Below the pieces are notes generated by a model. The model did no database searches. It was not told the origin of the DNA and saw only the letters and a list, made by a program, of their open reading frames with translations. The position numbers and the translations under genes are program-made. A stretch of 60,244 nucleotides of DNA, taken from Candidatus Cloacimonadota bacterium (lineage in GTDB: Bacteria > Cloacimonadota > Cloacimonadia > JGIOTU-2 > B8-G9). The DNA lies in NCBI GenBank assembly GCA_003647765.1, contig QMNM01000001.1:1-60244 (forward strand), given 5' to 3'. How positions within the stretch are numbered: position 1 is the stretch's first letter; every line of letters starts with the position of its first letter. Positions 1-60,244 of the stretch are shown here, one piece after another.

Positions 1-123
1 AGAGAAAAGAGAAGAAGATATATTGAAGTGGCTGGATGATAACACTGAATCCTTACCTGAAGATTCTTTTCATCCTGAACTTATACCTGATTATACTCCG
101 ATTCCTTCCAAGCCTGTTTTGAA
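1..123. repeat. Terminal direct repeat copy A, identical to 60122-60244. Indicates a circular or circularly permuted genome of 60,121 bp.
   Basis: The window start agagaaaagagaagaagatatattgaagtgg...aagcctgttttgaa recurs exactly at the window end. Confidence 0.95.
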
Positions 124-3100
124 ACGGAAGCCCGAAAGGGTCTCTATGTTTTCTTTTGGTGTAGATTCAGATTTATCTCTGAAGAAGAAGATAGAATCAG
201 CGTATTCTATTTTTCAGAATGATTGGAGAGAGTTTTTACAGGCAAGGAAGGAGAGGCTTTCTCTGGCATGGAAGGCTGTATCAAAAGGCATAATTTCTCC
301 TGAAGAAGTAGATAAATTTGATTTTGTAGTTTCTGCTCTTGAGTGGGTAAAAGGAACTGATTTTAAGCATTTAATTAAGCGTGGGTTAGTAAATGAAAAG
401 GAAGCAAGGGTAAGGATTAAATTTTTTGAGACTTATGCCCAGAGAGTATGGAATGCTATTGGTGAAAGGCTTACAGGTTTAGATAATGTTTTAAAGAGCT
501 GGGCAAGGGGTGAGTTAAATTCAATAGATCCCAAAGATACTATTCATATAAGAGGATTGATTGAAGATGCTTTATCTGATTATCCTGCTTATACTCTCCA
601 GCAGTTAATAGAATTGCGTCGTGCTCATCGTATAGAGATTATTAGAAGGCTCTCAAAGAGTTATGCTTATACTTTACTGGACAGGTTTATTGAGAAAGGC
701 AGGAAGATAGATAAGAGTAGTTTAGATGCGATTTATAAGCAGTTAAGGAAATATGTAATCGGGTCTTATGTTTTAGCGATAGAAGGGAATGAGCGGAGTC
801 CTTTATTGAAAGAGTTAATGGGAGCTGGGTTATCAAAGCAACAAGCTATTCAACTTGTAAAGAATTCTTCTGCCAGAGCGACCCTGTTTTATCTTGATTA
901 TTTCTGGAGCAATTATGTTAAGGAATCAATGGGATTTTACAGGCTGGATACTCCTTTAGGCTGGGCTGGTGGTTTATTTAAATGGACCTGGGATTTAATC
1001 AAACTTGATTTCAATGCTCTACCTGCCAAATCAAAGAGATTACTGGTTGGCGAACTAGAAGATAACATTCTTCCTACAATAGATAAATTTATAGAGTTTG
1101 GTGATAAGTTATTAAGCATAAGGAAGACTCTGGAGCTTCCAGAGTATAAGCATATTTCAGCTATTAGGGCTTTAATGAAGAAGTTGCGGGATACTATTGA
1201 TGCTTATTTAAATAAGTCTTTGGATGTGAAGAAAGCCCAGAGAGAACTGGAGCATATCTGGAATGTTATTGTAGATAAATATGCAGTAGGGAATCACAGG
1301 GTTTTAGCCAAACTGGTTGCTAGAGAATTATTCCTTACTAATGCAAGGATTGGTTTACATAGGAAAGATGTTTCTGATTTTGAGAGATATAAATATCAAT
1401 CTGATGGTTTCCTGCGATTCTTGAAGCGGTATAATGATGCTTATAGTGCTTTATTGTATCTGGCAAAGAATGGAGAAGGTGCGACAAAGATTGTTGCAGA
1501 GCATTTATTGAAACTTCCTTATACCAGTATAGTTCTTCCACATGTTCCTATTAGGTTTGTAGAGAATTTATTTGGTGGAAAGACGACTGGTTTATATCGT
1601 CCCTATGAAGGTAACATGTTTGGAGAGATTATTGTTGATCCGAATGCTCTGCCCGATATTTTTGAAGCTACCATTTTTCATGAAATTTTACATGCATTGA
1701 CATTACATACACTTCATTTTTCCAAGAAAAGAGAAGAATATAGGGAAAGAATTAATAGTATTATAAACGATATTCGTCCATTGATTTCGGAGGAAGAATA
1801 CAAGTTAGGAAAATGGATAGTAGAAAATGAAGCAAGGCTTACCAAGCATGAATTGAAGGAAAAGATTGATAAGACTATTGCGAAAGATAGTCTTTTACAG
1901 GAGCATGTAGCTAGGTATGGAAAGCAGTCGTGGTTATCTTTTCTTGTTTCTCTACATGATCCTGATGAGTTTATTGTAACAGCTATAACTGAACCTGCGG
2001 GCAAGTTGTTCCTTATTGAGCATGATAAAAAATCCATCTGGAGAAAGATTCTTGATTTCATCAGGAACTTGTTAGGATTTCCAGTTGAAAAGAGAGAATT
2101 GTTTATCAGGACAGTTGACACTTTGATGGATATTGTTGCGGAATCTCATCCTATTTATGTTGCAGCTTTCAGGAAATACTTTAAGTTGCCTATAAATAAA
2201 ACTTTATATCAATTAGCTATGGCTTCTGCTGAAGAACTTTCTGATTTGGCTAACAGGATACAGAAAGAACATGAGTTAACAAGGCAAAGAATTAATCTTT
2301 CTGATTTTGAAGATAAGGTAAAAGATTTTGTTGAGCATATAAGGACATACAAAGCTCCTCCGCAAATGAAGGATATTAATATAATCAGGGAAAAATTTGG
2401 ATTACCTTTCTGGACAGCACTTCAAAATGAGTCTTTTAAGCCTTTATTTGATCATGTTACAAAGACAATGGAGAATAAGAATTTCACTTTACATGCTATT
2501 CTTCAGAAAGGAGAGACATATTTTAATGGGCTTGATGAAAAAAGAAGAAAGTATGTGGATTCTGCTATAAAGATAAGCGATGCTTTACAGGTCAGATTTA
2601 CGGAGGAGCATTTAAGGAATTTTCCAAGAGTTATTTCTAACATGAAGATTGCGTTCAATTTGATGTATCAGCTTTTGAAGCAGGAAGAAAGGTCTGGGTT
2701 AAATAGAAAGCAGAGAGCAGAGAGAAGGCAGGTTGTCCTGCAACGATTAAATGAAGCCACAAAGTTAGATTTACCAAAAGAATACTCTCAACCGCAGTAT
2801 GTTATCAGGTTTAAGCATTTCTTTGATTATGCAAGATTGCCAATAGACAAGTTATCCGATGAAGAAATAAAAGCATATAATAATTATGCAGAAGTAACTC
2901 AAGAGACTTTGAATCATCTAGGCGATACTTTCTTATCTCTGGTTTGTAAGCTGGTAATAAAGAACTATTTACAGAAGTTAAAGATAGATGTTCCTTCTAC
3001 TGTTCAGACTCAATGGATAAATACTTTAGTGGAGTTTGGTAAGGATATAGAGCAGGCTAGAGAGCGGGTTGCCCGAATGAATCCAGAAGCTAGAGAGATT

Positions 3101-5302
3101 TGGGAATCATTACTCAATGATTTGGAGGCTCATTCTCTCTATCAGAAATACAAAGAGATTCAGGATTTGATTAAAGATACCAAATTCTATTCTCCTCGTA
3201 TGAGAGATCCTGATGCTTCTGATATGATTGTAGTTGTAGAGAGAGAAAAATTCTTGGAAGAATACAGGAAGGCTTATAGAGAGACAGGTAATAGAGCGAA
3301 GGCTTTACAGCAAGCGTATTATGCGACTGCGAATGCCAATGGTGTCTATTTAAGAGAGCATGTTAGAAGAATAGATCCTGATTATAAGAGAAAGTTAGAG
3401 CATATTCAGTCTGTATTTAAAGATAGCAGGTTTCTTGTGCAGAGATTACCTAATTACAAGTTAGCGGAATCTGTCTGGGGCAATGTAAGTGAAGGAGATC
3501 TAGGAGCATTTCTCTCTGCTGTTGCAGAAAAAGTAAGGAAAGAAAATGTTGATTCTGAAACTTTAATGGGATTCTTGGAGAAGGTTGCAGATACAATTCA
3601 GACTGAATTGTTAGCTAAAAGTAGAGCAAAACAGAGATTTATTAAGAGAAATCCTTATCTGATTTTAGGATATACTCTGGATAATGTAAGGGAAGAATTA
3701 TTCAATTATGTAAACAATGCTTCTAATTATGCTGCCCGAATGGTAGCATTGGTAGAAGGATTACCTTTATTGAATCAAATAGATCCTTATCAGCAGAGAA
3801 GGTTGAGAGATTATGCTCATAAATGGTTCTTTGATCAATTGAAGCCACAGAGCCAGTTTGATCGTATTGTAGGAAAAGTAAAATCCTTGATGTTTATCTG
3901 GTATTTGGGCGGAGTGATTCGTCCTGCTTTAATTCAATTTACACAAATGTTTATTTCTACCATTCCAATGACAAGTATTGTTTATGATATTCCAATAACC
4001 AGAAGTATCTCTGTTTTTATGAAGGCTTATAGAGATGTATTGGATCACAGGAATTTAGATGAAAATAAGTATTTGACTGCGGACGAAAAAGAGTTCCTGC
4101 GGATTACATATACAAGTGGAATAACCACAGCTCAATTTATCAATCAGATGAGAGATGAAGTTGCGGGCAGAGGAAAAGTTCTCTCTACTCTGGCTACTTG
4201 GTTGACTACTCCTTTTGCATATATGGAAGAAAATAACAGGCTGGCAACAGCTTTAGGAATTTACAGGATTTTGAAAGAGAAAGGAATAGTCAGGCATGCA
4301 AAGGATAAGAAAGCTATGGAAGAAGCTACAACAATTGTTAATATGTCTCATTATTTAATGGGTAAACTCAATCTTCCTATTATAGCAACAGGTGGAGATG
4401 TGGCTTCTGGTTTAATGCGTCTAGCTCTTACTTTCCGTTCATTTACATTAAACTTATTAGAATCTTATATTTACATGCTCCGACATCTGCCTAAAGGACA
4501 GAGAGTTTGGGGTCTCAATAAAGAAGGATTGAGATTTGTTGGATATAGTTTTGCTGCCTTTACCTTATTCGGTGGAATTCTAGCAATACCTTTCCTTGAT
4601 GACTGGCTACAATTATTAGAAAGATTGACAGGAATTCCTATAAGAAAAAGGTTAGTTACTGTATTTGGAAATCCAGATTCTCCGCTATCTGTTGCTTTAG
4701 AAAGAGGATTACCTGCTGCCCTGATAGGTATGGATTTAAGCGGTTCATTGAAGATAGAATTCCCAAGACGACCAGAAGATATTTTGAATACTATTTTTGG
4801 AGTATATGGTGGACTTTCAAAGAGTTTTGCGGACGCAATGGTTGCTTTAGATGGTTATGATAGTTTGAACATCTTGTATAGGATTATGCCACAAGTGTTT
4901 GCCAATCCGATCAGGGCTTATGAAGCATATAAAGGAATAAAGAATCAATACAATAAAGTAATTCTGGACGAAGAAGGGCGACCATTGAGACTTACAGAAG
5001 GAGAAGCTGTCCTACTTGCACTTGGAATTAGACCAACAAGGTTGGGCAGAACTTATCTCTATAAGAGCACAAGTAGGAACATAGAAAAATACTTTGATAG
5101 TAAGCGGAAGGCTATATACAATGCTTATAGAAGTGCAAAGACTGCATCAGAGAGATGGAAAGTTTACAGGATGATTTATGAATATAACATGGAAGCTGCC
5201 AAATATGTATCTATTCCAAAGATTACTTTACAATCCCTGAAGGCAGCTTCCAAACCTGTTGAGAGCAAGCTAACACAAGAATTGAAACTTAAGGGTTATT
5301 AA
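1..5302 (+). CDS. Giant virion/ejection, polyvalent-like protein, C-terminal part. It is the continuation of 57084..60244 across the circular junction.
   Basis: The frame is open from base 2. Positions 23 and 60144 are equivalent and in frame with the ATG at 57084. An HExxH motif (HEILH) lies at 1679-1693. Several hydrophobic TM-like segments occur near the C-terminus (SLMFIWYLGGVIRPALIQF, FVGYSFAAFTLFGGILAIPFL). It is the last gene of the structural operon. Confidence 0.8.
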   Translation, partial: EKREEDILKWLDDNTESLPEDSFHPELIPDYTPIPSKPVLKRKPERVSMFSFGVDSDLSLKKKIESAYSIFQNDWREFLQARKERLSLAWKAVSKGIISPEEVDKFDFVVSALEWVKGTDFKHLIKRGLVNEKEARVRIKFFETYAQRVWNAIGERLTGLDNVLKSWARGELNSIDPKDTIHIRGLIEDALSDYPAYTLQQLIELRRAHRIEIIRRLSKSYAYTLLDRFIEKGRKIDKSSLDAIYKQLRKYVIGSYVLAIEGNERSPLLKELMGAGLSKQQAIQLVKNSSARATLFYLDYFWSNYVKESMGFYRLDTPLGWAGGLFKWTWDLIKLDFNALPAKSKRLLVGELEDNILPTIDKFIEFGDKLLSIRKTLELPEYKHISAIRALMKKLRDTIDAYLNKSLDVKKAQRELEHIWNVIVDKYAVGNHRVLAKLVARELFLTNARIGLHRKDVSDFERYKYQSDGFLRFLKRYNDAYSALLYLAKNGEGATKIVAEHLLKLPYTSIVLPHVPIRFVENLFGGKTTGLYRPYEGNMFGEIIVDPNALPDIFEATIFHEILHALTLHTLHFSKKREEYRERINSIINDIRPLISEEEYKLGKWIVENEARLTKHELKEKIDKTIAKDSLLQEHVARYGKQSWLSFLVSLHDPDEFIVTAITEPAGKLFLIEHDKKSIWRKILDFIRNLLGFPVEKRELFIRTVDTLMDIVAESHPIYVAAFRKYFKLPINKTLYQLAMASAEELSDLANRIQKEHELTRQRINLSDFEDKVKDFVEHIRTYKAPPQMKDINIIREKFGLPFWTALQNESFKPLFDHVTKTMENKNFTLHAILQKGETYFNGLDEKRRKYVDSAIKISDALQVRFTEEHLRNFPRVISNMKIAFNLMYQLLKQEERSGLNRKQRAERRQVVLQRLNEATKLDLPKEYSQPQYVIRFKHFFDYARLPIDKLSDEEIKAYNNYAEVTQETLNHLGDTFLSLVCKLVIKNYLQKLKIDVPSTVQTQWINTLVEFGKDIEQARERVARMNPEAREIWESLLNDLEAHSLYQKYKEIQDLIKDTKFYSPRMRDPDASDMIVVVEREKFLEEYRKAYRETGNRAKALQQAYYATANANGVYLREHVRRIDPDYKRKLEHIQSVFKDSRFLVQRLPNYKLAESVWGNVSEGDLGAFLSAVAEKVRKENVDSETLMGFLEKVADTIQTELLAKSRAKQRFIKRNPYLILGYTLDNVREELFNYVNNASNYAARMVALVEGLPLLNQIDPYQQRRLRDYAHKWFFDQLKPQSQFDRIVGKVKSLMFIWYLGGVIRPALIQFTQMFISTIPMTSIVYDIPITRSISVFMKAYRDVLDHRNLDENKYLTADEKEFLRITYTSGITTAQFINQMRDEVAGRGKVLSTLATWLTTPFAYMEENNRLATALGIYRILKEKGIVRHAKDKKAMEEATTIVNMSHYLMGKLNLPIIATGGDVASGLMRLALTFRSFTLNLLESYIYMLRHLPKGQRVWGLNKEGLRFVGYSFAAFTLFGGILAIPFLDDWLQLLERLTGIPIRKRLVTVFGNPDSPLSVALERGLPAALIGMDLSGSLKIEFPRRPEDILNTIFGVYGGLSKSFADAMVALDGYDSLNILYRIMPQVFANPIRAYEAYKGIKNQYNKVILDEEGRPLRLTEGEAVLLALGIRPTRLGRTYLYKSTSRNIEKYFDSKRKAIYNAYRSAKTASERWKVYRMIYEYNMEAAKYVSIPKITLQSLKAASKPVESKLTQELKLKGY

Positions 5303-7673
5303 AACTCAAATCCTTTCCTATTTTTCCTTCAGTTTCAATGGGGTATCCAACATTGATGCCCCAATGCTTTTTTATGTATTCTTTCGTTCTATTTTCAAAA
5401 CAATCTTTCAATATCTCTTGTGCTTTTTCGGCAACATCTTCTCTTGCTCTATAATAGTAGGCATCGTGGATAAAAAGGTTAGTCAGGATTACTTTATCTT
5501 TCAGGTCGGGGCGGGATTTTATTTCCTTCCAGAACAACATTATTCCAAGACATGCTAGTTCGCTACTGAAATTCTGAACAGGAGTATTGATTGCCTGCCT
5601 TTCCGCTTTACTTCTCAACCTGAAATCATCAGAATCAATATGCGGTAAATGTCTTTTCCTTCCTAAAACACATCTTATATACTTATGCTTTCTTGCAAAC
5701 TTAACCATTCGTTCATGATATAAAGGAAGTTTCCAGTATCCATTGGGTTTAGAGAAGAAAAGTTCTCTATATCGCTCTGCTTCTTCTAAAGTGAAGACGA
5801 CATCATAGTTTTTAAAAGCATAATCAACCAGAGAATTTGCCTGCATTCCGTATATTAATCCAAAATTTATCGGCTTTGAGAGCTGTCTCAAGTCTTTAGT
5901 AATTTCTTCTAAAGGCTTTCCTGAAATAAGGGAGGCTGTTCTTTTATGTAAATCTATCCCTTCATCTAAAGATTTCAGGATATTTTCATCTTGAGCCAGC
6001 CAGCCTATTATTCTCATTTCACTTTGACTTAAATCCTGACTGCATATAACCCAGCCATCTTCGGCTACAATATTTCCCAAAACCTTTTCAGAGAATTCTC
6101 CGTGTGCTGGAAATTGTTGCATAGGAGGGTCTAATATTACAGTTCTCCCTGTTACTGTTCCTGTTAGGAATATCTTTGGGTAAATATATCCATCTGGATA
6201 CAGATTTTTTCTTATTGCTTTGATGTAAGTGTTCAGAATTTTGCTTATCTGTTTATATCTTAATAGCTTTGCGACCCATTCGTTATCTTTGAATCGTTTT
6301 AGATGATATTTATCGGTAGAAGGTTGTTTTGTTTTTTCTGTAAATTCAACAGGTTTCAATCCCAGCCCTTTCTTTGTAAACATAAACTTTGCAATGATGT
6401 CGGGAGTTAATGAGTCTGCATCTTTCTTTATTGATTTAGGGATAGCATCCATTAATTCCTTTTCCAATTTTTTCATCTCTGTATAGAGAGAATCTTCGTT
6501 TTCATCTAGTTTATTCAGGTCTATTTTCCATCCGTTCGCAGATACATCGCTGAAAACGTTTTCAACGGGAAGGCAGTAATATTTGTAATATCTGGTTAAT
6601 TTTTTATCTTCCATAATCTTTTTCTTCAGGACATTGAAGACTTCAATAGTAACTTTAGCATCAAGACTGACATAATTCAGGAGCTTGCTTTCTTCTAATT
6701 TTTCCATCTCTGTCCTATTTCTATTCACTACATCTTTTATATTGTAGTAGGAAGTGAAGACATTTGCCAGATGCTCTAGGGAATAGGAAGCTAGGTTTTC
6801 ATCTACAACATGAGCCATTGTCATTACATCAAATATTTGTCCTTTAACTTCGCAACCAAGATTCTTTTTACATACAAGTTCATCAAAAGGACGATTATGC
6901 ACGACTTTCTTTATATTCTCATCTTCCAGTATTTTCTTTATACTTTCTTTGAGTTTATTGTCTTTGGTAAGGGATGCGTAGGGCAACCCTTCTTTTCCTG
7001 CCAGACCTATACATAAGACTTTTCCTTTCATGTGTGCGACCCGCAGGTTCTCTGTTTCAAGGTCAAAAGCTATTATTTTTCCTTTGGGCAAATTGATTGT
7101 TGTATATTCATGTTTAAAATCTTCCTTCTGTTTATAGAGAGCGACAGCATGTTTGATGTCGGCATAAAACAATTTCTCTACTTCATTCATCTTTTCTAAT
7201 GGAATATACGGATACCCACGCTTGCATTGTCTTAAAACATAGGCAGGATGAAATGTTGGAATAACAACAGCATCTCCGAAGGGAAATTGTAGTCCTCTGA
7301 AACTGGAAATTCTTTTCTTATTGAACATCTGATAGAGAGCCAGTTCTCCTAATAAGACAATCACTTTGGGTTTGAGGATTCCCAGAGCTTTTACAACATG
7401 TTCTTTACAGCACTTTGATGCTTTTTCTAAATCGGTTTTTTTATCCTGCCCTAATTTCTGGCACATTGTAGCATTCAAGATAGATATATCTACTCTAGAC
7501 ATCCCAAAGAGTGAAAACGTTTTCATTAAGAGTCGCCCACTTTCTCCTACAAAAGGACGACCTTCTCTTACTTCTTCCCACCCAGGACCTTCTCCTATAA
7601 CCACAAATTCAGGATTATTTTTCTCATATTTAACTTTCTTTCTTCCTTTAAAAGGACAATCTTTACAGCTCAT
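5289..7673 (-). CDS. polA: Family-A DNA polymerase fused to an N-terminal family-4 uracil-DNA-glycosylase-like domain and a 3'-5' exonuclease domain.
   Basis: UDG4 motifs GEGPG..PFVGESGRLL and HPAYVLR, plus N-terminal Cys residues. Exo I motif FDLETENL. Pol motif A DLSQSEMRI and motif B RQLSKPINFGLIYGM. Motif C-like IHDA. Confidence 0.9.
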   Translation of the reverse strand: MSCKDCPFKGRKKVKYEKNNPEFVVIGEGPGWEEVREGRPFVGESGRLLMKTFSLFGMSRVDISILNATMCQKLGQDKKTDLEKASKCCKEHVVKALGILKPKVIVLLGELALYQMFNKKRISSFRGLQFPFGDAVVIPTFHPAYVLRQCKRGYPYIPLEKMNEVEKLFYADIKHAVALYKQKEDFKHEYTTINLPKGKIIAFDLETENLRVAHMKGKVLCIGLAGKEGLPYASLTKDNKLKESIKKILEDENIKKVVHNRPFDELVCKKNLGCEVKGQIFDVMTMAHVVDENLASYSLEHLANVFTSYYNIKDVVNRNRTEMEKLEESKLLNYVSLDAKVTIEVFNVLKKKIMEDKKLTRYYKYYCLPVENVFSDVSANGWKIDLNKLDENEDSLYTEMKKLEKELMDAIPKSIKKDADSLTPDIIAKFMFTKKGLGLKPVEFTEKTKQPSTDKYHLKRFKDNEWVAKLLRYKQISKILNTYIKAIRKNLYPDGYIYPKIFLTGTVTGRTVILDPPMQQFPAHGEFSEKVLGNIVAEDGWVICSQDLSQSEMRIIGWLAQDENILKSLDEGIDLHKRTASLISGKPLEEITKDLRQLSKPINFGLIYGMQANSLVDYAFKNYDVVFTLEEAERYRELFFSKPNGYWKLPLYHERMVKFARKHKYIRCVLGRKRHLPHIDSDDFRLRSKAERQAINTPVQNFSSELACLGIMLFWKEIKSRPDLKDKVILTNLFIHDAYYYRAREDVAEKAQEILKDCFENRTKEYIKKHWGINVGYPIETEGKIGKDLSFNNP
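6551..6564. repeat. TGAAAACGTTTTCA palindrome, perfect copy, inside polA.
   Basis: Read as E-N-V-F. Confidence 0.95.
7512..7525. repeat. Palindrome, perfect copy, inside the polA UDG domain.
   Basis: Read as K-T-F-S. Confidence 0.95.
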
Positions 7674-7692
7674 TATTGCCCTCCTTTATCTT

Positions 7693-8892
7693 TCATTGTA
7701 ATTTTAGGAAAGAAAAAATCCATGCTATTACATCAACAGTCCAAGCATTGCCTATTGTTTTATATCTTTGTGTGTCAGATATTTGTTTAATTCTGCCGTT
7801 TTCAAAAATTCCGTATTTTGTATAGTTATCGGGTAAAGTTTGTAATCTTTCACATTCAAGAGGAGTTAATCTCCTAATTTTTACTTTACTTCTATCTTTT
7901 TCAAACACAAGTTGTCTTCTATGCTTTTCAAAATACTGTTTCAGGTTTCCTCCTTTATAATAATTAGCATCAATACATAACGATTTGTTTCTATCTGTGA
8001 TATATTTTTCTTCAATTATTTTTGGTTGTCTGTAACCACCCTGCATTGTAGTCAATGTAGGAGATTTACCTTCAGAACTATAAATTCTTTTTATACAATC
8101 CTGTCCTTTTATAGCCAGCTCTGCTACTTGCCTGCATCTCAAACTTTCATTTACCCAACAATTTCCGTTTGAGAAATTTGTTCTCAATGTAGTAGCTTTT
8201 CCGTCAGTAATGTTCCTTCTGTTGTAAGGGTCTATAATAAAATCAAGTTTATCAGGAAGGTATTTAAAAGGCTTTTTTATGTAATATTTTTCATCTACTT
8301 CACTCTCCAAAATATCTTTCAGTAAAATACCTTTATCTTCTGGCAATCCTTTTATAGGTATATTTGTCCAATATAATCTCTTTCTATTTTGAGCTGATAC
8401 TAAAGCAGAATTGATTTCAACAGGTTCTACTTCCAGAGTTTCTGTTATTACTTTTTCCCATTTTTTCTGCATTTTTACATTTTCAAGCAAAAACCATTTA
8501 GGTCTAATTTCCTTTAATAATCTTACAAATTCCCAGAACAGATAAGATTGTCCTTCAAATTCAAATTTCTGCTGTTTTAATTCCAGATATTGTTCTAAAG
8601 TAGTAACTTCTATTTTTGTTTTAGTTGACATTCCATATCTTTTCCCACACAAAGAAAATCCCTGGCAAGGACTTCCTCCCATTATTAAATCAATATCTTC
8701 AAAATCTTCTCCTTTCAAATTTCTAATATCACCAACAAAGATTGTATTGGGAAAATTATATCTTGTTATTGCAATTGCATATTTATCAATCTCACTTGCA
8801 TAATAATTTTCATATTCAATACCTGCTCTATTCAGAGCTAATCTTCCACAAGAAATACCATCAAAAAGACTTAAGATATTCCTTAATTTCAT
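7693..8892 (-). CDS. DNA (cytosine-5)-methyltransferase.
   Basis: Motif I LFDGISCG, motif IV GGSPCQGFS, motif VI LLENV, motif X QRYKTIGNAWTV. Confidence 0.9.
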   Translation of the reverse strand: MKLRNILSLFDGISCGRLALNRAGIEYENYYASEIDKYAIAITRYNFPNTIFVGDIRNLKGEDFEDIDLIMGGSPCQGFSLCGKRYGMSTKTKIEVTTLEQYLELKQQKFEFEGQSYLFWEFVRLLKEIRPKWFLLENVKMQKKWEKVITETLEVEPVEINSALVSAQNRKRLYWTNIPIKGLPEDKGILLKDILESEVDEKYYIKKPFKYLPDKLDFIIDPYNRRNITDGKATTLRTNFSNGNCWVNESLRCRQVAELAIKGQDCIKRIYSSEGKSPTLTTMQGGYRQPKIIEEKYITDRNKSLCIDANYYKGGNLKQYFEKHRRQLVFEKDRSKVKIRRLTPLECERLQTLPDNYTKYGIFENGRIKQISDTQRYKTIGNAWTVDVIAWIFSFLKLQ

Positions 8893-8919
8893 ACTCCCCT
8901 TCTCCTATTTTCAGGGTTT

Positions 8920-9228
8920 TCAGGATTTCAAAAGTTCTAAAAAGTCTTTAACTCTAATAATCACAAAATCATTTTCATGTCTTTTTCCTGTAATATGCAC
9001 GACTACAATAGGGATCTTTCCTTTTGCCAGCGGGTCTTTTTTAGTGTATTCTTCCGCTTGCCGATACCATTTTTCTCCCACAAACTTCTTTCTTGATTTC
9101 GCTTCAATACAGAATTTCTCCGTTATTACATCGCTTTCTCCCAGCACTCCGACATCCTTTCCATTAAACAATTCAGCTATTGCTTTCTGGTTAGCCTTTC
9201 CTCTCCTTCTATTTCTCTTTGGATTCAT
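8920..9228 (-). CDS. Small PD-(D/E)XK nuclease, a possible Holliday-junction resolvase.
   Basis: GESDV...CIEAKSRK resembles a D...ExK core. The start was moved to the ATG at 9228, which has AAGGAGG 5 nt upstream. Confidence 0.55.
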   Translation of the reverse strand: MNPKRNRRRGKANQKAIAELFNGKDVGVLGESDVITEKFCIEAKSRKKFVGEKWYRQAEEYTKKDPLAKGKIPIVVVHITGKRHENDFVIIRVKDFLELLKS

Positions 9229-10018
9229 TTTTGTCCTCCTTAAAACATATACTTCTGAAAACACACTTCCTTGCAGGAGGAGATAATCTTGAATTACATA
9301 TTTTAGGAGAGTCTTTTGTGGGATTGAATAAATGCATGAGAAGTTCTTTTATTCTGTTTTCTATTGAATATTCGTTTTTATCCACAAAGAAAGGTTTGAT
9401 TTGCAGGTTTTGAAAGTCTTTTTTGAAATAGAGAACTACCGCTTTGTCTTTTCTGATATGGAATTTTTGTAATCCTTCGTCCAGCTTTACTTTCTTTCGT
9501 TTGAACATCCATAGGTAAGTTAGCACTTGAAAAACATGGTCAAATAAAGGTTCTTGTAAATCATCAAATTGTCGGGCATTTATGCTTTTAATTTCAGCAA
9601 TATAAATTCCTGTTGGGTCTTTATAGAGAGCATCAATGTTCCCTACCAGTTTGAACTTTTTATTTGATAATTCCAGTCTGTAATCTTCCTGAACCAGATG
9701 TTTGCAGGGAATACGATTCCAGTCCCTATAAGACAAATAGTAAACGGATTTGCATTTTGGGCATCTCCATTTTGAGATTAGATAGGAGCTATATCTAGAA
9801 AAGAAATGTTGAATCAGGATGCCGTAGGCATAGGCAAGCATAACGGGTTTAGCATAGACAGGAGATTTTCTGAAGGGCATATTGGTTTTTCTGCTGTAAT
9901 AGACCGCACGGGGGCAGATTGTTGGAAGGTCGGATACATGAAAATACAAATCATTTCTCTCCCTACCTTTAAACTCTGCCTTTAAATTGTTGTATATATC
10001 TTCAACTATTTCCTTCAT
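9209..10018 (-). CDS. Cas4/RecB-like PD-(D/E)XK exonuclease with a Cys cluster.
   Basis: NIDALY...IAEIKS (D..ExK), QVLTYLW (QxxxY), an N-terminal Cys (ICPRAVYY) and C-terminal CNSRLSPPARKCVFRSIC. Confidence 0.7.
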   Translation of the reverse strand: MKEIVEDIYNNLKAEFKGRERNDLYFHVSDLPTICPRAVYYSRKTNMPFRKSPVYAKPVMLAYAYGILIQHFFSRYSSYLISKWRCPKCKSVYYLSYRDWNRIPCKHLVQEDYRLELSNKKFKLVGNIDALYKDPTGIYIAEIKSINARQFDDLQEPLFDHVFQVLTYLWMFKRKKVKLDEGLQKFHIRKDKAVVLYFKKDFQNLQIKPFFVDKNEYSIENRIKELLMHLFNPTKDSPKICNSRLSPPARKCVFRSICFKEDKNESKEK

Positions 10019-10238
10019 CTAACATCTCCTTCTTTGTTTCGTTTAAAATAGACATGAGTTTGATAAATTTTTCCAATCTTTTATAGTTCAAAGGTTTTTC
10101 TACCAGAAGTCTATATACCTGTTGCATCTGGAATTTCAGAAGGGTCTCAAGAATTCGTTTTGCTTTCTCAAAATTTTTATCTGTCCAGTTATCTGGGTTT
10201 AGATAAATATTCATTAATTCTTCTACCAAACTCATCAC
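10002..10238 (-). CDS. Hypothetical protein.
   Basis: ORF in an operon with overlapping start and stop codons. No motif recognised. Confidence 0.5.
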   Translation of the reverse strand: MMSLVEELMNIYLNPDNWTDKNFEKAKRILETLLKFQMQQVYRLLVEKPLNYKRLEKFIKLMSILNETKKEMLDEGNS

Positions 10239-10666
10239 AACACTCCTATTTTTTTCAGAATTAGTTTATCCAAAATGAGCAAATTACCATATTCTTCCCT
10301 GAACATCCTTGCTTTCTTTTTCGCTCCAGCTTCCCATATACCTTTAATTTCAATGAAGTGTCCATTAACTTCAAAATCAGGAATATACCACTTCAGGTTG
10401 CTCAATCTGAAAGCATAAGGTTCATATTTCCATTTAAGTCTATATGCTTCGCAGAATTTTTTAGCGAAATCCAGTTCCCATCTGCTTCTGAAATTAAAAT
10501 GTGGAGGAAGTGGGAAGCCTCCTTTAATTCTCTGCGGAGGATAAGAAATCAAGTAATTAGCAAAACACTTTCCACTACAAAAAACACTATACTTATCCAC
10601 AAAAGGCATGATTACTCTTTTCTTACACCATAGACAATAATGTATCATTTTTTCCCCTCCCACCAT
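10235..10666 (-). CDS. Zinc-ribbon plus PD-(D/E)XK nuclease (DUF1064/TnsA-N-like pattern).
   Basis: CLWCKK...CSGKC followed by RSRWELDFAKK...YEPYAF...YIPDFEV..HFIEIKG. Confidence 0.55.
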   Translation of the reverse strand: MVGGEKMIHYCLWCKKRVIMPFVDKYSVFCSGKCFANYLISYPPQRIKGGFPLPPHFNFRSRWELDFAKKFCEAYRLKWKYEPYAFRLSNLKWYIPDFEVNGHFIEIKGIWEAGAKKKARMFREEYGNLLILDKLILKKIGVL

Positions 10667-11628
10667 TTGTTTATGATTTGGTTTACTAAATTATCCCTGA
10701 ACTCTAAATTTTCCATCAAAGTTTTTTCTATCTCTTTTTGTGTCTTATATTTATTTCCAGCGTATTCATAGGAAGATTTATTTCTATTGATTATTCCCAG
10801 ATCAAGGGCAAATTTCAGGATAAGATTTTCATCAACAACCTTTCCCTGCTGAATATCAATTTTAAACTCTCCGCTAATGCGTGGGTAACCAGCTTTATTC
10901 TTTTCTATTGTGAATTGATGAACAGCTCTGTAAGGAATATCTCCTTTAGTTTCATATTTGGACAGGTATAAATGCACTATGAGATAGGAGAGATGTTCAA
11001 CTATATATCCTCCTGGCATTCTGATTTTTGATTCAAATTTCCTTGCTCCGACATTAGCCCTAGCTTGGTTTATCAGGATGCAGGTCAAAGGTCGCTTTTC
11101 CTTTTGAGCATTTGCCATACTAACCAATAACTTATTGAGCATTTTCCTTATTAACCTTGCCGACCCAGCTACTTGAGTATCTTCACTATCGTTTTCAACT
11201 TCACTAATAGAGATAATGGCAGGCAAGCTGTCTATCACAATAAGACTTACAGCGGGTTCTAAACTCATCTGATAAGCCAAATCCACTCCTTGTTCTCCAT
11301 AATCAGGAGAGATTATAACGATCCTTTTCATATCAGATACAAAATTAGACATCCATTCTTTGTTTAATGCCTGTTCAAAGTCAATATAGACAACATAATC
11401 CTGTGAAAACGTTTTCAAAAAGGAATCAATTACTTTAAAACTGAATGTGGTTTTGCCCGAACTCTTTGTGCCCCATAGGGTCGTAAATTTATTTACAGGA
11501 ATCCCTCCACCTGTAAGCAAATCAAAAGTAAATATTCTTGTAGGGATTTTTGTTATATTTGGGAATGTCTCTCCTATATTCAAAACATTCCCATATTCTT
11601 TTGTTATCTTTTCAAACAGTTCCTTCAT
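10645..11628 (-). CDS. RecA-family recombinase.
   Basis: GGIPVNKFTTLWGTKSSGKTT resembles the RecA GGLP..GRI.EI.G.ESSGKTT motif. YIDFEQAL is present. Walker B is LIVIDSLPAI. Confidence 0.8.
   Translation of the reverse strand: MKELFEKITKEYGNVLNIGETFPNITKIPTRIFTFDLLTGGGIPVNKFTTLWGTKSSGKTTFSFKVIDSFLKTFSQDYVVYIDFEQALNKEWMSNFVSDMKRIVIISPDYGEQGVDLAYQMSLEPAVSLIVIDSLPAIISISEVENDSEDTQVAGSARLIRKMLNKLLVSMANAQKEKRPLTCILINQARANVGARKFESKIRMPGGYIVEHLSYLIVHLYLSKYETKGDIPYRAVHQFTIEKNKAGYPRISGEFKIDIQQGKVVDENLILKFALDLGIINRNKSSYEYAGNKYKTQKEIEKTLMENLEFRDNLVNQIINKWWEGKK
11404..11417. repeat. Palindrome, perfect copy, inside the recA-like CDS.
   Basis: Read as K-T-F-S. Confidence 0.95.
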
Positions 11629-11909
11629 TTTTTAAACCCCCATTTTGTTAATCTTTCTTTTATCCTTTTTTCAACAAACTTTCTTGCTTCTTCATAAGTT
11701 TGTTGTATTTCTCCCTTCCTGCAAGGAACTGTTACTCCCACCCGCAGAGATAGACTTTCATATTCAGCCAATTTCAATGTTCTTTTTAACTCATAAGTAA
11801 CCCATGCGGGTTCTTCATCTGCGGGAGTTTTAGATGGGATTTGAACCATCTCATTATCTTCCACTATTGTCATCTGAACTGTTTTGTTCTTCATATCTTT
11901 TTTTGACAT
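11625..11909 (-). CDS. Hypothetical protein.
   Basis: ORF with an AGAGGAGG SD upstream of the ATG at 11909. Confidence 0.55.
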   Translation of the reverse strand: MSKKDMKNKTVQMTIVEDNEMVQIPSKTPADEEPAWVTYELKRTLKLAEYESLSLRVGVTVPCRKGEIQQTYEEARKFVEKRIKERLTKWGFKK

Positions 11910-12018
11910 AGTTCCAAACCTCCTCTGGTTTATGATAGGGTTTTTGTCTAAAATAGTAATAAGCCTCCTCCAAGATTTTCAGAGAAACACCTTTCTCTGC
12001 CAAATATCTGGCTTGGAG

Positions 12019-12249
12019 TCAGAAATCAAATAGCCAAGTAAACCTTGCAGTATTCTCTACAACACCTTTGCAGGGATTTGTCATTCCTACTCTATATAAG
12101 CAAACGCTTACAGGATAATTTTTATAAAACCCAAATTTTCCTTCTAGTTTATAGTATAGCAAAGTATTTATTTTGTTCTTCAGGAAAACTTTTGCTTTTT
12201 TTGGAGAGAGATTTCTCTTTTTTGCTAGTGGAGTATTTCCTCTTGGCAT
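12019..12249 (-). CDS. Hypothetical protein. The frame stays open after its TGA stop (see findings).
   Basis: ORF in the operon. No motif recognised. Confidence 0.4.
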   Translation of the reverse strand: MPRGNTPLAKKRNLSPKKAKVFLKNKINTLLYYKLEGKFGFYKNYPVSVCLYRVGMTNPCKGVVENTARFTWLFDF

Positions 12250-12260
12250 CCAGCCCTCCT

Positions 12261-13556
12261 TTAGAGTTTGATTATTTTAATTTTACAACCTTCATAATCC
12301 TTACTGCGTTTAGTGAAATAATTTCTCATCAAGGGAGAAAAGTTATCCACAATATCAACAATTATTGGCTGTCTTTTGTGTTCACTGATTCTCAAAACTC
12401 TCCCTATTGCCTGTTTGACTGAAGTTCTGGGAGTAGCCAGAATTAGACAATCAATATCAGGAGCATCAAACCCAATTCCCGATGCCTGATATGTCCCTAA
12501 AATAATCCTTTCCTTTCCTGTATAAGTTTTCTTTTCTCCTATAACCCACGCTTTATCAGGAACATCTATCAGCTTATTATACTCATAGAGCAATTCAAGA
12601 ATATCACTCAATATCAGAACTTTGTATCCTTTTTTGTAAGCCTTCAATGCTAGCTGGGCAACAATCTTATTCCTGCGTGGAATATTCAATTTCTTCAGGA
12701 ATCTACTTTTTATAAATCGCTTATTAATGAAACAATCTTTTGTGCTGGTCAATGGACTGTTGAATTCAATCTTCAGCACCTTTGGAGTAAGCAGGGTTGC
12801 TTCAGTCTTGGCTATAATAGGACCTATATGCCAGAAGAACAGATTTTCCATTCCATCTTCTCTATGCGGAGTAGCTGTCAGCCCTGTCCTGAATCTGGGA
12901 TTAAACAAAGTAACAGTTTGATTAAACTTCTCTGCTCCCAATATATGAACTTCATCATAGATTACATGTCCAAAATATTCTTTATAGGGAACTTCTTTCT
13001 TTCGTAATAATGTCTGGATCATGGCTATTGTAACAGGACGCAGGTCTTCTTTCTCCTGCCTGATTTCTCCCACTTCCATACCTAAAAATTCCTTTACCGC
13101 TCTTTTCCATTGTTCATAGAGTATTTCAGTATGAACGACAATCAGAGTGCGGTATTTTAATAGAGTAGCAAGATATAACCCAACAACTGTTTTTCCTGTT
13201 CCTGTTGGCATCTGGATAATTCCACCATAAGGAGCTTTTGTCTTTACTGCTTTTGCGTATTGAATCAGCACATCTTTCTGATATGGACGCAATTTGATGT
13301 TGTGTTTTAGCTTAACCCTTTCCCACTTTCCTTTTACTGGAGGATATTTTTTCAGCTTTAGGAAATAACGGGGGACTCCCACATAGTCCCCCTTGTTTTC
13401 ATAGAGAATGAGTGGCTCTTGCTCCCTACCAAAGTAGTCCTGTCTGGTTATAACCAGACGATTTAAATCTACTCTGGATTTGGGAACATAGAGCCACTCT
13501 TTACAGACAATTTTAGAACGGGACTTCATCGTCGTCATCGTCTCCTTTCTCATCAT
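12261..13556 (-). CDS. SF2 (DEAD/DEAH, XPB/Res-like) DNA helicase.
   Basis: LRPYQ, motif I MPTGTGKT, motif II DEVH, motif III GLTATP, motif VI QAIGRVLR. The exact start is uncertain because several ATGs lie between 13529 and 13556. Confidence 0.88.
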   Translation of the reverse strand: MMRKETMTTMKSRSKIVCKEWLYVPKSRVDLNRLVITRQDYFGREQEPLILYENKGDYVGVPRYFLKLKKYPPVKGKWERVKLKHNIKLRPYQKDVLIQYAKAVKTKAPYGGIIQMPTGTGKTVVGLYLATLLKYRTLIVVHTEILYEQWKRAVKEFLGMEVGEIRQEKEDLRPVTIAMIQTLLRKKEVPYKEYFGHVIYDEVHILGAEKFNQTVTLFNPRFRTGLTATPHREDGMENLFFWHIGPIIAKTEATLLTPKVLKIEFNSPLTSTKDCFINKRFIKSRFLKKLNIPRRNKIVAQLALKAYKKGYKVLILSDILELLYEYNKLIDVPDKAWVIGEKKTYTGKERIILGTYQASGIGFDAPDIDCLILATPRTSVKQAIGRVLRISEHKRQPIIVDIVDNFSPLMRNYFTKRSKDYEGCKIKIIKL

Positions 13557-14352
13557 CTAAATCGCTAAAATCTAAATCGTCATCTTCTTCGTCTTCTTCT
13601 TCGTCAATATCATTTTCTTCATTATCTTCTTCATCTTCTCCATCATCATTTTCTTCAAAGAGATCATCAAGTTCTTCTTCTTTTTCTTCTTCGTTATCTT
13701 CTTCCACAAAGAGATCGTCCAGTTCTTCATCAAGATTTTCTTCAGACCCGACAACAGTTACATCAAAACCCATGTTTTCTAATTCTTCATCAGTAGGAGG
13801 AGCTAGGACTTTCTCATAATCATAAGGTTCGGAGTCCTTTAGCTTCTTCAAATCTACTCTACCCAGTCTTTCAAATACAGCTCCGCAGTTTGGATCTTGG
13901 GCTGTATATCTTTTCACTTCAAATACAAGACCTCTTAAATTCTTTACCTTCTTCTTAATGTCTTCAATGATATTTATTGCACTCCCTTTTAAAGGCAACA
14001 GAACCTTCCTGTTTTTGAGCTTCCTTCCATCACTTGTTACGATTGTTCTAGTATCTATAATTGTGTAATATGCGGTATATGTTGGTCTATCTCCGCTCTG
14101 GCAGACAGGACAAGGCTTGAAGTCAGAAGTGCAGGTTACATAGTTGCCCCATCTTCCTGCTATTTTTAGGTTATGCTCTTTGATGTAGAAACCATCTGAA
14201 TCAAGAAAGATGATCTTCGCAGTTTCCTGCGGTCTTAACCTGAAGCGTGGGACGCTTTTCTCTTTCTTCATTTCAGCTATTGCATCTAATCTCTGCTTTT
14301 CCTTGAAACCTTCTTCTCCGATCCTAAACCATGTTGCATTTTTCTTTGCCAT
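13513..14352 (-). CDS. ssb: Single-stranded DNA-binding protein with a very long acidic tail.
   Basis: The C-terminus ...DDDDDEVPF resembles the bacterial SSB tip DDDIPF. CPVCQSGDRP is a Zn-like element. The gene sits beside the helicase and primase. Confidence 0.65.
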   Translation of the reverse strand: MAKKNATWFRIGEEGFKEKQRLDAIAEMKKEKSVPRFRLRPQETAKIIFLDSDGFYIKEHNLKIAGRWGNYVTCTSDFKPCPVCQSGDRPTYTAYYTIIDTRTIVTSDGRKLKNRKVLLPLKGSAINIIEDIKKKVKNLRGLVFEVKRYTAQDPNCGAVFERLGRVDLKKLKDSEPYDYEKVLAPPTDEELENMGFDVTVVGSEENLDEELDDLFVEEDNEEEKEEELDDLFEENDDGEDEEDNEENDIDEEEDEEDDDLDFSDLDDEKGDDDDDEVPF

Positions 14353-14364
14353 AACAGACCTCCT

Positions 14365-15291
14365 TTATATTTTTTTGATTGATTTTAATGCCTTGTTAAT
14401 AACTCCTTTTTCAACCATCTCTGCGGGATCATTACATCCTTGATAATCCTTTACTTTGTAGAAGACCATGTAATCTTTGAGCTTCTCATAAATTCTTTTT
14501 TCAGCTTTCTCTCCTGCCTTATCATTGTCAAAAAACAATACCAATTCTTTAGCTTCGCAGGTTCTCAAAGTTTTCAATTGAGCATTACTTATTTCCGATC
14601 CTCCCGCAGACCATACATTGTATATCCCAACATCCCATAACTTCAAAAGATTCCTTTCTCCTTCTACCAGAATTAAAGGCTCATCTGGATTTATAGGAAG
14701 ATGATAACCAAACCATACTCCCAAGCTGTGGGGCATCTGCCCCCCAAACTCTTTGTAAAATCTATATCTTGGTTGCTCTGGATCTAACCCTAAATATCTT
14801 CCTTTCAAGGCTATTACTCTATTGTTGTAGTAGCGAATTGGAATCACGACCCTTCTCTCTTTCGGATCATATCTCAATGAAAACGTTTTCACTGTTTCCT
14901 TCTTGAATAATTTTCCTGTGTAAATAGGGAAAGGAATATAGTTTATATATCTTGGTTTCTTCGGAGATATATCTCTGAACAGAGTAGGGATAAACAATTC
15001 CTTCTTCCCAAACTCTTTTAGAGAAGGATCATCTATTCCTGTTACATTTTTCCATGTATTATAGATACGGCTGACATGTCCTTTTATTCCGCACCCAAAA
15101 CAATGAAAGACACCGTTAGCTAGATTGATTCCAAACGATGGATTTCTATCCACTCCACCTTCATGAGTCCATTTTGCGAATGGGCAAGAGCTGTTTATCC
15201 AGTTCCCGTTTTTTCTGACCTGCGGGTTTTCTATCCCTAATCGGCGAAGCAAGTCTATATAAATGTGCAGGTTCATATATGTTTTGCCCAT
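14365..15291 (-). CDS. dnaG: DnaG-like primase (zinc finger plus TOPRIM).
   Basis: CPFAKWTHEGGVDRNPSF...FHCFGCGIKGH, then TOPRIM motifs LVEGERN and FFDNDKAGEKA. The start was set at the ATG at 15291, preceded by AAGGAGGAGG. Confidence 0.85.
   Translation of the reverse strand: MGKTYMNLHIYIDLLRRLGIENPQVRKNGNWINSSCPFAKWTHEGGVDRNPSFGINLANGVFHCFGCGIKGHVSRIYNTWKNVTGIDDPSLKEFGKKELFIPTLFRDISPKKPRYINYIPFPIYTGKLFKKETVKTFSLRYDPKERRVVIPIRYYNNRVIALKGRYLGLDPEQPRYRFYKEFGGQMPHSLGVWFGYHLPINPDEPLILVEGERNLLKLWDVGIYNVWSAGGSEISNAQLKTLRTCEAKELVLFFDNDKAGEKAEKRIYEKLKDYMVFYKVKDYQGCNDPAEMVEKGVINKALKSIKKI
14878..14891. repeat. Palindrome, perfect copy, inside the primase CDS.
   Basis: Read as K-T-F-S. Confidence 0.95.
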
Positions 15292-15514
15292 TTTCCTCCT
15301 CCTTTTCAGGTTTTCTAATGTTCCATTTTTTAAGATATTCATCATATAAATCCCACTCCTTATCTGTCATTATTAATTCTGGCTCTCCCATAAAACACAT
15401 TACAACAAACATCTCCATCATATAGGGAGTCCAATCTAAAGCCTGTTCTCCGAAATAGTGAATAAATGTCCTTATGATTCTATGTTGCTCTGGATGCAGT
15501 TTGATTTTCTTCAT
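15161..15514 (-). CDS. Hypothetical small protein overlapping the primase 5' end in another frame.
   Basis: 117-codon ORF. Its first roughly 75 codons fill the gap between dnaB and the primase start. Confidence 0.4.
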   Translation of the reverse strand: MKKIKLHPEQHRIIRTFIHYFGEQALDWTPYMMEMFVVMCFMGEPELIMTDKEWDLYDEYLKKWNIRKPEKEEENGQNIYEPAHLYRLASPIRDRKPAGQKKRELDKQLLPIRKMDS

Positions 15515-16697
15515 TTTTCACCTCCGAAAAATCCATTCTTTCCCAGTCCCAATTGATTTCAAAGGACTGGGTTATTCCTTCTCTATTTGCAAAAACATCT
15601 ATCACTTTTGTAGGAGAATTATCTTCTCCATGAATTCCTATTGCAACCGAAACTAATTGGCTCAAAGCATCGGTCAATTGTATCTTTTCCAGATCTCCTC
15701 CTTTAGTTCTTGATGCTTGTCTATTAAATTGGAACGAAACCACAAAAGGTTTGGAGTAAGTAAGAGCAAGGTTCTTTAGCTCATTGGCTAATACAGTCGC
15801 ATTCTCCCACAAACTCTTATAGTGCTTCTGGATTTTAATCAGATACCCGCCGTCAATGAACACAATATCTGGATTATATTTCTCTACAAGGAATGCAATA
15901 TCATCTATGGTTTTTGAAAACCTGCCTTCAACATATAAGAAAGGTAGTTCTGTATCCAGCAAGGAAGCGATTTCTCTTTCTGCAAATGAACTGATTTCTC
16001 CTGTATGAAGTGCAGAGAAATTCAGCTTGGAATGCAGAGCAATAATCCTTTTAGCTTGTTGCTTTATACTCATCTCCATTGAAATAAGCATAGGAATATA
16101 TCCCTGTTGGGCTACATGTAGAGCAGAATAAGCCATGATAAGAGATTTTCCCATCTTCGGTCGGGCAACAATCAGGTCCAAATCTTCTGGTTGATAGCCT
16201 CCAGTCAAGAAATCCAGCGTATCCCAGCCTGTTGGAATCCCAATTGGCTTATCTATCTTTGTTCTTTTCTCCTGAATATAATCCAGAACTGTTTGGGCTA
16301 AATCTCTGAAAGTTTTAACTCCATCTTCTATTTGCTTCAATCTCTTATATCTGGCAATAAACCTTTCCATTCTGGAAATAAGAGCATCAATCTCATGCTT
16401 CCGTATATCTTCTTCTATTTCAGTAGAGAGATTTAACAAATCTTCTTTGAGTTTCCTTTCTATGCACCGTTGATAGAGAAGATCAATAGGAGCATCGGGC
16501 ACTAGGATTTCTTCTTCATCTATCAGCTCGGCAAAGGTCTGGATTGATGGAAGGCTTCTATATTTCTCTACATATTCCTTTATTATTTTATATTGTTCCT
16601 TTTCGTAATCAATGAAAATGTTTTCATTCAGCAAACGAAATAACTTCAGATCCCTGTCTCGCAGTATTGCTACCAACAAATTTGTCCCGATTGACAT
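15480..16697 (-). CDS. dnaB: DnaB-like replicative helicase.
   Basis: GIPTGWDTLDFLTGG, Walker A ARPKMGKS, Walker B VFIDGGYL, then FQFNRQ. Confidence 0.9.
   Translation of the reverse strand: MSIGTNLLVAILRDRDLKLFRLLNENIFIDYEKEQYKIIKEYVEKYRSLPSIQTFAELIDEEEILVPDAPIDLLYQRCIERKLKEDLLNLSTEIEEDIRKHEIDALISRMERFIARYKRLKQIEDGVKTFRDLAQTVLDYIQEKRTKIDKPIGIPTGWDTLDFLTGGYQPEDLDLIVARPKMGKSLIMAYSALHVAQQGYIPMLISMEMSIKQQAKRIIALHSKLNFSALHTGEISSFAEREIASLLDTELPFLYVEGRFSKTIDDIAFLVEKYNPDIVFIDGGYLIKIQKHYKSLWENATVLANELKNLALTYSKPFVVSFQFNRQASRTKGGDLEKIQLTDALSQLVSVAIGIHGEDNSPTKVIDVFANREGITQSFEINWDWERMDFSEVKNEENQTASRAT
16613..16626. repeat. Palindrome variant TGAAAATGTTTTCA, inside dnaB.
   Basis: The central CG is TG. 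Read as E-N-I-F. Confidence 0.9.
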
Positions 16698-17169
16698 CTA
16701 TGATAACTCCTTCTTCTTCTAAATATTCTATGTTTTTCCCAAATATTTCCTGAAGTTCCAGCTTTCCCAGAACATCCATAACGATTTCTTTCTTTAACCG
16801 AAGGAGCTTAAATATATGTTTATACTTCACATCTGTTGTGGAAGAATCTACCAGCACCACCGACCCTTGAACTTCAGGATAGATAGAAAGAGAATCTACC
16901 TTTAAATTCCCATACTTGTAAATTTTATATAATTTTTTAGCAACACAATAACAAACAAGGCTTTCCTTTTTGATTGATTTCCTTCCCATTAGGATAATAG
17001 GATTTCCGTTTATTCTCCGCAGGAACTCCTTTTCATACCCGTAATCATAGGGAGAAAGAATCCTGATTCCGTGCGTTTTCATCACAACAAACACTGGGTT
17101 AGTCTTCATCATTCTTAAATCTCCTGTAAATCTTGCCATAATTAAAACAGAAAGATACAAGACTTCCAT
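16624..17169 (-). CDS. Hypothetical protein.
   Basis: ORF in the operon. No motif recognised. Confidence 0.5.
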   Translation of the reverse strand: MEVLYLSVLIMARFTGDLRMMKTNPVFVVMKTHGIRILSPYDYGYEKEFLRRINGNPIILMGRKSIKKESLVCYCVAKKLYKIYKYGNLKVDSLSIYPEVQGSVVLVDSSTTDVKYKHIFKLLRLKKEIVMDVLGKLELQEIFGKNIEYLEEEGVIIDVNRDKFVGSNTARQGSEVISFAE

Positions 17170-17449
17170 TATAGTTCTTAATCTTCCAAGCTAAATAATC
17201 TTCATTCTGGATTGCAAATCGGATCACTTGTGGAAGATCATCTGTGGCTATTTCATTAAGAAACTTTTTCAGGATTGCTTTGACCTTATATGTCATAGGA
17301 ACTAAATCGCTGGCAAGCCCTTCTACTTTGTGAGCCAAAACCCAAAATTTAACCAAATCTTTTTCTTTCCAACCTTTGCTTTTATACAATTTGATAAGGG
17401 ATCTCAAAGATTCTTCTCTGTCAACGGAAGGCAACCTTAAAACTTTCAT
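17099..17449 (-). CDS. Hypothetical protein, first gene of a leftward transcription unit.
   Basis: The ATG at 17449 has a GAAGGAGGG SD. A promoter lies just upstream. Confidence 0.55.
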   Translation of the reverse strand: MKVLRLPSVDREESLRSLIKLYKSKGWKEKDLVKFWVLAHKVEGLASDLVPMTYKVKAILKKFLNEIATDDLPQVIRFAIQNEDYLAWKIKNYNGSLVSFCFNYGKIYRRFKNDED

Positions 17450-17472
17450 TCCACCCTCCTTCGTTTTTCAAT

Positions 17473-17501
17473 TATATAACATCAGTATTTGTTTTTGTCA
17501 A
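17473..17501 (-). promoter_or_regulatory. Sigma70-like leftward promoter.
   Basis: On the minus strand the sequence reads TTGACA, 17 nt, TATATA(AT), about 25 nt upstream of the 17449 start. Confidence 0.6.
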
Positions 17502-17553
17502 TATCAAAAATAAAAATTTTGATTTTCTTTTCAAAATATGTTAGAAAGAAAGT

Positions 17554-17823
17554 ATGCAAGAGTTAATTCCAGGATTCCCACCTTTTCCGCTTGAGAAAAA
17601 AGTTAGGAGAGAGACAAAACTTTTCTGGACTTTCTTTGCAAGATGTCCGAAGGTTGATAATTTTTGTATCTACTATCGTCCTGCGTGGAGAAGATGTATG
17701 TTGTTGAAGGACAATAAGGGTAGGGAAGGGCGACCGATTAAGCAAGTAAAAGAATGTCCAGATGAATACGGATTCAAGTTTGGTCCTTCTGCATATAGAA
17801 AGATATATGAACCTTTAGATTGA
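17554..17823 (+). CDS. Hypothetical Cys-rich basic protein. It is the only plus-strand gene inside the leftward replication block.
   Basis: 89-codon ORF with a weak SD. Its TGA stop is the first triplet of a palindrome copy. Confidence 0.4.
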   Translation: MQELIPGFPPFPLEKKVRRETKLFWTFFARCPKVDNFCIYYRPAWRRCMLLKDNKGREGRPIKQVKECPDEYGFKFGPSAYRKIYEPLD

Positions 17824-17834
17824 AAACGTTTTCA
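17821..17834. promoter_or_regulatory. Palindrome, perfect copy, intergenic.
   Basis: Its TGA is the stop codon of 17554..17823. Confidence 0.95.
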
Positions 17835-17848
17835 CTCTAAAAATTAAA

Positions 17849-17868
17849 ACCCCCTCATTTGAGGGGGT
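17849..17868 (-). terminator. Intrinsic terminator for leftward transcription, placed after the AAA+ gene.
   Basis: Stem CCCCCTC/GAGGGGG with loop ATTT. On the minus strand it is followed by TTTTAATTTTT. Confidence 0.65.
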
Positions 17869-17934
17869 CGGAAGAAGGAGGGGAAGGAGGACTTTTGGGT
17901 ATCAGTTATATTTTACTGTTTTTTGTTTGAATAG

Positions 17935-19461
17935 TCAATTCAATAATACCTTTTTATTTGCGGATTTTTTCTTTGTGGTAGAAGAATTAGCAAGTCTTGC
18001 TCTTGTCTTTCCCCATTCCCGCAACGCTTCAATTTCTTCTTTCCTGCTTACAGACAAAGGTATAGTTTCTTCTATTGCTTCCAGTATATCGTTATCATTC
18101 ATGTCTCTATCTTCATAGAAAGCCTTGAGTTTTGCTTGTTTTATTGCAGTTTCTATTTCCGCTCCTGTAAATCCTTTTGTTGCTTCTGCGATTTTATCCA
18201 GATCAAAGATTTCTGGTTTCTCTCCTACTTTTCGCAGATGTATCCTTGCAATTTCTTTCCTTTCATTAGGAGCGGGCAAATCCACAAACCATATCTCATC
18301 AATTCTTCCTCTCCTTTCTAATTCTGGAGGAAGGGCTAGGACATTATTAACTGTAAATGCAAAGAAAAGTGGAGCTGTATTTTCCTGCATGAAATAGAGA
18401 AAAGAACTAATTACTCTTGCAGTAGTTCCTGCATCAGAAGAATCTGATGAAGATAACCCTGAAAATGCTTTTTCCGCTTCATCTATCATTACCACTGCGG
18501 GAGCTTGGGCTTCTATTTCCTTTAAGACCTTGCGTGTGTTTGCTTCTGTTTCTCCTAATCTACTGTTAAATAACTTTCCTATATCCACACGCAATAAAGG
18601 AATCTGGAAAAGGTTAGCCAGAATTTTACAGGAGAGAGTCTTCCCTGTCCCTGGAACTCCAGCCAAAAGCATTCCTTTAGGGACAGGAACTTTCTTTTTT
18701 ATTGCCTGTTCTCTATTCTTGAAAACTTTGCTGACCATTATTGCCCATTGTCTTAAATTATCCAGCCCGCCCAGATCATTAATTGTTTCCTGTGGAGCGA
18801 TATATTCAACCAGCCCTTCTTTCTTTACCTTTTCCGCTTTCAATCTTTGAATCAATTGCGGATCTATTTTTCCTTTACCTTTCACAATCGCTATTTCAAA
18901 CATCTTTTGGGCTTCAATCAGAGTAAGCCCTGATAAATACTCCGCACATTCTTCTAATAAAACTTTCCTTACTTTCAGTTCTTCTCTTTTACAGATCTCT
19001 TTCAGGAGATCAAAAATTTCAGTCTTTGAAGGTAGCGGAATATCAATTACTTGGCAGTATTGGCTGATTTCTGGTGGCAGATTGAATTCTCCCTGCAGGA
19101 TTACATGAACGAATTTAGAACTGTTCGCTATTTTCCTGATAAAAGAAATAATCGCAGGAACATTTAATCCTTCCCTGATGAAGCGATGATAGTTTAGTAG
19201 GAGATAAATGGTAGGCTCATCTTCTTCTTCAGCGATATGCCGAAGGATGTCAAGATAATTAGCATATTCTCTATTCCCAAGTCCATCAATAGCGTCCCAG
19301 ATTTTTAATTGGTATTCGCTCAAATCTTCTATGCGGGAAGATTCTTTTAGCTTCTTATTCAGAACTCCCACCTGTTCCTTAACATATTCAATTGCTCTTT
19401 CTGTTTCTATTGTGTTTAAGACAATTATTTTACATTGACTTCTGATCAGAAGTTCCAGCAT
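17935..19461 (-). CDS. AAA+ ATPase (classic AAA clade, Ycf46-like architecture).
   Basis: Walker A GVPGTGKT and Walker B VVMIDEAEKAF. The AAA domain is in the C-terminal half of a 508-aa protein. Confidence 0.85.
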   Translation of the reverse strand: MLELLIRSQCKIIVLNTIETERAIEYVKEQVGVLNKKLKESSRIEDLSEYQLKIWDAIDGLGNREYANYLDILRHIAEEEDEPTIYLLLNYHRFIREGLNVPAIISFIRKIANSSKFVHVILQGEFNLPPEISQYCQVIDIPLPSKTEIFDLLKEICKREELKVRKVLLEECAEYLSGLTLIEAQKMFEIAIVKGKGKIDPQLIQRLKAEKVKKEGLVEYIAPQETINDLGGLDNLRQWAIMVSKVFKNREQAIKKKVPVPKGMLLAGVPGTGKTLSCKILANLFQIPLLRVDIGKLFNSRLGETEANTRKVLKEIEAQAPAVVMIDEAEKAFSGLSSSDSSDAGTTARVISSFLYFMQENTAPLFFAFTVNNVLALPPELERRGRIDEIWFVDLPAPNERKEIARIHLRKVGEKPEIFDLDKIAEATKGFTGAEIETAIKQAKLKAFYEDRDMNDNDILEAIEETIPLSVSRKEEIEALREWGKTRARLANSSTTKKKSANKKVLLN

Positions 19462-19510
19462 ATCTCCCTCCTTTTTATAGCCCCAGCATAGAGCTGGGGC
19501 ATTTGTTTGC

Positions 19511-19843
19511 TTATAGAGAGCGGTATCTTACATAGAAGAACTCAAAATCATCTTCTCCTACTTCCTTTCCTTTGTCTGCGGGATTGCTAACCCTGTATTT
19601 CAATTTCATAACCAGCATCTCATCTCCATCATTTAAATCAGTTTCCGCTCTATTAAGTGGAACTTCTATTCCTGTCCATTTTCTTATTAACTCAACATTC
19701 TGCGGATACCCTATATAAGACTCTAACTCACCCCTTTTGTGGGCTTTTTGGAGCAAGAGCTTAAACTCCTGAAAAGAAATTTTGTATGCAGAATACTGCC
19801 CTTCCTTTGGCATTACTGCAGAATTTAACAACTTTACTGCCAT
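19511..19843 (-). CDS. DUF1874-like protein (family of the AcrIII-1 viral ring nuclease). By-eye assignment.
   Basis: LLNSAVMP..., ...YIGYPQNVELI..., ...LNRAETDLNDGDEMLV... match my memory of the DUF1874 pattern. Confidence 0.5.
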   Translation of the reverse strand: MAVKLLNSAVMPKEGQYSAYKISFQEFKLLLQKAHKRGELESYIGYPQNVELIRKWTGIEVPLNRAETDLNDGDEMLVMKLKYRVSNPADKGKEVGEDDFEFFYVRYRSL

Positions 19844-19957
19844 GATAAACCTCCTTTTTTGGTTTTTATCCGCAAGGGATTATTTTGCACTCTTTACAAT
19901 TCTTGAACGGGCAGATGGAGCACTCACTTAAATCCATATCCACCTGCCCGTTCTCTC

Positions 19958-20131
19958 CTATTCGGAGACAGATATAATGCAATCTGTCTCCGTCAGATCT
20001 TCTTGTTCCAGAATTATTCCTAGTCTGTCTGTAATTTGCCTTATTGGTTCTCTGCATTCTTCCCCCCAAAAATTTTGCCCTTCTATTCTTACTTCCCCGT
20101 TTTCTTTGATTTCAATTTTAATTACAGGCAT
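19958..20131 (-). CDS. DUF2997-like small protein (57 aa). It is not in the supplied ORF track.
   Basis: Hand translation gives MPVIKIEIKENGEVRIEGQNFWGEECREPIRQITDRLGIILEQEDLTETDCIISVSE. An AAGGAGGG SD lies 5 nt upstream of the ATG at 20131. Confidence 0.6.
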   Translation of the reverse strand: MPVIKIEIKENGEVRIEGQNFWGEECREPIRQITDRLGIILEQEDLTETDCIISVSE

Positions 20132-20142
20132 GTATCCCTCCT

Positions 20143-20403
20143 TTATAGTTGTATAAAAATTGTGTTTTCTTTCTGTTCTACTATACCATTAACGAAATTT
20201 GATAAATAATCTGCAACAATACCAGTCAATTTTTCCGTATCCATATTATCGTATTTTACATATCCGTTATCATCTACATAAATAGGAGCGAACAAGCCTT
20301 GCCCAGTTATACGACCATTTTTCACTTTAAATCCTTTGCGTCTGGCACTTTCTAAAAACAAATTCTTTTCTACCTTTAGGCTTAATTTTACTCTTTGAGA
20401 CAT
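20143..20403 (-). CDS. DUF1257 (Ycf35)-like protein.
   Basis: N-terminus MSQRVKLSLKVEKNLFLESARRKGFKV. The size and its adjacency to a DUF2997-like gene fit the family. Confidence 0.45.
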   Translation of the reverse strand: MSQRVKLSLKVEKNLFLESARRKGFKVKNGRITGQGLFAPIYVDDNGYVKYDNMDTEKLTGIVADYLSNFVNGIVEQKENTIFIQL

Positions 20404-20421
20404 AATGACCTCCTTTATCTT

Positions 20422-20877
20422 TTACCACCAAAGTTTTTTATTGGATTTCTTTAATATCTTTAATTCTTCTTTTCCTTTAGTGAAAATGTTTTCAATGTTT
20501 CCTTCTACAAAGAACTTGGTTTTCGTATGGACTATTTTCTTATAACTAGCTTTCTTGCTCACCTTTGCTCCCACAATAGTCGCAGAATAAGGATGCCCAA
20601 ATACTATAAATACAATTCTCATCACGATCCAGATTCCGTCTGGAAGCCATACCGCCATCTCTCTACTGTTCATGTAAGGATACTCGTTTACAGGACGCAA
20701 GTATTCTATTTCGTCTGCAAGGAATCGGTAATTTATATAAGCATTCCACTCCGACAGCCTTATTGCGTTCTTTGGCAAAGTATTTGCTTTCCCTATCGCT
20801 ACTCGCAAGCTCCTTTCCGTATCCAGCGTATATGTTCCACAAAAAAACCTTATTTTATTCTTCATTGAACAATTCAT
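20422..20877 (-). CDS. Hypothetical protein.
   Basis: ORF in the operon. It contains a variant palindrome copy read as ENIF. Confidence 0.5.
   Translation of the reverse strand: MNCSMKNKIRFFCGTYTLDTERSLRVAIGKANTLPKNAIRLSEWNAYINYRFLADEIEYLRPVNEYPYMNSREMAVWLPDGIWIVMRIVFIVFGHPYSATIVGAKVSKKASYKKIVHTKTKFFVEGNIENIFTKGKEELKILKKSNKKLWW
20481..20494. repeat. Palindrome variant (TG centre), inside CDS 20422..20877.
   Basis: Read as E-N-I-F. Confidence 0.9.
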
Positions 20878-21466
20878 TTTCCAACTCCTGCCTATTTACC
20901 AGAAATTCTTGGCAAATATATTCTAATGCAGAACTAACACTTTCTACTCCTATCTCTTTCTTCGCTCTTTCCACTGCGGATATTATCACATCATACTGGT
21001 CGTTTTTCAACTTCAGGGTCAAAGTGGTAGTCTTTTCTTCCCTTCCGCCCACTTTCTCTTTTCGCTGTTTAATTTCAGCCTCTAATTCCCTAAAAGACAT
21101 AGAAGGAGCTTTTTTTAATAACTCCTTTATATCTTCAATAGACTCTAATTTTGCTATTTCTTTTAATTTAGTCCATGAAATTTCCATAACCACTTGTCGT
21201 GGGAGATCAAATCGCTCTATAAATTCTCCAATCTGGGCATACCACAACCCTACTCTATAAGGAATGCCCAGATCCTCCTCTATCCATTCCCTAAACTTTG
21301 AGAATCCCCAATTCACAAACAGTTCTTCCTTCTTAACCTGATACACTTTTAAGTAAAGATCATACTTTTTTTCATCTATTTCCCGCAACAACTCTTTTAT
21401 CTCCTCTCGGATTGTCTTCTTTACTTGTTTTGTCTTCTTTGTGGAAAGTTTTTTACTCATCTCCAA
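20855..21466 (-). CDS. Hypothetical protein, possibly DNA-binding (helix-turn-helix-like segment).
   Basis: FSKFREWIEEDLGIPYRVGLWYAQIGEFIERF. The similarity judgement is weak. Confidence 0.45.
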   Translation of the reverse strand: MEMSKKLSTKKTKQVKKTIREEIKELLREIDEKKYDLYLKVYQVKKEELFVNWGFSKFREWIEEDLGIPYRVGLWYAQIGEFIERFDLPRQVVMEISWTKLKEIAKLESIEDIKELLKKAPSMSFRELEAEIKQRKEKVGGREEKTTTLTLKLKNDQYDVIISAVERAKKEIGVESVSSALEYICQEFLVNRQELENELFNEE

Positions 21467-21827
21467 CCTCCTTTATTTTCTTTAAGGAGTAACGGAAATA
21501 ACCTGTTGTTTTCTTAATATACTCCTGTAGCTCCGTCTGCGGTATGTATTTTTTCACCGCAGATGTTACAGTAACAACTTTCACAAAATCCTTTTTTAAT
21601 CTCTTTGCGACCTTTACAGGGTCATATTCCGCCCGCTCACTGTAAGAAATCGTCAGCTTAAACCTCTCTCCATAATAAGTTCCTTCTTCCTGCGGAAGAA
21701 GGGCTTTTAACTTTTCTTTTTCTTCATTTAATTTTTTTATCTTCTGATCAATCTCTCCATATTTATCAATTAATTTTTTCAAATCAACCTTCTGTCCGTT
21801 TTTCCTTCCATTATTTTTCCTTGCCAT
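21453..21827 (-). CDS. Hypothetical coiled-coil protein.
   Basis: ORF with a good SD. Confidence 0.5.
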   Translation of the reverse strand: MARKNNGRKNGQKVDLKKLIDKYGEIDQKIKKLNEEKEKLKALLPQEEGTYYGERFKLTISYSERAEYDPVKVAKRLKKDFVKVVTVTSAVKKYIPQTELQEYIKKTTGYFRYSLKKIKEVGDE

Positions 21828-21846
21828 GATACCCCTCCTTTGTTTG

Positions 21847-22044
21847 TTATTTTGTTTTTTGGTATATTGTTAACCATTTGTGCAAGGTTTCTTTCTTACA
21901 ATATTCACAGTATTGTAGGAGAAACGGATTCTTTACATATTTGCTTTTTATGAATGGTATATCTTTATCCGATACTCCCATCATATAAAAGATATTAGTT
22001 TTACCACATCTTACGCACCGTGCTTCGTAAACCCATTGTTTCAT
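21847..22044 (-). CDS. Small zinc-ribbon protein, first gene of the leftward replication operon.
   Basis: CVRCGK...CEYCKK, with an AAGGAGGAAAAGG SD. Confidence 0.55.
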   Translation of the reverse strand: MKQWVYEARCVRCGKTNIFYMMGVSDKDIPFIKSKYVKNPFLLQYCEYCKKETLHKWLTIYQKTK

Positions 22045-22088
22045 CCTTTTCCTCCTTTGTTTGTTTTTGTTAAACTTTTGTTAATTCT

Positions 22089-22117
22089 AATTTAATCACA
22101 GGTTTTGTTTTTGTCAA
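22089..22117 (-). promoter_or_regulatory. Sigma70-like leftward promoter.
   Basis: On the minus strand the sequence reads TTGACA, 17 nt, TAAATT. Confidence 0.5.
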
Positions 22118-22125
22118 GAAAAAGT

Positions 22126-22153
22126 TTGAAAATTTTTTCAAATTTATTATAAT
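22126..22153 (+). promoter_or_regulatory. Sigma70-like rightward promoter for the terS block.
   Basis: TTGAAA, 16 nt, TATAAT. A palindrome copy starts 7 nt downstream of the -10. Confidence 0.65.
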
Positions 22154-22159
22154 TGTCAG

Positions 22160-22173
22160 TGAAAACGTTTTCA
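22160..22173. promoter_or_regulatory. Palindrome, perfect copy, between the -10 element and the terS SD.
   Basis: It starts 7 nt after TATAAT and ends 12 nt before AAGGAGG. Confidence 0.95.
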
Positions 22174-22199
22174 ATTCAACAAAAAAAGGAGGTTGAGCG

Positions 22200-22676
22200 A
22201 TGAAATATTATTTGCCACCACCAAGAGAGTTCACAGATGAAGAATTGGAAGGTTTTGACAAACTTGGAGAGAAGGTCAAGAAGTTTGCCCACTATTATTT
22301 GACTACAAGGAAGCCTGTATCTTCTGCAATAAAGGCTGGGTTTAGTAGGGAGAAGGCAAGGTCAGCTGCGAATCGCTTACTCCAGAACAAGAAAGTCCGA
22401 AGGTATATTGAATATCTCAAAGCACAAATGAGACAGATGGCAGAAGTGGATAGGGATTATATTGTGTTAAAGCTCAAGGAGATTGTAGAGAAAGAGAATG
22501 CATCAGATCAGGTCAAGATTTCGGCATTGAATACGCTGGCAAAGATCGGAGGCTTTCTCCAAGATTCAAAGCCTCCGCAAACTTTCGTGTTAAATGTGAT
22601 AGGGCTAGATGAGGAAAAAGATAAAGTGAAGGAAGTTGGAGTGAGTGTTCAATTTGACAAGGTTGATAAAATTTAA
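22200..22676 (+). CDS. terS: Terminase small subunit.
   Basis: KFAHYYLTTRKPVSSAIKAGFSREKARSAANRLLQNKKVRRYI matches the Terminase_2 HTH pattern (NATKAAI.AGYS...A...). Confidence 0.8.
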   Translation: MKYYLPPPREFTDEELEGFDKLGEKVKKFAHYYLTTRKPVSSAIKAGFSREKARSAANRLLQNKKVRRYIEYLKAQMRQMAEVDRDYIVLKLKEIVEKENASDQVKISALNTLAKIGGFLQDSKPPQTFVLNVIGLDEEKDKVKEVGVSVQFDKVDKI

Positions 22677-22716
22677 GTGAAAGCAAAAAAACAAAACCAA
22701 AAAAAGGAGGGGAGTT
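22638..22716 (+). repeat. Conserved cassette leader, copy 1. It overlaps the terS 3' end.
   Basis: ggagtgagtgttcaatttgacaaggttgataaaat...gaaagcaaaaaaacaaaaccaaaaaaaggagggg. Confidence 0.8.
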
Positions 22717-22941
22717 ATGGCAAACTTTATAAGCAAAAGAGCACCTAAAAACTGGTATCCTTCACCGCACGAATGGGTAAAAGGAAAAAGTGGGAAGAAG
22801 GAGTATGTAGGAAGGGTTATCCCTTCCATCAAAAATGAGAAAAAACCTGCAATATTTAGGAAGGGGCGGGGGGTCTTCTGTTACATTTTGACTCCCGCAG
22901 GGAAAAGAGTGGCTGTTTATGAATTAGAGCCATTAACCTAA
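22717..22941 (+). CDS. Hypothetical protein.
   Basis: ORF with an AAGGAGGGG SD. Confidence 0.55.
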   Translation: MANFISKRAPKNWYPSPHEWVKGKSGKKEYVGRVIPSIKNEKKPAIFRKGRGVFCYILTPAGKRVAVYELEPLT

Positions 22942-22963
22942 ACTAAACAGAAGGAGGGGAGAT

Positions 22964-23473
22964 ATGATTTGTCCTGTATGTAATCTCAATTATCCTGATA
23001 GGCAGTGTCCTAGATGTGGCTGGAAGCCAGGGCACTGTCCTAACTGTGGTTTTGTTCTCATTAATGATGAGTGTTTTAGGTGCGGATTTAAACTCCTAAA
23101 AATTGAAAACGTTTTCACTCAAAAGGAGGGGAAAATGCTTAATTTAAGGCTAATTAACGAAGAAGGTAAAGAAAAAGAAATAACCGCATTAGATTTTGAA
23201 CATTTAGCAGAGAAGGTTTTTGATTTCTATTACAACGGTCAACCTAATTTCATCACTCCGCACATTTTAGAATACAGCCATAAACGGAATGGAAATAGAT
23301 TTCTGTTCGTAGAATTAAGTAAGGGAGAAGGGATTTATCATGAGCGGATATATGGAGTTACAGTTTTGGAAGGCAGACTAAAAGGGAACAAACTGTATCT
23401 GAAGCGGAGAATAGACAAAATGAAGTGTTTTAAGAATATCAATGAAGCCAAGACCTACATCAGAAGTTTATAA
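22964..23473 (+). CDS. Hypothetical protein with an N-terminal triple CxxC zinc ribbon. A second SD and ATG lie in frame at 23135.
   Basis: CPVC..CPRC..CPNC..CFRC. A palindrome copy plus AAGGAGGGG precede the internal ATG. Confidence 0.55.
   Translation: MICPVCNLNYPDRQCPRCGWKPGHCPNCGFVLINDECFRCGFKLLKIENVFTQKEGKMLNLRLINEEGKEKEITALDFEHLAEKVFDFYYNGQPNFITPHILEYSHKRNGNRFLFVELSKGEGIYHERIYGVTVLEGRLKGNKLYLKRRIDKMKCFKNINEAKTYIRSL
23104..23117. promoter_or_regulatory. Palindrome, perfect copy, before the internal SD and ATG at 23135.
   Basis: It ends 5 nt before AAGGAGGGG. It is also read as E-N-V-F in the long ORF. Confidence 0.95.
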
Positions 23474-23484
23474 AGGAGGGGGAG

Positions 23485-23853
23485 ATGAGACCAATAAAGC
23501 GAAGGTATTATAAAGTGATTATTGAGGAGTATTGTTGTAGGTGTCCACGAGAGGTCAATAAGATGGTTTTAAGCAATGTAATCGCAGAGACTTTTGAAGA
23601 CATGGAAGGGGTAGAATGGTTTTTGGAGGAGCGATACGGTAAGATTCCAAGAATAAAGAAACATAACCTTCTCTATGATGATGAGGAAAGGGAAGTTGGT
23701 TTTACTTATTCCTTCTGGAATAGGGATATTAGAGACTTCTCTACGAGATGGTGGCAAGTGGACTTCATTTTTATCTTTAAAGTGATAGAGGAAAGAGATC
23801 CTGTTCATAGGTTTTTACACAGACAAAAGAAAGTGAATGCAAAAGTTGCATGA
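23485..23853 (+). CDS. Hypothetical protein.
   Basis: ORF with an AGGAGGGGG SD. Confidence 0.55.
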   Translation: MRPIKRRYYKVIIEEYCCRCPREVNKMVLSNVIAETFEDMEGVEWFLEERYGKIPRIKKHNLLYDDEEREVGFTYSFWNRDIRDFSTRWWQVDFIFIFKVIEERDPVHRFLHRQKKVNAKVA

Positions 23854-23896
23854 TTTGTTAAAATAAAAACAAAAAACCAAAAAAAGGAGGGGAGAG

Positions 23897-24910
23897 ATGA
23901 AGCACTATTATTCAAATTACGAGCTTATAGAGATGTTCGTTGAGGGAAAAATCCCATCTGGAGAAGTAATTTATAGTTACAATGGAAATCTTACAGCGAT
24001 GGACAAGATTATTTGGACCTATAACTCTCCATTGGGAATAAAGAAAAACGGATTTATCTTAGTGAACGGTGATAATTACTCTTTTACTTCAAATAGGCAT
24101 AGAAACATGTTGCTAGAATGCACTAACACTAGAGGAACAGGGGTAGCGGTTTCATTTTCCGCTATTTCAAACCTTATAGAAGAGTTTGACTGGGACTTTA
24201 CTAGGAACTGGGATTCTGACGATAAGATTCCTGTATTACCGTTTAAAGCAAAGAGTGCATGGTTTGATTGGGTTGAGGTTATTGACTTTATACCTGATAA
24301 GCATGAATATCATGATTTTAAGTATGAGTGGAAAGCTGAAGAAAAAATGAAGGGGTATCCTGAAGATGTAAAAGTTTGTTTAGAGAGATTGAGGAAGAAT
24401 TACACAGCGACGGGAGTGAGTAAATCTAGGTGGAATGGTAAACTTATCTTTACTGTTTGGGGACACACAGCGGCGACAGTTCTCCTACGGATCAGAGGTC
24501 TGAATATCTTAGCTGGATTTGATGAAAGAAGTTATTACTGTTCTTTATTACCAAGTGGGGCTTGCACTGTAAAAGAAGCATTTGAGATATTAAAACCTGA
24601 ACCTGTAAAAAGAGCGGAAGCTGAAGGTAAGCAAGTTTTAAGACAAGGGGAATGGTTTTTTGTTAAAGTTGCGGACGATCCCAAAGAGATCGGGTTAAGA
24701 AATAAAGACTTTAAAAAGAGCTGGTTGCCATGCAGGAAGGGCGGAAGTCGGCACTGGTGCAGACTTCTCTATAAAGATGAGAAAATTTATGCTACTGGAT
24801 TAGTAAGGCACGAAGGTAGGGAACACAGGGCTTTGAAGCTGGACGGCATTTACCAAGCATATTACAATACGGCAATAATGAGTGTGAGTGCCGACTCCAG
24901 AGTTGACTAA
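23897..24910 (+). CDS. Hypothetical protein.
   Basis: 337-codon ORF with an AAGGAGGGG SD. Confidence 0.6.
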   Translation: MKHYYSNYELIEMFVEGKIPSGEVIYSYNGNLTAMDKIIWTYNSPLGIKKNGFILVNGDNYSFTSNRHRNMLLECTNTRGTGVAVSFSAISNLIEEFDWDFTRNWDSDDKIPVLPFKAKSAWFDWVEVIDFIPDKHEYHDFKYEWKAEEKMKGYPEDVKVCLERLRKNYTATGVSKSRWNGKLIFTVWGHTAATVLLRIRGLNILAGFDERSYYCSLLPSGACTVKEAFEILKPEPVKRAEAEGKQVLRQGEWFFVKVADDPKEIGLRNKDFKKSWLPCRKGGSRHWCRLLYKDEKIYATGLVRHEGREHRALKLDGIYQAYYNTAIMSVSADSRVD

Positions 24911-24945
24911 CTCCAAACTCCATATTCCACAAAATAAGCCAATAA

Positions 24946-24968
24946 CACCGCACCTTTTCGGTGCGGTG
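24946..24968 (+). other. GC-rich intergenic hairpin.
   Basis: Stem CACCGCACC/GGTGCGGTG with loop TTTTC. No T-run follows. Confidence 0.5.
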
Positions 24969-25022
24969 AATGTTCAAGTTGACAAGAAATTTAAAATAGA
25001 AGCAAAAAAAGGAGGGTTTGCT
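24964..25022 (+). repeat. Conserved cassette leader, copy 2.
   Basis: cggtgaatgttcaagttgacaagaaatttaaaatagaagcaaaaaaaggaggg. Confidence 0.8.
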
Positions 25023-25388
25023 ATGTTAAAGATTAAGTTTAAAAAAGTTTATATCTATGAGCCTGAATTGGGGAAAAAATATTGCTGCAGGTTATACGTG
25101 TATTTACCAGCCTGCAATAATTGCTTACTAAAAAAAGAACTATTAAGCGAAACCCAATTGTTGGGATCCGTTCTGCATGAAAATTGGGGAACTTTCATAG
25201 ACGAAAATGGCGAATACTGGCGACGAAAACATATCGTCTTGTTCGCAAAACATGGGTGGCAAGACCTACAACAACAGGTCAACGATGAAATAAAACATAT
25301 CATTAACCAGCTGAAAGAAATAGTAAACTTCAATAAGGAACAGGAACAAAAGAAACCTAGCGACGAGTCCCTTATAGTTGAAATATAA
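25023..25388 (+). CDS. Hypothetical protein, paralogue A of a tandem pair.
   Basis: The ATG at 25023 follows AAAGGAGGG. The N-terminus MLKIKFKKVYIYEP matches that of the next gene. Confidence 0.6.
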   Translation: MLKIKFKKVYIYEPELGKKYCCRLYVYLPACNNCLLKKELLSETQLLGSVLHENWGTFIDENGEYWRRKHIVLFAKHGWQDLQQQVNDEIKHIINQLKEIVNFNKEQEQKKPSDESLIVEI

Positions 25389-25396
25389 TAAACCGT

Positions 25397-25410
25397 TGAA
25401 AACATTTTTA
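25397..25410. promoter_or_regulatory. Degenerate palindrome TGAAAACATTTTTA, intergenic.
   Basis: It follows the stop of 25023..25388 and precedes the hairpin at 25414-25434. Confidence 0.7.
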
Positions 25411-25474
25411 ATCGGGCTACCACAACGGTAGCCCTAGACCTTACCTATAATTAAACCAAAAAAGGGGGTTGAAA

Positions 25475-25840
25475 ATGTTAAAGGTTAAAGTCAAAAAAAG
25501 TTACATTTATGATCCGACTCACAAAAGACCTTTTATTGGAATGTTAGAAGTATCCCTTCCAGCAGAAAAATGTTATATTAAAGAGCCTCTCAGGAAGTAT
25601 AAGGTTTATCTGTTTGACGAAGAATTACTTGAAAGCTGGGGTTGTTATACAGAAGATAAAGACGGTAAATGGAGATCCAGAACATATATCACCTACAAGT
25701 CTTCATGGGAAGAAGCAAAAGAAGATCTAAATAAAAAGACAGAAGAAGTGATAAACACCTTGCGTCAAATTTATAGAGAATATAAACAAAATGTCGAATC
25801 CGCTCCTAATGAAGAAGAAAACATCTATATCATAGAATAA
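25475..25840 (+). CDS. Hypothetical protein, paralogue B of the tandem pair.
   Basis: N-terminus MLKVKVKKSYIYDP. It has the same length as 25023..25388 and shares W.G...D..G.W and IN.L motifs. Confidence 0.6.
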   Translation: MLKVKVKKSYIYDPTHKRPFIGMLEVSLPAEKCYIKEPLRKYKVYLFDEELLESWGCYTEDKDGKWRSRTYITYKSSWEEAKEDLNKKTEEVINTLRQIYREYKQNVESAPNEEENIYIIE

Positions 25841-25845
25841 ATCAT

Positions 25846-25859
25846 TGAAAACATTTTCA
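25846..25859. promoter_or_regulatory. Palindrome variant (CA centre), intergenic.
   Basis: It follows the stop of 25475..25840 and lies directly before the terminator. Confidence 0.9.
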
Positions 25860-25861
25860 AC

Positions 25862-25890
25862 GGGCGGGCTTTTTGCCCGCCCTTTTTTTT
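25862..25890 (+). terminator. Intrinsic terminator.
   Basis: Stem GGGCGGGC, loop tttt, stem GCCCGCCC, followed by T8. Confidence 0.85.
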
Positions 25891-25923
25891 GCTCTCACTC
25901 TATAGACCTACGACCTAGCACAG

Positions 25924-26170
25924 CCTATATAGACTAATACTCCATTATAAATCTCTTAAAGAGATTTATAATGGGTATATGTCTATAAGGTCGTCAGCCT
26001 GTATAGACTTATATCCCATATAAAATATCTTAAAGATATTTTATATGGGTATTAGTCTATCAGGTCGGATATATACAGCTAGCACTATAGACGAGCACTC
26101 CACCCTTATATGTCTATATGCTATTATTAATTCTTTAAAGAATTAATAATAGCTATAAGACATATTAGGG
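25924..26170. repeat. Three tandem extended hairpins (25924-25990, 25998-26064, 26104-26170).
   Basis: Perfect inner palindromes of 33, 35 and 34 nt lie at 25942-25974, 26015-26049 and 26120-26153. They share the centre TCTT(T)AAAGA but have different arms. Their bases carry TATAGAC/GTCTATA. Confidence 0.9.
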
Positions 26171-26174
26171 CGGG

Positions 26175-26244
26175 CTGGAGTGAATGTCCAGGTTGACAGG
26201 TTTGATATACTGGAAGCAAAAAAACAAAACAAAGGGGGTCGCTT
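26175..26244 (+). repeat. Conserved cassette leader, copy 3.
   Basis: ctggagtgaatgtccaggttgacaggtttgatatactggaagcaaaaaaacaaaacaaaggggg. Confidence 0.8.
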
Positions 26245-26526
26245 ATGGAACTCATTATTAAAAGCATTGAAAAAATGTTCTTAAAGAGCGGGGAAAAATC
26301 TAGTAATGTGGACAAAGGAAAATTGATTGTAGATAGGGACAAATTGATTTATAAAAACGGTAAAGAGATTGAAGTAGAGCTGGAGCGGGTAGAAAAAGAA
26401 AAAAGTTATTCGTTATTATACGCAAGACTTGAATTAGAGGGCGGGATTGTTGCTCAATTAAATGTGTATGAATTGAAAAGAAAAGAAAAGAAAAATCAAC
26501 GAAAAAAATCCAGTAGCTTGATTTAA
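26245..26526 (+). CDS. Hypothetical protein.
   Basis: 93-codon ORF after AAAGGGGG. A terminator follows it. Confidence 0.5.
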   Translation: MELIIKSIEKMFLKSGEKSSNVDKGKLIVDRDKLIYKNGKEIEVELERVEKEKSYSLLYARLELEGGIVAQLNVYELKRKEKKNQRKKSSSLI

Positions 26527-26533
26527 AGTTGCA

Positions 26534-26565
26534 AGGGGCGGACAAAATGTCCGCTCCTTTTTTTT
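26534..26565 (+). terminator. Intrinsic terminator.
   Basis: Stem AGGGGCGGAC, loop aaaat, stem GTCCGCTCCT, followed by T8. Confidence 0.8.
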
Positions 26566-26639
26566 GCCCAAATAACCCCACCCCTATCGGACACAGGGGG
26601 GTTTATATAGGGGACGGGGCGGGGCTTTTTGTGAACCTC

Positions 26640-26935
26640 TCACAAAAATCCCGAATTTCAGAAAATCCCAAATTCTAGAAAATCCTAAACTTTTAAAAAT
26701 TCTAAATTTTAACTTTCTCACAAAAATCTTAAATTTCAGATGAACTTCTCACAAAAATCCTAAATTTCAGAAAATCTTAAATTTCACAAAAATCCTAAAT
26801 TTTGTAAAAATCTTAAATCTTGAATTTTGTAAAAATCCTGAATTTTAGAAAACCTTAAAATTGAAAAATCCCGAATTTCAGAAAATCTTGAATTTTGTAA
26901 AATTCTGAATTTAGGAAATCCTGAATTCTTCTATA
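26640..26935. repeat. About 15 contiguous degenerate 17-18-bp units with consensus AAAATCYYRAATTTYAG.
   Basis: Examples are aaaatcccgaatttcag, aaaatcccaaattctag, aaaatcctaaatttcag, aaaatcttaaatttcac and aaaatcctgaattttag. CTCACAAAAAT is interspersed three times. Confidence 0.85.
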
Positions 26936-26980
26936 AGGAATTTTAAGAGTTTTTATATAGGGAGAGTTTTTGGGTAGGGA

Positions 26981-27000
26981 AGCCCGCAGGTGGGCGGGCT
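26981..27000. other. GC-rich hairpin immediately before the twin palindrome copies.
   Basis: Stem AGCCCGC, loop aggtgg, stem GCGGGCT. GGGCGGGCTGGAGTGAA (26992-27008) is identical to 26168-26184. Confidence 0.6.
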
Positions 27001-27004
27001 GGAG

Positions 27005-27018
27005 TGAAAACGTTTTCA
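27005..27018. promoter_or_regulatory. Palindrome, perfect copy, first of a twin pair.
   Basis: Its start is 29 bp from the start of its twin (15-bp gap). It lies at the convergent junction. Confidence 0.95.
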
Positions 27019-27033
27019 ATCCGTCCCTGCCAG

Positions 27034-27047
27034 TGAAAACGTTTTCA
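27034..27047. promoter_or_regulatory. Palindrome, perfect copy, second of the twin pair.
   Basis: It ends 3 nt before the stop of the 27050 gene. Confidence 0.95.
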
Positions 27048-27049
27048 AT

Positions 27050-27595
27050 TTAAACAGTTACATAAGACGCACCATAGTAAATTTTGTCGTCTCTATTAAT
27101 CTTAATTACCCGCACATCGTTTTTTATCCCGTCCAGCATCCGCTCTAAACAATGATGAATAAAAAATCCGTCCCGATCATCATACCCATCAGGCAACTCA
27201 TATAACAAAATTACATCATATAACTTGTCCACAGACTCAACACATTTCCTTGCCTGCACAAAATATTCCGCAAGAAAAGGATACTTCGCTACCTGTAAAA
27301 GAATATAGGAGAAAACATCAAATATCGTCCTGTCCGCTACAAAACTGGGCATCGTCCTTACACAAAATAAATAAGATAAAAGAATCGCTGACTCAAACCT
27401 TGCCCACGAAACTAAATCCTCCTTCGCTGGATTCCTCCAGTTAAAATGAGTTAATTTCAATAAATCCCTCGCAAACTCTGGAATCAATGGTAAATCAGAA
27501 ATTCTGCTTAACTTTGTAGCAAGCGTGGTCTTCCCTACTCCATGTGCTCCAGAAATACCAATTCTTTTATACTCACTTAAATCTAAAACCTGCAT
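27050..27595 (-). CDS. P-loop NTPase (AAA_28/NadR-like kinase pattern).
   Basis: IGISGAHGVGKTTLATKL. The start was moved to the ATG at 27595, preceded by AAGGAGGG and a palindrome copy. Confidence 0.6.
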   Translation of the reverse strand: MQVLDLSEYKRIGISGAHGVGKTTLATKLSRISDLPLIPEFARDLLKLTHFNWRNPAKEDLVSWARFESAILLSYLFCVRTMPSFVADRTIFDVFSYILLQVAKYPFLAEYFVQARKCVESVDKLYDVILLYELPDGYDDRDGFFIHHCLERMLDGIKNDVRVIKINRDDKIYYGASYVTV

Positions 27596-27612
27596 ATTAC
27601 CCTCCTTTTCAG

Positions 27613-27626
27613 TGAAAACGTTTTCA
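27613..27626. promoter_or_regulatory. Palindrome, perfect copy, upstream of the SD of 27050..27595 (minus strand).
   Basis: It lies 5 nt from AAGGAGGG. Confidence 0.95.
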
Positions 27627-27833
27627 ATGTTTGAGTTTGAATCTCGGCACAAGTTTGCCATTATAAAATACAACTTCTTCCCACATAGAAAGCGGTCTCG
27701 CCCACACAACATCAGGACTCCTTATATCATGATAAATTACCATATCTTCCTTCGTCTCCGTATGCTTCGCAATACACAAAACTTTATACAAACCTCCTTT
27801 AAAATGCTTATAAATCCTCCCAACTTTTACCAT
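27624..27833 (-). CDS. DUF1653-family protein.
   Basis: YKHFKGGLYKVL..AKHTET.E.MVIY......VWARPLSMW.E......VPRF. Confidence 0.7.
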   Translation of the reverse strand: MVKVGRIYKHFKGGLYKVLCIAKHTETKEDMVIYHDIRSPDVVWARPLSMWEEVVFYNGKLVPRFKLKH

Positions 27834-27845
27834 CCTTTCCCTCCT

Positions 27846-28334
27846 TTAAATCCCAGTCTGCCCAATCCCTCCTCTATTCTCATTTAACAACCTTTCAACT
27901 TCAATAAACTCAATCTTCTCCATATTCTTTATTATTCGGAATTGACAGAGTCGGGCATATAAAGGAACAAAAGTCCCTCTGGTCGCATAAGCAAGAAAAT
28001 GCCAAATATCATCATCTCCACAATAAGAATTATCAATAACCGCAGGAGGATTCGTCTGCTGTAAACCATATCTTCCAAATGTAGAAGACCTTGCCACAAT
28101 CCATGCTTCATGTCCTTGTGGTAATTCTATAGAAACTCCAAGCCCAAATTTTACATACTCTCCCCCACCAATAAACCAACCTTTCTGTTTCTCTCCATTA
28201 ATTTCCCATTCAACAGGTTTCCGTTCTTTCTCATCTATAATCAATTTTGTCGCATACAAATCAATCCAGTCTCCTTTCTCTATAACTTTCAATCTGGGCA
28301 TTGAAGGATCATGATATTTAACTTTTATCTTCAT
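27846..28334 (-). CDS. dut: dUTPase.
   Basis: KGDWIDLYA, IELPQGHEAWIVARSS, AVIDNSYCGDDD, LCQFRI. Confidence 0.8.
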   Translation of the reverse strand: MKIKVKYHDPSMPRLKVIEKGDWIDLYATKLIIDEKERKPVEWEINGEKQKGWFIGGGEYVKFGLGVSIELPQGHEAWIVARSSTFGRYGLQQTNPPAVIDNSYCGDDDIWHFLAYATRGTFVPLYARLCQFRIIKNMEKIEFIEVERLLNENRGGIGQTGI

Positions 28335-28693
28335 CGGATAGCCTCCTTTACAACCAGAGACTCTAAAATGTTCTCTACTATCAAATAAAGCCTGTAATTA
28401 TCTTTCAAAACCACATCGCTTACTTTCATTCCCATGATTTCTTCAATAGGGAATCCGACCATATCCATGATTCCATGTGCCGTGTCCACAATCACAGTAG
28501 AATTGATAAAAACCAGCTTATTTTTATTTTCTTCATATTCTCCATTCTTCGCATCAAGCAAAATCCTGATCGCATCGTCTATTCTTTCTTTATACGCTTC
28601 ACTTCTCCTGCTCAAACTCTCCTTCGCTACATTTAAATTTGCAGAAAGCATATTCTTCTTTTCCATATAGTCTAAACATTCCTTTACTGTCAT
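28331..28693 (-). CDS. Hypothetical protein.
   Basis: ORF in the operon with overlapping stop and start. Confidence 0.5.
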   Translation of the reverse strand: MTVKECLDYMEKKNMLSANLNVAKESLSRRSEAYKERIDDAIRILLDAKNGEYEENKNKLVFINSTVIVDTAHGIMDMVGFPIEEIMGMKVSDVVLKDNYRLYLIVENILESLVVKEAIR

Positions 28694-29118
28694 AATTCCC
28701 CCCGCAAAGTTTTGACTAATACTCTAGTTAAATTATTGATTCCGTAATAATATGCTCCGTTCCTATCCCGATACCATACAGTCCGCACAAGACTTTCTCT
28801 AATGTCAATATGCCACCCTGGATTGTTCCAGAATGGATAAAACCCAATTGCTCCTATTTTTCTAAATTGGGACAATAAACAAAATTGCTCTAAATAGGAA
28901 AATCTATCTGGACTCACTTTCCAATGAAAATCCACTGCCATTCCTTTATAATGGAGTGATTTAGGAGAGTGCCCGCTGTCGTCCCACGCAACATGGATTA
29001 TAATCGGAAACCCAGACGCTTCTCTTATTTCATCCATCAGAAATACAAGGGAAGGAATAACTTTGTCGGGATCTTTCCTGAATTCTTCTTTTTTAAAATG
29101 TTTTACTCTCTCCCACAT
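28690..29118 (-). CDS. Peptidase M15-type peptidoglycan hydrolase (endolysin candidate).
   Basis: HFKKEEF, SGHSPKSLHYKGMAVDFH and GWHIDIR form a His/Asp/His Zn-ligand pattern. The ATG at 29118 follows AAAGGAGG. Confidence 0.7.
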   Translation of the reverse strand: MWERVKHFKKEEFRKDPDKVIPSLVFLMDEIREASGFPIIIHVAWDDSGHSPKSLHYKGMAVDFHWKVSPDRFSYLEQFCLLSQFRKIGAIGFYPFWNNPGWHIDIRESLVRTVWYRDRNGAYYYGINNLTRVLVKTLRGEL

Positions 29119-29164
29119 AAAATCCTCCTTTAATTTAAAATGATGTTGTGCAAAGAAAAGCAAA

Positions 29165-29760
29165 ACTCAACAATGCCACAGCAAGGGATTGGTAAACTTG
29201 GCACTGCCGTTGCCGCTCCTTACGAAACAATGCCTATGCTACTCTTTACGAAACAACACCTATCCTTACGAAACAGCACCTATGCTGCTCCTTACTGAAC
29301 TATACCCTGGCGATTCCTTACAAAACAATGCCTCTGCGATTCCTTGCCATACTAAACCTACGCCGAACACAACGATACTGCACTTAACCCCTGCCTATAC
29401 AACGCTACGCATTGTAGCACACCGCCCTTGCTATGATATTCAGTGCTTTGCCAATGCAAAACTTCTTGAAGCATTGCTCCGCCTTTGCTAAACCTGACTC
29501 TGCTAATCTCTGCCTCTGCTATACCTAGCCACTCCTTACTACTCATCACCACTGCTGGACAACTCATTACTTTCCGTCGCTTCACCGTTGCGAAACTAGG
29601 TATTACTTCGCCATTGCAAATCAGCACTCTACTTGACCATGCCTTTCCATTGCGTCCCACAACCCAACCATACAGAGCAATACCATAGCTTAACGGCACA
29701 GCACTAAACCATCGCCCGACTGGGCAACGCCTCTGCTCTGCAAAAATATACTATACGATG
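29165..29760. other. Non-coding island of roughly 600 bp. The plus strand is G-poor and C-rich, with degenerate roughly 26-bp repeats. Candidate ncRNA or cis element.
   Basis: In 29221-29280 I count 19 C and 6 G. Repeats of CCTTACGAAACA.. occur at 29216-29345. The three overlapping ORFs here have no SD and an atypical amino-acid composition. Confidence 0.7.
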
Positions 29761-29766
29761 CCATTA

Positions 29767-30390
29767 CTACTTAACTCTTTCCCAAGTAAATCTTCCATAC
29801 CCACCATTTCTCCATTGCCCTAGTCCCTTCAGTTTTCCATAATCCAGCAATGTTTCTATTACTTTCCAATTCAATTCTTTATGTGGAAGAAGGGCTATTT
29901 CTATTTCAAATTCAACAGGATCAATAAAATCGGAACTGATTAATGAAACTCTAGGACCTTGTGGAGTGTTGGCACGCAGAGACCGCTCTAATCTTCCATC
30001 AGGCTTCTCTTTCAACCAGATATATCGTGGAAAAACAAACACATAATTGTCAATCTTGCTCCGCAAGTTCTTTATTTTCAGTATATCTTTCAACACATTC
30101 CCAGCTTCTTTCAGGAAACCTTTGATATGATAATCCATTAAATAAACTCCATCAGCGTCAGTGTAGAAACCAGTTTCTCCCTGCCCTTCAGGAGCTAATT
30201 TCTGTTCTATCTGCATCTGCATTTCTTGCTCATCTAACTGCTCTGGATCAGCATCCATTAAATCTTCTTCCTTTCCATAATACTTTGCCTGAACATATCT
30301 TGTGAAAACTTTTAAATCTTTAGGGATACTGCCCAGCAATTTCTCAATCAAAATGATTTTATACTTTCTCTTATCCATCTCTATACCCAT
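29767..30390 (-). CDS. RAMP/Cas6-like protein. Tentative.
   Basis: The C-terminal GLGQWRNGGYG (29794-29826) fits the Cas6 glycine-rich loop pattern GhGxxxxxGhG. HIKGFLKEAG resembles the RAMP ..KG.lR.. motif. The N-terminal strand is KYKIILIEKLLG. Confidence 0.35.
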   Translation of the reverse strand: MGIEMDKRKYKIILIEKLLGSIPKDLKVFTRYVQAKYYGKEEDLMDADPEQLDEQEMQMQIEQKLAPEGQGETGFYTDADGVYLMDYHIKGFLKEAGNVLKDILKIKNLRSKIDNYVFVFPRYIWLKEKPDGRLERSLRANTPQGPRVSLISSDFIDPVEFEIEIALLPHKELNWKVIETLLDYGKLKGLGQWRNGGYGRFTWERVK

Positions 30391-30401
30391 CACGCCCTCC
30401 T

Positions 30402-30857
30402 TTAAAAATATTTTTCTATCAAATCCAAATCTTTTAAAGCCTCATCCATATAACTTTCAGCATTGATTTCTGGATCAAAGTAGAGATAAATATTGAACAG
30501 ATGCTCAAGAATTTTGCCGAAATAGGCAAACTCAAACCTGTTCCTGACCGACGACCAGATGTCATCTCCTAATGCCAGCAGAAAATTCAAATAATACCTG
30601 ACATCAAACTCTTTCTTACTTTTCTTCACATCTTCAAAAAATTCTTCTGCCTTCTTGCTAGTAATCGCAAGCTCTTTTCCTAAATCTCCCTTGAATGTAG
30701 CATAGAGATACTCCCGAAGTCTATCTCTCCTTCTCTTGATTGCATTTAACCATGCCCAAACTTTAATAGGGAGATGCTTCTGCCTGAACATTTCAATGAA
30801 GGCTTCATCAGATAGGCAGGCAAGATAGAAGAATTTACGCTGATCTTTGCGTGCCAT
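30402..30857 (-). CDS. Hypothetical helical protein.
   Basis: The ATG at 30857 follows GGAAGGAG and a variant palindrome copy. Confidence 0.55.
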   Translation of the reverse strand: MARKDQRKFFYLACLSDEAFIEMFRQKHLPIKVWAWLNAIKRRRDRLREYLYATFKGDLGKELAITSKKAEEFFEDVKKSKKEFDVRYYLNFLLALGDDIWSSVRNRFEFAYFGKILEHLFNIYLYFDPEINAESYMDEALKDLDLIEKYF

Positions 30858-30871
30858 CTCCTTCCCCTTAT

Positions 30872-30885
30872 TGAAAACATTTTCA
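30872..30885. promoter_or_regulatory. Palindrome variant (CA centre), upstream of the SD of 30402..30857 (minus strand).
   Basis: It lies 6 nt from GGAAGGAG and abuts the stop of the 30886 gene. Confidence 0.9.
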
Positions 30886-31134
30886 CTACAACTTTTTCTT
30901 CTTATACTTCCTTGCCATGTTCACTTTTCTCAATCTAACACTCTTTGGCTCTTTATAATGCTTGGACAACTTCTTCCTGCCCTTCGCAGTCAAATCCAGC
31001 GTCCCTTTTTTCAAATATCCCAACTTTTGCCAATGTCCAACAATAATCCTATACGCTTCCTCTCTTGGAATCTTTTTCTCTCTCATTAAAGCTGCGACAG
31101 CATGCTCTACTGGTTCTGGAACTTTCTTTCCCAT
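30886..31134 (-). CDS. Small basic protein.
   Basis: 82-codon K/R-rich ORF. Confidence 0.5.
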   Translation of the reverse strand: MGKKVPEPVEHAVAALMREKKIPREEAYRIIVGHWQKLGYLKKGTLDLTAKGRKKLSKHYKEPKSVRLRKVNMARKYKKKKL

Positions 31135-31207
31135 CCCTTCACCCCTTTTTGTTAATGTTTACTTTAATTACTAATTTTAAAAATGTCAATACTAAAATTT
31201 TAATTTT

Positions 31208-31414
31208 TTATTTTCTCTTACTCAATTTTCTCAAAGTAAGAGCAAGTCTTGCTTTTCTCGCAACCCTTCCACTTCCTTTTGCTTTCTTTCTCAACCATGA
31301 AACTTTGATTGTTCCATCAGGATTCAATGCTCCTTCTCTCTTTGCAATTGCCCGCAGAGACCCTGGTCTCTTAATTGCCTTCTGAATCCATTTGTTATCT
31401 TTCTTCTTTGCCAT
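31208..31414 (-). CDS. Small basic protein, first gene of the leftward block.
   Basis: The ATG at 31414 follows AAGGAG. N-terminus MAKKKDNKWIQKAIKRPGSLR.... Confidence 0.5.
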   Translation of the reverse strand: MAKKKDNKWIQKAIKRPGSLRAIAKREGALNPDGTIKVSWLRKKAKGSGRVARKARLALTLRKLSKRK

Positions 31415-31832
31415 TTTTCTCTCCTTTTTCTGATCTTCCGAAATTATTTCCAATTTTCCAAAAATATCTCCGATTTTTAAAAATTATTCCCAATCCTATC
31501 AAAATATTCCCAAATCTCCAAAATTCTAAAATTTTCTCCTTTTTTCTGATTTATTTACCAAAATCCCTGATTATTTTCAATCTCCAAGTATTGAGCAGGG
31601 AATCAAAAATTTTGACATTAACAAAAAGTTTACATAATTCTCCGTCGGCGTGCTAGGTCGTATTAGTGTATTGATAAAGACGGGAAAATTTGTTTTTGTT
31701 TTCAAAAAGTTGTAGAGAATCCCTACTAGAAAATTCCAATTAGAGTCAAAAAATTAATTTTTGCAAAAAGTTTTTCAATTTTTCTCAAAATTTCTCAAAA
31801 TTTCTTCACAAAGCTCAATGTCAGTTCAGATA

Positions 31833-31855
31833 GCCTTAAGCCTTAAGCCTTAAGC
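31833..31855. repeat. Tandem heptamer (GCCTTAA) x3.
   Basis: gccttaagccttaagccttaagc. Each junction creates CTTAAG. Confidence 0.9.
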
Positions 31856-31899
31856 AGACCAAAATAAACCACGAGTTCTGGAAAGAAAAGAAAAGTGCA

Positions 31900-31978
31900 T
31901 CTCTAAATAAAATATTAAAATATTTTATTCAGAGACTTATAGTAAAATATAGACATTTACATGTCTTATATTTTACTA
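31900..31978. repeat. Two adjacent AT-rich hairpins. The second carries TATAGAC/GTCTTATA.
   Basis: 31900-31935 reads tctctaaataaaatatt..aatattttattcagaga. 31940-31978 reads tagtaaaatatagacat-ttac-atgtcttatattttacta. Confidence 0.75.
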
Positions 31979-32259
31979 AAGGCAAAAGAAAAGAAAGATA
32001 AACAACTAAATAAAACTAAAAATAAAAAAATATATAAATAGCCCTAGCACTATACCCTTAAGCCATTTTTTATTTTACTTTCAATTTTTGTAGGGAGACA
32101 CTTGATTTCTCCTATAAACCATTGAAAAATAAAGTTTCGCTGGAAATTTTTGATTTTGTCAGTTTAAATTTGAAATGTTGGTAAGGCAGAGAAAGCAACG
32201 CTTCCTGTTGTTTGATTTTGTCAAAAATGAAATTTCTCTATTTTTTATTGAAGTTGTTA

Positions 32260-32288
32260 TTGACAAAATGATTTTTGTGTATTATTGT
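32260..32288 (+). promoter_or_regulatory. Sigma70-like promoter of the structural (rightward) operon.
   Basis: TTGACA, 17 nt, TATTGT, about 20 nt before the ATG at 32309. Confidence 0.6.
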
Positions 32289-32308
32289 TAAGGAAAAAGG
32301 AGGTGGGC

Positions 32309-32659
32309 ATGGAAGAAAAATTGCGGAATAAGTTGATTGACTGGTATTACAAAGAAGGGCTTTCTCCTGGAGAGATTGCGGACAAGATTGGGAGGAGCAG
32401 GTCTGCGGTTTATTTTTTGCTTCGCAAGTATGGTCTTCCATTGAGAGGAGATGAGAAGGGAAGGAAATTGTTATCTCCTGCCTGTCCGAAGTGTGGCTCT
32501 CATGAAGCGATTACGCTAGTGTCTGCGAATGGAGGGAGTGAAATTATCCGCTACCGAATTTGTAGAAAGTGCAAGTATAAGTTCAGAACAAAGGAGGTGA
32601 TAATTGGAAGGGCAGATAGCGATAGTGGAGACATGGTCTCCAGCAAACAGGACTCTTGA
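32309..32659 (+). CDS. HTH plus zinc-ribbon DNA-binding protein (candidate transcription regulator).
   Basis: GLSPGEIADKIGRSRSAVYFLLRKYG is the HTH. CPKCGS...CRKCKY is the ribbon. The start is the ATG at 32309 after AAAGGAGGTGGG. Confidence 0.6.
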   Translation: MEEKLRNKLIDWYYKEGLSPGEIADKIGRSRSAVYFLLRKYGLPLRGDEKGRKLLSPACPKCGSHEAITLVSANGGSEIIRYRICRKCKYKFRTKEVIIGRADSDSGDMVSSKQDS

Positions 32660-33059
32660 TATTACAGTGATAGCAGAGACTTTAGATGAGATTGTAGATA
32701 AAATTGGTTTAGTCAAGCATGGAGATGCGAGGATAATAACTTATGATCCCATCCCTTTACACCCCTTATTGGTGCAGTATGTAAAATTGCCTAAAAACGA
32801 AATAGAAGGAGGTTTGAGCGTTTTACAGCCATTAGAAGAATCTTACATTGCGATGGATTTTTGGACTGATGTTTATTACAGGCTTCTATTGGAAAAAAAG
32901 ATTGATAAATCTGTGCCTGAGTTTGTGTATGGGAACATTGTATTGAATTCTTGCAAGAAGTTTGATCCGAATGTTATAATAAGAGTGTTGGAAAGGAATT
33001 TCTTGGCATGGAAGACGAAGGTGAAGGTTTTTCGTTATACTGGAAATCCAGCGGATTGA
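32604..33059 (+). CDS. Hypothetical protein with a TTG start that overlaps the 3' end of the regulator gene.
   Basis: AAGGAGG lies 6 nt before the TTG at 32604. The TGA stop is part of a palindrome copy. Confidence 0.5.
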   Translation: MEGQIAIVETWSPANRTLDITVIAETLDEIVDKIGLVKHGDARIITYDPIPLHPLLVQYVKLPKNEIEGGLSVLQPLEESYIAMDFWTDVYYRLLLEKKIDKSVPEFVYGNIVLNSCKKFDPNVIIRVLERNFLAWKTKVKVFRYTGNPAD

Positions 33060-33070
33060 AAACGTTTTCA
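33057..33070. promoter_or_regulatory. Palindrome, perfect copy, upstream of the terL SD.
   Basis: Its TGA is the stop of 32604..33059. It ends 4 nt before GAGGAGGG. Confidence 0.95.
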
Positions 33071-33083
33071 CTAGAGGAGGGCG

Positions 33084-35966
33084 ATGGAGAGTTTCTCTAT
33101 AAACGAAGTTCCTTATAACTTCAATGATGTTCCTACCATTAAGAAGTTTTATCTTTCAAACAAGAAAATCAGGGCTATTGTAGGACCGTATGGTTGTTTT
33201 CCAGAATATTGTGAGTATTTGAGTTTTTCTGATGGAGAATATCGCTGGAAGAAGATCAAGGATTATCAAGAAGGGGAAAAGATTGCGGTTTATGATTTTG
33301 AGACAAAGGAGCTTCGGTTTGAGAAGCCTTTGGCTTATGTAAAGCTCCCTATGAATGATCTCTGGATTCATATTCGTGGCAGTAGATTTTTTGAAGCGAT
33401 AGTTTCTCCTGAACATGTCTTTCCCTATATTGTGTCTCATTCTGGGAAATATGGAGTGAAGTCCATTACTGAATTGATTAAGTGGGGGATTACGAATGCA
33501 AGGGTGGTTAATACTTTTCGCATTTGTGGGGAGACTTTTGGTTTAGATGAGTGGTTGGTCAGGTTTATAGCGATGCTTTCTGCTGATGGGCATAAGTGTT
33601 CTGATACCAGATGGCAGGTTTCTTTGAGGAGACGGAGGAAGATTGAGAGGTTGGAGTTTTTGTGCAGGAAGGTAGGAGTTCCTTATTCTCGTAAAGTTTA
33701 TGATTCCCGTCCTACTGAAAATGTTTTCATTTTAGATTTATCTTCTCATCCGCAACTTGCGGGGTTGACCAAGAAGTTTCCGAATTATTTTTACAATTTA
33801 TCTTCTGATTTACTTGATGTTTTAGTGGATGAGATTTTGTATTGGGACGGCTCATTTTACAATGGGAATGATAGGAGATATTTTACGACCATTAAGGAGA
33901 ATGCTGAATTTATCCAGTATGCTTCTCATGCAACGGGCAGGCGTGCTTCCGTTCTTAAAGTTTCGTATCCGAAAGATAATTGGAAGGATTGTTATATTGT
34001 TCATATTTCTGGGAAGGGGGTAAAGAAGACCTGTTTTATTGACAAGGATGCTCCTAAAGATAGGTCAATAAGGTATATTTCTCCGAAGGAAGGTGAATTT
34101 AAGTATTGTTTTACCACTTCAACAGGGTTTTTTCTTGTTAGGTTTAATGGAGCTGTTTATATTTCTGGGAATTCGGGCAAGTCATCTGGTTGTGTTATTA
34201 CTATGCTTCGTCATACTTGTGAGCAGATGCCAGATCCGCATGGGATAAGGAGAACTAGATGGGTTGTTGTTAGAAATTGTTATTCTGATGATACAGAGAT
34301 TCTGACAGAGAAGCGGGGCTGGGTATTGTTTAAAGATTTACTTCCTGATGATAAGGTGGCTCAATATAATCCTGCGACTGATAGATTGGAATTTGTAAAG
34401 CCGACTTATTATTATCGCTCCTATTATAGTGGAGATATGATTTGGGTTCATTCCAGTAGAAAGGAGCTTGATCTTCTTGTTACTCCAGATCATAGGCTTT
34501 ATGTTGCTGATTATAAAGATGGAAAGTGTGGGTCTTTTGATTTTAAAATGGCAAAGTTTTGTTATGGGAAGAAAGTTGCTTTTATTGGTTCTGATGGAGA
34601 GTTGATAGTTGCAGATGAATCTGATTGGGATATGGTAGCTTATAGTGGAATGGTTTATTGTGTAGAAGTTCCTACTCATATCATTTTGGTTTGCAGGAAT
34701 GGAAAACCAGTTCTTTGTTCCCAGACTTACAGACAGCTGAAGGACACAACCAAAAAGACAATAGACTACTGGTTGCGGTTTGCAGAATGGAGAGAATCAG
34801 AGTTTAAGTATATTCTCAAGTTCAGGTTGCAGGATAATACGATAGTGGAGTCTGAATGGCTTTTGAGAGCGTTGGACAGACCAGAGCATATTGCGAATTT
34901 ACTTTCTTTAGAGATAACGGGTGCGTGGTTGAATGAAGCAAGGGAGATTCCGAAGGAGATTTTTGATGCGATAGAAGGAAGATTGCGTTATCCTCCTACA
35001 ATAAGAGACAGAGATGGGAAAGTTTTATATGGTCCTACTTGGTTAGGGATTTTGTTAGACACGAACCCTCCTGATGAAGATCATTGGTTTTACAAGTATT
35101 TTGAAGAAAATAGACCAGAGAAAGCGGAGATTTTTCATCAGCCATCTGGTTTATCTCCTGAAGCGGAGAATATCAGGAATCTTCCTCCGAATTATTATCA
35201 GGATCTTTGTGTTGGCAAGGATCAGGATTGGATAGATGTTTATGTGCATGGGAAATATGGTTCTGTAAGGTCGGGCAAGCCTGTATTTTCTCTCTACAAT
35301 GATGAGATTCATTGTGCGAAAGAGCCGTTAGCTCCATTGATGGGATTTCCGTTGATAATTGGAATGGATTTTGGTTTAACTCCTGCTGCTGTGATTTTAC
35401 AGAAGCCTCCACGCAGGTTATTTGTTCTTGATGAAGTTGTAGCTGAAGAACCGATTGATGTAATTGAGTTTATTCGTTATATGCTTCTTCCTTTTATGGA
35501 GGAGAAGGAATTTTATCGGGGCAAGAATTTCATAATTGTGGGAGATCCAGCAGGTAAGGCAAGGTCGCAGGTTGATGGAAGGAGTGTATTTGAAGCGATA
35601 AATCAGTTAGGGTTGCGTGCTTATCCTGCCTATACGAACTCTTTACAAATCAGGTTAAATGCGGTAAATCAATATTTAACAAGATTGGATACTTTTGCTG
35701 GGGAGATGAAGCCAGCGTTTTTATTATCTCCTACTTGCAGGATGCTGAGGCAAGCCTTGAAAGGGAAGTATAGGATGAAAAGGGTAGCGACTGGGACAGA
35801 TATGTATTCTGATGTTCCTGTGAAGGACAAGTGGTCGCATGTTGCGGATGCGTTGCAATATGGAGCTTTAGGGTATAGGAAGCCGACTTTTAATGAAGAA
35901 TTTGATGAGTTTTCTAACATAGAAGGGCGGGGAGGACCAACGCATTTAGGAACAGGTATTTATTAA
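33084..35966 (+). CDS. terL: Terminase large subunit interrupted by two inteins. The spliced product would be about 485 aa.
   Basis: The split Walker A is IVGPYG / SGKSSG. VVVRN / TYRQLKDTT is also split. Walker B-like WLNEARE. Nuclease motifs IIGMDFGL, GDPAG and HVADALQY. Confidence 0.9.
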   Translation: MESFSINEVPYNFNDVPTIKKFYLSNKKIRAIVGPYGCFPEYCEYLSFSDGEYRWKKIKDYQEGEKIAVYDFETKELRFEKPLAYVKLPMNDLWIHIRGSRFFEAIVSPEHVFPYIVSHSGKYGVKSITELIKWGITNARVVNTFRICGETFGLDEWLVRFIAMLSADGHKCSDTRWQVSLRRRRKIERLEFLCRKVGVPYSRKVYDSRPTENVFILDLSSHPQLAGLTKKFPNYFYNLSSDLLDVLVDEILYWDGSFYNGNDRRYFTTIKENAEFIQYASHATGRRASVLKVSYPKDNWKDCYIVHISGKGVKKTCFIDKDAPKDRSIRYISPKEGEFKYCFTTSTGFFLVRFNGAVYISGNSGKSSGCVITMLRHTCEQMPDPHGIRRTRWVVVRNCYSDDTEILTEKRGWVLFKDLLPDDKVAQYNPATDRLEFVKPTYYYRSYYSGDMIWVHSSRKELDLLVTPDHRLYVADYKDGKCGSFDFKMAKFCYGKKVAFIGSDGELIVADESDWDMVAYSGMVYCVEVPTHIILVCRNGKPVLCSQTYRQLKDTTKKTIDYWLRFAEWRESEFKYILKFRLQDNTIVESEWLLRALDRPEHIANLLSLEITGAWLNEAREIPKEIFDAIEGRLRYPPTIRDRDGKVLYGPTWLGILLDTNPPDEDHWFYKYFEENRPEKAEIFHQPSGLSPEAENIRNLPPNYYQDLCVGKDQDWIDVYVHGKYGSVRSGKPVFSLYNDEIHCAKEPLAPLMGFPLIIGMDFGLTPAAVILQKPPRRLFVLDEVVAEEPIDVIEFIRYMLLPFMEEKEFYRGKNFIIVGDPAGKARSQVDGRSVFEAINQLGLRAYPAYTNSLQIRLNAVNQYLTRLDTFAGEMKPAFLLSPTCRMLRQALKGKYRMKRVATGTDMYSDVPVKDKWSHVADALQYGALGYRKPTFNEEFDEFSNIEGRGGPTHLGTGIY
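33195..34172 (+). mobile_element. Intein 1 (326 aa) with a LAGLIDADG homing-endonuclease domain, inserted in the terL P-loop.
   Basis: It starts with Cys38 (CFPEY...). Block B is VSPEH. The LAGLIDADG-like segments are FIAMLSADGH and VDEILYWDGSF. It ends ...VYISGN, followed by Ser. Confidence 0.85.
33716..33729. repeat. Palindrome variant (TG centre), inside the intein 1 endonuclease domain.
   Basis: Read as E-N-V-F. Confidence 0.9.
34278..34724 (+). mobile_element. Intein 2, a mini-intein of 149 aa, in terL.
   Basis: It starts CYSDDTEILTEKRGWVLFKDL. Block B is LVTPDHRLYV. Block F/G is VYCVEVPTHIILVCRNGKPVLCSQ, followed by Thr. Confidence 0.8.
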
Positions 35967-35973
35967 GGAGTGA

Positions 35974-37980
35974 ATGATGTTGGAGTTTATACCAGTTTCA
36001 GCTCTCCCGCAATCAGAGACAGGTGAGCCTGTTGAAGAAATGCAGGAATTGAAAGTAGATTCTCCTATAACGCAACAGAATTTAGCTGCTTATGTTTTAT
36101 CAAAGTTTGAAGAAGCAAAAAGGGCGAAGCAACCAATTGAAGAAAGGTTAGTTGATTGTTTGGAGCGGTATCAATCAAAGTATTCACAACAGAAGTTAGC
36201 TGAATTAAGGGAGATAAATGCTCCTGAAGTTTATATTCCATTGACTTCAATTAAGTGCAGGGCTTTGACTGCATGGCTTGTGGATATTTTATTTAGCACT
36301 GATGAATTGCCTTATGATATTTCTCCTACTCCTATTCCCGAACTTCCGCTTGAAGTTCAGAATGTAATTTGGGAGAGGGTGAAGGATGCGGTTGCTCCTA
36401 TTGTAGAGCATATTCCTTTTGATGAATTGCGTTCTTTAGTTATGGATGCGAAGACTTTAGCTGAAAGGGAATTGAAGAAGCAGATAGAGAAATATTCTGT
36501 GAAACTTGCGGAAGGGTTTAAGAAAAGATTAGATGATGTTTTGATTGAAGGTGGGTTTCATGAAGCCTTATCCAAATTTTGTGTTGATATTGCGATTTAT
36601 CCCACTGCGATAATCAAAGGTGGGGTGTTGAAGAAAGAGAAAGGGTATGTCAGGACTGCGTATGGGTTAGAACCGCAGGACAAAGAAGTTTATGTTTTCA
36701 AGACAGTTTCTCCTTTCAATATTTATCCATCTCCTTATTCAGTGAATTTTGATGATTATGTGATTGAAGTTTTACAGCTTCTTCCGCAGGATTTGTATGA
36801 TTTAAAAGACCTTCCTGGGTATAATTCTGATGTAATAGAAGATGTTTTGAACAGGTATGAGTCTGGGTATAGGTTTCATCATTTAAATTATAAGTGGGAT
36901 GTGGATAGTTTGGAAGGTAATGAAGGGGCAGTGGAAGCTGATTATCCCTATATTGATGTTTTAGAATTTTGGGGATCTGTTAGAGGCAAGCTACTTCAGG
37001 ACTATGGAATAAATGTGAAAGATCCAGATCGTTATTATGAAGCGACGGTTTGGGTTATAGAGAATCATGTTTTGAAAGCTGTTTTGAATGAAGATCCGTT
37101 AGGAATGAAGCCTTATGCGAAGGCTTCGTTTATCAATGTTCCTTATTCTTTTTGGGGCATTGCCTTACCTGAAGTTCTTGCTCCGATTCAGGATTCTATA
37201 AATGCGATGGCTAGGGCTATTGTAGTGAATGCGGTTCTTTCTTCAGGACCAATTGTTGAAAGGAATATAGATAGGATTTCTCATTCTGATCCAAAGGTAT
37301 TGATGCCCTGGCATATATATGATGTGCATGAATCTGCGATGAACAATGCTCCTGCTTACAGATTTAATTATCCGCAATTGACTGCGGACAGGTTAATAAA
37401 CACAATGATGTTTTATATCAAGTTAGCGGATGATACTTGTGGGATTCCAAGTTATACTCATGGGAGTTTGATGCCGACTGGTTCTGTTGGTCGCACTGCG
37501 ACTGGGTTATCAATGTTTATTAACAATGCGACCAGAGGAATCAAGGCAGTTCTTCGCAATATTGATACTGGGATAATTGAGCCGATAATCAAGCGGATGT
37601 ATTATACTTTAGTAACCAAGTCTAGGTTGACTGATATTCCTGATTTAAAGATAAGGACGAAGGGAACTATTGCTCTTGCTGAAAGGGAGATGGAAGCCAA
37701 CAGGGCGTTGGAGCTTCTCCGAATTATATCCAATCCATTAGATCAGCAGTTAACTGGGCTTGAGGGTCGCAAGTATCTTCTCACTTCCATTGCCAAGTCA
37801 ATTGGTATTGATCCAGACAAGGTATTTGCTCCTACTGATGAGATACAGGAGTTATTGCGTCCTATTATTGAGCAGACGCAGGCACAAATGGCACAAACCA
37901 AGAGTCCTTTGAATTCTGTGCAGAATGAAGCTGTGCAGAAAGGGTTAGATGTATCTCAATTTGTGGAGGAGAATGGATGA
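35974..37980 (+). CDS. Portal protein.
   Basis: 668 aa and immediately downstream of terL. The size and position are typical of a portal. Confidence 0.7.
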   Translation: MMLEFIPVSALPQSETGEPVEEMQELKVDSPITQQNLAAYVLSKFEEAKRAKQPIEERLVDCLERYQSKYSQQKLAELREINAPEVYIPLTSIKCRALTAWLVDILFSTDELPYDISPTPIPELPLEVQNVIWERVKDAVAPIVEHIPFDELRSLVMDAKTLAERELKKQIEKYSVKLAEGFKKRLDDVLIEGGFHEALSKFCVDIAIYPTAIIKGGVLKKEKGYVRTAYGLEPQDKEVYVFKTVSPFNIYPSPYSVNFDDYVIEVLQLLPQDLYDLKDLPGYNSDVIEDVLNRYESGYRFHHLNYKWDVDSLEGNEGAVEADYPYIDVLEFWGSVRGKLLQDYGINVKDPDRYYEATVWVIENHVLKAVLNEDPLGMKPYAKASFINVPYSFWGIALPEVLAPIQDSINAMARAIVVNAVLSSGPIVERNIDRISHSDPKVLMPWHIYDVHESAMNNAPAYRFNYPQLTADRLINTMMFYIKLADDTCGIPSYTHGSLMPTGSVGRTATGLSMFINNATRGIKAVLRNIDTGIIEPIIKRMYYTLVTKSRLTDIPDLKIRTKGTIALAEREMEANRALELLRIISNPLDQQLTGLEGRKYLLTSIAKSIGIDPDKVFAPTDEIQELLRPIIEQTQAQMAQTKSPLNSVQNEAVQKGLDVSQFVEENG

Positions 37981-38204
37981 TTGATTTGAAGCAATTAAGG
38001 AAAGTTATTCGTTCCAATCCTGCTCTTTATCAGAATTTAAGAGAGTATTTTCAGTCCAGATTGCGGGAGAATTTTTTAAAGATGGTATCCTGTGAGGATA
38101 CCACGAGGCTTCATTTTCTTCGTGGTGTAGCTTTTAGTAATCTTCAGGTTATAAATGATCTTTTTGAAGATAAAGAGGAGAAACAGACAGGAGTGAAGTT
38201 ATGA
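37977..38204 (+). CDS. Hypothetical protein.
   Basis: Its start overlaps the upstream stop, suggesting translational coupling. Confidence 0.5.
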   Translation: MIDLKQLRKVIRSNPALYQNLREYFQSRLRENFLKMVSCEDTTRLHFLRGVAFSNLQVINDLFEDKEEKQTGVKL

Positions 38205-38545
38205 TATGGGATTCACTCAATTTTGGTGTTTCTCTTTTAACAACTATTACAGGTATAGCAATTGTATGGGGGAAGATGGTGGAGAGGGTAAAGAGGATTG
38301 AGGATGATGTATTAGGGTTGAAGAAGGTTTTGGGGAGGACAGGGAACGGCTCATCGCTCTATATTACTTCCAGAGAGCATGAGAAGGATATAAATGTTTT
38401 AAGGGAAGACATACAGGAAATAAAGGATATGGTGAGACAATTGCAATTGGATTTACAGGAGCATGCAAGGCAGAATACTGAAGAATTACAGGCAATTCAG
38501 GCAACGATAGGCAAGATGCAGTATTATTTAGATACGCACAAGTGA
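38201..38545 (+). CDS. Membrane-anchored coiled-coil protein.
   Basis: An N-terminal TM-like segment LNFGVSLLTTITGIAIVWG is followed by a coiled coil. Confidence 0.5.
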   Translation: MIWDSLNFGVSLLTTITGIAIVWGKMVERVKRIEDDVLGLKKVLGRTGNGSSLYITSREHEKDINVLREDIQEIKDMVRQLQLDLQEHARQNTEELQAIQATIGKMQYYLDTHK

Positions 38546-38556
38546 AAACATTTTCA
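38543..38556. promoter_or_regulatory. Palindrome variant (CA centre), intergenic.
   Basis: Its TGA is the stop of 38201..38545. It ends 4 nt before AAGGAGGG. Confidence 0.9.
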
Positions 38557-38573
38557 ATCAAAGGAGGGTTCTG

Positions 38574-38855
38574 GTGCTGGTAAAAGTTCCCTTTAATCAA
38601 ATTCAGGTAAACATGGTAGCGTTTGAGGGTGCGGAGGTTATTTTTCCTTATGGAGATAAATGGTTCAGAATGAAGTGGGACGATGTTCCTACGAGGTTCA
38701 AGCAACTGTATGTTCTCAAGTTAAGGCTAGGAGGGGTCAGAGTTCCTGATGCTTTACAACAGCATTTTGTTGATAACATAGATGTGGTTGATTTAAGTAT
38801 AGAATTGGATTTAGACAAAGCTGAAGAAATAGATGAGAGTTATCCTGTGAGGTAG
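38574..38855 (+). CDS. Hypothetical protein with a GTG start.
   Basis: AAGGAGGG lies 5 nt before the GTG at 38574. Confidence 0.5.
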   Translation: MLVKVPFNQIQVNMVAFEGAEVIFPYGDKWFRMKWDDVPTRFKQLYVLKLRLGGVRVPDALQQHFVDNIDVVDLSIELDLDKAEEIDESYPVR

Positions 38856-38861
38856 AGATAA

Positions 38862-40484
38862 ATGCCAATTTCCTATGACAGTTCAACCAATACAATATCA
38901 GTGGTTGGCGGAAGCGAAGCAAGTCCCTATTCTTTTGAAGATATTTATCAAGCGGATCAGAATAATGGTTGGGGTGTTGTAAGCAAGCCTACTGGTGATA
39001 GTTATGTTATTGGGTCTAAGTTAGTTATTGGAGATGGTTCAACATGGACTTATTTTGCAGATAAGGAAAAGCTGGTTATATTCACGCCTACTTTAGATTA
39101 TCATGAGGCAATAATTTTAATAAAGAGGCATGCTTATTTTTGGATTGGAGAAGGAGATGAAGATACTCGGACTGGGCATAAAGGGTGTGTATTTGATGTT
39201 AGGGAAGCAGTATTTAACAGCTGGGCTTTTGTAATTTATAATGAGTCTGAAGGAGATATAAGATTATATGGAGTAACGATATTTAACAAGAGGTTTGAAG
39301 GCTATAGGCACAATTTATGGCTTAGAGGTTCTGTTAATAGAGTATGGAGTTGTCAAGTGAAGGGAGGGGGTTCGGGGATATATCCGACTGAGAATTTAGA
39401 TATAAATGAATTTTTGGTTCAAGATTGTGGTCAAGGGTGGATTTATGGTTATAATCCTGTATATCCGATTACCAAGATAAATGTTGAGTATAATAATACT
39501 GGAGTTTATTTTTATGCTGATCAGGTGTATAATCTTAGGAATGCGAGGTTTATGAAGAATAATAGGACAATTCATACAAGTGATTTGAGAGCTTCGGCGA
39601 GGCTAACTGATTGTGAAGCGGATGATTGGAGTATAGACTGGGCAGGAAGTCCAGATTTAGATAAAGCTAAAGTAGAAAGGGCTTATACTTTTAGTGTTAA
39701 GATTACGGACAGGAGTGGTAATCCTATTCAAAATGCTTTAGTAGAGTTATATGACAGAGATGGTAATTTAGTGTTTGCAGAGTTGACTAATGTAGATGGG
39801 GAGATTTCTGAACATTCAATAGTTTCTATAACCTATACTCCGACTGAGACTATTGATAATAATCCTTATACGGTTAAGATAACCAAAGATGGTTATACTT
39901 CTTTGGAAGCTCAAATAACAATAGATAGACCAATGAAAAATCTTATCTGGCAGTTAGATGCTCTTGATTATACTTTAGATGAGATTATGCAGGAGCTTCA
40001 GAGTCATCGTGATGCGGTAGAACCAAAGATAGATGTTTCTATATCTTCCCGCAGTTCTCACACTCCTGCCGATGTCTGGACTTATCCTACAAGAGAGCTA
40101 ACTAACCCAGACAATTACAAAGCTGATATAAGCGACCTAGCTAGAGAAAGCACTGTTCAGGCTATAAAGTCTCAAACGGATAAATTACAATTTAATACGG
40201 ATAGTGATGTGAAGGCGACGCTTGATGGAGAGAGAGTAAGGCTGACTTCGGATATTGAATTATTGTTAAATATCATTTTAGGTCTTGTTCAGCATAATTA
40301 CAGGTTGTTTAATACGACTTATACAGAGATAAAGGGAATGAAGAAGCTGACTTCTGCTACTGTTAAAGTTTATTCTTCAAGGGAAGATTGTGAGAATGAT
40401 GTGAATCCTTTGAAGGTTTATGATTTACAGATAAGTTATGATGAAGATGGTTGTGTAGTTGATTATAGGAGTGTGGAGTCCTGA
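38862..40484 (+). CDS. Virion fibre/spike-like structural protein.
   Basis: It contains a CarboxypepD_reg-like segment, FSVKITDRSGNPIQNALVELYDRDGNLVFAELTNVDGE. Confidence 0.5.
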   Translation: MPISYDSSTNTISVVGGSEASPYSFEDIYQADQNNGWGVVSKPTGDSYVIGSKLVIGDGSTWTYFADKEKLVIFTPTLDYHEAIILIKRHAYFWIGEGDEDTRTGHKGCVFDVREAVFNSWAFVIYNESEGDIRLYGVTIFNKRFEGYRHNLWLRGSVNRVWSCQVKGGGSGIYPTENLDINEFLVQDCGQGWIYGYNPVYPITKINVEYNNTGVYFYADQVYNLRNARFMKNNRTIHTSDLRASARLTDCEADDWSIDWAGSPDLDKAKVERAYTFSVKITDRSGNPIQNALVELYDRDGNLVFAELTNVDGEISEHSIVSITYTPTETIDNNPYTVKITKDGYTSLEAQITIDRPMKNLIWQLDALDYTLDEIMQELQSHRDAVEPKIDVSISSRSSHTPADVWTYPTRELTNPDNYKADISDLARESTVQAIKSQTDKLQFNTDSDVKATLDGERVRLTSDIELLLNIILGLVQHNYRLFNTTYTEIKGMKKLTSATVKVYSSREDCENDVNPLKVYDLQISYDEDGCVVDYRSVES

Positions 40485-40657
40485 TGTTATTTTTGGGCAA
40501 GATTATATTTGGTGGAGAAGTTTTTTATACAGGAAATTACACATTGCCTTTGCAATTGAAAGTGAAGAAAAGCGAATTTAAGTTAGTTGTTAGGAAGAAA
40601 GGGATAGTTGTGAAGTTGACTATTCCCAATTATAATATTTTGATAGACAAAAAGTGA
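40484..40657 (+). CDS. Small hypothetical protein (57 aa). It is not in the ORF track.
   Basis: Its start is coupled to the upstream gene by an ATGA overlap. Hand translation gives MLFLGKIIFGGEVFYTGNYTLPLQLKVKKSEFKLVVRKKGIVVKLTIPNYNILIDKK. The TGA stop is part of a palindrome copy. Confidence 0.4.
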   Translation: MLFLGKIIFGGEVFYTGNYTLPLQLKVKKSEFKLVVRKKGIVVKLTIPNYNILIDKK

Positions 40658-40668
40658 AAACGTTTTCA
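40655..40668. promoter_or_regulatory. Palindrome, perfect copy, intergenic.
   Basis: Its TGA is the stop of 40484..40657. It ends 7 nt before GGAGGGAG. Confidence 0.95.
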
Positions 40669-40685
40669 ATTTTTTGGAGGGAGAT

Positions 40686-41033
40686 ATGGCTGGCATTCCT
40701 GATTTTTACAGGGGGGACACGCAGATATATGAGCTTACCATTACTGATGAGAATGGTAATCCTGTGGACATAACTGGTGCTACTGTTTGGTTTACTTTAA
40801 AGACGGATAAGAGTTTGCCTGATAATGAAGCAGTGATTCAGAAGGTAGTAACCGACCATGTTGACCCTGCGAATGGGAAGACGAAGGTAGTTTTGACTGC
40901 TGATGAGACAGCGAATTTAGTTCCCAATACTTATTATTTTTATGATTTTCAGATTAAGTTTCAGAATGGGGATGTATTTACGCTTATTGCGGACAAGGTA
41001 AAGATTTTAGAAGATGTAACCAAGTCATCGTAG
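40686..41033 (+). CDS. Ig-like small structural protein (candidate decoration or fibre accessory protein).
   Basis: The ATG at 40686 follows GGAGGGAG. FYRGDTQIYELTITDENGNPVDITGATVWFTLK. Confidence 0.5.
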   Translation: MAGIPDFYRGDTQIYELTITDENGNPVDITGATVWFTLKTDKSLPDNEAVIQKVVTDHVDPANGKTKVVLTADETANLVPNTYYFYDFQIKFQNGDVFTLIADKVKILEDVTKSS

Positions 41034-41042
41034 GGCAGGGCG

Positions 41043-42521
41043 ATGGCGATAATCAAGTTAAATGTCTCTATAAAGAAGCCAGTAATAAATTGTTCTATTC
41101 AGAAGAAGGAAATTAAGTGCACTTTTAGGGAAGTGCTTTTTACTTATAATGAGGATTATGAAGTTGATTTTTTAGCGAATCATTTAGAAGGTGCGGGCAA
41201 CATAAAGATAACCGAAGATGAGCAGAATAAGAAAGTTATTATAGATGATACACATGATCATGATTCGCAGTATTTAAAGAAGGATGAGAAGGCTGTGGAT
41301 TCGTTCAAGCTGGACGGCAAGGATTCTTCCTATTACACTACTGCCCAGAATATAACTTATGATAATTCCACATCGGGGCTTTCTTCTACAAATGTCCAAG
41401 ATGCAATAGATGAATTAGATGATGCGTTGGACAATTTATCTACTGATGCAAAGGATATAAATTATGATAATTCTACATCAGGCTTATCTGCTACCAATGT
41501 TCAGGATGCTTTAGATGAGATAGACAATAATGTAGATTCGTTAGAGAGTGATGTAAGCAATTTGAATAATGAAGTGAGTGGTTTAAATAATGATGTAGGT
41601 AATTTAAGTAATGAAGTTAGCAATTTAAGCGATGAGTTTGATGCACATAAGGCAGATACCAATAATCCGCACAATGTAGTAGCGTCGCAGGTTTCCTACG
41701 ACAATACCACTTCAGGTTTAAGTGCGGGCAATGTTCAATCTGCTATTGATGAAGTAGTTTCGGATTTAATTTCTCATATAAATGATCAGAATAATCCGCA
41801 TAATGTAACAGCGTCCCAGATAGGGGGGCAGAATATTTTAAATGAGCTTTTGAATGTAGATGGTAGCGGGTCGGGTTTAGATGCTGACCTATTAGACGGT
41901 TTTCATGCGGATACCAATCCTGCTCCAAATACTATTATTCCTTTGAATAATGTAGGTATTTTGGATTTATCGGAGACTTCAGCTAAGATAAATGCTTATA
42001 CTATCAGAAGGGTGGATTTGACTGATGCAGAAGAAGATTATTTTCTGGAGGTTGGGGAGGAAGCATATATAGAATTTACAAACACAACAGAAGTTCCTTT
42101 GCATATAGCTACAAGTAGTGGTTCTTATTATGAGCTTGATTTACTTCCCACTAATGAAGGTAGTCAAAGTGGGGGAGGAGTAGCTCCTATTTTTCTCAAA
42201 CCTAACAACACAACCTATTCAAATGCTTTTAAGTTTGCTCAAATGTTCAGGAATAGAGATACACACAGTTCTTCTTATGAAACTTTTTCGGCTTTTAGAA
42301 TTGGTTTTAATTGGGCACATATAAGATGTTATATATGGAACACGACGCAATATAAATCTATAATTAGTTTAAATAATCTGTATGGAGGTGATCCTGATTA
42401 CCCTGGTTTAGTAATTGCAAGCACTAATTGGCGGAATACAACTACTCCCTGGACTTCTCTTGGGACAATAACTTTTCCACAACTATCGTCAGGAAAAATT
42501 CTTATAAGGAGAATTTTATAA
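41043..42521 (+). CDS. Tail fibre protein with internal repeats.
   Basis: There are three copies of YDN(S/T)TSGLS..NVQ.AIDE. NNPHNV.ASQ occurs twice. Confidence 0.7.
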   Translation: MAIIKLNVSIKKPVINCSIQKKEIKCTFREVLFTYNEDYEVDFLANHLEGAGNIKITEDEQNKKVIIDDTHDHDSQYLKKDEKAVDSFKLDGKDSSYYTTAQNITYDNSTSGLSSTNVQDAIDELDDALDNLSTDAKDINYDNSTSGLSATNVQDALDEIDNNVDSLESDVSNLNNEVSGLNNDVGNLSNEVSNLSDEFDAHKADTNNPHNVVASQVSYDNTTSGLSAGNVQSAIDEVVSDLISHINDQNNPHNVTASQIGGQNILNELLNVDGSGSGLDADLLDGFHADTNPAPNTIIPLNNVGILDLSETSAKINAYTIRRVDLTDAEEDYFLEVGEEAYIEFTNTTEVPLHIATSSGSYYELDLLPTNEGSQSGGGVAPIFLKPNNTTYSNAFKFAQMFRNRDTHSSSYETFSAFRIGFNWAHIRCYIWNTTQYKSIISLNNLYGGDPDYPGLVIASTNWRNTTTPWTSLGTITFPQLSSGKILIRRIL

Positions 42522-42592
42522 GGTTGGTATTTGTAGCTTTACTTGACACATATAAAAAGTTTCGTTAATAAATAAAATAAAGGAGGTCAGAT

Positions 42593-43426
42593 ATGCCTGA
42601 AAATGCAGTAAGGAAGGATGAAGATCAGTTTACACAACAGCAAGATGCTCAACAGCAGGATAGTCAGCAGGATATTCCTGATGAAGGGATGCAGGGAGAA
42701 CCGCAAGCTCCTGCTGTTGATTGGGAACATAAGTATAAAACCCTTCAAGGGAAGTATAATGCGGAGATAGGCAGGCTTCAGACTTCTCTGCGGGATCTTC
42801 AAGCGGAGAATGAAGCGTTGAAGACGGAGTTAAAGACTTTGAAAGAGATGATTGAAAAGAGGAATACGACTGAAGCGAATGAAGAAATGTTGCAGAATTT
42901 GAAGGAGACTTTTCCTGAAATATATGATGTTTTGAAGCAAATGAGTTCTAGGTTTGTAACCAGAGATGAGTTAGAGAGGATCAAGCAGGAAGTTGCTCAA
43001 GAGATTCAGCCTGTTATGAAGACCACATTTGAAGCTCAATTGACAGCTCTTGTTCCTGATTGGCAGGAGTTAAATTATGATCCAGATTTTATTAATTGGT
43101 TACAGCAGAAAGCTCCTTTTTCAACCAAGACTTTACATGAGTTGATGTTAGATGCTTATAATGCGGGCGACGCACAAGCGGTTGCCCAATTTTTTATAGA
43201 GTATAAGAATCAGAAGAAGCAGAAGTCCACTTTGCCCCCACAAAGCAATGTAAGTCCTGTGGGGAGACAAGTGGCGAGGACGACTACATCTCCCAGACTG
43301 ATAAAGCGGGAGGAGATTGTGAAGTTTTATAGGGATTGTGCGTTAGGTAGATATACTCCTGAAGAAAAGGCAAAGAAGGAGGAGGAGATCAGGAAGGCTA
43401 TTGAGGAGGGAAGGGTGATAGACTAA
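42593..43426 (+). CDS. Scaffolding protein candidate.
   Basis: Q/E-rich coiled-coil protein directly upstream of the capsid gene. Confidence 0.5.
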   Translation: MPENAVRKDEDQFTQQQDAQQQDSQQDIPDEGMQGEPQAPAVDWEHKYKTLQGKYNAEIGRLQTSLRDLQAENEALKTELKTLKEMIEKRNTTEANEEMLQNLKETFPEIYDVLKQMSSRFVTRDELERIKQEVAQEIQPVMKTTFEAQLTALVPDWQELNYDPDFINWLQQKAPFSTKTLHELMLDAYNAGDAQAVAQFFIEYKNQKKQKSTLPPQSNVSPVGRQVARTTTSPRLIKREEIVKFYRDCALGRYTPEEKAKKEEEIRKAIEEGRVID

Positions 43427-43447
43427 CTCTAACAGGGAGGTGTGGTC

Positions 43448-44371
43448 ATGCCAATACCAAGACTTCCGAATTATCCTGATTATAATGCAACCAAGAATAT
43501 TCCTGTAATATTTGCGGGGAAAACTCTTGAGAAATTTTATGCTGCTTCTACTGTGGCTAATATAGCCACAACTGATTATGTGGGGGAGATTAAGAATCAA
43601 GGAGACACTGTTTGGATCAGGACTGTTCCATCTATTACTATCAAGCCATATAAGAAAGGGCAGAGGTTAGAGCTGGAATATCCAGAATCTACATATGTAG
43701 AGTTTACTGTTAATCGTGCTAAATATTACAATTTTGCTCTTGATGATATTGATATTAAGCAGTTTGATTTGAATATGATGGATAAATATGCTCAAGATGC
43801 CAGTCAGCAGTTAAAGATTGTGTATGATAGGGAAGTATTTGGGACTATTTATGTGGATGTAGATGAGAATAATCGTGGTCCTAATGCAGGAAAGCAGACT
43901 CATGCGTTTAATTTAGGAGAGACTGGTTCTCCGCTTGAAGTAACGAAAAATAATATAATTGATCTTATAGTAGATATGGGAACTGTTCTTGATGAGCAGG
44001 ATAGGCCAAGAACTGATAGGTATATTGTTCTTCCTCCGAAGATTGCTGGTCTTATCAAGAAATCTGAATTGAAAGATGCATCTCTTACTGGAGATAGGCA
44101 GTCAGTATTGAGAAGTGGTCTTATAGGCAGGATAGATGATTTTGATATTTATATTTCTAATTTACTTCCTATTGTAGAAGATGGTGGGAGCAAGTGCACT
44201 TACATTTACTTTGGGCATAAATCTGCGTTAGTATTTGTAATGCAGTTAGTAAAGGAAGAAACCTATCGTCCACCTGATACTTTTGCGGAGGCAATGAAGG
44301 GGTTAGTTGTTTATGATTTTAAGGTATTACAGCCTGCAAGTTTAGGTGTTGCTTATGTTAAATTAGTATAA
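43448..44371 (+). CDS. Major capsid protein.
   Basis: Its position follows the scaffold gene and it is about 307 aa. The pattern GDTVWIRT...YYNFALDDIDIKQ...RYIVLPP...IGRIDDFDIYISN is typical of HK97-fold coat proteins. The ATG at 43448 has better SD spacing than the alternative. Confidence 0.75.
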   Translation: MPIPRLPNYPDYNATKNIPVIFAGKTLEKFYAASTVANIATTDYVGEIKNQGDTVWIRTVPSITIKPYKKGQRLELEYPESTYVEFTVNRAKYYNFALDDIDIKQFDLNMMDKYAQDASQQLKIVYDREVFGTIYVDVDENNRGPNAGKQTHAFNLGETGSPLEVTKNNIIDLIVDMGTVLDEQDRPRTDRYIVLPPKIAGLIKKSELKDASLTGDRQSVLRSGLIGRIDDFDIYISNLLPIVEDGGSKCTYIYFGHKSALVFVMQLVKEETYRPPDTFAEAMKGLVVYDFKVLQPASLGVAYVKLV

Positions 44372-44383
44372 GGAGGTAAACAA

Positions 44384-44818
44384 ATGGCAGTAATAGATGC
44401 ATTAAACGGATATGAAGCAGGAGTCCCATTCAGGACTTCTGGGGCATTATTTGTATTAGAGAACACTATTGATTTTGATGCTTTAAATGTAGCCAGTGGA
44501 GATGTTATTCAAGCTCTTCCTGTTGGTGCGGGCATGAGAGTTTTATTAGTAGAGACTGAGATAGTAACTCCTTCTGATGCTGGCACTTCTGCTACTGCTA
44601 CAATAGGAGATGGAGATGACGATGATGGTTTTGATGCTGATGTGGATTTAAAAGCGACAGCGGGCACAATTGTTTCTACTGGTTCTGGTGATGCTTATGC
44701 TGTATCTGGAAAGAGATATACTGAAGATGATACTATAGATATTATTCCTACTTGGAGTGGAGATGTTTCTGTAAAAGGTAAGGTGAAAATCAGGGCACTT
44801 GTTGCCAAGATGGGATAA
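44384..44818 (+). CDS. Capsid-associated (decoration-like) protein.
   Basis: It lies immediately after the major capsid gene and is followed by a terminator. Confidence 0.4.
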   Translation: MAVIDALNGYEAGVPFRTSGALFVLENTIDFDALNVASGDVIQALPVGAGMRVLLVETEIVTPSDAGTSATATIGDGDDDDGFDADVDLKATAGTIVSTGSGDAYAVSGKRYTEDDTIDIIPTWSGDVSVKGKVKIRALVAKMG

Positions 44819-44825
44819 TCAAGAA

Positions 44826-44847
44826 GGGGGCGGTTGCCCCCTTTTTT
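44826..44847 (+). terminator. Intrinsic terminator after the capsid genes.
   Basis: Stem GGGGGC, loop ggtt, stem GCCCCC, followed by T6. Confidence 0.8.
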
Positions 44848-44850
44848 AAT

Positions 44851-44864
44851 TGAAAACGTTTTCA
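44851..44864. promoter_or_regulatory. Palindrome, perfect copy, just after the capsid terminator.
   Basis: It ends 4 nt before AAGGAGG of the 44878 gene. Confidence 0.95.
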
Positions 44865-44877
44865 CTAAAAGGAGGCA

Positions 44878-45066
44878 ATGATGGCAAAGAAGAAAGATAT
44901 AATAGAATTAGTAGATCAGAAGGCAGAGAAGGAAGAAGTGAAGGTAAAGAAGGAAGAACCTGAACATCCTCCTTATCTTAAGCATGTTCCTACTGGAAGG
45001 ATTTATCCTTATCATCCGATTACAGCCCAGCGGGGGGATATGATTCCTTATTATAAGAAGGAGTAG
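44878..45066 (+). CDS. Hypothetical small protein.
   Basis: ORF after a palindrome copy and an AAGGAGG SD. Confidence 0.5.
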   Translation: MMAKKKDIIELVDQKAEKEEVKVKKEEPEHPPYLKHVPTGRIYPYHPITAQRGDMIPYYKKE

Positions 45067-45069
45067 TGA

Positions 45070-45687
45070 ATGACCCGACTTGAAGTATTGGATCAGGTGC
45101 GGAAGTTTTTATCAGATGAGAAAGCTCCTTATTTATGGAGTGATGATGAATTAAATTTTTATTATGATTTAGCTGTAAAGGAGTTTTGTAAGCATACAAG
45201 GATTTTTCTGAAGACGGTAGAGTATAGCACGGAGGCTGGGAAGTTTCTCTATGATTTTCCTTCATCTTTAATTGATATTGATTTTGTTTCTGTGGAAGGT
45301 AGGGATTTAGACAAGATTCCTTATGAGTTTATTTCTTCTCATAAAGGGATTTTAGGAGAGGTTAGATGGTTTTGTTTGGATTATCGTCCTGATAAAGTTT
45401 TATTGCATTATGCTCCAGAGTCGGATGGGATGAAGGTAGAGATAACAGGACCAGCAATTCCTGAAGGTGCGGAGATTGATTCTGCTGTTCCTGTGAAGTA
45501 TTCTCATTATTTAGTTGATGGAGTGATAGCCACTGCTTTTACGAAGACTGATACGGAGACGATTTCTCCGTTAGCTGAAAAGTATTTAGCGTTATGGATG
45601 GCTGATATTGAGAAGGTAAAGAGAGATTTAGAAAGGCAGTATCAGCATTATATTAACAGGACTATAATACCGAAAGGTTTGTTATAA
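45070..45687 (+). CDS. Head-tail adaptor candidate.
   Basis: Assigned from position and size only. Confidence 0.35.
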   Translation: MTRLEVLDQVRKFLSDEKAPYLWSDDELNFYYDLAVKEFCKHTRIFLKTVEYSTEAGKFLYDFPSSLIDIDFVSVEGRDLDKIPYEFISSHKGILGEVRWFCLDYRPDKVLLHYAPESDGMKVEITGPAIPEGAEIDSAVPVKYSHYLVDGVIATAFTKTDTETISPLAEKYLALWMADIEKVKRDLERQYQHYINRTIIPKGLL

Positions 45688-46409
45688 TGGCAAAGGCAGG
45701 AGCGGATTATAGAAGGGATTTATTAAAGGCTTTTGGTTTCAGGGGGGAAGCCAAACTTCCTCCCTATCATGTTTTTAATCAGCAAGAGCCTTATGTTCCT
45801 TCTCTTATAAATGGATTTATTACAGATGATTTTACCATAAAGAATCAGCCGATTTCTGGGCTTATTTTTGTAGGGGAAGCGAAAGTTCCTCCATTACATT
45901 TTACTTTCAGGGCATTAGCTCGTGAGTGGGAAGTGAGAGATAATGTTCTTATTTATTCCAAGCCTTTTGGGAAGTTAATTAAAGGAGATTTACATTTTCA
46001 GGATGAGAGTTTGAAGCCGATTATTTTTGATTCACTTATTAATGCTGTGAGTATTTCTCCCAGTGGAGAGACTCCACGCTGGGGTCTTTATATTTCTACT
46101 CATCAAGGAGTTTATGAATTAAAGTTTTCTGAAAGCAAACCTGTTGTATCAAGGGTTATAGATGCTCCTGCGTGTGGGAGTATTGGAGTATTTACTTTAG
46201 AGAAAAGCACTGAAGATTTAGTTGCGGGGACGCAGGTTTGTGTTATTCCGACCAAAGTTGGGATTTATCTTGCCACTTCTTCTGGGATTAAGATTTTGAC
46301 TCCGCAGGAATCTGATGTTTTGAAAGATATTGATTATGTGCATATTGCTTTAAAGAATGATGATTATGGGCAGTATCTTTTGTTTTTAGTTGCTCCATAT
46401 AAGCAATAA
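45687..46409 (+). CDS. Virion structural protein.
   Basis: Assigned from its position in the structural operon. Confidence 0.45.
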   Translation: MAKAGADYRRDLLKAFGFRGEAKLPPYHVFNQQEPYVPSLINGFITDDFTIKNQPISGLIFVGEAKVPPLHFTFRALAREWEVRDNVLIYSKPFGKLIKGDLHFQDESLKPIIFDSLINAVSISPSGETPRWGLYISTHQGVYELKFSESKPVVSRVIDAPACGSIGVFTLEKSTEDLVAGTQVCVIPTKVGIYLATSSGIKILTPQESDVLKDIDYVHIALKNDDYGQYLLFLVAPYKQ

Positions 46410-46411
46410 AT

Positions 46412-46425
46412 TGAAAACGTTTTCA
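46412..46425. promoter_or_regulatory. Palindrome, perfect copy, intergenic.
   Basis: It ends 5 nt before AGGGAGG of the 46443 gene. Confidence 0.95.
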
Positions 46426-46442
46426 ATTTTAGGGAGGTAGGT

Positions 46443-47243
46443 ATGGGAAATATAATGATTTCAACAGGGTTAGCTGGTGCTTTAGCAACAAAAGGTTCTC
46501 TAAAAGAGCTTTTAACTGATTTTGTGTTAGAGATATTTAGTGGTGCGATTCCTGCTTCTGCTGATGATGCAGAGAGCGGGACTAGGTTAGTAACCATTAC
46601 TACTGATGGGGAGGATTGGAGTCCTTCTAAAAAGCAGGTAGTTTCTTTTGATGTAACCAATGAAGGGGCTGAAGGGGATTCTGTTACTATAACCATAACT
46701 CCTGTTGTTCCATCTGGGAGCAATGAGGTTATTCAGTATAACAGGACTGCTGATGATGATACTACTTTAAAGGTTGCGTTAGGTATTGCAGAAGCGATAA
46801 ATGCGAATTCTAATTTAGTGGAAGCGGTAGCTTGTGGTTCGGGCACGGTAGTTGTATCCAGCAAGTATAAAGGAGATGGGTTTTCTTTGAATGTAGTGGC
46901 AAGTGGTTCTCTTGCTGTTTCTGATGTGCAGGAGGTTGTAGCGAATGTAAGGGGCAAGGGATTACATTTTGAGAGTCCGCAGACTGTTACTGCTGGGGTG
47001 TTAGAGAAAGCCAATGATGATGTATGGAAAGGGACTGTGGTAGCGACTGGGACAGCTTCTTATTTTCGTATAAAGGCTCATGATGATAATGGTGGTGCGG
47101 ATTCAAGCAAGTTAAGGATACAGGGCACTGTAGGCACTCTTTCAGATTCTCCATTGCAGATTTCAGGTTCTTCTACTTTAACTGCTGGCACTAGTGTAAC
47201 GATTGGGACTTTTTCAATAAGAATTCCGTTAAACAATGGTTAA
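46443..47243 (+). CDS. Virion structural protein that shares terminal domains with 49155..50006.
   Basis: IFSGAIPASADDAESGTRLVTIT and ASYFRIKAHDD...LRIQGTVGT. Confidence 0.5.
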   Translation: MGNIMISTGLAGALATKGSLKELLTDFVLEIFSGAIPASADDAESGTRLVTITTDGEDWSPSKKQVVSFDVTNEGAEGDSVTITITPVVPSGSNEVIQYNRTADDDTTLKVALGIAEAINANSNLVEAVACGSGTVVVSSKYKGDGFSLNVVASGSLAVSDVQEVVANVRGKGLHFESPQTVTAGVLEKANDDVWKGTVVATGTASYFRIKAHDDNGGADSSKLRIQGTVGTLSDSPLQISGSSTLTAGTSVTIGTFSIRIPLNNG

Positions 47244-49143
47244 GAAGATATTACAGGGGGATGTGTGGCACAAGTATGTTGGTCTTGCCCAGCATTTATT
47301 TAACAAGTTACCTGCTGGGCAGAAGAAGGTTTATCGTGTTGGTGATGCGGTAATAGAAGTATGCAAGAAGAATCCTAGTGATTATATTCGGATAAGGGTT
47401 TCGGAAGAACGGGGGAAGGATGTTGCTATTTTCGCTACTTTTCAATGGGATTTTGCTGGGGATGAAGACCATTTTAAGTTAGATTTAGCTTTTTGGAAGA
47501 TAGATAGTGCAGGGAATATTGACACGATTTGGGCTGACCAGTTTGACTGGTATAATGGATATATCAATGAGCCTTTATGTGGTCGCTTCGGAGTAATCAA
47601 TCCTTTATCCTTCTATTTATATTTTTATGACAATCTTTCTCATACAACCACTGATAAGGAGAATGTTAGGGTTTGTTATGATAGGTGGGGTAATGAGAAG
47701 CGTGTTTTTTGTGATAGAGAACATTCTTCTTATACCAGAGCGTATGTTTACAGGTTTGATTTAGATTATAAGAAGCTCTCCTTTTCGGCTAAAAAGATAA
47801 AGACTTATACGGATAGTAGTTATTATGAGTGGCAATGGATGCATCCTTATTGTGAGCAATATGATCCCAATGATTGGCATTGGGATGATTGGTTGAATGC
47901 GTGGTCTTATGCCAAGTTAGGGAATCGCATATTTGAGAAGAAGTGGAAGTCTGTTTTAGATATTTATCCTTTAGGAGATGATATAAAAGAGCTTTATCTG
48001 GAGCATCATTCAAAGGTTCAGTATTTTGATATTAATGATGTTCCTTATAATCCTGAAGGGCAGGCTAGTGAATATTGTCCTGCCAGTCGTTATACTCATT
48101 ATCCTAGATATACGCAACTTGAAGAAGCGTATAAGCGTGATCCCAGAGCCAGAGCGAGTGTGCATAATTCCCTAAAGTATAATGGTCATAGTATTACTTT
48201 AGAGAATACGAAAGTTCATTGTTGTATGCGTTTTTATTATACGGGGTTGTATTATGAAAGAGATATTCCCTGTTTTGGTGGGAGAGATGTTTCAAAGAAT
48301 CCCATAAATGCTTTTATTGTTAACGAATCGGATTTTGTGTGGTGTTATTATGAGAAAAGGGATATGAATCATTTTTATGTGGATTGTATTCGTAAGTCTT
48401 TGGGTTCTTATGATATTCCGCAGGAGTTATATGGTCCTTATACTTATGTTTCCTGTTATGATCCTTATCAGCCTGATGGGTTTTTGGGTGCGGGAGTTCC
48501 CTATTGTCATGTAGCCCAGCATCATGGGTATGTGAAAAGAGTAACTTTTCCTGCTTTATCTTTATTGACCAGAAACAGGATGGTTTTTACTGCGAATTTA
48601 AGGATAATCAGGGAGTTTTCTTATGCGGATAATGTATTTGATGTAGTTCCGCTGGACGAGATTTCTTTTTTTACAGACAAGCATGGGAATGATGCGTTAA
48701 TTTTTGATAGAATGGTTTTAATGTATCCTGATCCTGCTTTTGAGAAATCTGATCAGGAGCGGTATAAAGGTTTCCTAATAGTTGATGATGCGGATTATAG
48801 TTATTGTGGATTGGGTTTTTCTAATCCTATTTTTTTCAAAGGTCCTTATTTTCTTCCTTTTGTTCAGTTTAAGATAGAGGATGATACTATTTTTTATAAG
48901 CCAAAGAAGAAGGAACATTTTGGGCAGAGTTTATTGAATCCCACATATTGGGATTGTATAATTTTTCCTAGAATTCCAGATGCAGGGTTTTTTATAGGGA
49001 AGCAGGGTGCTCCTCCAGGGTTAAAGAGTGTTTTGTTGGGGGAGAGAGTTTTATTAGATGTTCAATACTTGCAAAAGTATAAAGACAAGTGGTATAAGAA
49101 TGGTGATGAATTAGAAGATTTTAATGAAAAACTTTTAGGATAA
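47236..49143 (+). CDS. Large tail structural protein.
   Basis: 635 aa, rich in W, Y and D. Assigned from position. Confidence 0.5.
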   Translation: MVKKILQGDVWHKYVGLAQHLFNKLPAGQKKVYRVGDAVIEVCKKNPSDYIRIRVSEERGKDVAIFATFQWDFAGDEDHFKLDLAFWKIDSAGNIDTIWADQFDWYNGYINEPLCGRFGVINPLSFYLYFYDNLSHTTTDKENVRVCYDRWGNEKRVFCDREHSSYTRAYVYRFDLDYKKLSFSAKKIKTYTDSSYYEWQWMHPYCEQYDPNDWHWDDWLNAWSYAKLGNRIFEKKWKSVLDIYPLGDDIKELYLEHHSKVQYFDINDVPYNPEGQASEYCPASRYTHYPRYTQLEEAYKRDPRARASVHNSLKYNGHSITLENTKVHCCMRFYYTGLYYERDIPCFGGRDVSKNPINAFIVNESDFVWCYYEKRDMNHFYVDCIRKSLGSYDIPQELYGPYTYVSCYDPYQPDGFLGAGVPYCHVAQHHGYVKRVTFPALSLLTRNRMVFTANLRIIREFSYADNVFDVVPLDEISFFTDKHGNDALIFDRMVLMYPDPAFEKSDQERYKGFLIVDDADYSYCGLGFSNPIFFKGPYFLPFVQFKIEDDTIFYKPKKKEHFGQSLLNPTYWDCIIFPRIPDAGFFIGKQGAPPGLKSVLLGERVLLDVQYLQKYKDKWYKNGDELEDFNEKLLG

Positions 49144-49154
49144 GGAGGTTTGTT

Positions 49155-50006
49155 ATGGCTTTCAGGTTTTCAACAGGGTTAAAGAACAAACTTTTAGGCA
49201 AGACTGTTGATATAATTGAGAATGGGTCTTTTAGTTCAGATGCATCTGGCTGGTCTGCTATTGATGCCACACTTCAGGCTGTTGAAGGTGGATATGAAGG
49301 TAAATGTTTACAGATTACTAACACGACTACTGCGAAAGGGTATGCATATCAAGGTAAGCCTGTAAAGATGGGGCATCGGTATATGCTGGAGTTATATCAT
49401 AAGAATGGGACTGCGAAGGGTAGGGTGAAGGTAGGACCAGACATAAATGATGGTTCTTATGTAGATCAGCAGTTAGATGATTCGGAGTGGACTCGTCATC
49501 TTTTTCTGATAGAAGTTCCTGATGATGTGAATACTATTTATATAACTCTTGTTGTGGATTCTGAAACTGCGAATGATACGACACTTTTTGATGAGATTAA
49601 GTGCACTTGGGAGGCTTCTTCTATTAAGGAGATTTTTAAGAATTCCAAGCTCATAATTTATTCAGGCACTCAACCTGATAGTCCTGATGAAGCTCCAGTA
49701 GGGACGAAGTTAGTGGAGATTACGAAGAATGCGAGTGGTAATTTTGATTTAGAGTTTGCGGAAGCGGAAGATGGTTCTATTGACAAAGTTCCAGTAGATA
49801 ACTGGTCTGGGTATGCTACTGCTGATGGAGATGCGGGCTGGTTTAGACTTATAACCAATGGAGATTCGGGGGTATATTCTGAAACAGATTGTCGTATAGA
49901 TGGGTCAGTGGGAACTGCGGATGCAGAGTTAATTATGGCGGATACACATATAACCAATGGGTCTATTCAGACGATTTCAGTGTTTAGGATAAGTATCAGT
50001 ATTTAG
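49155..50006 (+). CDS. Structural protein with a CBM-like central domain.
   Basis: IENGSFSSDASGWSA is a CBM_4_9-like start. IYSGTQPDSPDEAPVGTKLVEIT and AGWFRLITNGD...CRIDGSVGT are shared with 46443..47243. Confidence 0.5.
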   Translation: MAFRFSTGLKNKLLGKTVDIIENGSFSSDASGWSAIDATLQAVEGGYEGKCLQITNTTTAKGYAYQGKPVKMGHRYMLELYHKNGTAKGRVKVGPDINDGSYVDQQLDDSEWTRHLFLIEVPDDVNTIYITLVVDSETANDTTLFDEIKCTWEASSIKEIFKNSKLIIYSGTQPDSPDEAPVGTKLVEITKNASGNFDLEFAEAEDGSIDKVPVDNWSGYATADGDAGWFRLITNGDSGVYSETDCRIDGSVGTADAELIMADTHITNGSIQTISVFRISISI

Positions 50007-50028
50007 AATAAGTATAGGTATGTAAGCT

Positions 50029-52311
50029 ATGGGATTTAAGGACAAAAAAGAGTTTAGTTGGAAAGTTTTTGAGAGAGGAGCTTATTGGACTATATATACT
50101 CATGTTGGCGTGTTTGGATGGAAGAATTTTTATTTTATTTTGAGGCAGTATGGAAATGTTCTTTTCTTGAGAAAATATAAATTTCCCGATGTATTACTAT
50201 GGGAAAGAAAGGTATATAATAAACCAGACTGGAAAGCTCTACCATTAGGAGCTGGGGTAGTAACACCATCTAGGATCTATTTTGCTAGATGGATAGATGA
50301 AGATGTAGGATGGATAGAACATAAAGATGATGTAGGGGATTATCCTACTTTCCATCCTATTTTATCGGCAGGTGGTAGAAAAGAAAATTTACAAGGACTT
50401 GCGTCTGTAAAAAAATGGTCAGCTACATTATACAGAGATGCTTATTTGTTTCATTGTGATGTAGGAGCACATCGTATTTTAGTTACTGATCTTGATGGGG
50501 GGTATATAGGAGAATTTGGAAGTTATGGTAGTTTACATGGGCAATTTAAAAAACCGCATCAATGTGCTTTATATTGGCATCCTGTATTTGGAGATATACT
50601 TTTTGTAGCGGATTATGGTAATGGGAGAATAACGGTATGGCAGATAGAGTCTATAAATCCTTTTAAAGTAAATCCAGTGGCAGGTGGGATTGAAGGTTTA
50701 GTTGATGATGATCGTCCGTGTGGGGTAGCGGTTTGGAGGAATCAACTATATATAAGATGTTATAAACATAAAGTAAAAGAATTTAAAATAAATTCGGATT
50801 TAACATTGGAGGCGACTGGAAATGAAGATTCTTTTGATTCTGATTGGGTTAATGGATTATGTATGTATTTAGCAAAAGATTCTAATTCTCTTGTTACTCT
50901 TGTTCAGAGTTATGCTGGTGAATTTCAGGCTTCAAGAGTAAATTTAGTTACTTATACAATAACTGCCATTGAAAATACAATGGAAGGTTCGGTAGGGTTT
51001 CGTTGCGATGCTTTGAGTTTTGGGATTGAAAATAGTTTTGGGTTTAGTATTCGTGCTGGACATCAAGGAGTATGGAAAGGATTTGATTTAGAATTTGAAG
51101 GGTATGCACCACCTCCTCCTGTTGTAGATGTTGATTTTAAATTTTCCTGTTCTGCGAAGCATGATATTCGTGCAATGATTCGCTCCTTTGGTTTCAAAGG
51201 ACGTGTAGAACAAAGGCAGATAATAGAATTTATATTCTTCTCTTTTTTAGGACATTCTAATTATATGTTTGGAAATGTAGATTTTTCCATAGACATGGAT
51301 ATAATCGTTACTGAATTTCTCACTGGTGAAAACATTTTCAATTTTAAGATGATAGCGAATGCTCCGCTGGTTTATACCTGCCATCTTGACACAAAGCCTA
51401 TTGAACTTGAAGGAGAGCTTATTAATTCTTCTTTTGTTTCCTGTTCTCTTGAATTACCTTCATTAGAGATTGTTATCAGAGAGAGTCCTGCAGGGAGCGT
51501 TGATTTACCTGCGATAGATATTTTTGGAGAGATAGAAGTTCCTGTTGTTGGTAATGTGGGTTTGAATTTAGCAAGGTTGCAATCATCAGGGCAGATAGTA
51601 AATCCGTTCTTTGTTGGTGGGCAGGCAATTGTGCCTGCAATGAAAGTTTCTGGTCTTATTTATCGTCCTGATTTAATCAGTGGTAATTTAATTTTCAGAG
51701 CTTTACAGACAAATGGAATTGGGTATGCGTCGCTGGATAGATTAGATATTCATTGTATTTTGAATGAGTTACAAATGAATAGTGAAATTCTTGTGAATCC
51801 TGTTTTGGTAGGAGAGTGTGAACTGGCTCTATTTGAAGTAAGGGCTGTTGAAAGGAAGGAGATTTCTTCTACTGAAGAAATTTATCAGAATGATGAATTG
51901 AATGTTGTTTCTGCTGAATATCCTGAAGTTGAAGGTAGGGAATTGTTAGGTGTTGCTGTAAATCTTTTGAACAAGGGAATTACGAAATTAGCGAATACTT
52001 CAAATATGGTTATAGATTTAGGTTATATAGACCTTCACAAGTCTGTAATAAATCAGTATTTGGAAGTTTTTATTAGTGGAAAATCTGACCAGCCAGCTAT
52101 TGGAGAGTTAATTATAGGAGATTATTCTTATTCAATTGATGAGTGGGTAACGGAAGGGGAGTGGAGGATTCTTGTTGGTAAAGGTTTGACAAGACGCACG
52201 GCTTCCAATCCTGATAAAAGATATATTCCTATTAAGTTAAAATTAGTTTCAGGTTTTGAGTTAAAGAGTGTGGTTGTGAAGGCAATACCAGTTGCTAGGA
52301 GAGGAAGGTAA
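50029..52311 (+). CDS. NHL-repeat (beta-propeller) tail protein.
   Basis: GSYGSLHGQFKKPHQCALYWHPVFGDILFVADYGNGRITVWQI. Confidence 0.55.
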   Translation: MGFKDKKEFSWKVFERGAYWTIYTHVGVFGWKNFYFILRQYGNVLFLRKYKFPDVLLWERKVYNKPDWKALPLGAGVVTPSRIYFARWIDEDVGWIEHKDDVGDYPTFHPILSAGGRKENLQGLASVKKWSATLYRDAYLFHCDVGAHRILVTDLDGGYIGEFGSYGSLHGQFKKPHQCALYWHPVFGDILFVADYGNGRITVWQIESINPFKVNPVAGGIEGLVDDDRPCGVAVWRNQLYIRCYKHKVKEFKINSDLTLEATGNEDSFDSDWVNGLCMYLAKDSNSLVTLVQSYAGEFQASRVNLVTYTITAIENTMEGSVGFRCDALSFGIENSFGFSIRAGHQGVWKGFDLEFEGYAPPPPVVDVDFKFSCSAKHDIRAMIRSFGFKGRVEQRQIIEFIFFSFLGHSNYMFGNVDFSIDMDIIVTEFLTGENIFNFKMIANAPLVYTCHLDTKPIELEGELINSSFVSCSLELPSLEIVIRESPAGSVDLPAIDIFGEIEVPVVGNVGLNLARLQSSGQIVNPFFVGGQAIVPAMKVSGLIYRPDLISGNLIFRALQTNGIGYASLDRLDIHCILNELQMNSEILVNPVLVGECELALFEVRAVERKEISSTEEIYQNDELNVVSAEYPEVEGRELLGVAVNLLNKGITKLANTSNMVIDLGYIDLHKSVINQYLEVFISGKSDQPAIGELIIGDYSYSIDEWVTEGEWRILVGKGLTRRTASNPDKRYIPIKLKLVSGFELKSVVVKAIPVARRGR
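51327..51340. repeat. Palindrome variant (CA centre), inside the NHL protein CDS.
   Basis: Read as E-N-I-F. Confidence 0.9.
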
Positions 52312-54278
52312 TGGATTTAAATGAGTTAGTGAATTATTACAATCAGATTACGAATAATATTTCGGTGATAGGGAATGAGATTGTGAATTTTTCTGATGAA
52401 GTAAAGAGCGTTGTGGTTAACACTTTTACCGTGCCTGAAGGAGATGATGATCCGTCTGCCTATGATCATTTTGCAGGAGATAGCTGGACAGATTTTTTAG
52501 ATGAATTAGAAAATAAAGTTCCTGATATAGATATAGACATTCCAGATTTCAGCGTGGATTCTTCTGATTATAAAGCGATTATTTCGTCTTTAAATGATGC
52601 GTTGGATCAACTTTTTGAAGAAGCGTCTTCCTATGTAATAAACCTTCCTTCTATTTCCATTCGTGAAGGAGATGATATTCCTGATTATTCTTTTGAATAT
52701 ACTTATCCAGAGAATATTTCTCCTTCTATTCCAGAGTTGCCGACGATTCCCGACCCTTATATTTTTCAGATTCCTGATTTAGATATTGAAGTTCCAGACA
52801 AGGAGACTTTTTCTGTTAATGATTTATTGATTTACATAAATGATTATGTAGCACAAATTGTGGAGGCTCTGGATAGTATTTCGGTTAATTTAGATGTATC
52901 TCATGATTTCAATTTAGATATTGATACTTCTTTTTATAGAGACGCAAAGAGTCTTGATGACTGGAAGAAGGATTATGATAGGGTTTTAGGGTATCAGGGT
53001 CGGATTGATTTGAATTTGATTAAGGAAGTGGTGGAAGGGGAGCGGTTGGATTCGTATGTATTTTCAGAAGAAATGATAAAATCTCTGGCTGATTTTTCAG
53101 AGAGAGTAGTCAGGGTTGCTCCATTGAAGCATTTGAAGACTCTGGAATTAGAGAAAGAATTAGACCAGCTTTCAAGCGAAGCTGTATCCAGAGGCTTTTC
53201 TGATGATGTGATTGATGGGAGTCTTTATTATGATATTTCTCTACATAAGTTAAAAGTTAAGAATGAATTAGCTGAAATTAAAGCTAAAGTGCTTTCTGAA
53301 TACGGTGAGCGTGTGTGGAAAATGGTGGAGAACAAATCTGCTCTATTCAATATTTTTTCTTCTTTCTTACTTCTTTCTTATTTTTCATTAGTTGATATGG
53401 TTTCAAAGATTTATATGACAGAGATACGCAGGGTAAATCAGTATATTTCAATACTGGAGAGATTCTGGCAGTTGAAGATTCGGCAGGTTGATTCTTTGAT
53501 AAACAAAGTAAAATCCAATCTTTCTATGCTTGTTGCGGATGTGCGACAGAAGTTATTAAATGAAACAATTGATTTAGATAGTGAGATTTTTTCCAAACAG
53601 GCTTTGTCTCTATTGGTAGAGAATGTAAATCAGAAGATTCAGAGATTTTTGCAGACATTGAAAACATTTTCAACGAAGGTGCGGGAAGAAAGAACGAAAT
53701 TAGACCTTTATCAGATTAAGTCTTATTTAATTCAGCAACAGATGAGATTAGAGACGATAAAGAGCGACCAGTATATAGTAAAGAACAGGAATAATCTTCT
53801 TACTGCTTTAAGAGATATAACAGATATGGATATTTTGAGTTCCAAGCTGGATTTTATAAGCAGGAGTCAGCGGGCTAAATTGGAAGTAGTCAGGACTTAT
53901 TTAGATTATATTTCAACCGCATTGCGGAAGTATAACAATGTTCCAGATTTAACCAGACGGATTGAGAATTTGCGGGCAGAGATAGACAAGTTCTCTATTC
54001 AATCCAATGCAGAGAGCAGGATAAAGAATTTGTGGTTATCTACTATGGATGAGAGAGCGGGGAGAGATACTTTTGATTATAGATTGTTTATGAAGAAGGC
54101 TTTATTTGATGTGGACAGGGCTGTTGATTTTGCTTTAATGCATTTAAGGGACAGGTTGAATAAAGACACGACAAAGTATAGGATTTTAGGAGAGTATTAT
54201 GAAAGGAATATTCGTGGAGTGTTATCTGCGGCACATACAATTGTTTCCATGACTGATAAGCTATTGGAGGGTGGTTAA
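52311..54278 (+). CDS. Internal virion/ejection protein candidate, paralogue 1.
   Basis: An acidic, IPD-rich N-terminus is followed by a long helical C-terminus. NLLTALRD is shared with the next gene. Confidence 0.5.
   Translation: MDLNELVNYYNQITNNISVIGNEIVNFSDEVKSVVVNTFTVPEGDDDPSAYDHFAGDSWTDFLDELENKVPDIDIDIPDFSVDSSDYKAIISSLNDALDQLFEEASSYVINLPSISIREGDDIPDYSFEYTYPENISPSIPELPTIPDPYIFQIPDLDIEVPDKETFSVNDLLIYINDYVAQIVEALDSISVNLDVSHDFNLDIDTSFYRDAKSLDDWKKDYDRVLGYQGRIDLNLIKEVVEGERLDSYVFSEEMIKSLADFSERVVRVAPLKHLKTLELEKELDQLSSEAVSRGFSDDVIDGSLYYDISLHKLKVKNELAEIKAKVLSEYGERVWKMVENKSALFNIFSSFLLLSYFSLVDMVSKIYMTEIRRVNQYISILERFWQLKIRQVDSLINKVKSNLSMLVADVRQKLLNETIDLDSEIFSKQALSLLVENVNQKIQRFLQTLKTFSTKVREERTKLDLYQIKSYLIQQQMRLETIKSDQYIVKNRNNLLTALRDITDMDILSSKLDFISRSQRAKLEVVRTYLDYISTALRKYNNVPDLTRRIENLRAEIDKFSIQSNAESRIKNLWLSTMDERAGRDTFDYRLFMKKALFDVDRAVDFALMHLRDRLNKDTTKYRILGEYYERNIRGVLSAAHTIVSMTDKLLEGG
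53659..53672. repeat. Palindrome variant (CA centre), inside CDS 52311..54278.
   Basis: Read as K-T-F-S. Confidence 0.9.
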
Positions 54279-56119
54279 TGTCCACGATAGGTAGTTTAAT
54301 AGACGAACGAATTAATACGATTCTTACTGAATCCGCAGAGATAACTTCTGCTATAAATCATTATGTTGAAGAAATCAGGAGAAGGGGAAGCATCAGGATA
54401 ACAGCTCCGCCCCCGCCAGACATTGATTTTGATTTATATCCCTTACCTGATTTTCCGACCGAATCTCCCATATCAGATATAGATGAATTACCAGAGAGAG
54501 TTTATCCTGATAGGGATATTGTTGATTTTGATGTGTCTTCTTATCTGTCGGAGATAGAAGATTTGATTAAGGAAGTGAGCGTTCAGTCTCCTACTTTTGA
54601 TTCCATTAATTTGGAAGTATCTTCTGTATCTCCTCCAGAGATTCCTGATGAATTACAATCAATAGAATCTCCGACTTTAGATTCTTTACCTTCTTTTACT
54701 GCTCCTGAATTAGAAGGGATTGAGCGTCCGCTTCTATTCAATCCAAGATATGATTTTGATTTTTATCAGGATGATTTAGTTATTGAGTCTAAAAAGTTTT
54801 TTGAGCAGATAGATTCTCTATTGAATCAGGATTTACAATATGGGATATGGTTGAAACAGCTTATTGAAAAGAGAAGGTCGGATGTAGAAAGGGTAATAGG
54901 TTTTTATGAGCAGGTTATTTCTATTTTAGAGAGTAAGGATTTTCTTGAGCGTTCGGAGCTGGCTAGGCAAAGGATTGATTCTATCATTAGTGATAAATAT
55001 GACCAATATATTGAGCCTGTTTATGATGTTTATACTGCCAATGCTCCTGCATTTTTAAAGGAGAAATTGAGCAAGTTAGACCAGCAAATAGACAATCTTG
55101 TTAGTGGTCGGGCAGATGAGTTGGTTTTCAGTGAAAACGTTTTCAAAGATAAAGATAGGCAGGACAGGCTTTATGAGCTGATAATGAAAGCGAAGGAAGA
55201 ATTAAACAGGCAGGAAGAATTATTTGTAAACACTTTAGTTTCTCTACAAGAGCTTTTTCAGTCTTATGTTTTGCTTTATCTCAATCGGGTTTATTTAAAT
55301 GCGTATATTTTGTATGAGAAGGAGAATTTATTAACTGCTTTGCGGGATGTTTATATTGTGGTTGTGGGACGATATGTTTCTCTATATAAGGAAACTTATT
55401 CTGATTATTATTCTGTTATTCTCAAAAGAAGTCGGGCAGTTCTGGAGTATATAGATTCAATTTTGAGAAAGAACAATGCTTTGTGGCAGGCATATAATAA
55501 TCAAGTTTCTCTATTAGAAGATTTTGTAAATCAATATCAGTCTTTAGCTAGGACTTATAGTTCTCGTGTGGATTTTGAAGCTAGCAAAGTTTCTCTAATG
55601 GAGGGTATGTTTAGGATCAATCAATCCAAACAGGATTTATTTGAAGCTATTGCAAGGAAAGTGAGAAATATGTATTCTTTAAGAAAGGAGAAGATACAGG
55701 AGATACTTACAAAGGCAGATGCGGAGATGGGATTAGAGAGAATGTATCAGCAGATAACACAGGAGAAGGGCAGGGTTCTGGAGAATATTCAAAGGCTTCA
55801 ATCTCAAGTTTTATCTACTGATGTAATCAGGTATGGGAAGGAATTTAATAAATGGCTTGAAGATATAATGGTAGATTATAGGGCAAAAGTCAGGGCTAAT
55901 GCGGTAAAGATTAATTTATTATCGCAAGCGTATGATACTTTTGTGCGGAGGGCACTCAAGTATGCTTCCTATTTAAGAACAGCACAAGGAATGATTAATG
56001 ATTTTACAGAGAGATTAGCCCTGATGGCATTTAGTCCATTGGCAGAGATGTCTAATGGGCTAAATAGTGCAATAGATGCAGTAGTTAATGGTATGTATGA
56101 GTTTGTAGTGGAGGCTTAA
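54278..56119 (+). CDS. Internal virion/ejection protein candidate, paralogue 2.
   Basis: Same architecture as paralogue 1. ENLLTALRDV and R.RAVLEYIDSILRK parallel RAKLEVVRTYLDYISTALRK in the previous gene. Confidence 0.5.
   Translation: MSTIGSLIDERINTILTESAEITSAINHYVEEIRRRGSIRITAPPPPDIDFDLYPLPDFPTESPISDIDELPERVYPDRDIVDFDVSSYLSEIEDLIKEVSVQSPTFDSINLEVSSVSPPEIPDELQSIESPTLDSLPSFTAPELEGIERPLLFNPRYDFDFYQDDLVIESKKFFEQIDSLLNQDLQYGIWLKQLIEKRRSDVERVIGFYEQVISILESKDFLERSELARQRIDSIISDKYDQYIEPVYDVYTANAPAFLKEKLSKLDQQIDNLVSGRADELVFSENVFKDKDRQDRLYELIMKAKEELNRQEELFVNTLVSLQELFQSYVLLYLNRVYLNAYILYEKENLLTALRDVYIVVVGRYVSLYKETYSDYYSVILKRSRAVLEYIDSILRKNNALWQAYNNQVSLLEDFVNQYQSLARTYSSRVDFEASKVSLMEGMFRINQSKQDLFEAIARKVRNMYSLRKEKIQEILTKADAEMGLERMYQQITQEKGRVLENIQRLQSQVLSTDVIRYGKEFNKWLEDIMVDYRAKVRANAVKINLLSQAYDTFVRRALKYASYLRTAQGMINDFTERLALMAFSPLAEMSNGLNSAIDAVVNGMYEFVVEA
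55132..55145. repeat. Palindrome, perfect copy, inside CDS 54278..56119.
   Basis: Read as E-N-V-F. Confidence 0.95.
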
Positions 56120-56120
56120 T

Positions 56121-57074
56121 ATGGCTACTTTTGATTGGAGAGAACAATTTAGGAGAGAGAATAGGCAGTTTTTGAAAGAGATAGAGCCATATATGGTTGG
56201 GATGATGGGTGGGCTTGGTGGTAAGTTTGGGAGAGGATTAGGGAAGGTTGCGAAGTGGGCATTACCTACTTTTGGTTTATACTGGTTTATGTCTGGGAAG
56301 AAAGAGAAACCACAACAACCTGTATCTGCGATCCCGCAGACTCCTGTTATTACACAGGAGCAATATGAAGCTGTAAAGAATATGGTAAAGGGAATGGTAT
56401 CTGGGGCAGGGACTCCTGATTATTTTACACAGGCTTTAAATCTCCCACAGAGTTTCCTACAACAATATCAGGATATTGTTTCGGCATTAGGGAAGACTCA
56501 AAAAAGGCAGAGTCGGGCATTAAAGAATTTAGCCAGTGCTATTCCTTTAGTATCAACAAGTGGGCTGGCTTACTGGAATCCCAATATTGTTTCTGCGTTA
56601 GAAGATAGGATTACGACTTTAGCCAGTATGGCTATTCCCAGAGATACAAGTTGGGATTCTCTGTTAAGAGCGAAGTATGCAAGGAGAGCATTACAGGCTT
56701 TATTGCCAGCGTATTCTAGATTAGTTTCTGCTACAAGGCAGACGATTACTCCTTCTGCTGTTGCTCCTAATTTATTAGTTCAAGCTATGCAATTAGAGAC
56801 TGCCCCACAGACAGCTTTATTACAGGCATTACCTTCTGTTTATGAATGGCAACAGAGAGCATTAATTGAAGCTGCAAAAGCTCAAGCAAAGGCAGAGCAG
56901 GAAAAGAGAGCATTGATTGATAAAGCGATACAGCAACAACAGGAGATACCAATCAAGGTAGCACAGGCATTATCAAGGTTGACTTTATCTCCAGAGCAAA
57001 CACAGGCATTATCCAATTTCTTATTTAGTCTTTTGAATTTACAGAGAAGTGCTTTACCAATTCCTACTATGTAG
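56121..57074 (+). CDS. Internal virion protein candidate with a TM-like segment.
   Basis: VAKWALPTFGLYWFMSG. The C-terminus is Q/A-rich. Confidence 0.45.
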   Translation: MATFDWREQFRRENRQFLKEIEPYMVGMMGGLGGKFGRGLGKVAKWALPTFGLYWFMSGKKEKPQQPVSAIPQTPVITQEQYEAVKNMVKGMVSGAGTPDYFTQALNLPQSFLQQYQDIVSALGKTQKRQSRALKNLASAIPLVSTSGLAYWNPNIVSALEDRITTLASMAIPRDTSWDSLLRAKYARRALQALLPAYSRLVSATRQTITPSAVAPNLLVQAMQLETAPQTALLQALPSVYEWQQRALIEAAKAQAKAEQEKRALIDKAIQQQQEIPIKVAQALSRLTLSPEQTQALSNFLFSLLNLQRSALPIPTM

Positions 57075-57083
57075 GAGTGAGTT

Positions 57084-60000
57084 ATGGCAGAAAAGAAACA
57101 GGTTTTACCAACAATAGATGATCAATATGTAGAATTTCTTACTCGCAGGATGTTAGGGCTTCCTTTAACAGGACAGCTCAATTTACCTAAAGAGAAAGAT
57201 TTATTAAAGGTTCAGAGTCAAGGGCAGACAGCTTTACCTGTTTCAGTTCCGACGATGCAAGTTCCGCAAGCTCCTTCTGTTCCTATTCAGACACAGCAAG
57301 AAGAAGGCTGGCTTCCTGTTCTTGGTAAAGCGGTAGCCAGAGGATTAGCTACTCCTGTAATAGGTGCTACTGGAGCAATATCTGCTCTGGGAGAGCGGTT
57401 AGGTTTTGATACAAGTAAAATTCAGAAGTGGGCGAATGAGTTGTCTAACTTATTAGCTCCCAAAGTGGGTAAGAATAAAGCGAAGGCTTATGCTTATGGG
57501 ATTATAGATTCAACGATAAATAGTATTACTCAATTTCTCCTTTCAAGGTTTACCAGAGTTCCGCTTCTTCCTATGTTTGGTATTACTTCTGGTGGTGAAA
57601 AGTTCTTACAGGCAAGAGCGGAAGGGTATCCTTATGAGAAGGCAATAAAGACAGCTGTTCCTACTGGTTTATCTGAAGCTCTGACAGAGATGATTCCCTT
57701 CCACAGTCTTACAAAGACAATGAAGAAATCTATCATTAAGGGAGTTGTTGAGTTATTTGGTGGTGAGTTAGTGGGAGAGAATTTAAATACTATTGTTGAA
57801 AACATATCTGATCAGCTAGCTTTAGGTAAGCATAAGACTTGGAGTGAATTTTTACAGGATTTAGTGGACACAACTATTACCACATTAGGGCAGACTGCTC
57901 TTACTGCTGGATTGGGAGCGGGGGTTCACAGATTAGCACGAAGGGTAGAAAAGAAAGCAAAGGCAATAGAGCAACCTGCTCCTGAAGTTCCTCCACAACC
58001 ACAACCAGCTCCAGCAACATCTCCTTATGAATTACTAACTGCTTTACCACAGAAGCCAGAGCAGGTATCTGCGGGAGTAGCTTCTATATATGATAGGATT
58101 GCGGATAGGTTAGAAGGAAAACAGAAAGAAAGGGCAAGGAAACATGCTTCTGTATTGAGAGATATAAGTCAGAAGAAAGTTCCTGCTGTTGAAGATATAA
58201 AGGAAGTTAGGGAAGATATAAGTAAATCTGAAAGGTTGCCTAAATCTGTAAAGAATATTTTAGTAAAGCATTTAGATTCTCTGATTAAGCAGGCTGAAGA
58301 AAAGAAAAAGAAAGAGCTTATTCCTAAAGAAACCAAGCCAGAAGTTAAAGAAGAAAAGCCGAAACCAAAGGAAGAAAAGCCAAAGGAAGAAGTCAAAACA
58401 GAAGAAAAAATTGAAAACGTTTTCACTCAACCAGAAGAAGAAAAGTTGACTGATGAAGAAATAAAGATTTTGAAGGATAGAGGATTTACTGACAATCAGA
58501 TTAAGAAACTCCTTCCTGAAGAAGGGAGGAGGTTAATAAAAGAAAATCTTGCTCCTGAACAGGTAAGCGTTCTCCCTAATGGAAAGGTAAAAGTTATAGA
58601 GAAGAAGAAGGAAGTTTCTGTTCCTGAAAAAGAAGAAGCGAAGGAAAAAGAACCCTGGCAATTGACGAAGAAAGAATGGGAAAGTTTATTGGAGAAAGAT
58701 TTAACTCCAGAAGAAGCAAACAAATTCTTTCCTAAAAAGCGAATTGATAAATACAGAATTTATCACAAGAAGTATGGGGAGAAAGTTGTTCCTACATATA
58801 AGCGTATAGATAAAAAGACGAAGGGCACTTTTGAGATAAACAAGTATATTTTACAATCTGAACCTGATTTGATTGATGTAATTAGGAGATGGCATGTAGA
58901 GCAGGCTTTAAAGGAAGGTAAACCCGTTCCTGAAGAAGTTTTGAAGGAATTTCCTGATTTAGTAAAAGAAGAAAAGAAACCAGAAAAAACCAAACCTTTA
59001 TTTGAAGGAGTAGATAATTATCGTCTTACTTCTAAAGGACATGAGTTAAGGGTTGTAAGGGCAGGAGAAGCACTTTCTCATCCTGATAGGAAAGGGACTT
59101 GGTTTGTTGTTGAAAAATATAAAGGGCAGATTCCTCCGTATGCAACTTCTCCTATAACAAAAGGTGGAGTTGCTGGTGTTGGTGGAAAAGAGATATGGAG
59201 GACTTCTGTTACTTTGCGTAATCCTTATTTGTTTGAGATTCCTGAAGATATAAAGAGTGAAGGAGAGATTCCTTTAGCTCTCTATAAGGAAGTTACAGGG
59301 AAAGAGCCTCCAAAGAGAGGATTAAAAGGAAAGAATGCAGAAAAAAGGTTTGCGAAATTAGAAAGTGAGATAGCGGATACTTTAAGAAAGAAAGGTTATG
59401 ATGGAGTAATTCTTTATCAGAGAGTTGGGGAGAATACTTATCCCGACCAAGTATTTGTTTTTAGGGATACAGAGGCTCATAAAGAGTTGGAGAAAAGTTT
59501 AGAGAAGAAATCAGAAGCGAAAGAGAAAGAGACCAAGAAAGAACTTATCCCTGCTGAAAAGAAGGAACAGAAGAAGGAAACCAAGCAAGAGCTTATTCCT
59601 ACTGAAGAAAAGAAGGAAAAGAAAGAACAGAAGAAGAAGGAACTTATCCCTTCTGCTGAAGAAGTAAAGAAAGCGAAACCTGTTTCTAAAATTTCTTTTG
59701 AATATGGAAAGACCAAGAGTCAGATGAAAGTAAGGCATGAGGTTTATGGAGAGTTGCCTTTCTTTATAAAGAGAGGGTTTAAAGGCTGGAAATTATATGG
59801 AGAGAGAGCTGTAAAGTTAAAGAATGGCAGGGTTGTTATTGTTCGTCAATTAAGGGCACAGGGATTAAAATCTGTTGAAGATGTTAGGAAGAAGATTCAG
59901 TCTTTTATTGATGAAGGTGAGCCTGTAATTATAGCTGATAAGGATGTATTGAAAGAGCGTCCGCTGGAGGATATAAGCGGGAAGGTAATCAGACCTGAAG

Positions 60001-60244
60001 ATATAGATTTGAAGGAATTAAAGAAGGTTGCTGTTTTTAAGGAGATAGGGAAGAAGGCAAAGCAGGAATCTGCGGAGATTAGGGAAAGGGTAGATGAAGT
60101 TGAGGAGATTCTTTCTGAAGTAGAGAAAAGAGAAGAAGATATATTGAAGTGGCTGGATGATAACACTGAATCCTTACCTGAAGATTCTTTTCATCCTGAA
60201 CTTATACCTGATTATACTCCGATTCCTTCCAAGCCTGTTTTGAA
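57084..60244 (+). CDS. Giant virion/ejection, polyvalent-like protein, N-terminal part. It runs off the window end and continues at base 1.
   Basis: The ATG at 57084 follows TAGGAG. I translated the whole stretch by hand and found no stop. It is absent from the ORF track because it has no stop inside the window. Confidence 0.8.
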   Translation, partial: MAEKKQVLPTIDDQYVEFLTRRMLGLPLTGQLNLPKEKDLLKVQSQGQTALPVSVPTMQVPQAPSVPIQTQQEEGWLPVLGKAVARGLATPVIGATGAISALGERLGFDTSKIQKWANELSNLLAPKVGKNKAKAYAYGIIDSTINSITQFLLSRFTRVPLLPMFGITSGGEKFLQARAEGYPYEKAIKTAVPTGLSEALTEMIPFHSLTKTMKKSIIKGVVELFGGELVGENLNTIVENISDQLALGKHKTWSEFLQDLVDTTITTLGQTALTAGLGAGVHRLARRVEKKAKAIEQPAPEVPPQPQPAPATSPYELLTALPQKPEQVSAGVASIYDRIADRLEGKQKERARKHASVLRDISQKKVPAVEDIKEVREDISKSERLPKSVKNILVKHLDSLIKQAEEKKKKELIPKETKPEVKEEKPKPKEEKPKEEVKTEEKIENVFTQPEEEKLTDEEIKILKDRGFTDNQIKKLLPEEGRRLIKENLAPEQVSVLPNGKVKVIEKKKEVSVPEKEEAKEKEPWQLTKKEWESLLEKDLTPEEANKFFPKKRIDKYRIYHKKYGEKVVPTYKRIDKKTKGTFEINKYILQSEPDLIDVIRRWHVEQALKEGKPVPEEVLKEFPDLVKEEKKPEKTKPLFEGVDNYRLTSKGHELRVVRAGEALSHPDRKGTWFVVEKYKGQIPPYATSPITKGGVAGVGGKEIWRTSVTLRNPYLFEIPEDIKSEGEIPLALYKEVTGKEPPKRGLKGKNAEKRFAKLESEIADTLRKKGYDGVILYQRVGENTYPDQVFVFRDTEAHKELEKSLEKKSEAKEKETKKELIPAEKKEQKKETKQELIPTEEKKEKKEQKKKELIPSAEEVKKAKPVSKISFEYGKTKSQMKVRHEVYGELPFFIKRGFKGWKLYGERAVKLKNGRVVIVRQLRAQGLKSVEDVRKKIQSFIDEGEPVIIADKDVLKERPLEDISGKVIRPEDIDLKELKKVAVFKEIGKKAKQESAEIRERVDEVEEILSEVEKREEDILKWLDDNTESLPEDSFHPELIPDYTPIPSKPVL
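58412..58425. repeat. Palindrome, perfect copy, inside the giant ORF.
   Basis: Read as E-N-V-F. Confidence 0.95.
60122..60244. repeat. Terminal direct repeat copy B, identical to 1-123.
   Basis: Same 123 bases as the window start, and in the same reading frame as the giant ORF. Confidence 0.95.

Follow-up and report, generated by a model that had tools for sequence, protein, structure and literature searches.

The bases 33195–34172 of the window (the entire 60,244-nt stretch of DNA that we analyzed, about 60 kb derived from an uncultured phage) very probably encode a genuine and active mobile intein, hereinafter intein 1. It lies exactly within the Walker A motif of the large terminase subunit TerL (Table 1), as the initial annotation had proposed: the length of TerL after excision, the occurrence of intein-less alleles, a predicted Hint plus LAGLIDADG fold and purifying selection all agree with this placement. 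The inteins of terL, of which there are two, do not constitute a new kind of system; intein 1 adds a member to a known kind.

The terL locus and its intein-less alleles

With both inteins removed, the TerL sequence matches Terminase_3 (E = 6.6e-9) and Terminase_6N in profile searches and aligns in one piece by tblastn with the terminase of Vibrio phage VA-RY-3 (46% identity over 92% of the length, E = 7e-113), while the gene next to terL matches portal/adaptor PHROGs. On these grounds the host protein is a large terminase subunit, with an N-terminal P-loop ATPase and a C-terminal RNase H-like nuclease, encoded beside the portal gene; it is the sole large terminase in an otherwise intact phage genome. 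Residues 1–37 of the precursor end in ...IRAIVGPYG, intein 1 occupies residues 38–363 and terminates in ...AVYISGN, and the host sequence resumes with SGKSSG, the junction residues being Cys38 (position 1), Asn363 (intein position 326) and Ser364 (+1). Joining the flanks yields the canonical Walker A motif GPYGSGKS, so that the P-loop is indeed restored by removing aa 38–363.

The mature TerL predicted after removal of both inteins has 485 aa (56.1 kDa). A natural allele lacking both (P0151/L005; 96% protein and 91.7% DNA identity to the window TerL) is of precisely the same length as the joined flanks of the window (485 aa, 1458 nt), in line with the spliced length given in the initial annotation. 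Intein-less homologs also align across the first junction: the TerLs of four cultured phages (Vibrio VA-RY-3, Cronobacter Ss1, Burkholderia E332 and Pelagibacter Hodr) show a clean gap between GPxG and SGK[ST], contigs skipping exactly 978 nt (33193 to 34172) are present in two of four metagenome runs, which likewise contain intein-bearing pieces, and a 4.75-kb contig from another metagenome run skips both inteins. Intein 1 is thus polymorphic for presence and absence at the DNA level in the same samples.

Table 1. Features of the terL locus, with positions counted from the first letter of the window (best 146, the best 146 of 2,289 family representatives)
Feature	Position	Strand	Remarks
Perfect 14-bp palindrome TGAAAACGTTTTCA	33057..33070	.	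14 nt upstream of the terL start codon
Ribosome-binding site GAGGAGG	33074-33080		after the palindrome at 33057..33070, before terL
terL precursor ORF	33084..35966	+	960 aa, 111.4 kDa, two inteins inside
N-extein, aa 1-37	33084..33194	+	last residues GPYG (33183-33194), first half of Walker A
Intein 1, Cys1 to Asn326	33195..34172	+	326 aa, 38.2 kDa; predicted Hint domain with inserted LAGLIDADG homing-endonuclease domain
Block A, CFPEYCEYLSFSD	33195..33233	+	Cys1 present; departs from family consensus C[VL][DS]xDTE[FY]L
Block B, AIVSPEHVFPY	33396..33428	+	Ser71 (B:7), His74 (B:10), Val75 (B:11), Phe76 (B:12)
LAGLIDADG endonuclease domain, ~aa 106-295	33510..34079	+	from model helices, I-DmoI match and Asp conservation
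LAGLIDADG helix 1, ...FIAMLSADG	33549-33593	+	Asp131; model helix 119-131
13/14 palindrome variant TGAAAATGTTTTCA	33716..33729	.	central CG changed to TG; inside the T-E-N-V-F codons of conserved RPTENVF
LAGLIDADG helix 2, ...VDEILYWDG	33804-33854	+	Asp218; model helix 204-218
Block F, EFKYCFTTSTGFFLVR	34095..34142	+	Cys305 at F:4; no F:13 His; Arg316 kept in 144/146 (best 146)
Block G, AVYISGN then S	34152..34175	+	Ser324 (G:5), Gly325 (G:6), Asn326 (G:7), Ser+1
Middle extein, aa 364-398	34173..34277	+	from Walker A second half SGKS (34173-34184) to ...RWVVVRN
Intein 2, mini-intein CYSDD...VLCSQ then T	34278..34724	+	149 aa; endonuclease domain lost
C-extein, TYRQLKDTT... to stop	34725..35966	+	remaining ATPase domain and TerL nuclease domain

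In the pathway that we propose, terL mRNA would be translated into a 111-kDa precursor with its Walker A loop split into GPYG and SGKS, which because of this split could not bind ATP. Intein 1 would then fold as a Hint domain, excise itself and ligate Gly37 to Ser364 to recreate GPYGSGKS, and excision of both inteins would release a 56-kDa terminase. A gene that annotation would take for a 960-aa oddity or a broken reading frame would in this case encode a normal 485-aa terminase together with two selfish protein elements, the larger of which, intein 1, is missed by standard domain libraries.

Fold, selection and family of intein 1

Structure prediction points to a Hint domain combined with a LAGLIDADG domain. 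The AlphaFold2 model of intein 1 (pLDDT 89.3, pTM 0.88) recovers as its top PDB matches in Foldseek searches the inteins TliVMA, PI-PfuI, PhoVMA and PI-SceI (E = 3e-14 to 1e-7, TM ~0.6), and also matches I-DmoI (E = 2e-5), I-Tsp061I and the LAGLIDADG domains of WhiA (E ~2e-5 to 3e-4); its two LAGLIDADG helices both terminate in an Asp with a Gly behind it (SADG and YWDG), as expected of the alpha-beta-beta-alpha-beta-beta-alpha pseudo-dimer of such endonucleases. Intein 1 is under purifying selection. Against a 93%-identical allele (L006), dN/dS is 0.078 for intein 1, 0.059 for its endonuclease domain and 0.05 for the exteins, at a dS of ~0.4, and the constraint on the intein is as strong as that on the exteins.

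Exhaustive HMMER searches (E<=1e-3) retrieved at least 2,289 homologous cluster representatives of intein 1 (clusters counted at 50% identity), all of them within larger proteins, and hence it is not a chance sequence. Hosts of the family include terminases, SNF2, DnaB/primase and RecD helicases, PolA, RNR and RtcB. We aligned the best 146 of the 2,289 representatives and found conservation of Cys1 (142/146), His B:10 (145/146), Cys F:4 (144/146), Thr or Ser at G:5 (146/146; Thr in 119, Ser in 27), Gly G:6 (141/146), the terminal Asn (145/146) and a Ser, Cys or Thr at +1 (145/146). In this same set, the LAGLIDADG aspartates are retained in 146/146 (Asp131) and 144/146 (Asp218), and the insertion is at G/xGK[ST] in 101/146 (slashes mark splice junctions). 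The alignment further substantiates the motifs that had been singled out from the sequence alone, namely CFPEY.. in block A, VSPEH in block B, the SADG and YWDG helix ends and ISGN/S in block G.

The window clade sits on a long branch of the family tree (1.03 substitutions per site), and block A of intein 1 (CFPEYCEY) is atypical, with a Cys in place of the family Thr and a 4-residue insertion, GEYR (aa 14–17), that is common to the closest alleles only. Points against the intein reading are this long branch, the atypical block A, a Val at B:11, the diverged insertion site in L005 and the absence of Pfam and NCBIfam matches. Regarding the last of these, the comparison with intein HMMs that the initial annotation had suggested gave no match at E<=1 in Pfam or NCBIfam (including Intein_splicing/Hint and intein_Nterm/Cterm), a search of the PDB with the single intein 1 sequence returned nothing significant, and a word-indexed protein search with the intein region only found just 6 proteins. 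Among 56 relatives, the curated profile Intein_splicing matches 3 only and LAGLIDADG_3 matches 13, and the solved structure 6zgq was recovered by the family profile alone and not by the single sequence of a mini-intein made from a relative. We attribute the missing matches in Pfam, NCBIfam and the single-sequence PDB search to poor profile coverage of the family and do not treat them as evidence against an intein.

Failure of the standard intein profiles, along with the missing penultimate His and the atypical block A of the window clade, could nevertheless be read as signs of an insert that is not excised. It would then be either a domain that stays in the protein or an intein that has decayed, with terL being a pseudogene or else a large terminase of unusual form. 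This we regard as highly improbable, given that a Walker A motif with 326 inserted residues cannot bind ATP, that every splice-junction residue is conserved, that purifying selection is strong, that terL is the only large terminase of a phage genome intact in its other parts and that relatives with the same ending splice experimentally.

Comparable inteins are known. Like intein 1, TerL1-a and TerL1-b of mycobacteriophage large terminases (Kelley et al., 2016, PMC5050341) and the P-loop inteins of other ATPases (Novikova et al., 2016, PMC4760082) are homing-endonuclease inteins in Walker A, and for published examples both splicing and cleavage of intein-less alleles have been demonstrated. Their sites and hosts differ: TerL1-a has the invariant Lys and Thr on its two sides (GK/T) and TerL1-b lies one residue away, whereas intein 1 lies three residues upstream of GK/S (G/SGKS), and the window terminase is of a family distinct from the mycobacteriophage TerL (Terminase_3-like, of the Vibrio VA-RY-3/BcepC6B type). 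The same sub-site is occupied by a TerL intein of the same family in the cultured Escherichia phage 19-1-2 and its relatives (OK181858; Vequintavirinae), which reads IIGGAAG/CLSKD...KYCFVTQTGFFVTRLEDCVVVTGN/SGKS (junctions GGAAG/C...VVTGN/SGKS). It differs from intein 1 in sequence (~30% identity), in the terminase family of its host and in being annotated only as terminase large subunit, and the terL of phage 19-1-2 is additionally interrupted by a gene for an HNH endonuclease.

The family HMM also matches the N-terminal half of intein 2 (E = 2e-14), and close alleles carry at the same site a 325-aa version of intein 2 with a LAGLIDADG domain. Beyond intein 1 and this half of intein 2, both in terL, the HMM found no copy of the family in the window.

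Proposed active site and first step of splicing

We propose that intein 1 has an active site of the Bethlehem RDF/AceL NrdHF type, which would comprise His74 (B:10), Cys305 (F:4), Ser324 (G:5), Gly325 (G:6), Asn326 and Ser+1, and which lacks both the F:13 His and the penultimate His. Block B displays the Ser/Thr-x-x-His signature (S71-P-E-H74); B:11 is a Val as against mostly Arg in the family, and B:12 is Phe76, the family having V/M/I/F and not Trp at this position. The search with the mini-intein made from a relative confirmed the register of block F: YDL of the TFIIB mini-intein 5o9j corresponds to YCF, its Asp being matched by Cys305. A penultimate His is common in inteins but not obligatory, and at G:6 intein 1 instead has Gly325. 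The initial annotation had identified this residue correctly and deemed it unusual; Gly is, however, the norm in the best 146 of the 2,289 representatives and is native in two relatives that splice (PMC5050341, PMC7891396), and we therefore consider it a family trait and not a defect.

The first of these relatives is the Bethlehem RDF intein (gp51 of Kelley et al., 2016, PMC5050341; gp52 'phosphoesterase' in AY500153), which belongs to the same family (family HMM E = 3e-18) and shares with intein 1 a Cys1, a Cys F:4 (VWCLRV), the ending LTGN/Ser with a penultimate Gly, an inserted LAGLIDADG domain and a phage-borne location. It splices completely, its endonuclease is toxic and the mutation G316H slows splicing (PMC5050341). 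It departs from intein 1 in its host, a recombination directionality factor (phosphoesterase), and in its site, HEGNHD/C...N/SRA, which lies outside any P-loop; its identity to intein 1 is low, and it has the more degenerate first LAGLIDADG motif of the two. The second, by sequence the nearest relative with a solved structure (family profile E = 9e-11), is the AceL NrdHF split intein (PDB 6ZGQ; Hoffmann et al., 2020, PMC7891396). It comes from a phage-like metagenome contig and resembles intein 1 in its Ser B:7, His B:10, hydrophobic non-Trp B:12, Cys F:4, lack of the F:13 and G:6 His, and comparable Thr-Gly-Asn/Ser ending. It is a proven class 3 intein, ends in T144-G145-N146/S and loses splicing altogether in the G145H mutant, with Arg B:11 compensating for the missing penultimate His (PMC7891396). 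Unlike intein 1, it is split in nature and devoid of an endonuclease, resides in a ribonucleotide reductase, lacks Cys1 and carries an Arg instead of the Val of intein 1 at B:11. The positions of the WCT motif are Met-Cys-Thr in AceL NrdHF and Phe76 (B:12), Cys305 (F:4) and Ser324 (G:5) in intein 1.

As to the first chemical step, we see roughly an even chance that it is an N-S acyl shift at Cys1 (the class 1 route) that cannot do without the help of Cys305. A considerable possibility, though a lesser one, is the class 3 route, in which Cys305 would attack the Gly37 carbonyl directly to form a branched thioester that is passed on to Ser+1, with Cys1 being dispensable. The conserved Cys F:4 and Thr/Ser G:5 make up the class 3 catalytic triad together with His B:10 (PMC7664689), and AceL NrdHF, with its proven class 3 chemistry, shares the TGN/S type of ending. 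Moreover, three TerL-resident members (P0172, P0020 and P0029), placed separately in the tree, have a Pro in place of Cys at position 1; P0172, whose sister in the tree is a Cys1 member (99% support), is identical in three independent assemblies, the position-1 codon being CCT. The prototype Bethlehem DnaB intein likewise has Pro1, and P-loops house most class 3 inteins (PMC2807308). Conversely, the retention of Cys1 in all but four of the 146 is unexpected if it is dispensable, Trp B:12 is absent, G:5 of the window is Ser and not Thr, and the related RDF intein was treated as class 1 by Kelley et al. (PMC5050341). The comparison with the canonical class 3 inteins (Bethlehem DnaB and Msm/Mch DnaB-1, with the WCT motif) is similarly mixed: they share with the intein 1 family Cys F:4, Thr/Ser G:5, phage association, a preference for P-loops, helicase and terminase hosts and, in some family members, Pro1, whereas intein 1 differs in possessing Cys1, lacking Trp B:12 and having Gly instead of His at G:6. 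An N-terminal nucleophile combined with WCT was found in 3/37 (Tori et al., 2010, PMC2807308). A first step by a route other than class 1 or class 3 is quite improbable.

Tentatively, and with more doubt than confidence, we suggest that intein 1 may represent a very large, mostly phage and metagenome clade overlooked by standard profiles, which combines the Cys1 of class 1 with an AceL NrdHF-type class 3 active site (His B:10, Cys F:4, Thr/Ser G:5, an obligatory Gly G:6 and no F:13 His). On this reading, Cys1 has given way to Pro at least twice independently among the TerL-resident members, and the clade would therefore possess the competence for class 3 splicing from the outset. If true, the clade would naturally connect class 1 with class 3 inteins, a passage that according to Beyer et al. 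(2020) could not occur by divergence. The order of chemical steps in this two-cysteine family with its obligatory Gly bears both on the origin of class 3 and on the engineering of His-free splicing domains.

Proposed homing, allele diversity and residence

The LAGLIDADG domain would act as a homing endonuclease that cuts intein-less terL at the P-loop-coding site during co-infection, upon which repair of the cut allele would copy the intein in. Alternatively, splicing could have been kept while the endonuclease is dead or domesticated, such that intein 1 is a fixed passenger or a conditional packaging switch and no longer mobile. Here one may cite the neighboring intein 2, which has already lost its endonuclease in the same genome, the regulatory roles proposed for P-loop inteins (PMC4760082) and the strongly diverged surroundings of site 1 in the empty allele: about 10 of 24 bases differ between L005 and the window, including the Ser codon (TCG versus AGT), and therefore L005 may not be a substrate of the window endonuclease. 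We nonetheless judge a dead endonuclease unlikely, since neither the two LAGLIDADG aspartates nor the conserved Lys/Arg/Gln positions are altered, the domain has a dN/dS as low as that of the exteins, alleles with and without the intein are present together in the same samples, and the endonuclease of the related RDF intein is toxic in E. coli. Besides mobility, the terL alleles of one phage population form a series (empty; intein 1 only; intein 2 in full-length or endonuclease-deleted form; both inteins) that would be useful for studying the homing cycle.

The codon-usage score of intein 1 is at the 48th percentile of the window genes and its GC3 is close to that of the C-extein, which rules out a foreign composition. 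The initial annotation had taken a palindrome copy at 33716 as a sign that the intein has long resided here and been ameliorated; such residence is weakly supported, as the genome-typical codon usage agrees with it, whereas the palindrome copy is imperfect and overlaps the conserved RPTE..F, and the intein is polymorphic in the same samples. This polymorphism is as compatible with an ongoing homing cycle as with long residence.

The palindrome itself, TGAAAACGTTTTCA, occurs exactly 16 times in the window and is the only over-represented long palindrome there; a HIP1-type or other common palindrome at 33716 could thus be ruled out, the intein copy being one mismatch away from TGAAAACGTTTTCA. 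Conservation of this copy in L006 was considered as a sign of function and dropped, as identity over only ~5 synonymous sites at this dS is not significant. The copy reported at 33716 is real as a 13/14 match but not perfect in the window; in related alleles from four metagenome runs, a C at 33722 makes the palindrome perfect.

Delimitation of the terminase intein and its empty alleles

The insert is a homing-endonuclease intein lodged in the P-loop of the large terminase gene (terL), a known type of element; the finding holds, and its boundaries are well defined. P-loop inteins are amply described from TerL and further ATPases (PMC5050341, PMC4760082, PMC2807308). What the present analysis adds is a connection to the Bethlehem RDF intein, independent replacements of Cys1 by proline, a selection analysis, and population presence/absence data. 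The terL ORF follows a GAGGAGG ribosome-binding site; its N-terminal flank (aa 1-37) closes with IRAIVGPYG ahead of Cys38, and the extein resumes at aa 364 as SGKSSGCVIT. When joined, these flanks read GPYGSGKS, a canonical Walker A sequence, and four intein-less TerLs aligned to the terminase lack all 326 residues, leaving a clean gap from GPxG to SGK[ST]; this bears out the exact Walker A placement in the initial annotation. The 485 aa that it gave for the spliced TerL are what is left when intein 1 and a second insert, the mini-intein 2, are both removed from the sequence. This joined sequence aligns without interruption to phage large terminases across ~92% of its length (best phage match, Vibrio phage VA-RY-3; 46% identity, E=7e-113). 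Upstream of terL lies a gene for a small protein with weak PHROG matches to HNH or DNA-binding proteins, which could be the small terminase or a regulator.

Coordinates of the features discussed (window unless a locus is named; a bar in a motif marks a splice junction)
Feature	Position	Strand	Details
Small protein upstream of terL	32285-32659		N-terminal helix-turn-helix-like region, C-terminal CxxC...CxxC zinc ribbon
terL ORF	33084..35966	+	960 aa, single long ORF
Intein 1	33195-34172	+	aa 38-363, 326 aa, C-terminal AVYISGN
Intein 2	34278-34724	+	149 aa; VVVRN|CYSDD...VLCSQ|TYRQLKDTT
Full-length intein 2 comparator	L006:1365-2339
Segments compared at intein site 1	33171-33194 and 34173-34184; L005:451-486
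Palindrome sites, perfect and variant	6551-58425		24 sites, e.g., 33057, 33716
Palindrome copy in intein 1	33716-33729		TGAAAATGTTTTCA
Pro1 codon of P0172	L009:4103-4105		CCT
Portal gene adjoining P0172's terL	L009:6388-9381		997 aa
terL of Escherichia phage 19-1-2	L008:2372-5948		three annotated CDSs
Terminal repeat	1-123 and 60122-60244		identical
Giant ORF	57084 to 5302		in frame across the junction

Intein-less terL alleles were found. The metagenomic protein P0151 is a 485-aa TerL with neither insert, 96% identical across 100% of the joined sequence, and its gene (L005; 1458 nt, precisely as long as the window flanks once joined) shows 91.7% DNA identity. Other allele states include both inteins with intein 2 at full length including its LAGLIDADG domain (P0271, 1136 aa, encoded by L006), both with a mini-form intein 2 (the window and P0001), intein 2 alone (full length in P0155 and P0156, mini in P0157), and intein 1 alone (P0172, P0177, and P0196, in TerLs ~50% identical). 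Nine runs are listed for this stretch, hydrothermal-vent, marine-sediment, and marine metagenomes among them; we aligned contigs of four DNA runs (one labelled hydrothermal vent, three without label) to the region. In two of the four, contigs skipping from 33193 to 34172 (978 nt, the boundary being ambiguous by 2 nt) occur beside intein-bearing ones, and one 4.75-kb contig from another run skips both inteins; these same communities thus contain DNA with an empty site.

Window intein 2 is an endonuclease-deleted derivative: 220 nt stand where longer alleles have ~748 nt, and at the same RN|TY site P0271 and P0155/P0156 have 325-aa versions with two LAGLIDADG motifs. Window intein 2 also has a Cys at block position F:4 (VYCVEV), and the intein 1 family HMM matches its N-terminal half (E=2e-14).

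A large intein family and its bench-studied members

Intein 1 retrieved no Pfam or NCBIfam profile at E<=1; a PHROG annotated as PhoH-like did match it (E=8e-22, profile positions 86-405), which indicates a PhoH family that carries an intein. An exhaustive HMMER search of 1.84 billion cluster representatives recovered 2,289 proteins at E<=1e-3 (931 at E<=1e-10), the match being internal to a larger protein in every case among the matches listed. The family is large, missed by standard profiles, and inclusive of two experimentally studied inteins. We excised and aligned the best 146 of the 2,289 relatives, and the window intein possesses the full conserved set (Cys1, Ser71, His74, Asp131, Asp218, Cys305, Ser324, Gly325, Asn326, and Ser+1).

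Conservation among the best 146 of 2,289 relatives
Position	Residue	Count
-1	Gly	127/146
1	Cys	142/146 (Pro in 2)
B:7	Ser/Thr	136/146
B:10	His	145/146
First LAGLIDADG	Asp	146/146
Second LAGLIDADG	Asp	144/146
F:4	Cys	144/146
G:5	Thr/Ser	146/146
G:6	Gly	141/146
G:7	Asn	145/146
+1	Ser 89, Cys 33, Thr 23	145/146

An independent check of the block F register, in which KYCFTVP of a relative's mini-intein aligns to AYDLTVP of the TFIIB mini-intein (5o9j), places the family Cys at the usual Asp F:4. A confident AlphaFold2 model, computed with 21 relatives (mean pLDDT 89.3, pTM 0.88), has as its top PDB matches endonuclease-bearing inteins (TliVMA, PI-PfuI, PhoVMA, PI-SceI, and PI-TkoII; E=3e-14 to 4e-7, TM ~0.6), while its central domain best matches I-DmoI and other single-chain LAGLIDADG enzymes; the two previously noted LAGLIDADG motifs fall at the ends of helices 119-131 and 204-218.

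Insertion sites are G|[STC]GK[ST] in 101 of the 146 relatives and variant P-loops in 17, with others at further Gly|Ser/Cys/Thr sites (e.g., VDIG|CGM of RtcB and GGGIG|TSW of ribonucleotide reductase). Pfam analysis of 56 host proteins identified terminases, SNF2, DEAD, RecD-like, and DnaB/primase helicases, a clamp-loader subunit, family A DNA polymerase, ribonucleotide reductase, and RtcB; cultured-phage records with family members number 124. One of these, the TerL of Escherichia phage 19-1-2, has an intein at the same sub-site as the window (GGAAG|CLSKD...VVTGN|SGKS). The TerL1-a intein of mycobacteriophages sits at GK|T (PMC5050341), three residues downstream of the position of intein 1. 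In phage 19-1-2, terL is annotated as three 'terminase large subunit' CDSs that are separated by a gene for an HNH homing endonuclease; the first of the three contains the intein, which is unannotated.

The Bethlehem RDF intein matches the family HMM (E=3e-18) and shares Cys1, VWCLRV, and LTGN|S; it splices completely, its endonuclease is toxic in E. coli, and changing its penultimate Gly to His markedly slows splicing (Kelley et al., PMC5050341). The AceL NrdHF split intein (PDB 6zgq; E=9e-11 to the family profile) has a Met-Cys-Thr triplet and a T144-G145-N146|Ser ending, lacks both F:13 His and G:6 His, loses all activity upon G145H, and is proven to splice by the class 3 mechanism via Cys124 (Hoffmann et al., PMC7891396). 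Together with the conservation of Gly at G:6, these data establish the penultimate Gly as the native, preferred state of the family; Gly325 was rightly read as departing from the usual His, but it is not unusual among its own relatives.

Candidate cysteines for the initiation of splicing

Judged from sequence, initiation by Cys1 (class 1) is about an even call for the window intein: Cys1 is retained in 97% of sampled relatives, and B:12 is V/M/I/F in the family (Phe in the window) rather than the class 3 Trp. Initiation by Cys305, as in class 3, is a serious but less probable reading; it draws on the essentially invariant Cys F:4 and Thr/Ser G:5, which with His B:10 make up the class 3 triad (PMC7664689), on the class 3 status of AceL NrdHF, the nearest relative with a solved structure, and on Pro at position 1 in three relatives (P0172, P0020, and P0029), all TerL P-loop inteins with every other motif intact. 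Some other first step seems improbable. These estimates come with a caution: the window clade itself forms a long branch with an atypical block A and Val at B:11 in place of the family Arg, a residue that aids Asn cyclisation in the AceL NrdHF intein (PMC7891396). In a maximum-likelihood tree P0172 and the Cys1-bearing P0196 are sisters (99% support), with P0020 and P0029 elsewhere; accordingly, Cys1 was replaced at least twice. The P0172 sequence is identical in three independent assemblies, and its Pro codon is two changes from a Cys codon. If the Pro1 terminases are functional, the family active site would be able to splice without Cys1, which would count against any scheme that strictly requires the two cysteines together. 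The portal protein encoded beside P0172's terL matches Pfam Intein_splicing and LAGLIDADG_3; hence, this phage has inteins in both genes.

Selection, residence, and genome form

Against allele L006, whose intein is 93% identical to that of the window (dS ~0.4 throughout), dN/dS is 0.05 for the exteins and 0.078 for intein 1 as a whole (endonuclease domain, 0.059; N- and C-terminal Hint parts, 0.139 and 0.022), so the splicing and endonuclease parts are under purifying selection about as strong as that on the terminase. Intein 1 is also compositionally at home, given its codon-usage score (48th percentile among 27 same-size chunks of window genes) and GC3 (0.36, close to 0.38 in the C-extein).

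The initial annotation took a palindrome copy at 33716 as a sign of a long-term, ameliorated resident. The copy is an imperfect, 13/14 match to TGAAAACGTTTTCA, overlies codons of the conserved RPTENVF motif, and shows no difference in allele L006; related alleles in the four runs have C at 33722 (a synonymous AAT to AAC change), giving the perfect palindrome, so the intein lineage does carry the phage's motif. TGAAAACGTTTTCA has 16 exact copies in the window, which contain all 16 of its AACGTT sites; several precede start codons by 6-27 nt, among them one 14 nt upstream of terL that is kept in L005 and L006. The one-mismatch 12-mer cores (8/8) differ only by CG to TG or CA, as expected if a methylated CpG was deaminated or if one putative binding site tolerates two forms.

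Composition and motif lend long residence weak support, but the coexistence of filled and empty alleles and their divergence at the insertion point also fit a homing cycle that is still under way, with co-conversion or escape of the target site. Around site 1 ~10 of 24 bases differ between the window and L005, and DNA identity is 0.82-0.83 in windows over both intein sites against 0.88-0.98 in most other parts of terL. The synonymous differences cluster at site 1, where the Ser codon shows a two-step switch (TCG versus AGT), a pattern that would follow from co-conversion tracts or from target variants resistant to the endonuclease.

The 123-base terminal repeat resembles an assembly overlap, so the contig closes as a circle, or represents a terminally redundant genome, of ~60,121 bp. 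Counting the repeat once, the ORF crossing this junction encodes a giant protein of ~2,780 aa.

Follow-up and report, generated by a model that had tools for sequence, protein, structure and literature searches.

The window, i.e., the whole stretch of 60,244 nucleotides that was analysed, carries on its forward strand the gene of a large terminase subunit (TerL), the coding sequence of which is interrupted by two inteins. The features relevant to the second of them, referred to as intein 2, are distributed as follows (a slash marks a splice junction):

33084-35966, forward strand: TerL precursor open reading frame, 960 aa with two inteins, spliced product of 485 aa.
33195-34172, forward strand: intein 1 (326 aa), which includes an endonuclease of the LAGLIDADG type and splits the Walker A motif (GPYG/C...SGN/SGKS).
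34173-34277, forward strand: extein segment between the inteins, 35 residues (aa 364-398), SGKSSG...RWVVVRN, comprising the Walker A helix α1 and the strand β2.
34278-34724, forward strand: intein 2, a mini-intein of 149 aa, from Cys1 to Gln149 (residues 399-547).
34278-34340, forward strand: block A (CYSDDTEILTEKRGWVLFKDL), with Cys1 as the N-terminal nucleophile at 34278-34280.
34473-34505, forward strand: block B (LLVTPDHRLYV), with Thr69 (B:7), His72 (B:10), Arg73 (B:11) and Leu74 (B:12).
34569-34574, forward strand: Lys98-Lys99, the site of a LAGLIDADG endonuclease domain of ~180 aa in full-length orthologues, absent here.
34650-34703, forward strand: block F (MVYCVEVPTHIILVCRNG), with Cys128 (F:4), His134 (the block F His), the window-specific Cys139 and the conserved Arg140.
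34704-34727, forward strand: block G and splice junction (KPVLCSQ/T), with Ser148 as the penultimate residue, Gln149 (CAG) and Thr+1 (ACT) as the C-extein nucleophile.
34725-35966, forward strand: C-extein, made of the remaining ATPase domain and the nuclease domain, opening with the helix TYRQLKDTTKKTIDYW.

According to its predicted structure, the host protein belongs to the large terminases of the Terminase_3/PBSX type, with a two-domain fold associating an ATPase and a nuclease. The Terminase_3 domain (PF04466) is carried by the intein-free homologues, including P0008 (485 aa), to which the spliced TerL is 96% identical along its whole length (100%), and scores 22.3 bits on the interrupted window protein, just below the cut-off of 23.2. 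Since sequence searches of the PDB with P0008 and with a 34-sequence TerL profile gave no matches, the TerL fold was shown by structure prediction combined with Foldseek: the AF2 model of P0008 resembles the large terminases of D6E, Sf6, T4 and P74-26, with an E-value of 1e-21 for the D6E TerL. The DSSP assignment on this model gives a helix at residues 40-54, a strand at residues 62-71 and a helix at residues 74-88, with which the C-extein begins. At the insertion site, the TerL alignment shows no variation at R71 and N72 and a conservation of at least 90% at T73. Intein 2 thus occupies a turn of two residues in the ATPase core of TerL, between the Arg-Asn pair ending the post-Walker A strand and the Thr-Tyr pair opening the following helix. 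Presumably, TerL is an essential single-copy enzyme, the exteins of which need to be re-ligated. The tRNA scan of the window gave none, and the best match of the genome contigs in the search for the phage host, a Campylobacteraceae MAG at only 52%, is too little to name a host.

Intein 2 is preceded by WVVVRN and followed by TYRQLKDTT, and its C-terminal end reads NGKPVLCSQ. The strings quoted in the original prediction (block A, LVTPDHRLYV, NGKPVLCSQ and both flanks) all occur where it had placed them, and its numbering of Q547 and T548 is right. The boundaries go beyond the reading of motifs and rest on both an intein-free homologue and a deletion allele. P0008 reads WVIVRN/TYRQLKDTT, with zero extra residues at the junction, and the insert, which breaks the invariant R-N-T motif between core strand and helix, is equally absent from more than 30 other TerLs. 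On a contig from the run X4, with a depth of 131, position 34277 is joined straight to position 34725, so that 447 nt are skipped; this contig skips intein 1 as well. No endonuclease domain occurs between the splicing lobes of the 149-aa insert, which makes it a mini-intein, as are P0014 and P0128. The orthologues P0012 and P0013 (325 and 331 aa, respectively) possess a LAGLIDADG domain (PF14528) between the residues corresponding to Lys98 and Lys99.

The insert adopts a HINT fold in its AF2 model (pLDDT 97.3, pTM 0.90). Inteins, BIL and hedgehog domains make up all of the best 50 PDB matches retrieved by Foldseek, headed by the AceL NrdHF intein (PDB code 6zgq; E 6.5e-9, TM 0.75). A Pfam search with the 149 aa alone gave just a sub-threshold match to an NHL repeat, and phmmer found nothing significant among the PDB sequences (Sonic hedgehog, E 1.6), so that a family profile was needed to obtain sequence matches in the PDB. 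This profile retrieved 6zgq (2.8e-9) and the Mja KlbA intein (1.8e-5), aligning block B of intein 2 with SPNHRM of AceL NrdHF, and Cys128 with the F:4 Asp of KlbA.

With the 149 aa as query, phmmer gave 6578 protein hits at E<=1e-3, of which 1915 remain at E<=1e-10, a family match that, judged from these scores, lies far beyond chance. Among about 165 family copies, 132 end in Gly-Asn and 25 in Gln, and the distribution of these ends follows the insertion site: Gln occupies the last position in 19/20 copies inserted at the TerL site (R-N/T/S-Y-x-x-L), whereas copies inserted elsewhere end in Asn (133/140). Similarly, six of the eight TerL-site loci from IMG/VR end in SQ. On the NJ tree, 20 Gln-ending TerL inteins are contained in a single MRCA clade of 21 tips, and the other 135 copies end in Asn. 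By alignment and tree, the inteins of the TerL site constitute a single clade, whose last residue is fixed as Gln, usually after a Ser. The original description of a second TerL intein of the mini type, with a Ser-Gln end, a Thr at +1 and no penultimate His, holds for boundaries, fold and alignment alike, and its remark that a C-terminal Gln is rare is correct for inteins in general, but at the TerL insertion site Gln is the rule.

The lack of a penultimate His is the norm in this family, position G:6 being occupied by Gly or Ser across the about 165 copies with the single exception of a His-Asn ending (locus L027); Ser occurs in 14/20 members of the clade, versus Gly in 129/135 copies elsewhere. 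Cys1 is present in all of the 162 copies examined; the protein P0260, taken at one time for a member starting with Val, owes this reading to a one-residue alignment offset and has the Cys. T69 and H72 are invariant throughout the family, and T10, G14 and W15 among the mini-inteins. Cys128 at F:4 is found in 149/155 copies, without exception in the clade and in 129/135 copies elsewhere, whereas His134 is kept by 20/20 clade members as compared with 60/135 other copies. At B:11, Arg is not fixed, the clade members showing R (7), K (6), H (4) and N (2). The residue at +1 is conserved as Thr or Ser in the clade.

With respect to the known splicing classes, intein 2 possesses the Cys1 and the block B Thr-x-x-His of class 1 inteins, together with a cyclisable Gln149 followed by Thr+1; the penultimate His (G:6), common but not obligatory in this class, is replaced by Ser148. 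[quoted passage not shown] The conservation of Thr or Ser at +1 distinguishes the clade from the BILs, which lack a +1 nucleophile.

Taken with the family data, this points with good probability to intein 2 being a genuine, endonuclease-less descendant of a LAGLIDADG intein homing to one TerL site, and splicing by the class 1 pathway with Gln cyclisation. Its activity, of this class 1 type, is most likely, given that a Ser-Gln end is the usual and conserved state of the inteins at the TerL site. Between the two possibilities left by the original prediction, a non-canonical but active intein or a splicing-impaired one, the first is favoured since Gln149, the preceding Ser/Gly and the following Thr/Ser are conserved in the clade and vary only synonymously.

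The chemistry that we infer would comprise four steps. An N-S acyl shift at Asn398-Cys399, aided by Thr69 and His72, would be followed by the transfer of the N-extein onto the side chain of Thr548. Gln547 would then cyclise onto its own carbonyl, forming a glutarimide instead of a succinimide and freeing the intein, before a final O-N shift creates the Asn-Thr peptide bond and restores the sequence ...VVVRN-TYRQLKDTT.... By analogy with AceL NrdHF, in which the B:11 Arg touches the carbonyl of the C-terminal scissile bond (PMC7891396), the part of the absent penultimate His is probably taken over by Arg73 (B:11), which would act on the scissile carbonyl, together with His134, the block F His present throughout the clade; the variability of B:11 in the clade speaks against such a role of Arg73.

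Each of the unusual traits of intein 2 has an experimental precedent, whether the C-terminal Gln, the lack of a penultimate His or the F:4 Cys. Gln is an accepted C-terminal variant of inteins, and the Gln-ending PolII inteins of Pyrococcus abyssi (Pab) and Methanoculleus marisnigri (Mma), as well as the RNR intein of the Chilo iridescent virus (CIV), have been shown experimentally to splice (PMC4031507). They differ from intein 2 by host protein, insertion site and lineage. Cyclisation of Gln was slower than that of Asn in two of the three cases studied: the two PolII inteins splice slowly, whereas the CIV intein performs better with Gln than with Asn (PMC4031507), which suggests a co-adaptation of its active site. 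Functional inteins devoid of the penultimate His are documented (PMC4031507, PMC5050341, PMC7891396), and F:4 is a Cys in many inteins (PMC4031507). In this respect, the AceL NrdHF intein, which ends in Thr-Gly-Asn and has neither of the two His residues, needs only minutes to splice and is inactivated by the G145H mutation (PMC7891396), and replacing the penultimate Gly of a phage intein by His slows its splicing (PMC5050341).

Population data bear on the first alternative, an improbable one, according to which intein 2 is a real intein but its window copy is splicing-impaired or very slow, owing to Arg139Cys or to the Ser-Gln end, and yields little mature TerL or represents a dead-end variant. 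Position 139 is an Arg in 19/20 clade members and 128/135 other copies, and a Cys in the window alone; a co-occurring variant allele has Arg (CGT) at this position. Judged from this conservation, the substitution could slow or impair splicing in the window copy. In the run X4, the intein-free allele reaches a depth of about 131x as compared with 3-6x for intein-bearing fragments, and the slow splicing of the Gln-ending Pab and Mma inteins (PMC4031507) points in the same direction. However, in X1 (depth about 23-27), X2 (about 14) and X3, the last of which comes from a different study, the intein is carried mainly by the Cys139 allele, which must therefore propagate. Moreover, the catalytic positions C1, T69, H72, C128, H134, Q149 and T+1 are all intact, and position 139 tolerates K, A and M, as well as W or S in single sequences of the family.

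Selection on the gene also speaks against an impaired copy. Compared with P0008, the exteins show a dN of 0.023 and a dS of 0.40, hence a dN/dS of about 0.06 which is rough, synonymous sites being saturated in most pairs; on these sequence comparisons, they appear to be under strong purifying selection. Owing to this saturation of dS, pN/pS values and population codon changes were used for the intein. Against the orthologues of loci L002-L004, pN amounts to 0.25-0.28 and pS to 0.58-0.74, and the last 15 codons and the junction display 8 synonymous and 2 non-synonymous codon changes in the variant contigs. All changes at Ser148 (TCC>TCG), Gln149 (CAG>CAA, in two runs) and Thr+1 (ACT>ACA) are synonymous. 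The double-intein allele occurs in runs from two studies. Contigs of X1 and X2 differ from the window between 34426 and 34647, around the Lys98-Lys99 site of the endonuclease domain, and the exteins of the intein-free X4 contig differ from the window by 0/102 nt (the inter-intein segment) and 7/519 nt. Related metagenomes contain TerL genes without the intein, with its endonuclease-bearing form and with its mini form, and this coexistence appears to fit a homing cycle at one TerL site.

The second alternative, which we regard as similarly doubtful, makes Cys128 a covalent station, either in a relay from Cys1 to Cys128 to Thr+1 or by a direct attack of the class 3 type, in which Cys1 would be dispensable. 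The invariance of the F:4 Cys within the clade, and its near-invariance outside it, are in keeping with this scheme, and the nearest solved relative by both fold and profile, AceL NrdHF, is a proven class 3 intein using its F:4 Cys (PMC7891396) and sharing a block B of the form S/T-P-N-H-R-M/L and an ending of the Gly-Asn type. Class 3 inteins typically have a Thr or Ser at +1 (PMC2807308), and the orthologue of intein 1 in P0029 has a Pro at position 1, yet keeps Cys F:4, Thr G:5 and Ser+1. Against this scheme, the presence of Cys1 in every copy argues that this residue is needed, and the class 3 signature is incomplete, B:12 being Leu instead of Trp and G:5 Cys instead of Thr. The invariance of the F:4 Cys does not require a covalent role, since F:4 is a known assisting position in class 1 inteins, where it is often a Cys (PMC4031507). 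An extended version of this idea, to which we likewise give little credence, would pair Cys1 and the F:4 Cys in a two-thiol relay or allow Cys1-free splicing, the family being a recurrent source of class-3-type inteins (AceL NrdHF, the Pro1 orthologue in P0029); Ser-Gln would provide a co-adapted slow or conditional last step, redox- or temperature-gated in vent and sediment habitats, and timing the maturation of TerL. If true, the Cys1/Cys128 relay would bear on the origin of class 3 inteins.

The two remaining alternatives have a negligible probability. That the insert is a native TerL domain, as the original prediction had also envisaged, or a non-splicing, self-cleaving domain of the HINT/BIL type, might be suggested by the lack of any significant Pfam or single-sequence PDB match for the 149 aa and by the BILs among the fold matches, but the segment has a HINT fold, is missing from a 96%-identical TerL, dozens of homologues and an environmental allele, splits the invariant R-N-T motif between core strand and helix, combines Cys1, T-x-x-H, a cyclisable end and the +1 Thr where BILs have no +1 nucleophile (PMC4031507), and harbours a homing endonuclease in its orthologues. 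A C-terminal junction at a canonical Asn (...VCRN/GKPVLCSQ...), with GKPVLCSQ belonging to the extein, which the original prediction had named as a finding that would overturn it, finds an Asn141 eight residues upstream, but no alignment places the junction there: Asn141-Gly142 is part of the RRNG hairpin of block F, conserved family-wide and always followed by 7 more intein residues, the intein-free homologues have no GKPVLCSQ, the deletion allele ends at 34724, the insert ends at Gln in both, and a Gly at +1 is no nucleophile.

The class 1 intein with Gln cyclisation, our preferred reading, can be placed among characterized systems. AceL NrdHF (6ZGQ, Hoffmann et al. 2020, PMC7891396), which comes from a phage-like Antarctic metagenomic contig, has in common with intein 2 the Cys at F:4, the absence of a penultimate His, the Arg at B:11, the (S/T)-P-(N/D)-H-R-(M/L) motif and a size of ~146-149 aa. 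It is, however, a naturally split class 3 intein of a ribonucleotide reductase gene, in which Cys124 serves as the first nucleophile, and it has an Ala at position 1, an Asn at its end and no block F His, whereas intein 2 is contiguous, lies in TerL, and has Cys1, a terminal Gln and the block F His. As seen from the mycobacteriophage TerL inteins (Kelley et al. 2016, PMC5050341), TerL is the commonest host of phage inteins, with insertions concentrated in the ATPase domain and also found in the P-loop, where intein 1 lies. The RDF intein with a penultimate Gly exemplifies in the same work class 1 splicing of a phage intein without the penultimate His, which intein 2 lacks as well. The mycobacteriophage inteins occupy sites a-g of Terminase_1 and Terminase_6 proteins, whereas intein 2 lies in a Terminase_3-type TerL, in the strand-helix turn after Walker A; Gln has 0 occurrences in the text of PMC5050341.

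The natural series formed by these inteins, a site-specific terminase clade in which Gln is fixed across a deep divergence, usually after Ser and always with the block F His, does not appear to have been described before. It stands out against a family otherwise ending in Gly-Asn and includes intein-free, full-length and mini forms from related metagenomes. Accordingly, the TerL clade offers a convenient system to understand why Gln is retained over Asn, and a source of compact 149-aa Thr+1 inteins for protein engineering. As regards annotation, the gene should be read as an intact TerL, the 960-aa precursor of which is spliced twice to give a 485-aa enzyme, and not as a disrupted or aberrant gene.

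Intein 1 is missing in P0008-P0015, and same-site copies exist in P0029, P0034 and P0053. The family HMM of intein 2 matches it weakly in its N-terminal part (iE 1e-6), and besides the two TerL inteins no copy of the family was found in the window. Two inteins are indeed present in this TerL, as originally proposed, but the initial indication that they lie within 180 extein residues can be narrowed to a separation of only 35 residues (aa 364-398). Such an arrangement, thought to be notable in itself, is not exceptional, given the precedent of the DnaB helicase of Mycobacterium smegmatis and the length of the clade proteins. DnaB resembles TerL as a P-loop ATPase with two inteins, one in the P-loop and one a mini-intein, and differs by being a cellular helicase, by its canonical class 3 DnaBi1 and by the Asn ending both inteins; its F:4 Cys acts as a redox-sensitive toggle (Kelley et al. 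2018, PMC6195587). Judging by length, about six proteins among the 19 others of the TerL-site clade have room for at least two inteins.

The second insert of TerL is a Gln-terminated, His-less intein, a type already known; modestly new is that it stands for a whole site-specific terminase intein clade with Ser/Gly-Gln fixed. The precursor is organized as follows (arrows mark splice junctions), and all the strings quoted in the original prediction occur at its coordinates:

33084-35966, + strand: TerL precursor ORF, 960 aa, start MESFSINE...GPYG
33195-34172 (aa 38-363), + strand: intein 1, 326 aa, C...SGN↓SGKS
between the inteins, + strand: extein stretch of 35 residues, SGKSSG...RWVVVRN
34278-34724 (aa 399-547), + strand: intein 2, 149 aa, CYSDDTEILTEKRGWVLFKDL...LVTPDHRLYV...MVYCVEVPTHIILVCRNGKPVLCSQ, then TYRQLKDTT...

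The 485-aa product obtained by taking out both inserts was used as a search query, and P0008, an intein-free TerL of 485 aa containing PF04466 (Terminase_3), shares 96% identity over 100% of it. P0008, P0009, P0010, P0011, P0015 and others read ...R(W/F)V(I/V)(I/V)RN↓TYRQLKDTT..., with zero residues at the joint in the alignment, and three closer relatives (P0012, P0013 and P0014) carry an insert at the identical point which likewise ends in NGKPVLCSQ↓TYRQ. A contig of depth 131 from the public metagenome run X4 joins 34277 to 34725, skipping 447 nucleotides (ends TG..AG) as well as intein 1; its exteins are nearly those of the window, with 0/102 differences in the stretch separating the inteins and 7/519 downstream of intein 2. 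Since the homologue alignment and the X4 contig both put the insert end at Gln, a junction at the canonical Asn of ...CRN is ruled out.

Searched alone, the 149 residues gave no significant match in Pfam or, as a single sequence, among PDB sequences; exhaustive phmmer with intein 2 retrieved 6578 proteins at E ≤ 1e-3 and 1915 at E ≤ 1e-10. The AlphaFold2 model, built from alignment A2 (intein 2 of the window plus 23 mini-intein relatives), is all-beta (pLDDT 97.3, pTM 0.90), and a Foldseek comparison with the PDB places only inteins, bacterial intein-like domains and hedgehog autoprocessing domains among its 50 best matches, headed by the AceL NrdHF intein (6zgq, E 6.5e-9, TM 0.75). By sequence, the family profile matches the intein chains of 6zgq (2.8e-9) and Mja KlbA (1.8e-5), the latter aligning IYD opposite VYC of the window, which makes Cys128 the block F position 4 (F:4). 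The model of the intein-free TerL is that of a large terminase (pLDDT 87) and resembles D6E TerL most closely (E 1e-21); with the HINT-fold and profile matches this excludes a native TerL insertion domain. Intein 2 occupies a two-residue turn of this model, between strand 62-71 and helix 74-88, and intein 1 the P-loop, which links strand 29-33 to helix 40-54. Among 34 intein-free homologues, R71 and N72 never vary and T73 shows at least 90% conservation. Alignment, DNA joint and Hint-fold model thus confirm the second TerL mini-intein with a Ser-Gln end.

The ending was surveyed in about 165 intein copies, taken from the 150 best representatives of the family and from TerL homologues. Gly-Asn occurs in 132 and Gln in 25 (SQ 14, GQ 8, others 3), Cys is N-terminal in each of the 162 copies whose two ends could be located, and none of the surveyed copies has a penultimate His; a single His-Asn ending occurs among the IMG/VR viral loci (L027). 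The missing penultimate His, correctly noticed in the original prediction, is therefore, judging from these copies, the family norm and not a defect of the window copy. The Gln ending is tied to the insertion site: it occurs in 19/20 inteins at the TerL site (R-N↓T/S-Y-x-x-L), and Asn ends 133/140 of those elsewhere. Similarly, SQ ends 6/8 TerL-site loci in IMG/VR, and every intein inserted elsewhere ends in Asn. When the splicing domains are placed in a neighbour-joining tree, the 20 Gln-ending TerL inteins have an MRCA clade of 21 tips.

Key residues in the TerL Gln clade and in Asn-ending members
Gln149: clade 20/20; Asn-ending members 0/135
Block F His134: clade 20/20; Asn-ending members 60/135
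Penultimate residue: clade Ser 14, Gly 5, Met 1; Asn-ending members Gly 129/135
Cys128 (F:4): clade 20/20; Asn-ending members 129/135
His72: clade 20/20; Asn-ending members 134/135

The only Asn-ending intein placed within the clade is that of P0214 (from aa 406; ...YMWSSN↓SDTTMK); to judge from the conserved DTT, its site may be in the same TerL helix, slightly (a few residues) downstream. A TerL-site intein related to the clade, identical in two metagenomes (IMG/VR viral contigs L011 3001-3342 and L012 2373-2714), ends ...FWCVR↓SYNQLKDTT, its last codon CGG being one transition from CAG, and has a block F without His (VYCVEMEEVPVYV). Because Arg cannot cyclise, this intein is either dead or splices by other means.

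Gln-ending inteins splice via cyclisation of Gln in place of Asn, slowly in the Pab and Mma PolII inteins, and in the Chilo iridescent virus RNR intein Gln is even better than Asn; functional inteins devoid of the G:6 His also exist (PMC4031507). In a phage intein with penultimate Gly, replacement of Gly by His slows splicing, and the block F His was suggested to stand in for the penultimate His (PMC5050341). The AceL NrdHF intein, the closest solved relative, ends in Thr-Gly-Asn, lacks both His and splices in minutes; G145H inactivates it because the His clashes with the B:11 Arg, a residue in contact with the C-scissile carbonyl (PMC7891396). Owing to these precedents and to the occurrence of Arg73 (B:11) and His134 (block F), intein 2 would follow the standard class 1 path, Gln547 (Gln149) forming a glutarimide at step 3 with the help, by analogy, of Arg73 and His134. 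B:11 is variable in the Gln clade (R 7, K 6, H 4, N 2).

It is improbable that Cys128 acts as a covalent relay station. The Cys at F:4 is invariant, the closest structure is of class 3 and the P0029 orthologue of intein 1 starts with Pro, but Cys1 occurs throughout the family, the WCT triplet is incomplete, with Leu74 and Cys147 at two of its three positions, and F:4, where Asp is commonest and Cys next (PMC4031507), is known to assist class 1 splicing non-covalently. Intein 2 is accordingly not assigned to class 3.

The original prediction, whose interpretation is supported, left open a non-canonical but active or a splicing-impaired intein; the former is the likelier. Impairment of the window copy seems unlikely: codon 139 (34692-34694) is TGC, a window-specific Cys where Arg is found in 19/20 members of the clade, in 128/135 of the remaining family and in a co-occurring allele (CGT) of runs X1 and X5, yet most intein-bearing sequence in X1, X2 and X3 is the Cys139 allele, which therefore evidently propagates. 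At population level, the last 15 codons and the junction show, in variant contigs compared with the window, 8 synonymous codon changes, including Ser148 TCC>TCG, Gln149 CAG>CAA (X3, X5) and Thr+1 ACT>ACA, and 2 non-synonymous ones, I136V and C139R, the only amino-acid variants there. Against the orthologous inteins of L002, L003 and L004, intein 2 has pN 0.25-0.28 and pS 0.58-0.74, with similar values for the exteins; exteins against P0008 give dN 0.023 and dS 0.40.

Contigs with the double-intein allele come from two studies, one of them bearing the label hydrothermal vent metagenome; related runs are from marine sediment. Taken together with related metagenome contigs, these runs show all three stages of an intein homing cycle: the empty site (X4), a different-middle form and the mini form (window, P0014, P0128). 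Contigs of X1 and X2 match both ends of intein 2 and replace 34427-34646, where the orthologues P0012 and P0013 have a LAGLIDADG domain, and a loose end of X4 at 34647 reads KRMWYKQDYE, P0012-like. These samples apparently also contain a full-length version of intein 2. In X4, a run of the same study, a near-identical phage allele free of both inteins (window 33193-34176 and 34277-34725) is abundant at a depth of about 131, and intein-bearing fragments of that run reach 3-6x; X1-X3 yielded the intein-bearing allele and no intein-free joint, although contigs drop rare variants. Compared with L002 7054-8928, intein 2 is closer at synonymous sites than the TerL exteins (pS 0.58 vs 0.82), which suggests that it moved between TerL lineages after their divergence.

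Intein 1, located in Walker A (GPYG↓C...SGN↓SGKS), contains a LAGLIDADG-type endonuclease, the F:4 Cys (KYCF) and a Gly-Asn end, so that the penultimate His is likewise absent. Its block A, CFPEYCEYL, has Tyr-Cys in place of the usually conserved Asp-Thr, compared with C(V/L)SGDTE(F/Y)L in the orthologues P0034 and P0053. The P-loop intein of P0029 (TerL of 795 aa), GPFG↓PLPEDTEFL..., keeps F:4 Cys, G:5 Thr, Gly-Asn and Ser+1 and, owing to the lack of an N-terminal nucleophile, looks like a class-3-type variant in an otherwise Cys1 group. Elsewhere in the window, a 1759-aa ORF starting near the edge (23-5302, + strand) has no Pfam match at E ≤ 1e-3, and 5292-7673 (- strand) encodes a family A DNA polymerase composed of an N-terminal uracil-DNA glycosylase superfamily domain, a 3'-5' exonuclease domain and a polymerase domain.

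What the first reader, a model, noticed from the sequence alone, without database searches (positions are those of the whole stretch)
57084..60244. A 2,779-codon ORF spans the assembly junction, so the track call 23..5302 with a TTG start is a truncation artefact
An ATG at 57084, with TAGGAG 6 nt upstream, opens a frame that I translated by hand to the window end without meeting a stop.

Bases 60122-60244 equal bases 1-123. Position 60144 is equivalent to position 23 and is in frame with 57084. The ORF therefore continues to the stop at 5302. That is 3,038 + 5,302 nt, or 2,779 aa.

The N-terminal 1,012 codons are missing from the supplied ORF track because they lack an in-window stop.

A gene crossing the repeat argues that the 123-bp overlap is a circular-assembly or circular-permutation signature. 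It argues against physical ends lying at this position.
Basis: seen in the sequence. Interest (0 to 1): 0.6.

Follow-up and report, generated by a model that had tools for sequence, protein, structure and literature searches.

The report
Giant phage gene split by assembly junction
The two ends of this 60-kb phage contig repeat the same 123 bases only because the assembler cut open a circular path. The "1,759-codon" gene at the left end is therefore the back two-thirds of one 2,779-codon giant virion-protein gene, a correct but ordinary annotation fix.

Summary
Bases 1-123 equal 60122-60244 exactly. The ATG at 57084 has TAGGAG 6 nt upstream and an in-frame TGA at 57078. Its frame stays open to the window end and, after one repeat copy is removed, runs to the stop at 5300-5302, giving 2,779 aa.

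- 123 is the assembler's k. In the same bin, 16 different contig pairs overlap end to end by exactly 123 bp.
- A related 61,208-bp contig also has a 123-bp overlap, at a non-homologous site in the same gene. Three independent assemblies cross that join at 100% identity with the 123-mer present once.
- Homologues of 2,556-2,962 aa cover both halves, always between the same upstream gene and a convergent PolA gene.

The protein is a new member of the known giant PLxRFG-domain "polyvalent" virion proteins of ~60-kb phages. It has a conserved N-domain, a hypervariable Lys/Glu-rich middle carrying a mobile cargo domain, a conserved HExxH module and a C-terminal NF032893 domain. It is probably packaged and ejected, but this is inferred.

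Interest is low: a real artefact, correctly diagnosed.

The parts
57072..57077 (+). Shine-Dalgarno-like TAGGAG, 6 nt upstream of the start codon
   Evidence: sequence read directly. Other late genes of the phage carry GGAGG at a similar spacing (families D1 and D5).
57084..60121 (+). 5' part of the giant gene: codons 1-1012 plus 2 nt. It holds the conserved N-terminal domain (residues 1-280, nt 57084-57923) and most of the hypervariable Lys/Glu/Pro-rich middle region.
   Evidence: The frame is open from the ATG at 57084, with an in-frame TGA at 57078. Residues 11-270 are 54% identical to residues 3-261 of P0002 and similar to P0003 and P0004. Conservation profile.
59001..59498 (+). Mobile cargo domain (residues ~640-805), absent from the three closest full-length homologues
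   Evidence: An exhaustive HMMER search found 29 representative clusters. They are either stand-alone proteins of 150-260 aa or modules inside proteins of 886-2,083 aa. The AF2 model has pLDDT 84.9. Foldseek found no significant PDB match. Only 1 of 17 family members gave a faint ART-PolyVal hit, E 0.0086.
60122..60244 (+). Redundant second copy of bases 1-123. This is the assembler's k-mer overlap and should be trimmed. It codes residues ~1014-1054, inside the hypervariable region.
   Evidence: Searches show exact identity. One search shows 123 is the dominant contig-to-contig overlap in the same assembly. Searches show the same behaviour in a relative.
1..5302 (+). 3' part of the giant gene (residues 1013/1014-2779, stop at 5300-5302). 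The TTG at 23-25 is an internal Leu codon, not a start.
   Evidence: One BLASTP HSP (residues 888-2779 against P0002 1104-2962) crosses the junction.
1370..2152 (+). Conserved HExxH module (residues 1470-1730). HEILH is at residues 1573-1577 (nt 1679-1693), followed about 95 residues later by a conserved P-[DEH]-E-F helix. It is a putative zincin-like peptidase of the polyvalent-protein type.
   Evidence: The motifs are invariant in 4 of 4 homologues. The AF2 model has pLDDT 89.3, with three strands followed by a long HExxH helix. The PDB search found nothing. BFVD gave weak hits (E 2e-3 to 5e-2, prob up to 1.0) to polyvalent proteins, an N4-like virion RNAP piece, internal core proteins and putative peptidases.
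3623..5236 (+). C-terminal PLxRFG ('tail-700') domain, with one hydrophobic helix at residues 2524-2545
   Evidence: NCBIfam NF032893 scores 117.8-121.5 bits against a cut-off of 100. tblastn matches the C-termini of giant 'DarB-like' or 'structural' proteins of ~60-kb phages. Hydropathy.
5289..7673 (-). Neighbouring convergent gene, a UDG-exo-PolA DNA polymerase. It overlaps the giant gene's 3' end by 14 nt. This is context that fixes the gene's 3' boundary.
   Evidence: The same arrangement is seen in relatives.

Best explanation
The window is a complete, circularly assembled ~60,121-bp genome of an uncultured tailed phage. Its gene content looks podovirus-like. The assembler was a de Bruijn graph program with final k = 123, most likely MEGAHIT in the old JGI workflow. 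It wrote a closed loop as a linear contig, cut at an arbitrary point, and repeated the last k bases.

The cut fell inside the last and largest gene of the late (structural) operon. Gene callers therefore reported a 3'-open N-terminal piece (57084-60242) and a 5'-truncated piece with a spurious TTG start (23-5302). The real gene runs 57084 -> 60121 | 1 -> 5302 and encodes 2,779 aa.

The product belongs to the giant PLxRFG-domain 'polyvalent' virion proteins.
- Shown here: the architecture. It comprises a conserved N-domain, a hypervariable Lys/Glu-rich linker with swappable modules, a conserved HExxH...E module, and a C-terminal NF032893 domain with one hydrophobic helix.
- Inferred from the family and the gene's position: it is packaged in the capsid and ejected into the host with the DNA. 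The HExxH module may process it, and the variable middle may deliver cargo domains.

Confidence is 0.93 for the gene-and-artefact claim. For 'packaged and ejected polyvalent protein' I put it at about 0.65.
For: - Exact 123-bp overlap, frame continuity and a 2,779-aa ORF.
- 123 is this assembly's k: 32 oriented (16 distinct) contig-end overlaps of exactly 123 bp in the same 360-contig bin. The next commonest length has 6.
- The JGI MEGAHIT k-list 23,43,63,83,103,123 is documented (PMC6478937 and PMC6646334).
- A related contig (G002, 61,208 bp, classed 'DTR' by IMG/VR) has a 123-bp overlap at residues ~240-280 of its giant gene, a different site.
- That same phage in a k141 MEGAHIT assembly is 61,226 bp. 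61,226 - 141 = 61,208 - 123 = 61,085, and there the gene is intact in mid-contig.
- ENA, Logan and a second IMG/VR contig align at 100% identity with no gaps across G002's join, with the 123-mer present once.
- Homologues of 2,556-2,962 aa contain both halves. Gene order is conserved around the gene in L001, L003, L023 and G003.
- Protein family: NF032893 above its cut-off. The C-terminus resembles those of Pavtok gp27 (5,007 aa) and 8P_023 (5,145 aa), each the last gene of its structural module.
- Upstream genes are portal-like, scaffold, major capsid and virion structural proteins.
Against: - For the window's own contig the join therefore rests on the assembler's graph, the k evidence and homology, not on an independent assembly. 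The exact 2,779-aa product is not on record elsewhere.
- The junction lies in the least conserved part of the protein. Homology alone cannot exclude a small missing or extra piece exactly there.
- Function: no Pfam domain reaches threshold anywhere in the protein. The literal PLxRFG motif is degenerate here (YSPRMRD). Neither AF2 model has a significant PDB neighbour.
- Packaging and ejection are untested.
Confidence: 0.93

Rival explanations
1. The 123 bp are a genuine direct terminal repeat. The virion DNA would really begin at base 1 and end at base 60244, so the giant gene is split in the particle and only becomes whole after circularisation or concatemer formation in the cell.
For: IMG/VR-style classification calls such contigs 'DTR'. 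Short DTRs are common in podophages; for example, phi80-18 has 325 bp (PMC7316996).
Against: - The repeat length equals the assembly k, as shown by 16 unrelated contig pairs.
- A relative has the same 123-bp length at a non-homologous site. There, independent assemblies show the 123-mer present once in continuous sequence.
- A terminus inside the coding region of an essential structural gene would be unprecedented, and its position is not conserved.
Confidence: 0.01
2. False circularisation. An internal repeat of at least 123 bp made the assembler close the loop prematurely. Sequence would then be missing at the join, and the 2,779-aa ORF would be a chimera of two genes.
For: The junction lies in a low-complexity, repeat-containing, hypervariable stretch (family D3). 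Such regions can mislead de Bruijn assemblers.
Against: - Relatives have the same two-part architecture in one protein of similar length.
- Their unique genome lengths are almost the same: 61,085 bp for G002, and a 60,947-bp contig, against 60,121 bp here.
- G003 is collinear from window 42.6 kb through the junction to 38.5 kb.
- There is no other repeat of 100 bp or more in the contig, and the frame is preserved.
Confidence: 0.03
3. The ORF is continuous, but it is expressed as, or matured into, separate products, so the C-terminal piece is a biologically meaningful unit. This could happen by internal initiation or by proteolysis near the start of the conserved C-terminal 1,700 residues.
For: A conserved (P/S)-(E/S)-L-I-P motif lies just before the conserved C-terminal block in all four homologues. 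The protein also carries a conserved HExxH module. P1 DdrB is processed before packaging, as cited in PMC5512222.
Against: The TTG at 23 has no reason to act as a start. It lies in a stretch that relatives do not conserve, and no SD was examined or seen there. Proteolysis is a post-translational event and does not rescue the truncated gene call. Nothing was tested.
Confidence: 0.15

Closest known systems
Terminal k-mer overlap of circular contigs from de Bruijn assemblers (MEGAHIT or SPAdes), reported as 'DTR' by IMG/VR and CheckV-type pipelines
   Same: The ends are an exact duplicate. The overlap length equals the final k, here 123 as in the JGI MEGAHIT k-list. The cut point is arbitrary and differs between relatives and between assemblies.
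   Different: Nothing differs. This is the textbook case. It cannot say whether the packaged DNA is permuted or has ends elsewhere.
Giant PLxRFG-domain (NCBIfam NF032893 'tail-700') virion proteins of ~60-kb phages, e.g. Erwinia phage Pavtok gp27 (5,007 aa, 'DarB-like antirestriction; methylase, helicase, lytic transglycosylase') and Pseudomonas phage 8P_023 (5,145 aa, 'structural protein')
   Same: The C-terminal ~550 residues are homologous: 22-25% identity by tblastn with E down to 5e-14, and an HMM score above the cut-off. It is the largest gene in the genome and the last gene of the structural operon.
   Different: - It is about half the size.
- No methylase, helicase or transglycosylase domain was detectable.
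- The literal PLxRFG motif is replaced by Y-[ST]-P-R-[MY]-R-D.
- It is followed by a convergent PolA gene, not a lysis cassette.
- Only three close full-length relatives are known, all from metagenomes.
Polyvalent proteins of phages and conjugative elements (Iyer, Burroughs, Anand, de Souza, Aravind 2017, PMC5512222), including the C-terminal HExxH (MPTase) region of the coliphage N4 virion RNA polymerase gp50
   Same: It is a very large multidomain late-gene product with a conserved HExxH plus downstream Glu helix. Variable modules are shared with other giant phage proteins and with stand-alone genes. Weak structural neighbours include an N4-like vRNAP fragment and 'large polyvalent protein associated domain' proteins.
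   Different: No Pfam MPTase-PolyVal, LPD or ART-PolyVal model reaches threshold; the best are LPD14 at E 0.12 and ART-PolyVal at E 0.0086 in one family member. It has no RNAP or other recognisable enzyme. The peptidase assignment rests on motif and topology only.
Phage P1 DarB (head-packaged antirestriction protein)
   Same: It shares only the database label ('DarB-like') carried by its nearest annotated relatives, and the idea of a capsid-packaged, injected giant protein.
   Different: The methyltransferase and helicase modules that define DarB were not found here. It should not be annotated as DarB or as an antirestriction protein.

Membership tests
Assembler-made terminal overlap of a circular contig | Overlap length equals the final k of the assembly | tested here: met
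   16 distinct contig pairs in the same bin overlap by exactly 123 bp, and the next most frequent length is far rarer. A k-list ending in 123 is documented for JGI MEGAHIT assemblies.
Assembler-made terminal overlap of a circular contig | Cut position is arbitrary and not conserved among related genomes or assemblies | tested here: met
   Relative G002 is cut at residues ~240-280 of the gene, while the window is cut at ~1014-1054. Other assemblies of that phage are cut elsewhere and carry the gene intact.
Assembler-made terminal overlap of a circular contig | Sequence is continuous across the join, with the repeat present once, in independent data | tested here: inconclusive
   This is met for the relative: three assemblies at 100% identity with no gaps.
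Genuine direct terminal repeat (physical ends) | Read starts and ends pile up at the repeat borders, with about twofold depth over the repeat | not testable with these tools
Genuine direct terminal repeat (physical ends) | Repeat at a homologous, normally non-coding, position in related genomes | tested here: not met
   The repeat lies inside an ORF. The relative's repeat lies about 770 codons away in the same ORF.
PLxRFG domain-containing protein (NCBIfam NF032893, 'tail-700') | HMM score above the curated cut-off (100 bits) | tested here: met
   117.8 bits for the 1,766-aa part and 121.5 bits for the last 666 aa, covering profile positions 72-658 of 681.
PLxRFG domain-containing protein (NCBIfam NF032893, 'tail-700') | Literal P-L-x-R-F-G motif at the start of the domain | tested here: not met
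   Pavtok and 8P have PLSRFG. The window and its three relatives have no P[LIVM]x[RK][FYW]G motif. The likely equivalent is Y-[ST]-P-R-[MY]-R-D, followed by a beta-strand-like MIVVV. This placement is by eye, because MAFFT put it slightly differently.
Polyvalent proteins sensu Iyer et al. 2017 | Several unrelated effector or enzymatic domains in one phage or plasmid polypeptide, with domains recurring in other architectures | tested here: inconclusive
   The cargo domain at residues 640-805 recurs both alone and inside other giant proteins. An HExxH module is present. No domain has a significant match to a named polyvalent-protein Pfam family.
Zincin-like metallopeptidase (MPTase) of polyvalent proteins | Three-stranded sheet, then an HExxH helix, then a second helix supplying Glu | tested here: inconclusive
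   HExxH and a downstream P-x-E-F are invariant in 4 of 4 homologues. The AF2 topology fits: strands 60-63, 74-78 and 85-89, then helix 95-117 carrying HExxH. Foldseek found nothing in the PDB and only weak BFVD hits to peptidase or polyvalent entries.
P1 DarB-type antirestriction protein | DNA methyltransferase and helicase domains | tested here: not met
   There was no Pfam, PHROG or NCBIfam hit for either domain, whether the protein was scanned whole or in nine overlapping pieces.

The most novel reading that the evidence does not exclude
The giant protein would be a self-processing delivery polyprotein. Its Lys/Glu-rich middle is a cassette holder in which short conserved (K/P)ELIP motifs mark the cleavage sites. 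There are five such motifs in the window protein against 0.09 expected, they are also enriched in two relatives, and they always lie between modules. The resident HExxH peptidase, or the prohead protease, would cut at these sites after packaging or ejection. Cutting would release swappable effectors, among them the residue 640-805 domain, a rare and so far undescribed family with only faint ART-like hints.
Probability: 0.15. Interest if true: 0.55.

Novelty: new member of a known kind. Interest (0 to 1): 0.15.

Why it matters
In practice, the contig should be trimmed by 123 bp and rotated before annotation. Otherwise the largest gene of the phage is reported as two fragments, one with a false TTG start. 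That truncated 1,766-aa product is already what a large public protein collection holds.

The case is also a clean reminder that 'DTR' labels on metagenomic viral contigs can be pure k-mer artefacts. A simple in-assembly test exposes them: count contig-to-contig end overlaps and see whether the terminal repeat has that same length.

Biologically, it adds a compact and unusually enzyme-poor member to the giant PLxRFG virion proteins. This family is widespread but has not been studied experimentally.

Tried and rejected
- Look-up of the exact 2,779-aa product in other assemblies found nothing on record.
- Records behind L001 and L003 could not be reached for their contig ends.
- Pfam, PHROGs and NCBIfam on the whole protein and on nine overlapping pieces gave only NF032893 as significant. 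The rest (PM2_P3, AXH, LPD14 and others) are noise-level.
- phmmer of both halves against PDB sequences gave no hit. A profile of the cargo family against the PDB gave one chance-level hit.
- Foldseek of both AF2 models against the PDB gave nothing at E <= 0.001. The top hit for the cargo domain was a chain of the cyanophage A4 pre-ejectosome (E 0.02, TM 0.31). Hits to ADP-ribosyltransferase folds at E ~1 are suggestive labels but not evidence.
- A word-based homologue search with the cargo domain alone found nothing.
- Host link: only chance-length (20-23 nt) exact matches exist between the phage contig and the other 359 contigs of the bin, so there is no spacer evidence.
- Inferring the packaging mode from TerL: the nearest TerLs (43-45% identity) are from Vibrio VA-RY-3 and Cronobacter Ss1, then BcepC6B and KL4. 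I found no termini data for these. I first thought of GAP227-like phages and their phi80-18-type DTRs, but those phages are not among the TerL hits, so I dropped that line.
- First paper searches for the k-list failed on syntax or term choice.
Full report
**1. The observation**

- Bases 1-123 and 60122-60244 are identical, and no other terminal overlap exists. It is also the only direct repeat of 100 bp or more in the window.
- The ATG at 57084 is preceded by TAGGAG (57072-57077) and a 6-nt spacer. An in-frame TGA at 57078 rules out any start further upstream.
- The frame stays open for 1,053 codons to the window end. Position 60144 (equivalent to position 23) is in frame with 57084.
- After one repeat copy is removed, the ORF ends at 5300-5302 after 2,779 codons.
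- The mechanical ORF list reproduces the artefactual calls: 23..5302 with TTG (1,759 aa), 2..5302 open at the 5' end (1,766 aa), and 57084..60242 open at the 3' end.

**2. Is it one gene?**

A word-indexed search with the 1,766-aa part found the truncated product itself, plus three full-length relatives of 2,962, 2,590 and 2,556 aa at 42-46% identity.

- Their N-termini (M..LAE/DILTRRMLGLP..) match the window's residues 11-270 at 47-54% identity.
- Their C-terminal ~1,750 residues match the window's 888/1037-2779.
- For P0002 a single HSP crosses the junction residues.
- On every contig that carries a relative, the gene is uninterrupted. It lies between a homologue of the 317-aa gene at 56121-57074 and a convergent UDG-exo-PolA gene.
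- A 137-kb IMG/VR contig is collinear with the window from 42.6 kb, through 60121|1, to 38.5 kb.

**3. What is the 123-bp repeat?**

The window is the whole of contig C1 in a 360-contig bin. Four lines of evidence point to an assembler artefact.

- Within that bin, 32 oriented (16 distinct) end-to-end overlaps between different contigs are exactly 123 bp. The next most frequent length occurs 6 times. So 123 is the final k of this assembly, and neighbours in the de Bruijn graph share k bases.
- The JGI MEGAHIT workflow used '--k-list 23,43,63,83,103,123' (PMC6478937 and PMC6646334).
- The related IMG/VR contig G002 (61,208 bp, labelled 'direct terminal repeats') also has an overlap of exactly 123 bp. 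It is again inside the giant gene, but at residues ~240-280, a non-homologous site.
- The same phage occurs in an ENA MEGAHIT assembly as contig k141_1408555 of 61,226 bp, with the gene intact at 16.6-24.3 kb. The arithmetic matches: 61,226 - 141 = 61,208 - 123 = 61,085.
- The ENA contig, a Logan contig and a second IMG/VR contig align to G002's ends, joined with the 123-mer kept once, at 100% identity and without gaps, straight across the join.

A repeat whose length tracks the assembler's k and whose position wanders is not a biological DTR.

**4. What this does and does not show**

The genome forms a closed path in the assembly graph, about 60,121 bp long. This is expected for any of three situations:
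- a circular replicon;
- a circularly permuted headful packager;
- a phage whose true DTR or cos region was collapsed.

It therefore says nothing positive about where the physical ends lie. It only removes any reason to put them at base 1 and base 60244.

No independent assembly of this exact phage is on record. False circularisation through an internal repeat is unlikely, because relatives have almost the same unique genome length and the same gene architecture.

**5. The gene product**

*Context.* The + strand operon from about 32.3 kb contains TerL, a portal-like protein, a scaffold-like protein, the major capsid protein, several 'virion structural' proteins and five large proteins with no family match. 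The giant gene is its last member.

*Conservation.* Among the four homologues the protein divides as follows:
- a conserved N-domain, residues 1-280;
- a hypervariable, indel-rich, Lys/Glu/Pro-rich middle, residues 281 to about 1100, which contains the assembly cut;
- a conserved block from about residue 1100 to the end.

*C-terminal domain.* NCBIfam NF032893 (PLxRFG domain, 'tail-700') matches the last ~550 residues above its curated cut-off. tblastn finds the same region at the C-termini of giant proteins in ~60-kb phages:
- Pavtok gp27, 5,007 aa, 'DarB-like; methylase, helicase, lytic transglycosylase';
- 8P_023, 5,145 aa, 'structural protein';
- also PEp14, Parlo, POI1126 and PBC5.

In Pavtok and 8P it is the last structural gene. 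The literal PLSRFG motif of those proteins is degenerate here, as YSPRMRD.

*HExxH module.* An HExxH motif (residues 1573-1577) and a P-x-E-F helix about 95 residues downstream are invariant in the four homologues.
- The AF2 model is confident (pLDDT 89) and shows three strands followed by the HExxH helix. This is the zincin layout that Iyer et al. describe for the 'MPTase' domain of polyvalent proteins, including the N4 virion RNAP (PMC5512222).
- Foldseek gave no PDB match.
- BFVD gave only weak hits, to polyvalent proteins, an N4-like vRNAP piece, internal core proteins and putative peptidases.
- I therefore call this module putative.

*Cargo domain.* Residues ~640-805 are absent from the three close relatives. 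They define a rare family of 29 representative clusters among 1.84 billion proteins. It occurs as stand-alone proteins of 150-260 aa and inside other giant phage proteins.
- Its AF2 model has pLDDT 85.
- It has no significant structural neighbour.
- The ART-like hints are too weak to use.
- No methylase, helicase, transglycosylase or polymerase domain was found, so 'DarB-like antirestriction' would be a wrong label.

**6. Mechanism**

- Shown: the gene structure, the artefact and the domain layout.
- Inferred, at about 0.65: the protein is packaged in the head and ejected with the DNA, like other polyvalent or PLxRFG giants. The conserved N- and C-terminal parts would serve packaging and ejection. 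The single hydrophobic helix at residues 2524-2545 may contact a membrane. The variable middle would carry host-directed cargo.
- Speculative: the repeated ELIP motifs between modules are processing sites. There are five, at residues 411, 820, 836, 853 and 1039, against 0.09 expected. They are also enriched in P0003 and P0004, and one always lies just before the conserved C-terminal block.

**7. Verdict**

The matter is an ordinary consequence of linearising a circular assembly, and the gene is a new member of a known class. I re-derived it independently. Interest is low.

Noticed in passing
window 58314-58325, 59541-59552, 59589-59600, 59640-59651 and 77-88 (= 60198-60209); protein residues 411, 820, 836, 853, 1039: The short motif (K/P)-E-L-I-P occurs five times in the hypervariable middle of the giant protein, against 0.09 expected from composition. 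It also occurs 4 and 3 times in relatives P0003 and P0004, always between modules. One copy always lies just before the conserved C-terminal block, where P0002 has SLIP. These are candidate processing or docking sites. One copy lies inside the 123-bp overlap.
   Followed up: partly
window 59001-59498: The cargo domain at residues ~640-805 has invariant R..G, RGGTW, NPY, EG, AEK..E and GYDG motifs. It defines a rare, unannotated family of 29 representative clusters, found both as small stand-alone proteins and inside other giant phage proteins. Its fold has no significant PDB neighbour.
   Followed up: partly
G003 (IMGVR_UViG_3300017593_000402), loci L015-L021: This 137-kb 'linear' viral contig looks like two different phage genomes joined end to end. 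Positions ~81.3-137 kb are collinear with this window. Positions 1-81 kb carry a different PolA (26% identity) and TerL (32-34% identity). The join corresponds to window ~38.5-42.6 kb, the tail-fibre-like genes, so it is probably a chimeric assembly through a shared or recombining receptor-binding region.
   Followed up: no
window 26632-26919: This non-coding stretch is packed with iteron-like repeats (AAAATCCYRAATTT units). It lies next to the three long palindromes at 25.9-26.2 kb noted by another finding. It is a candidate origin or packaging region, and one place to look for real genome ends.
   Followed up: no
window 58406-58445 (also 23098, 40649, 44845, 46406): The palindrome TGAAAACGTTTTCA sits about 8-10 nt upstream of the SD of several late genes, which looks like a promoter, operator or processing signal. 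One copy lies inside the giant gene (residues ~442-446) with no SD or start after it.
   Followed up: no
window 5289-5302: The giant gene and the convergent PolA gene overlap tail to tail by 14 nt. The same 14-nt overlap is seen in L001 and a 4-nt overlap in L003, so there is no room for a terminator between the two convergent operons.
   Followed up: no
whole window (contig C1 of the bin): The phage contig is the largest contig of a 1.97-Mb, 360-contig bin. It has a higher G+C content than the bin (36.9% against a median of 31.9%). It shares no exact match longer than 23 nt with the other contigs, so its placement in the bin is not evidence for the host.
   Followed up: partly
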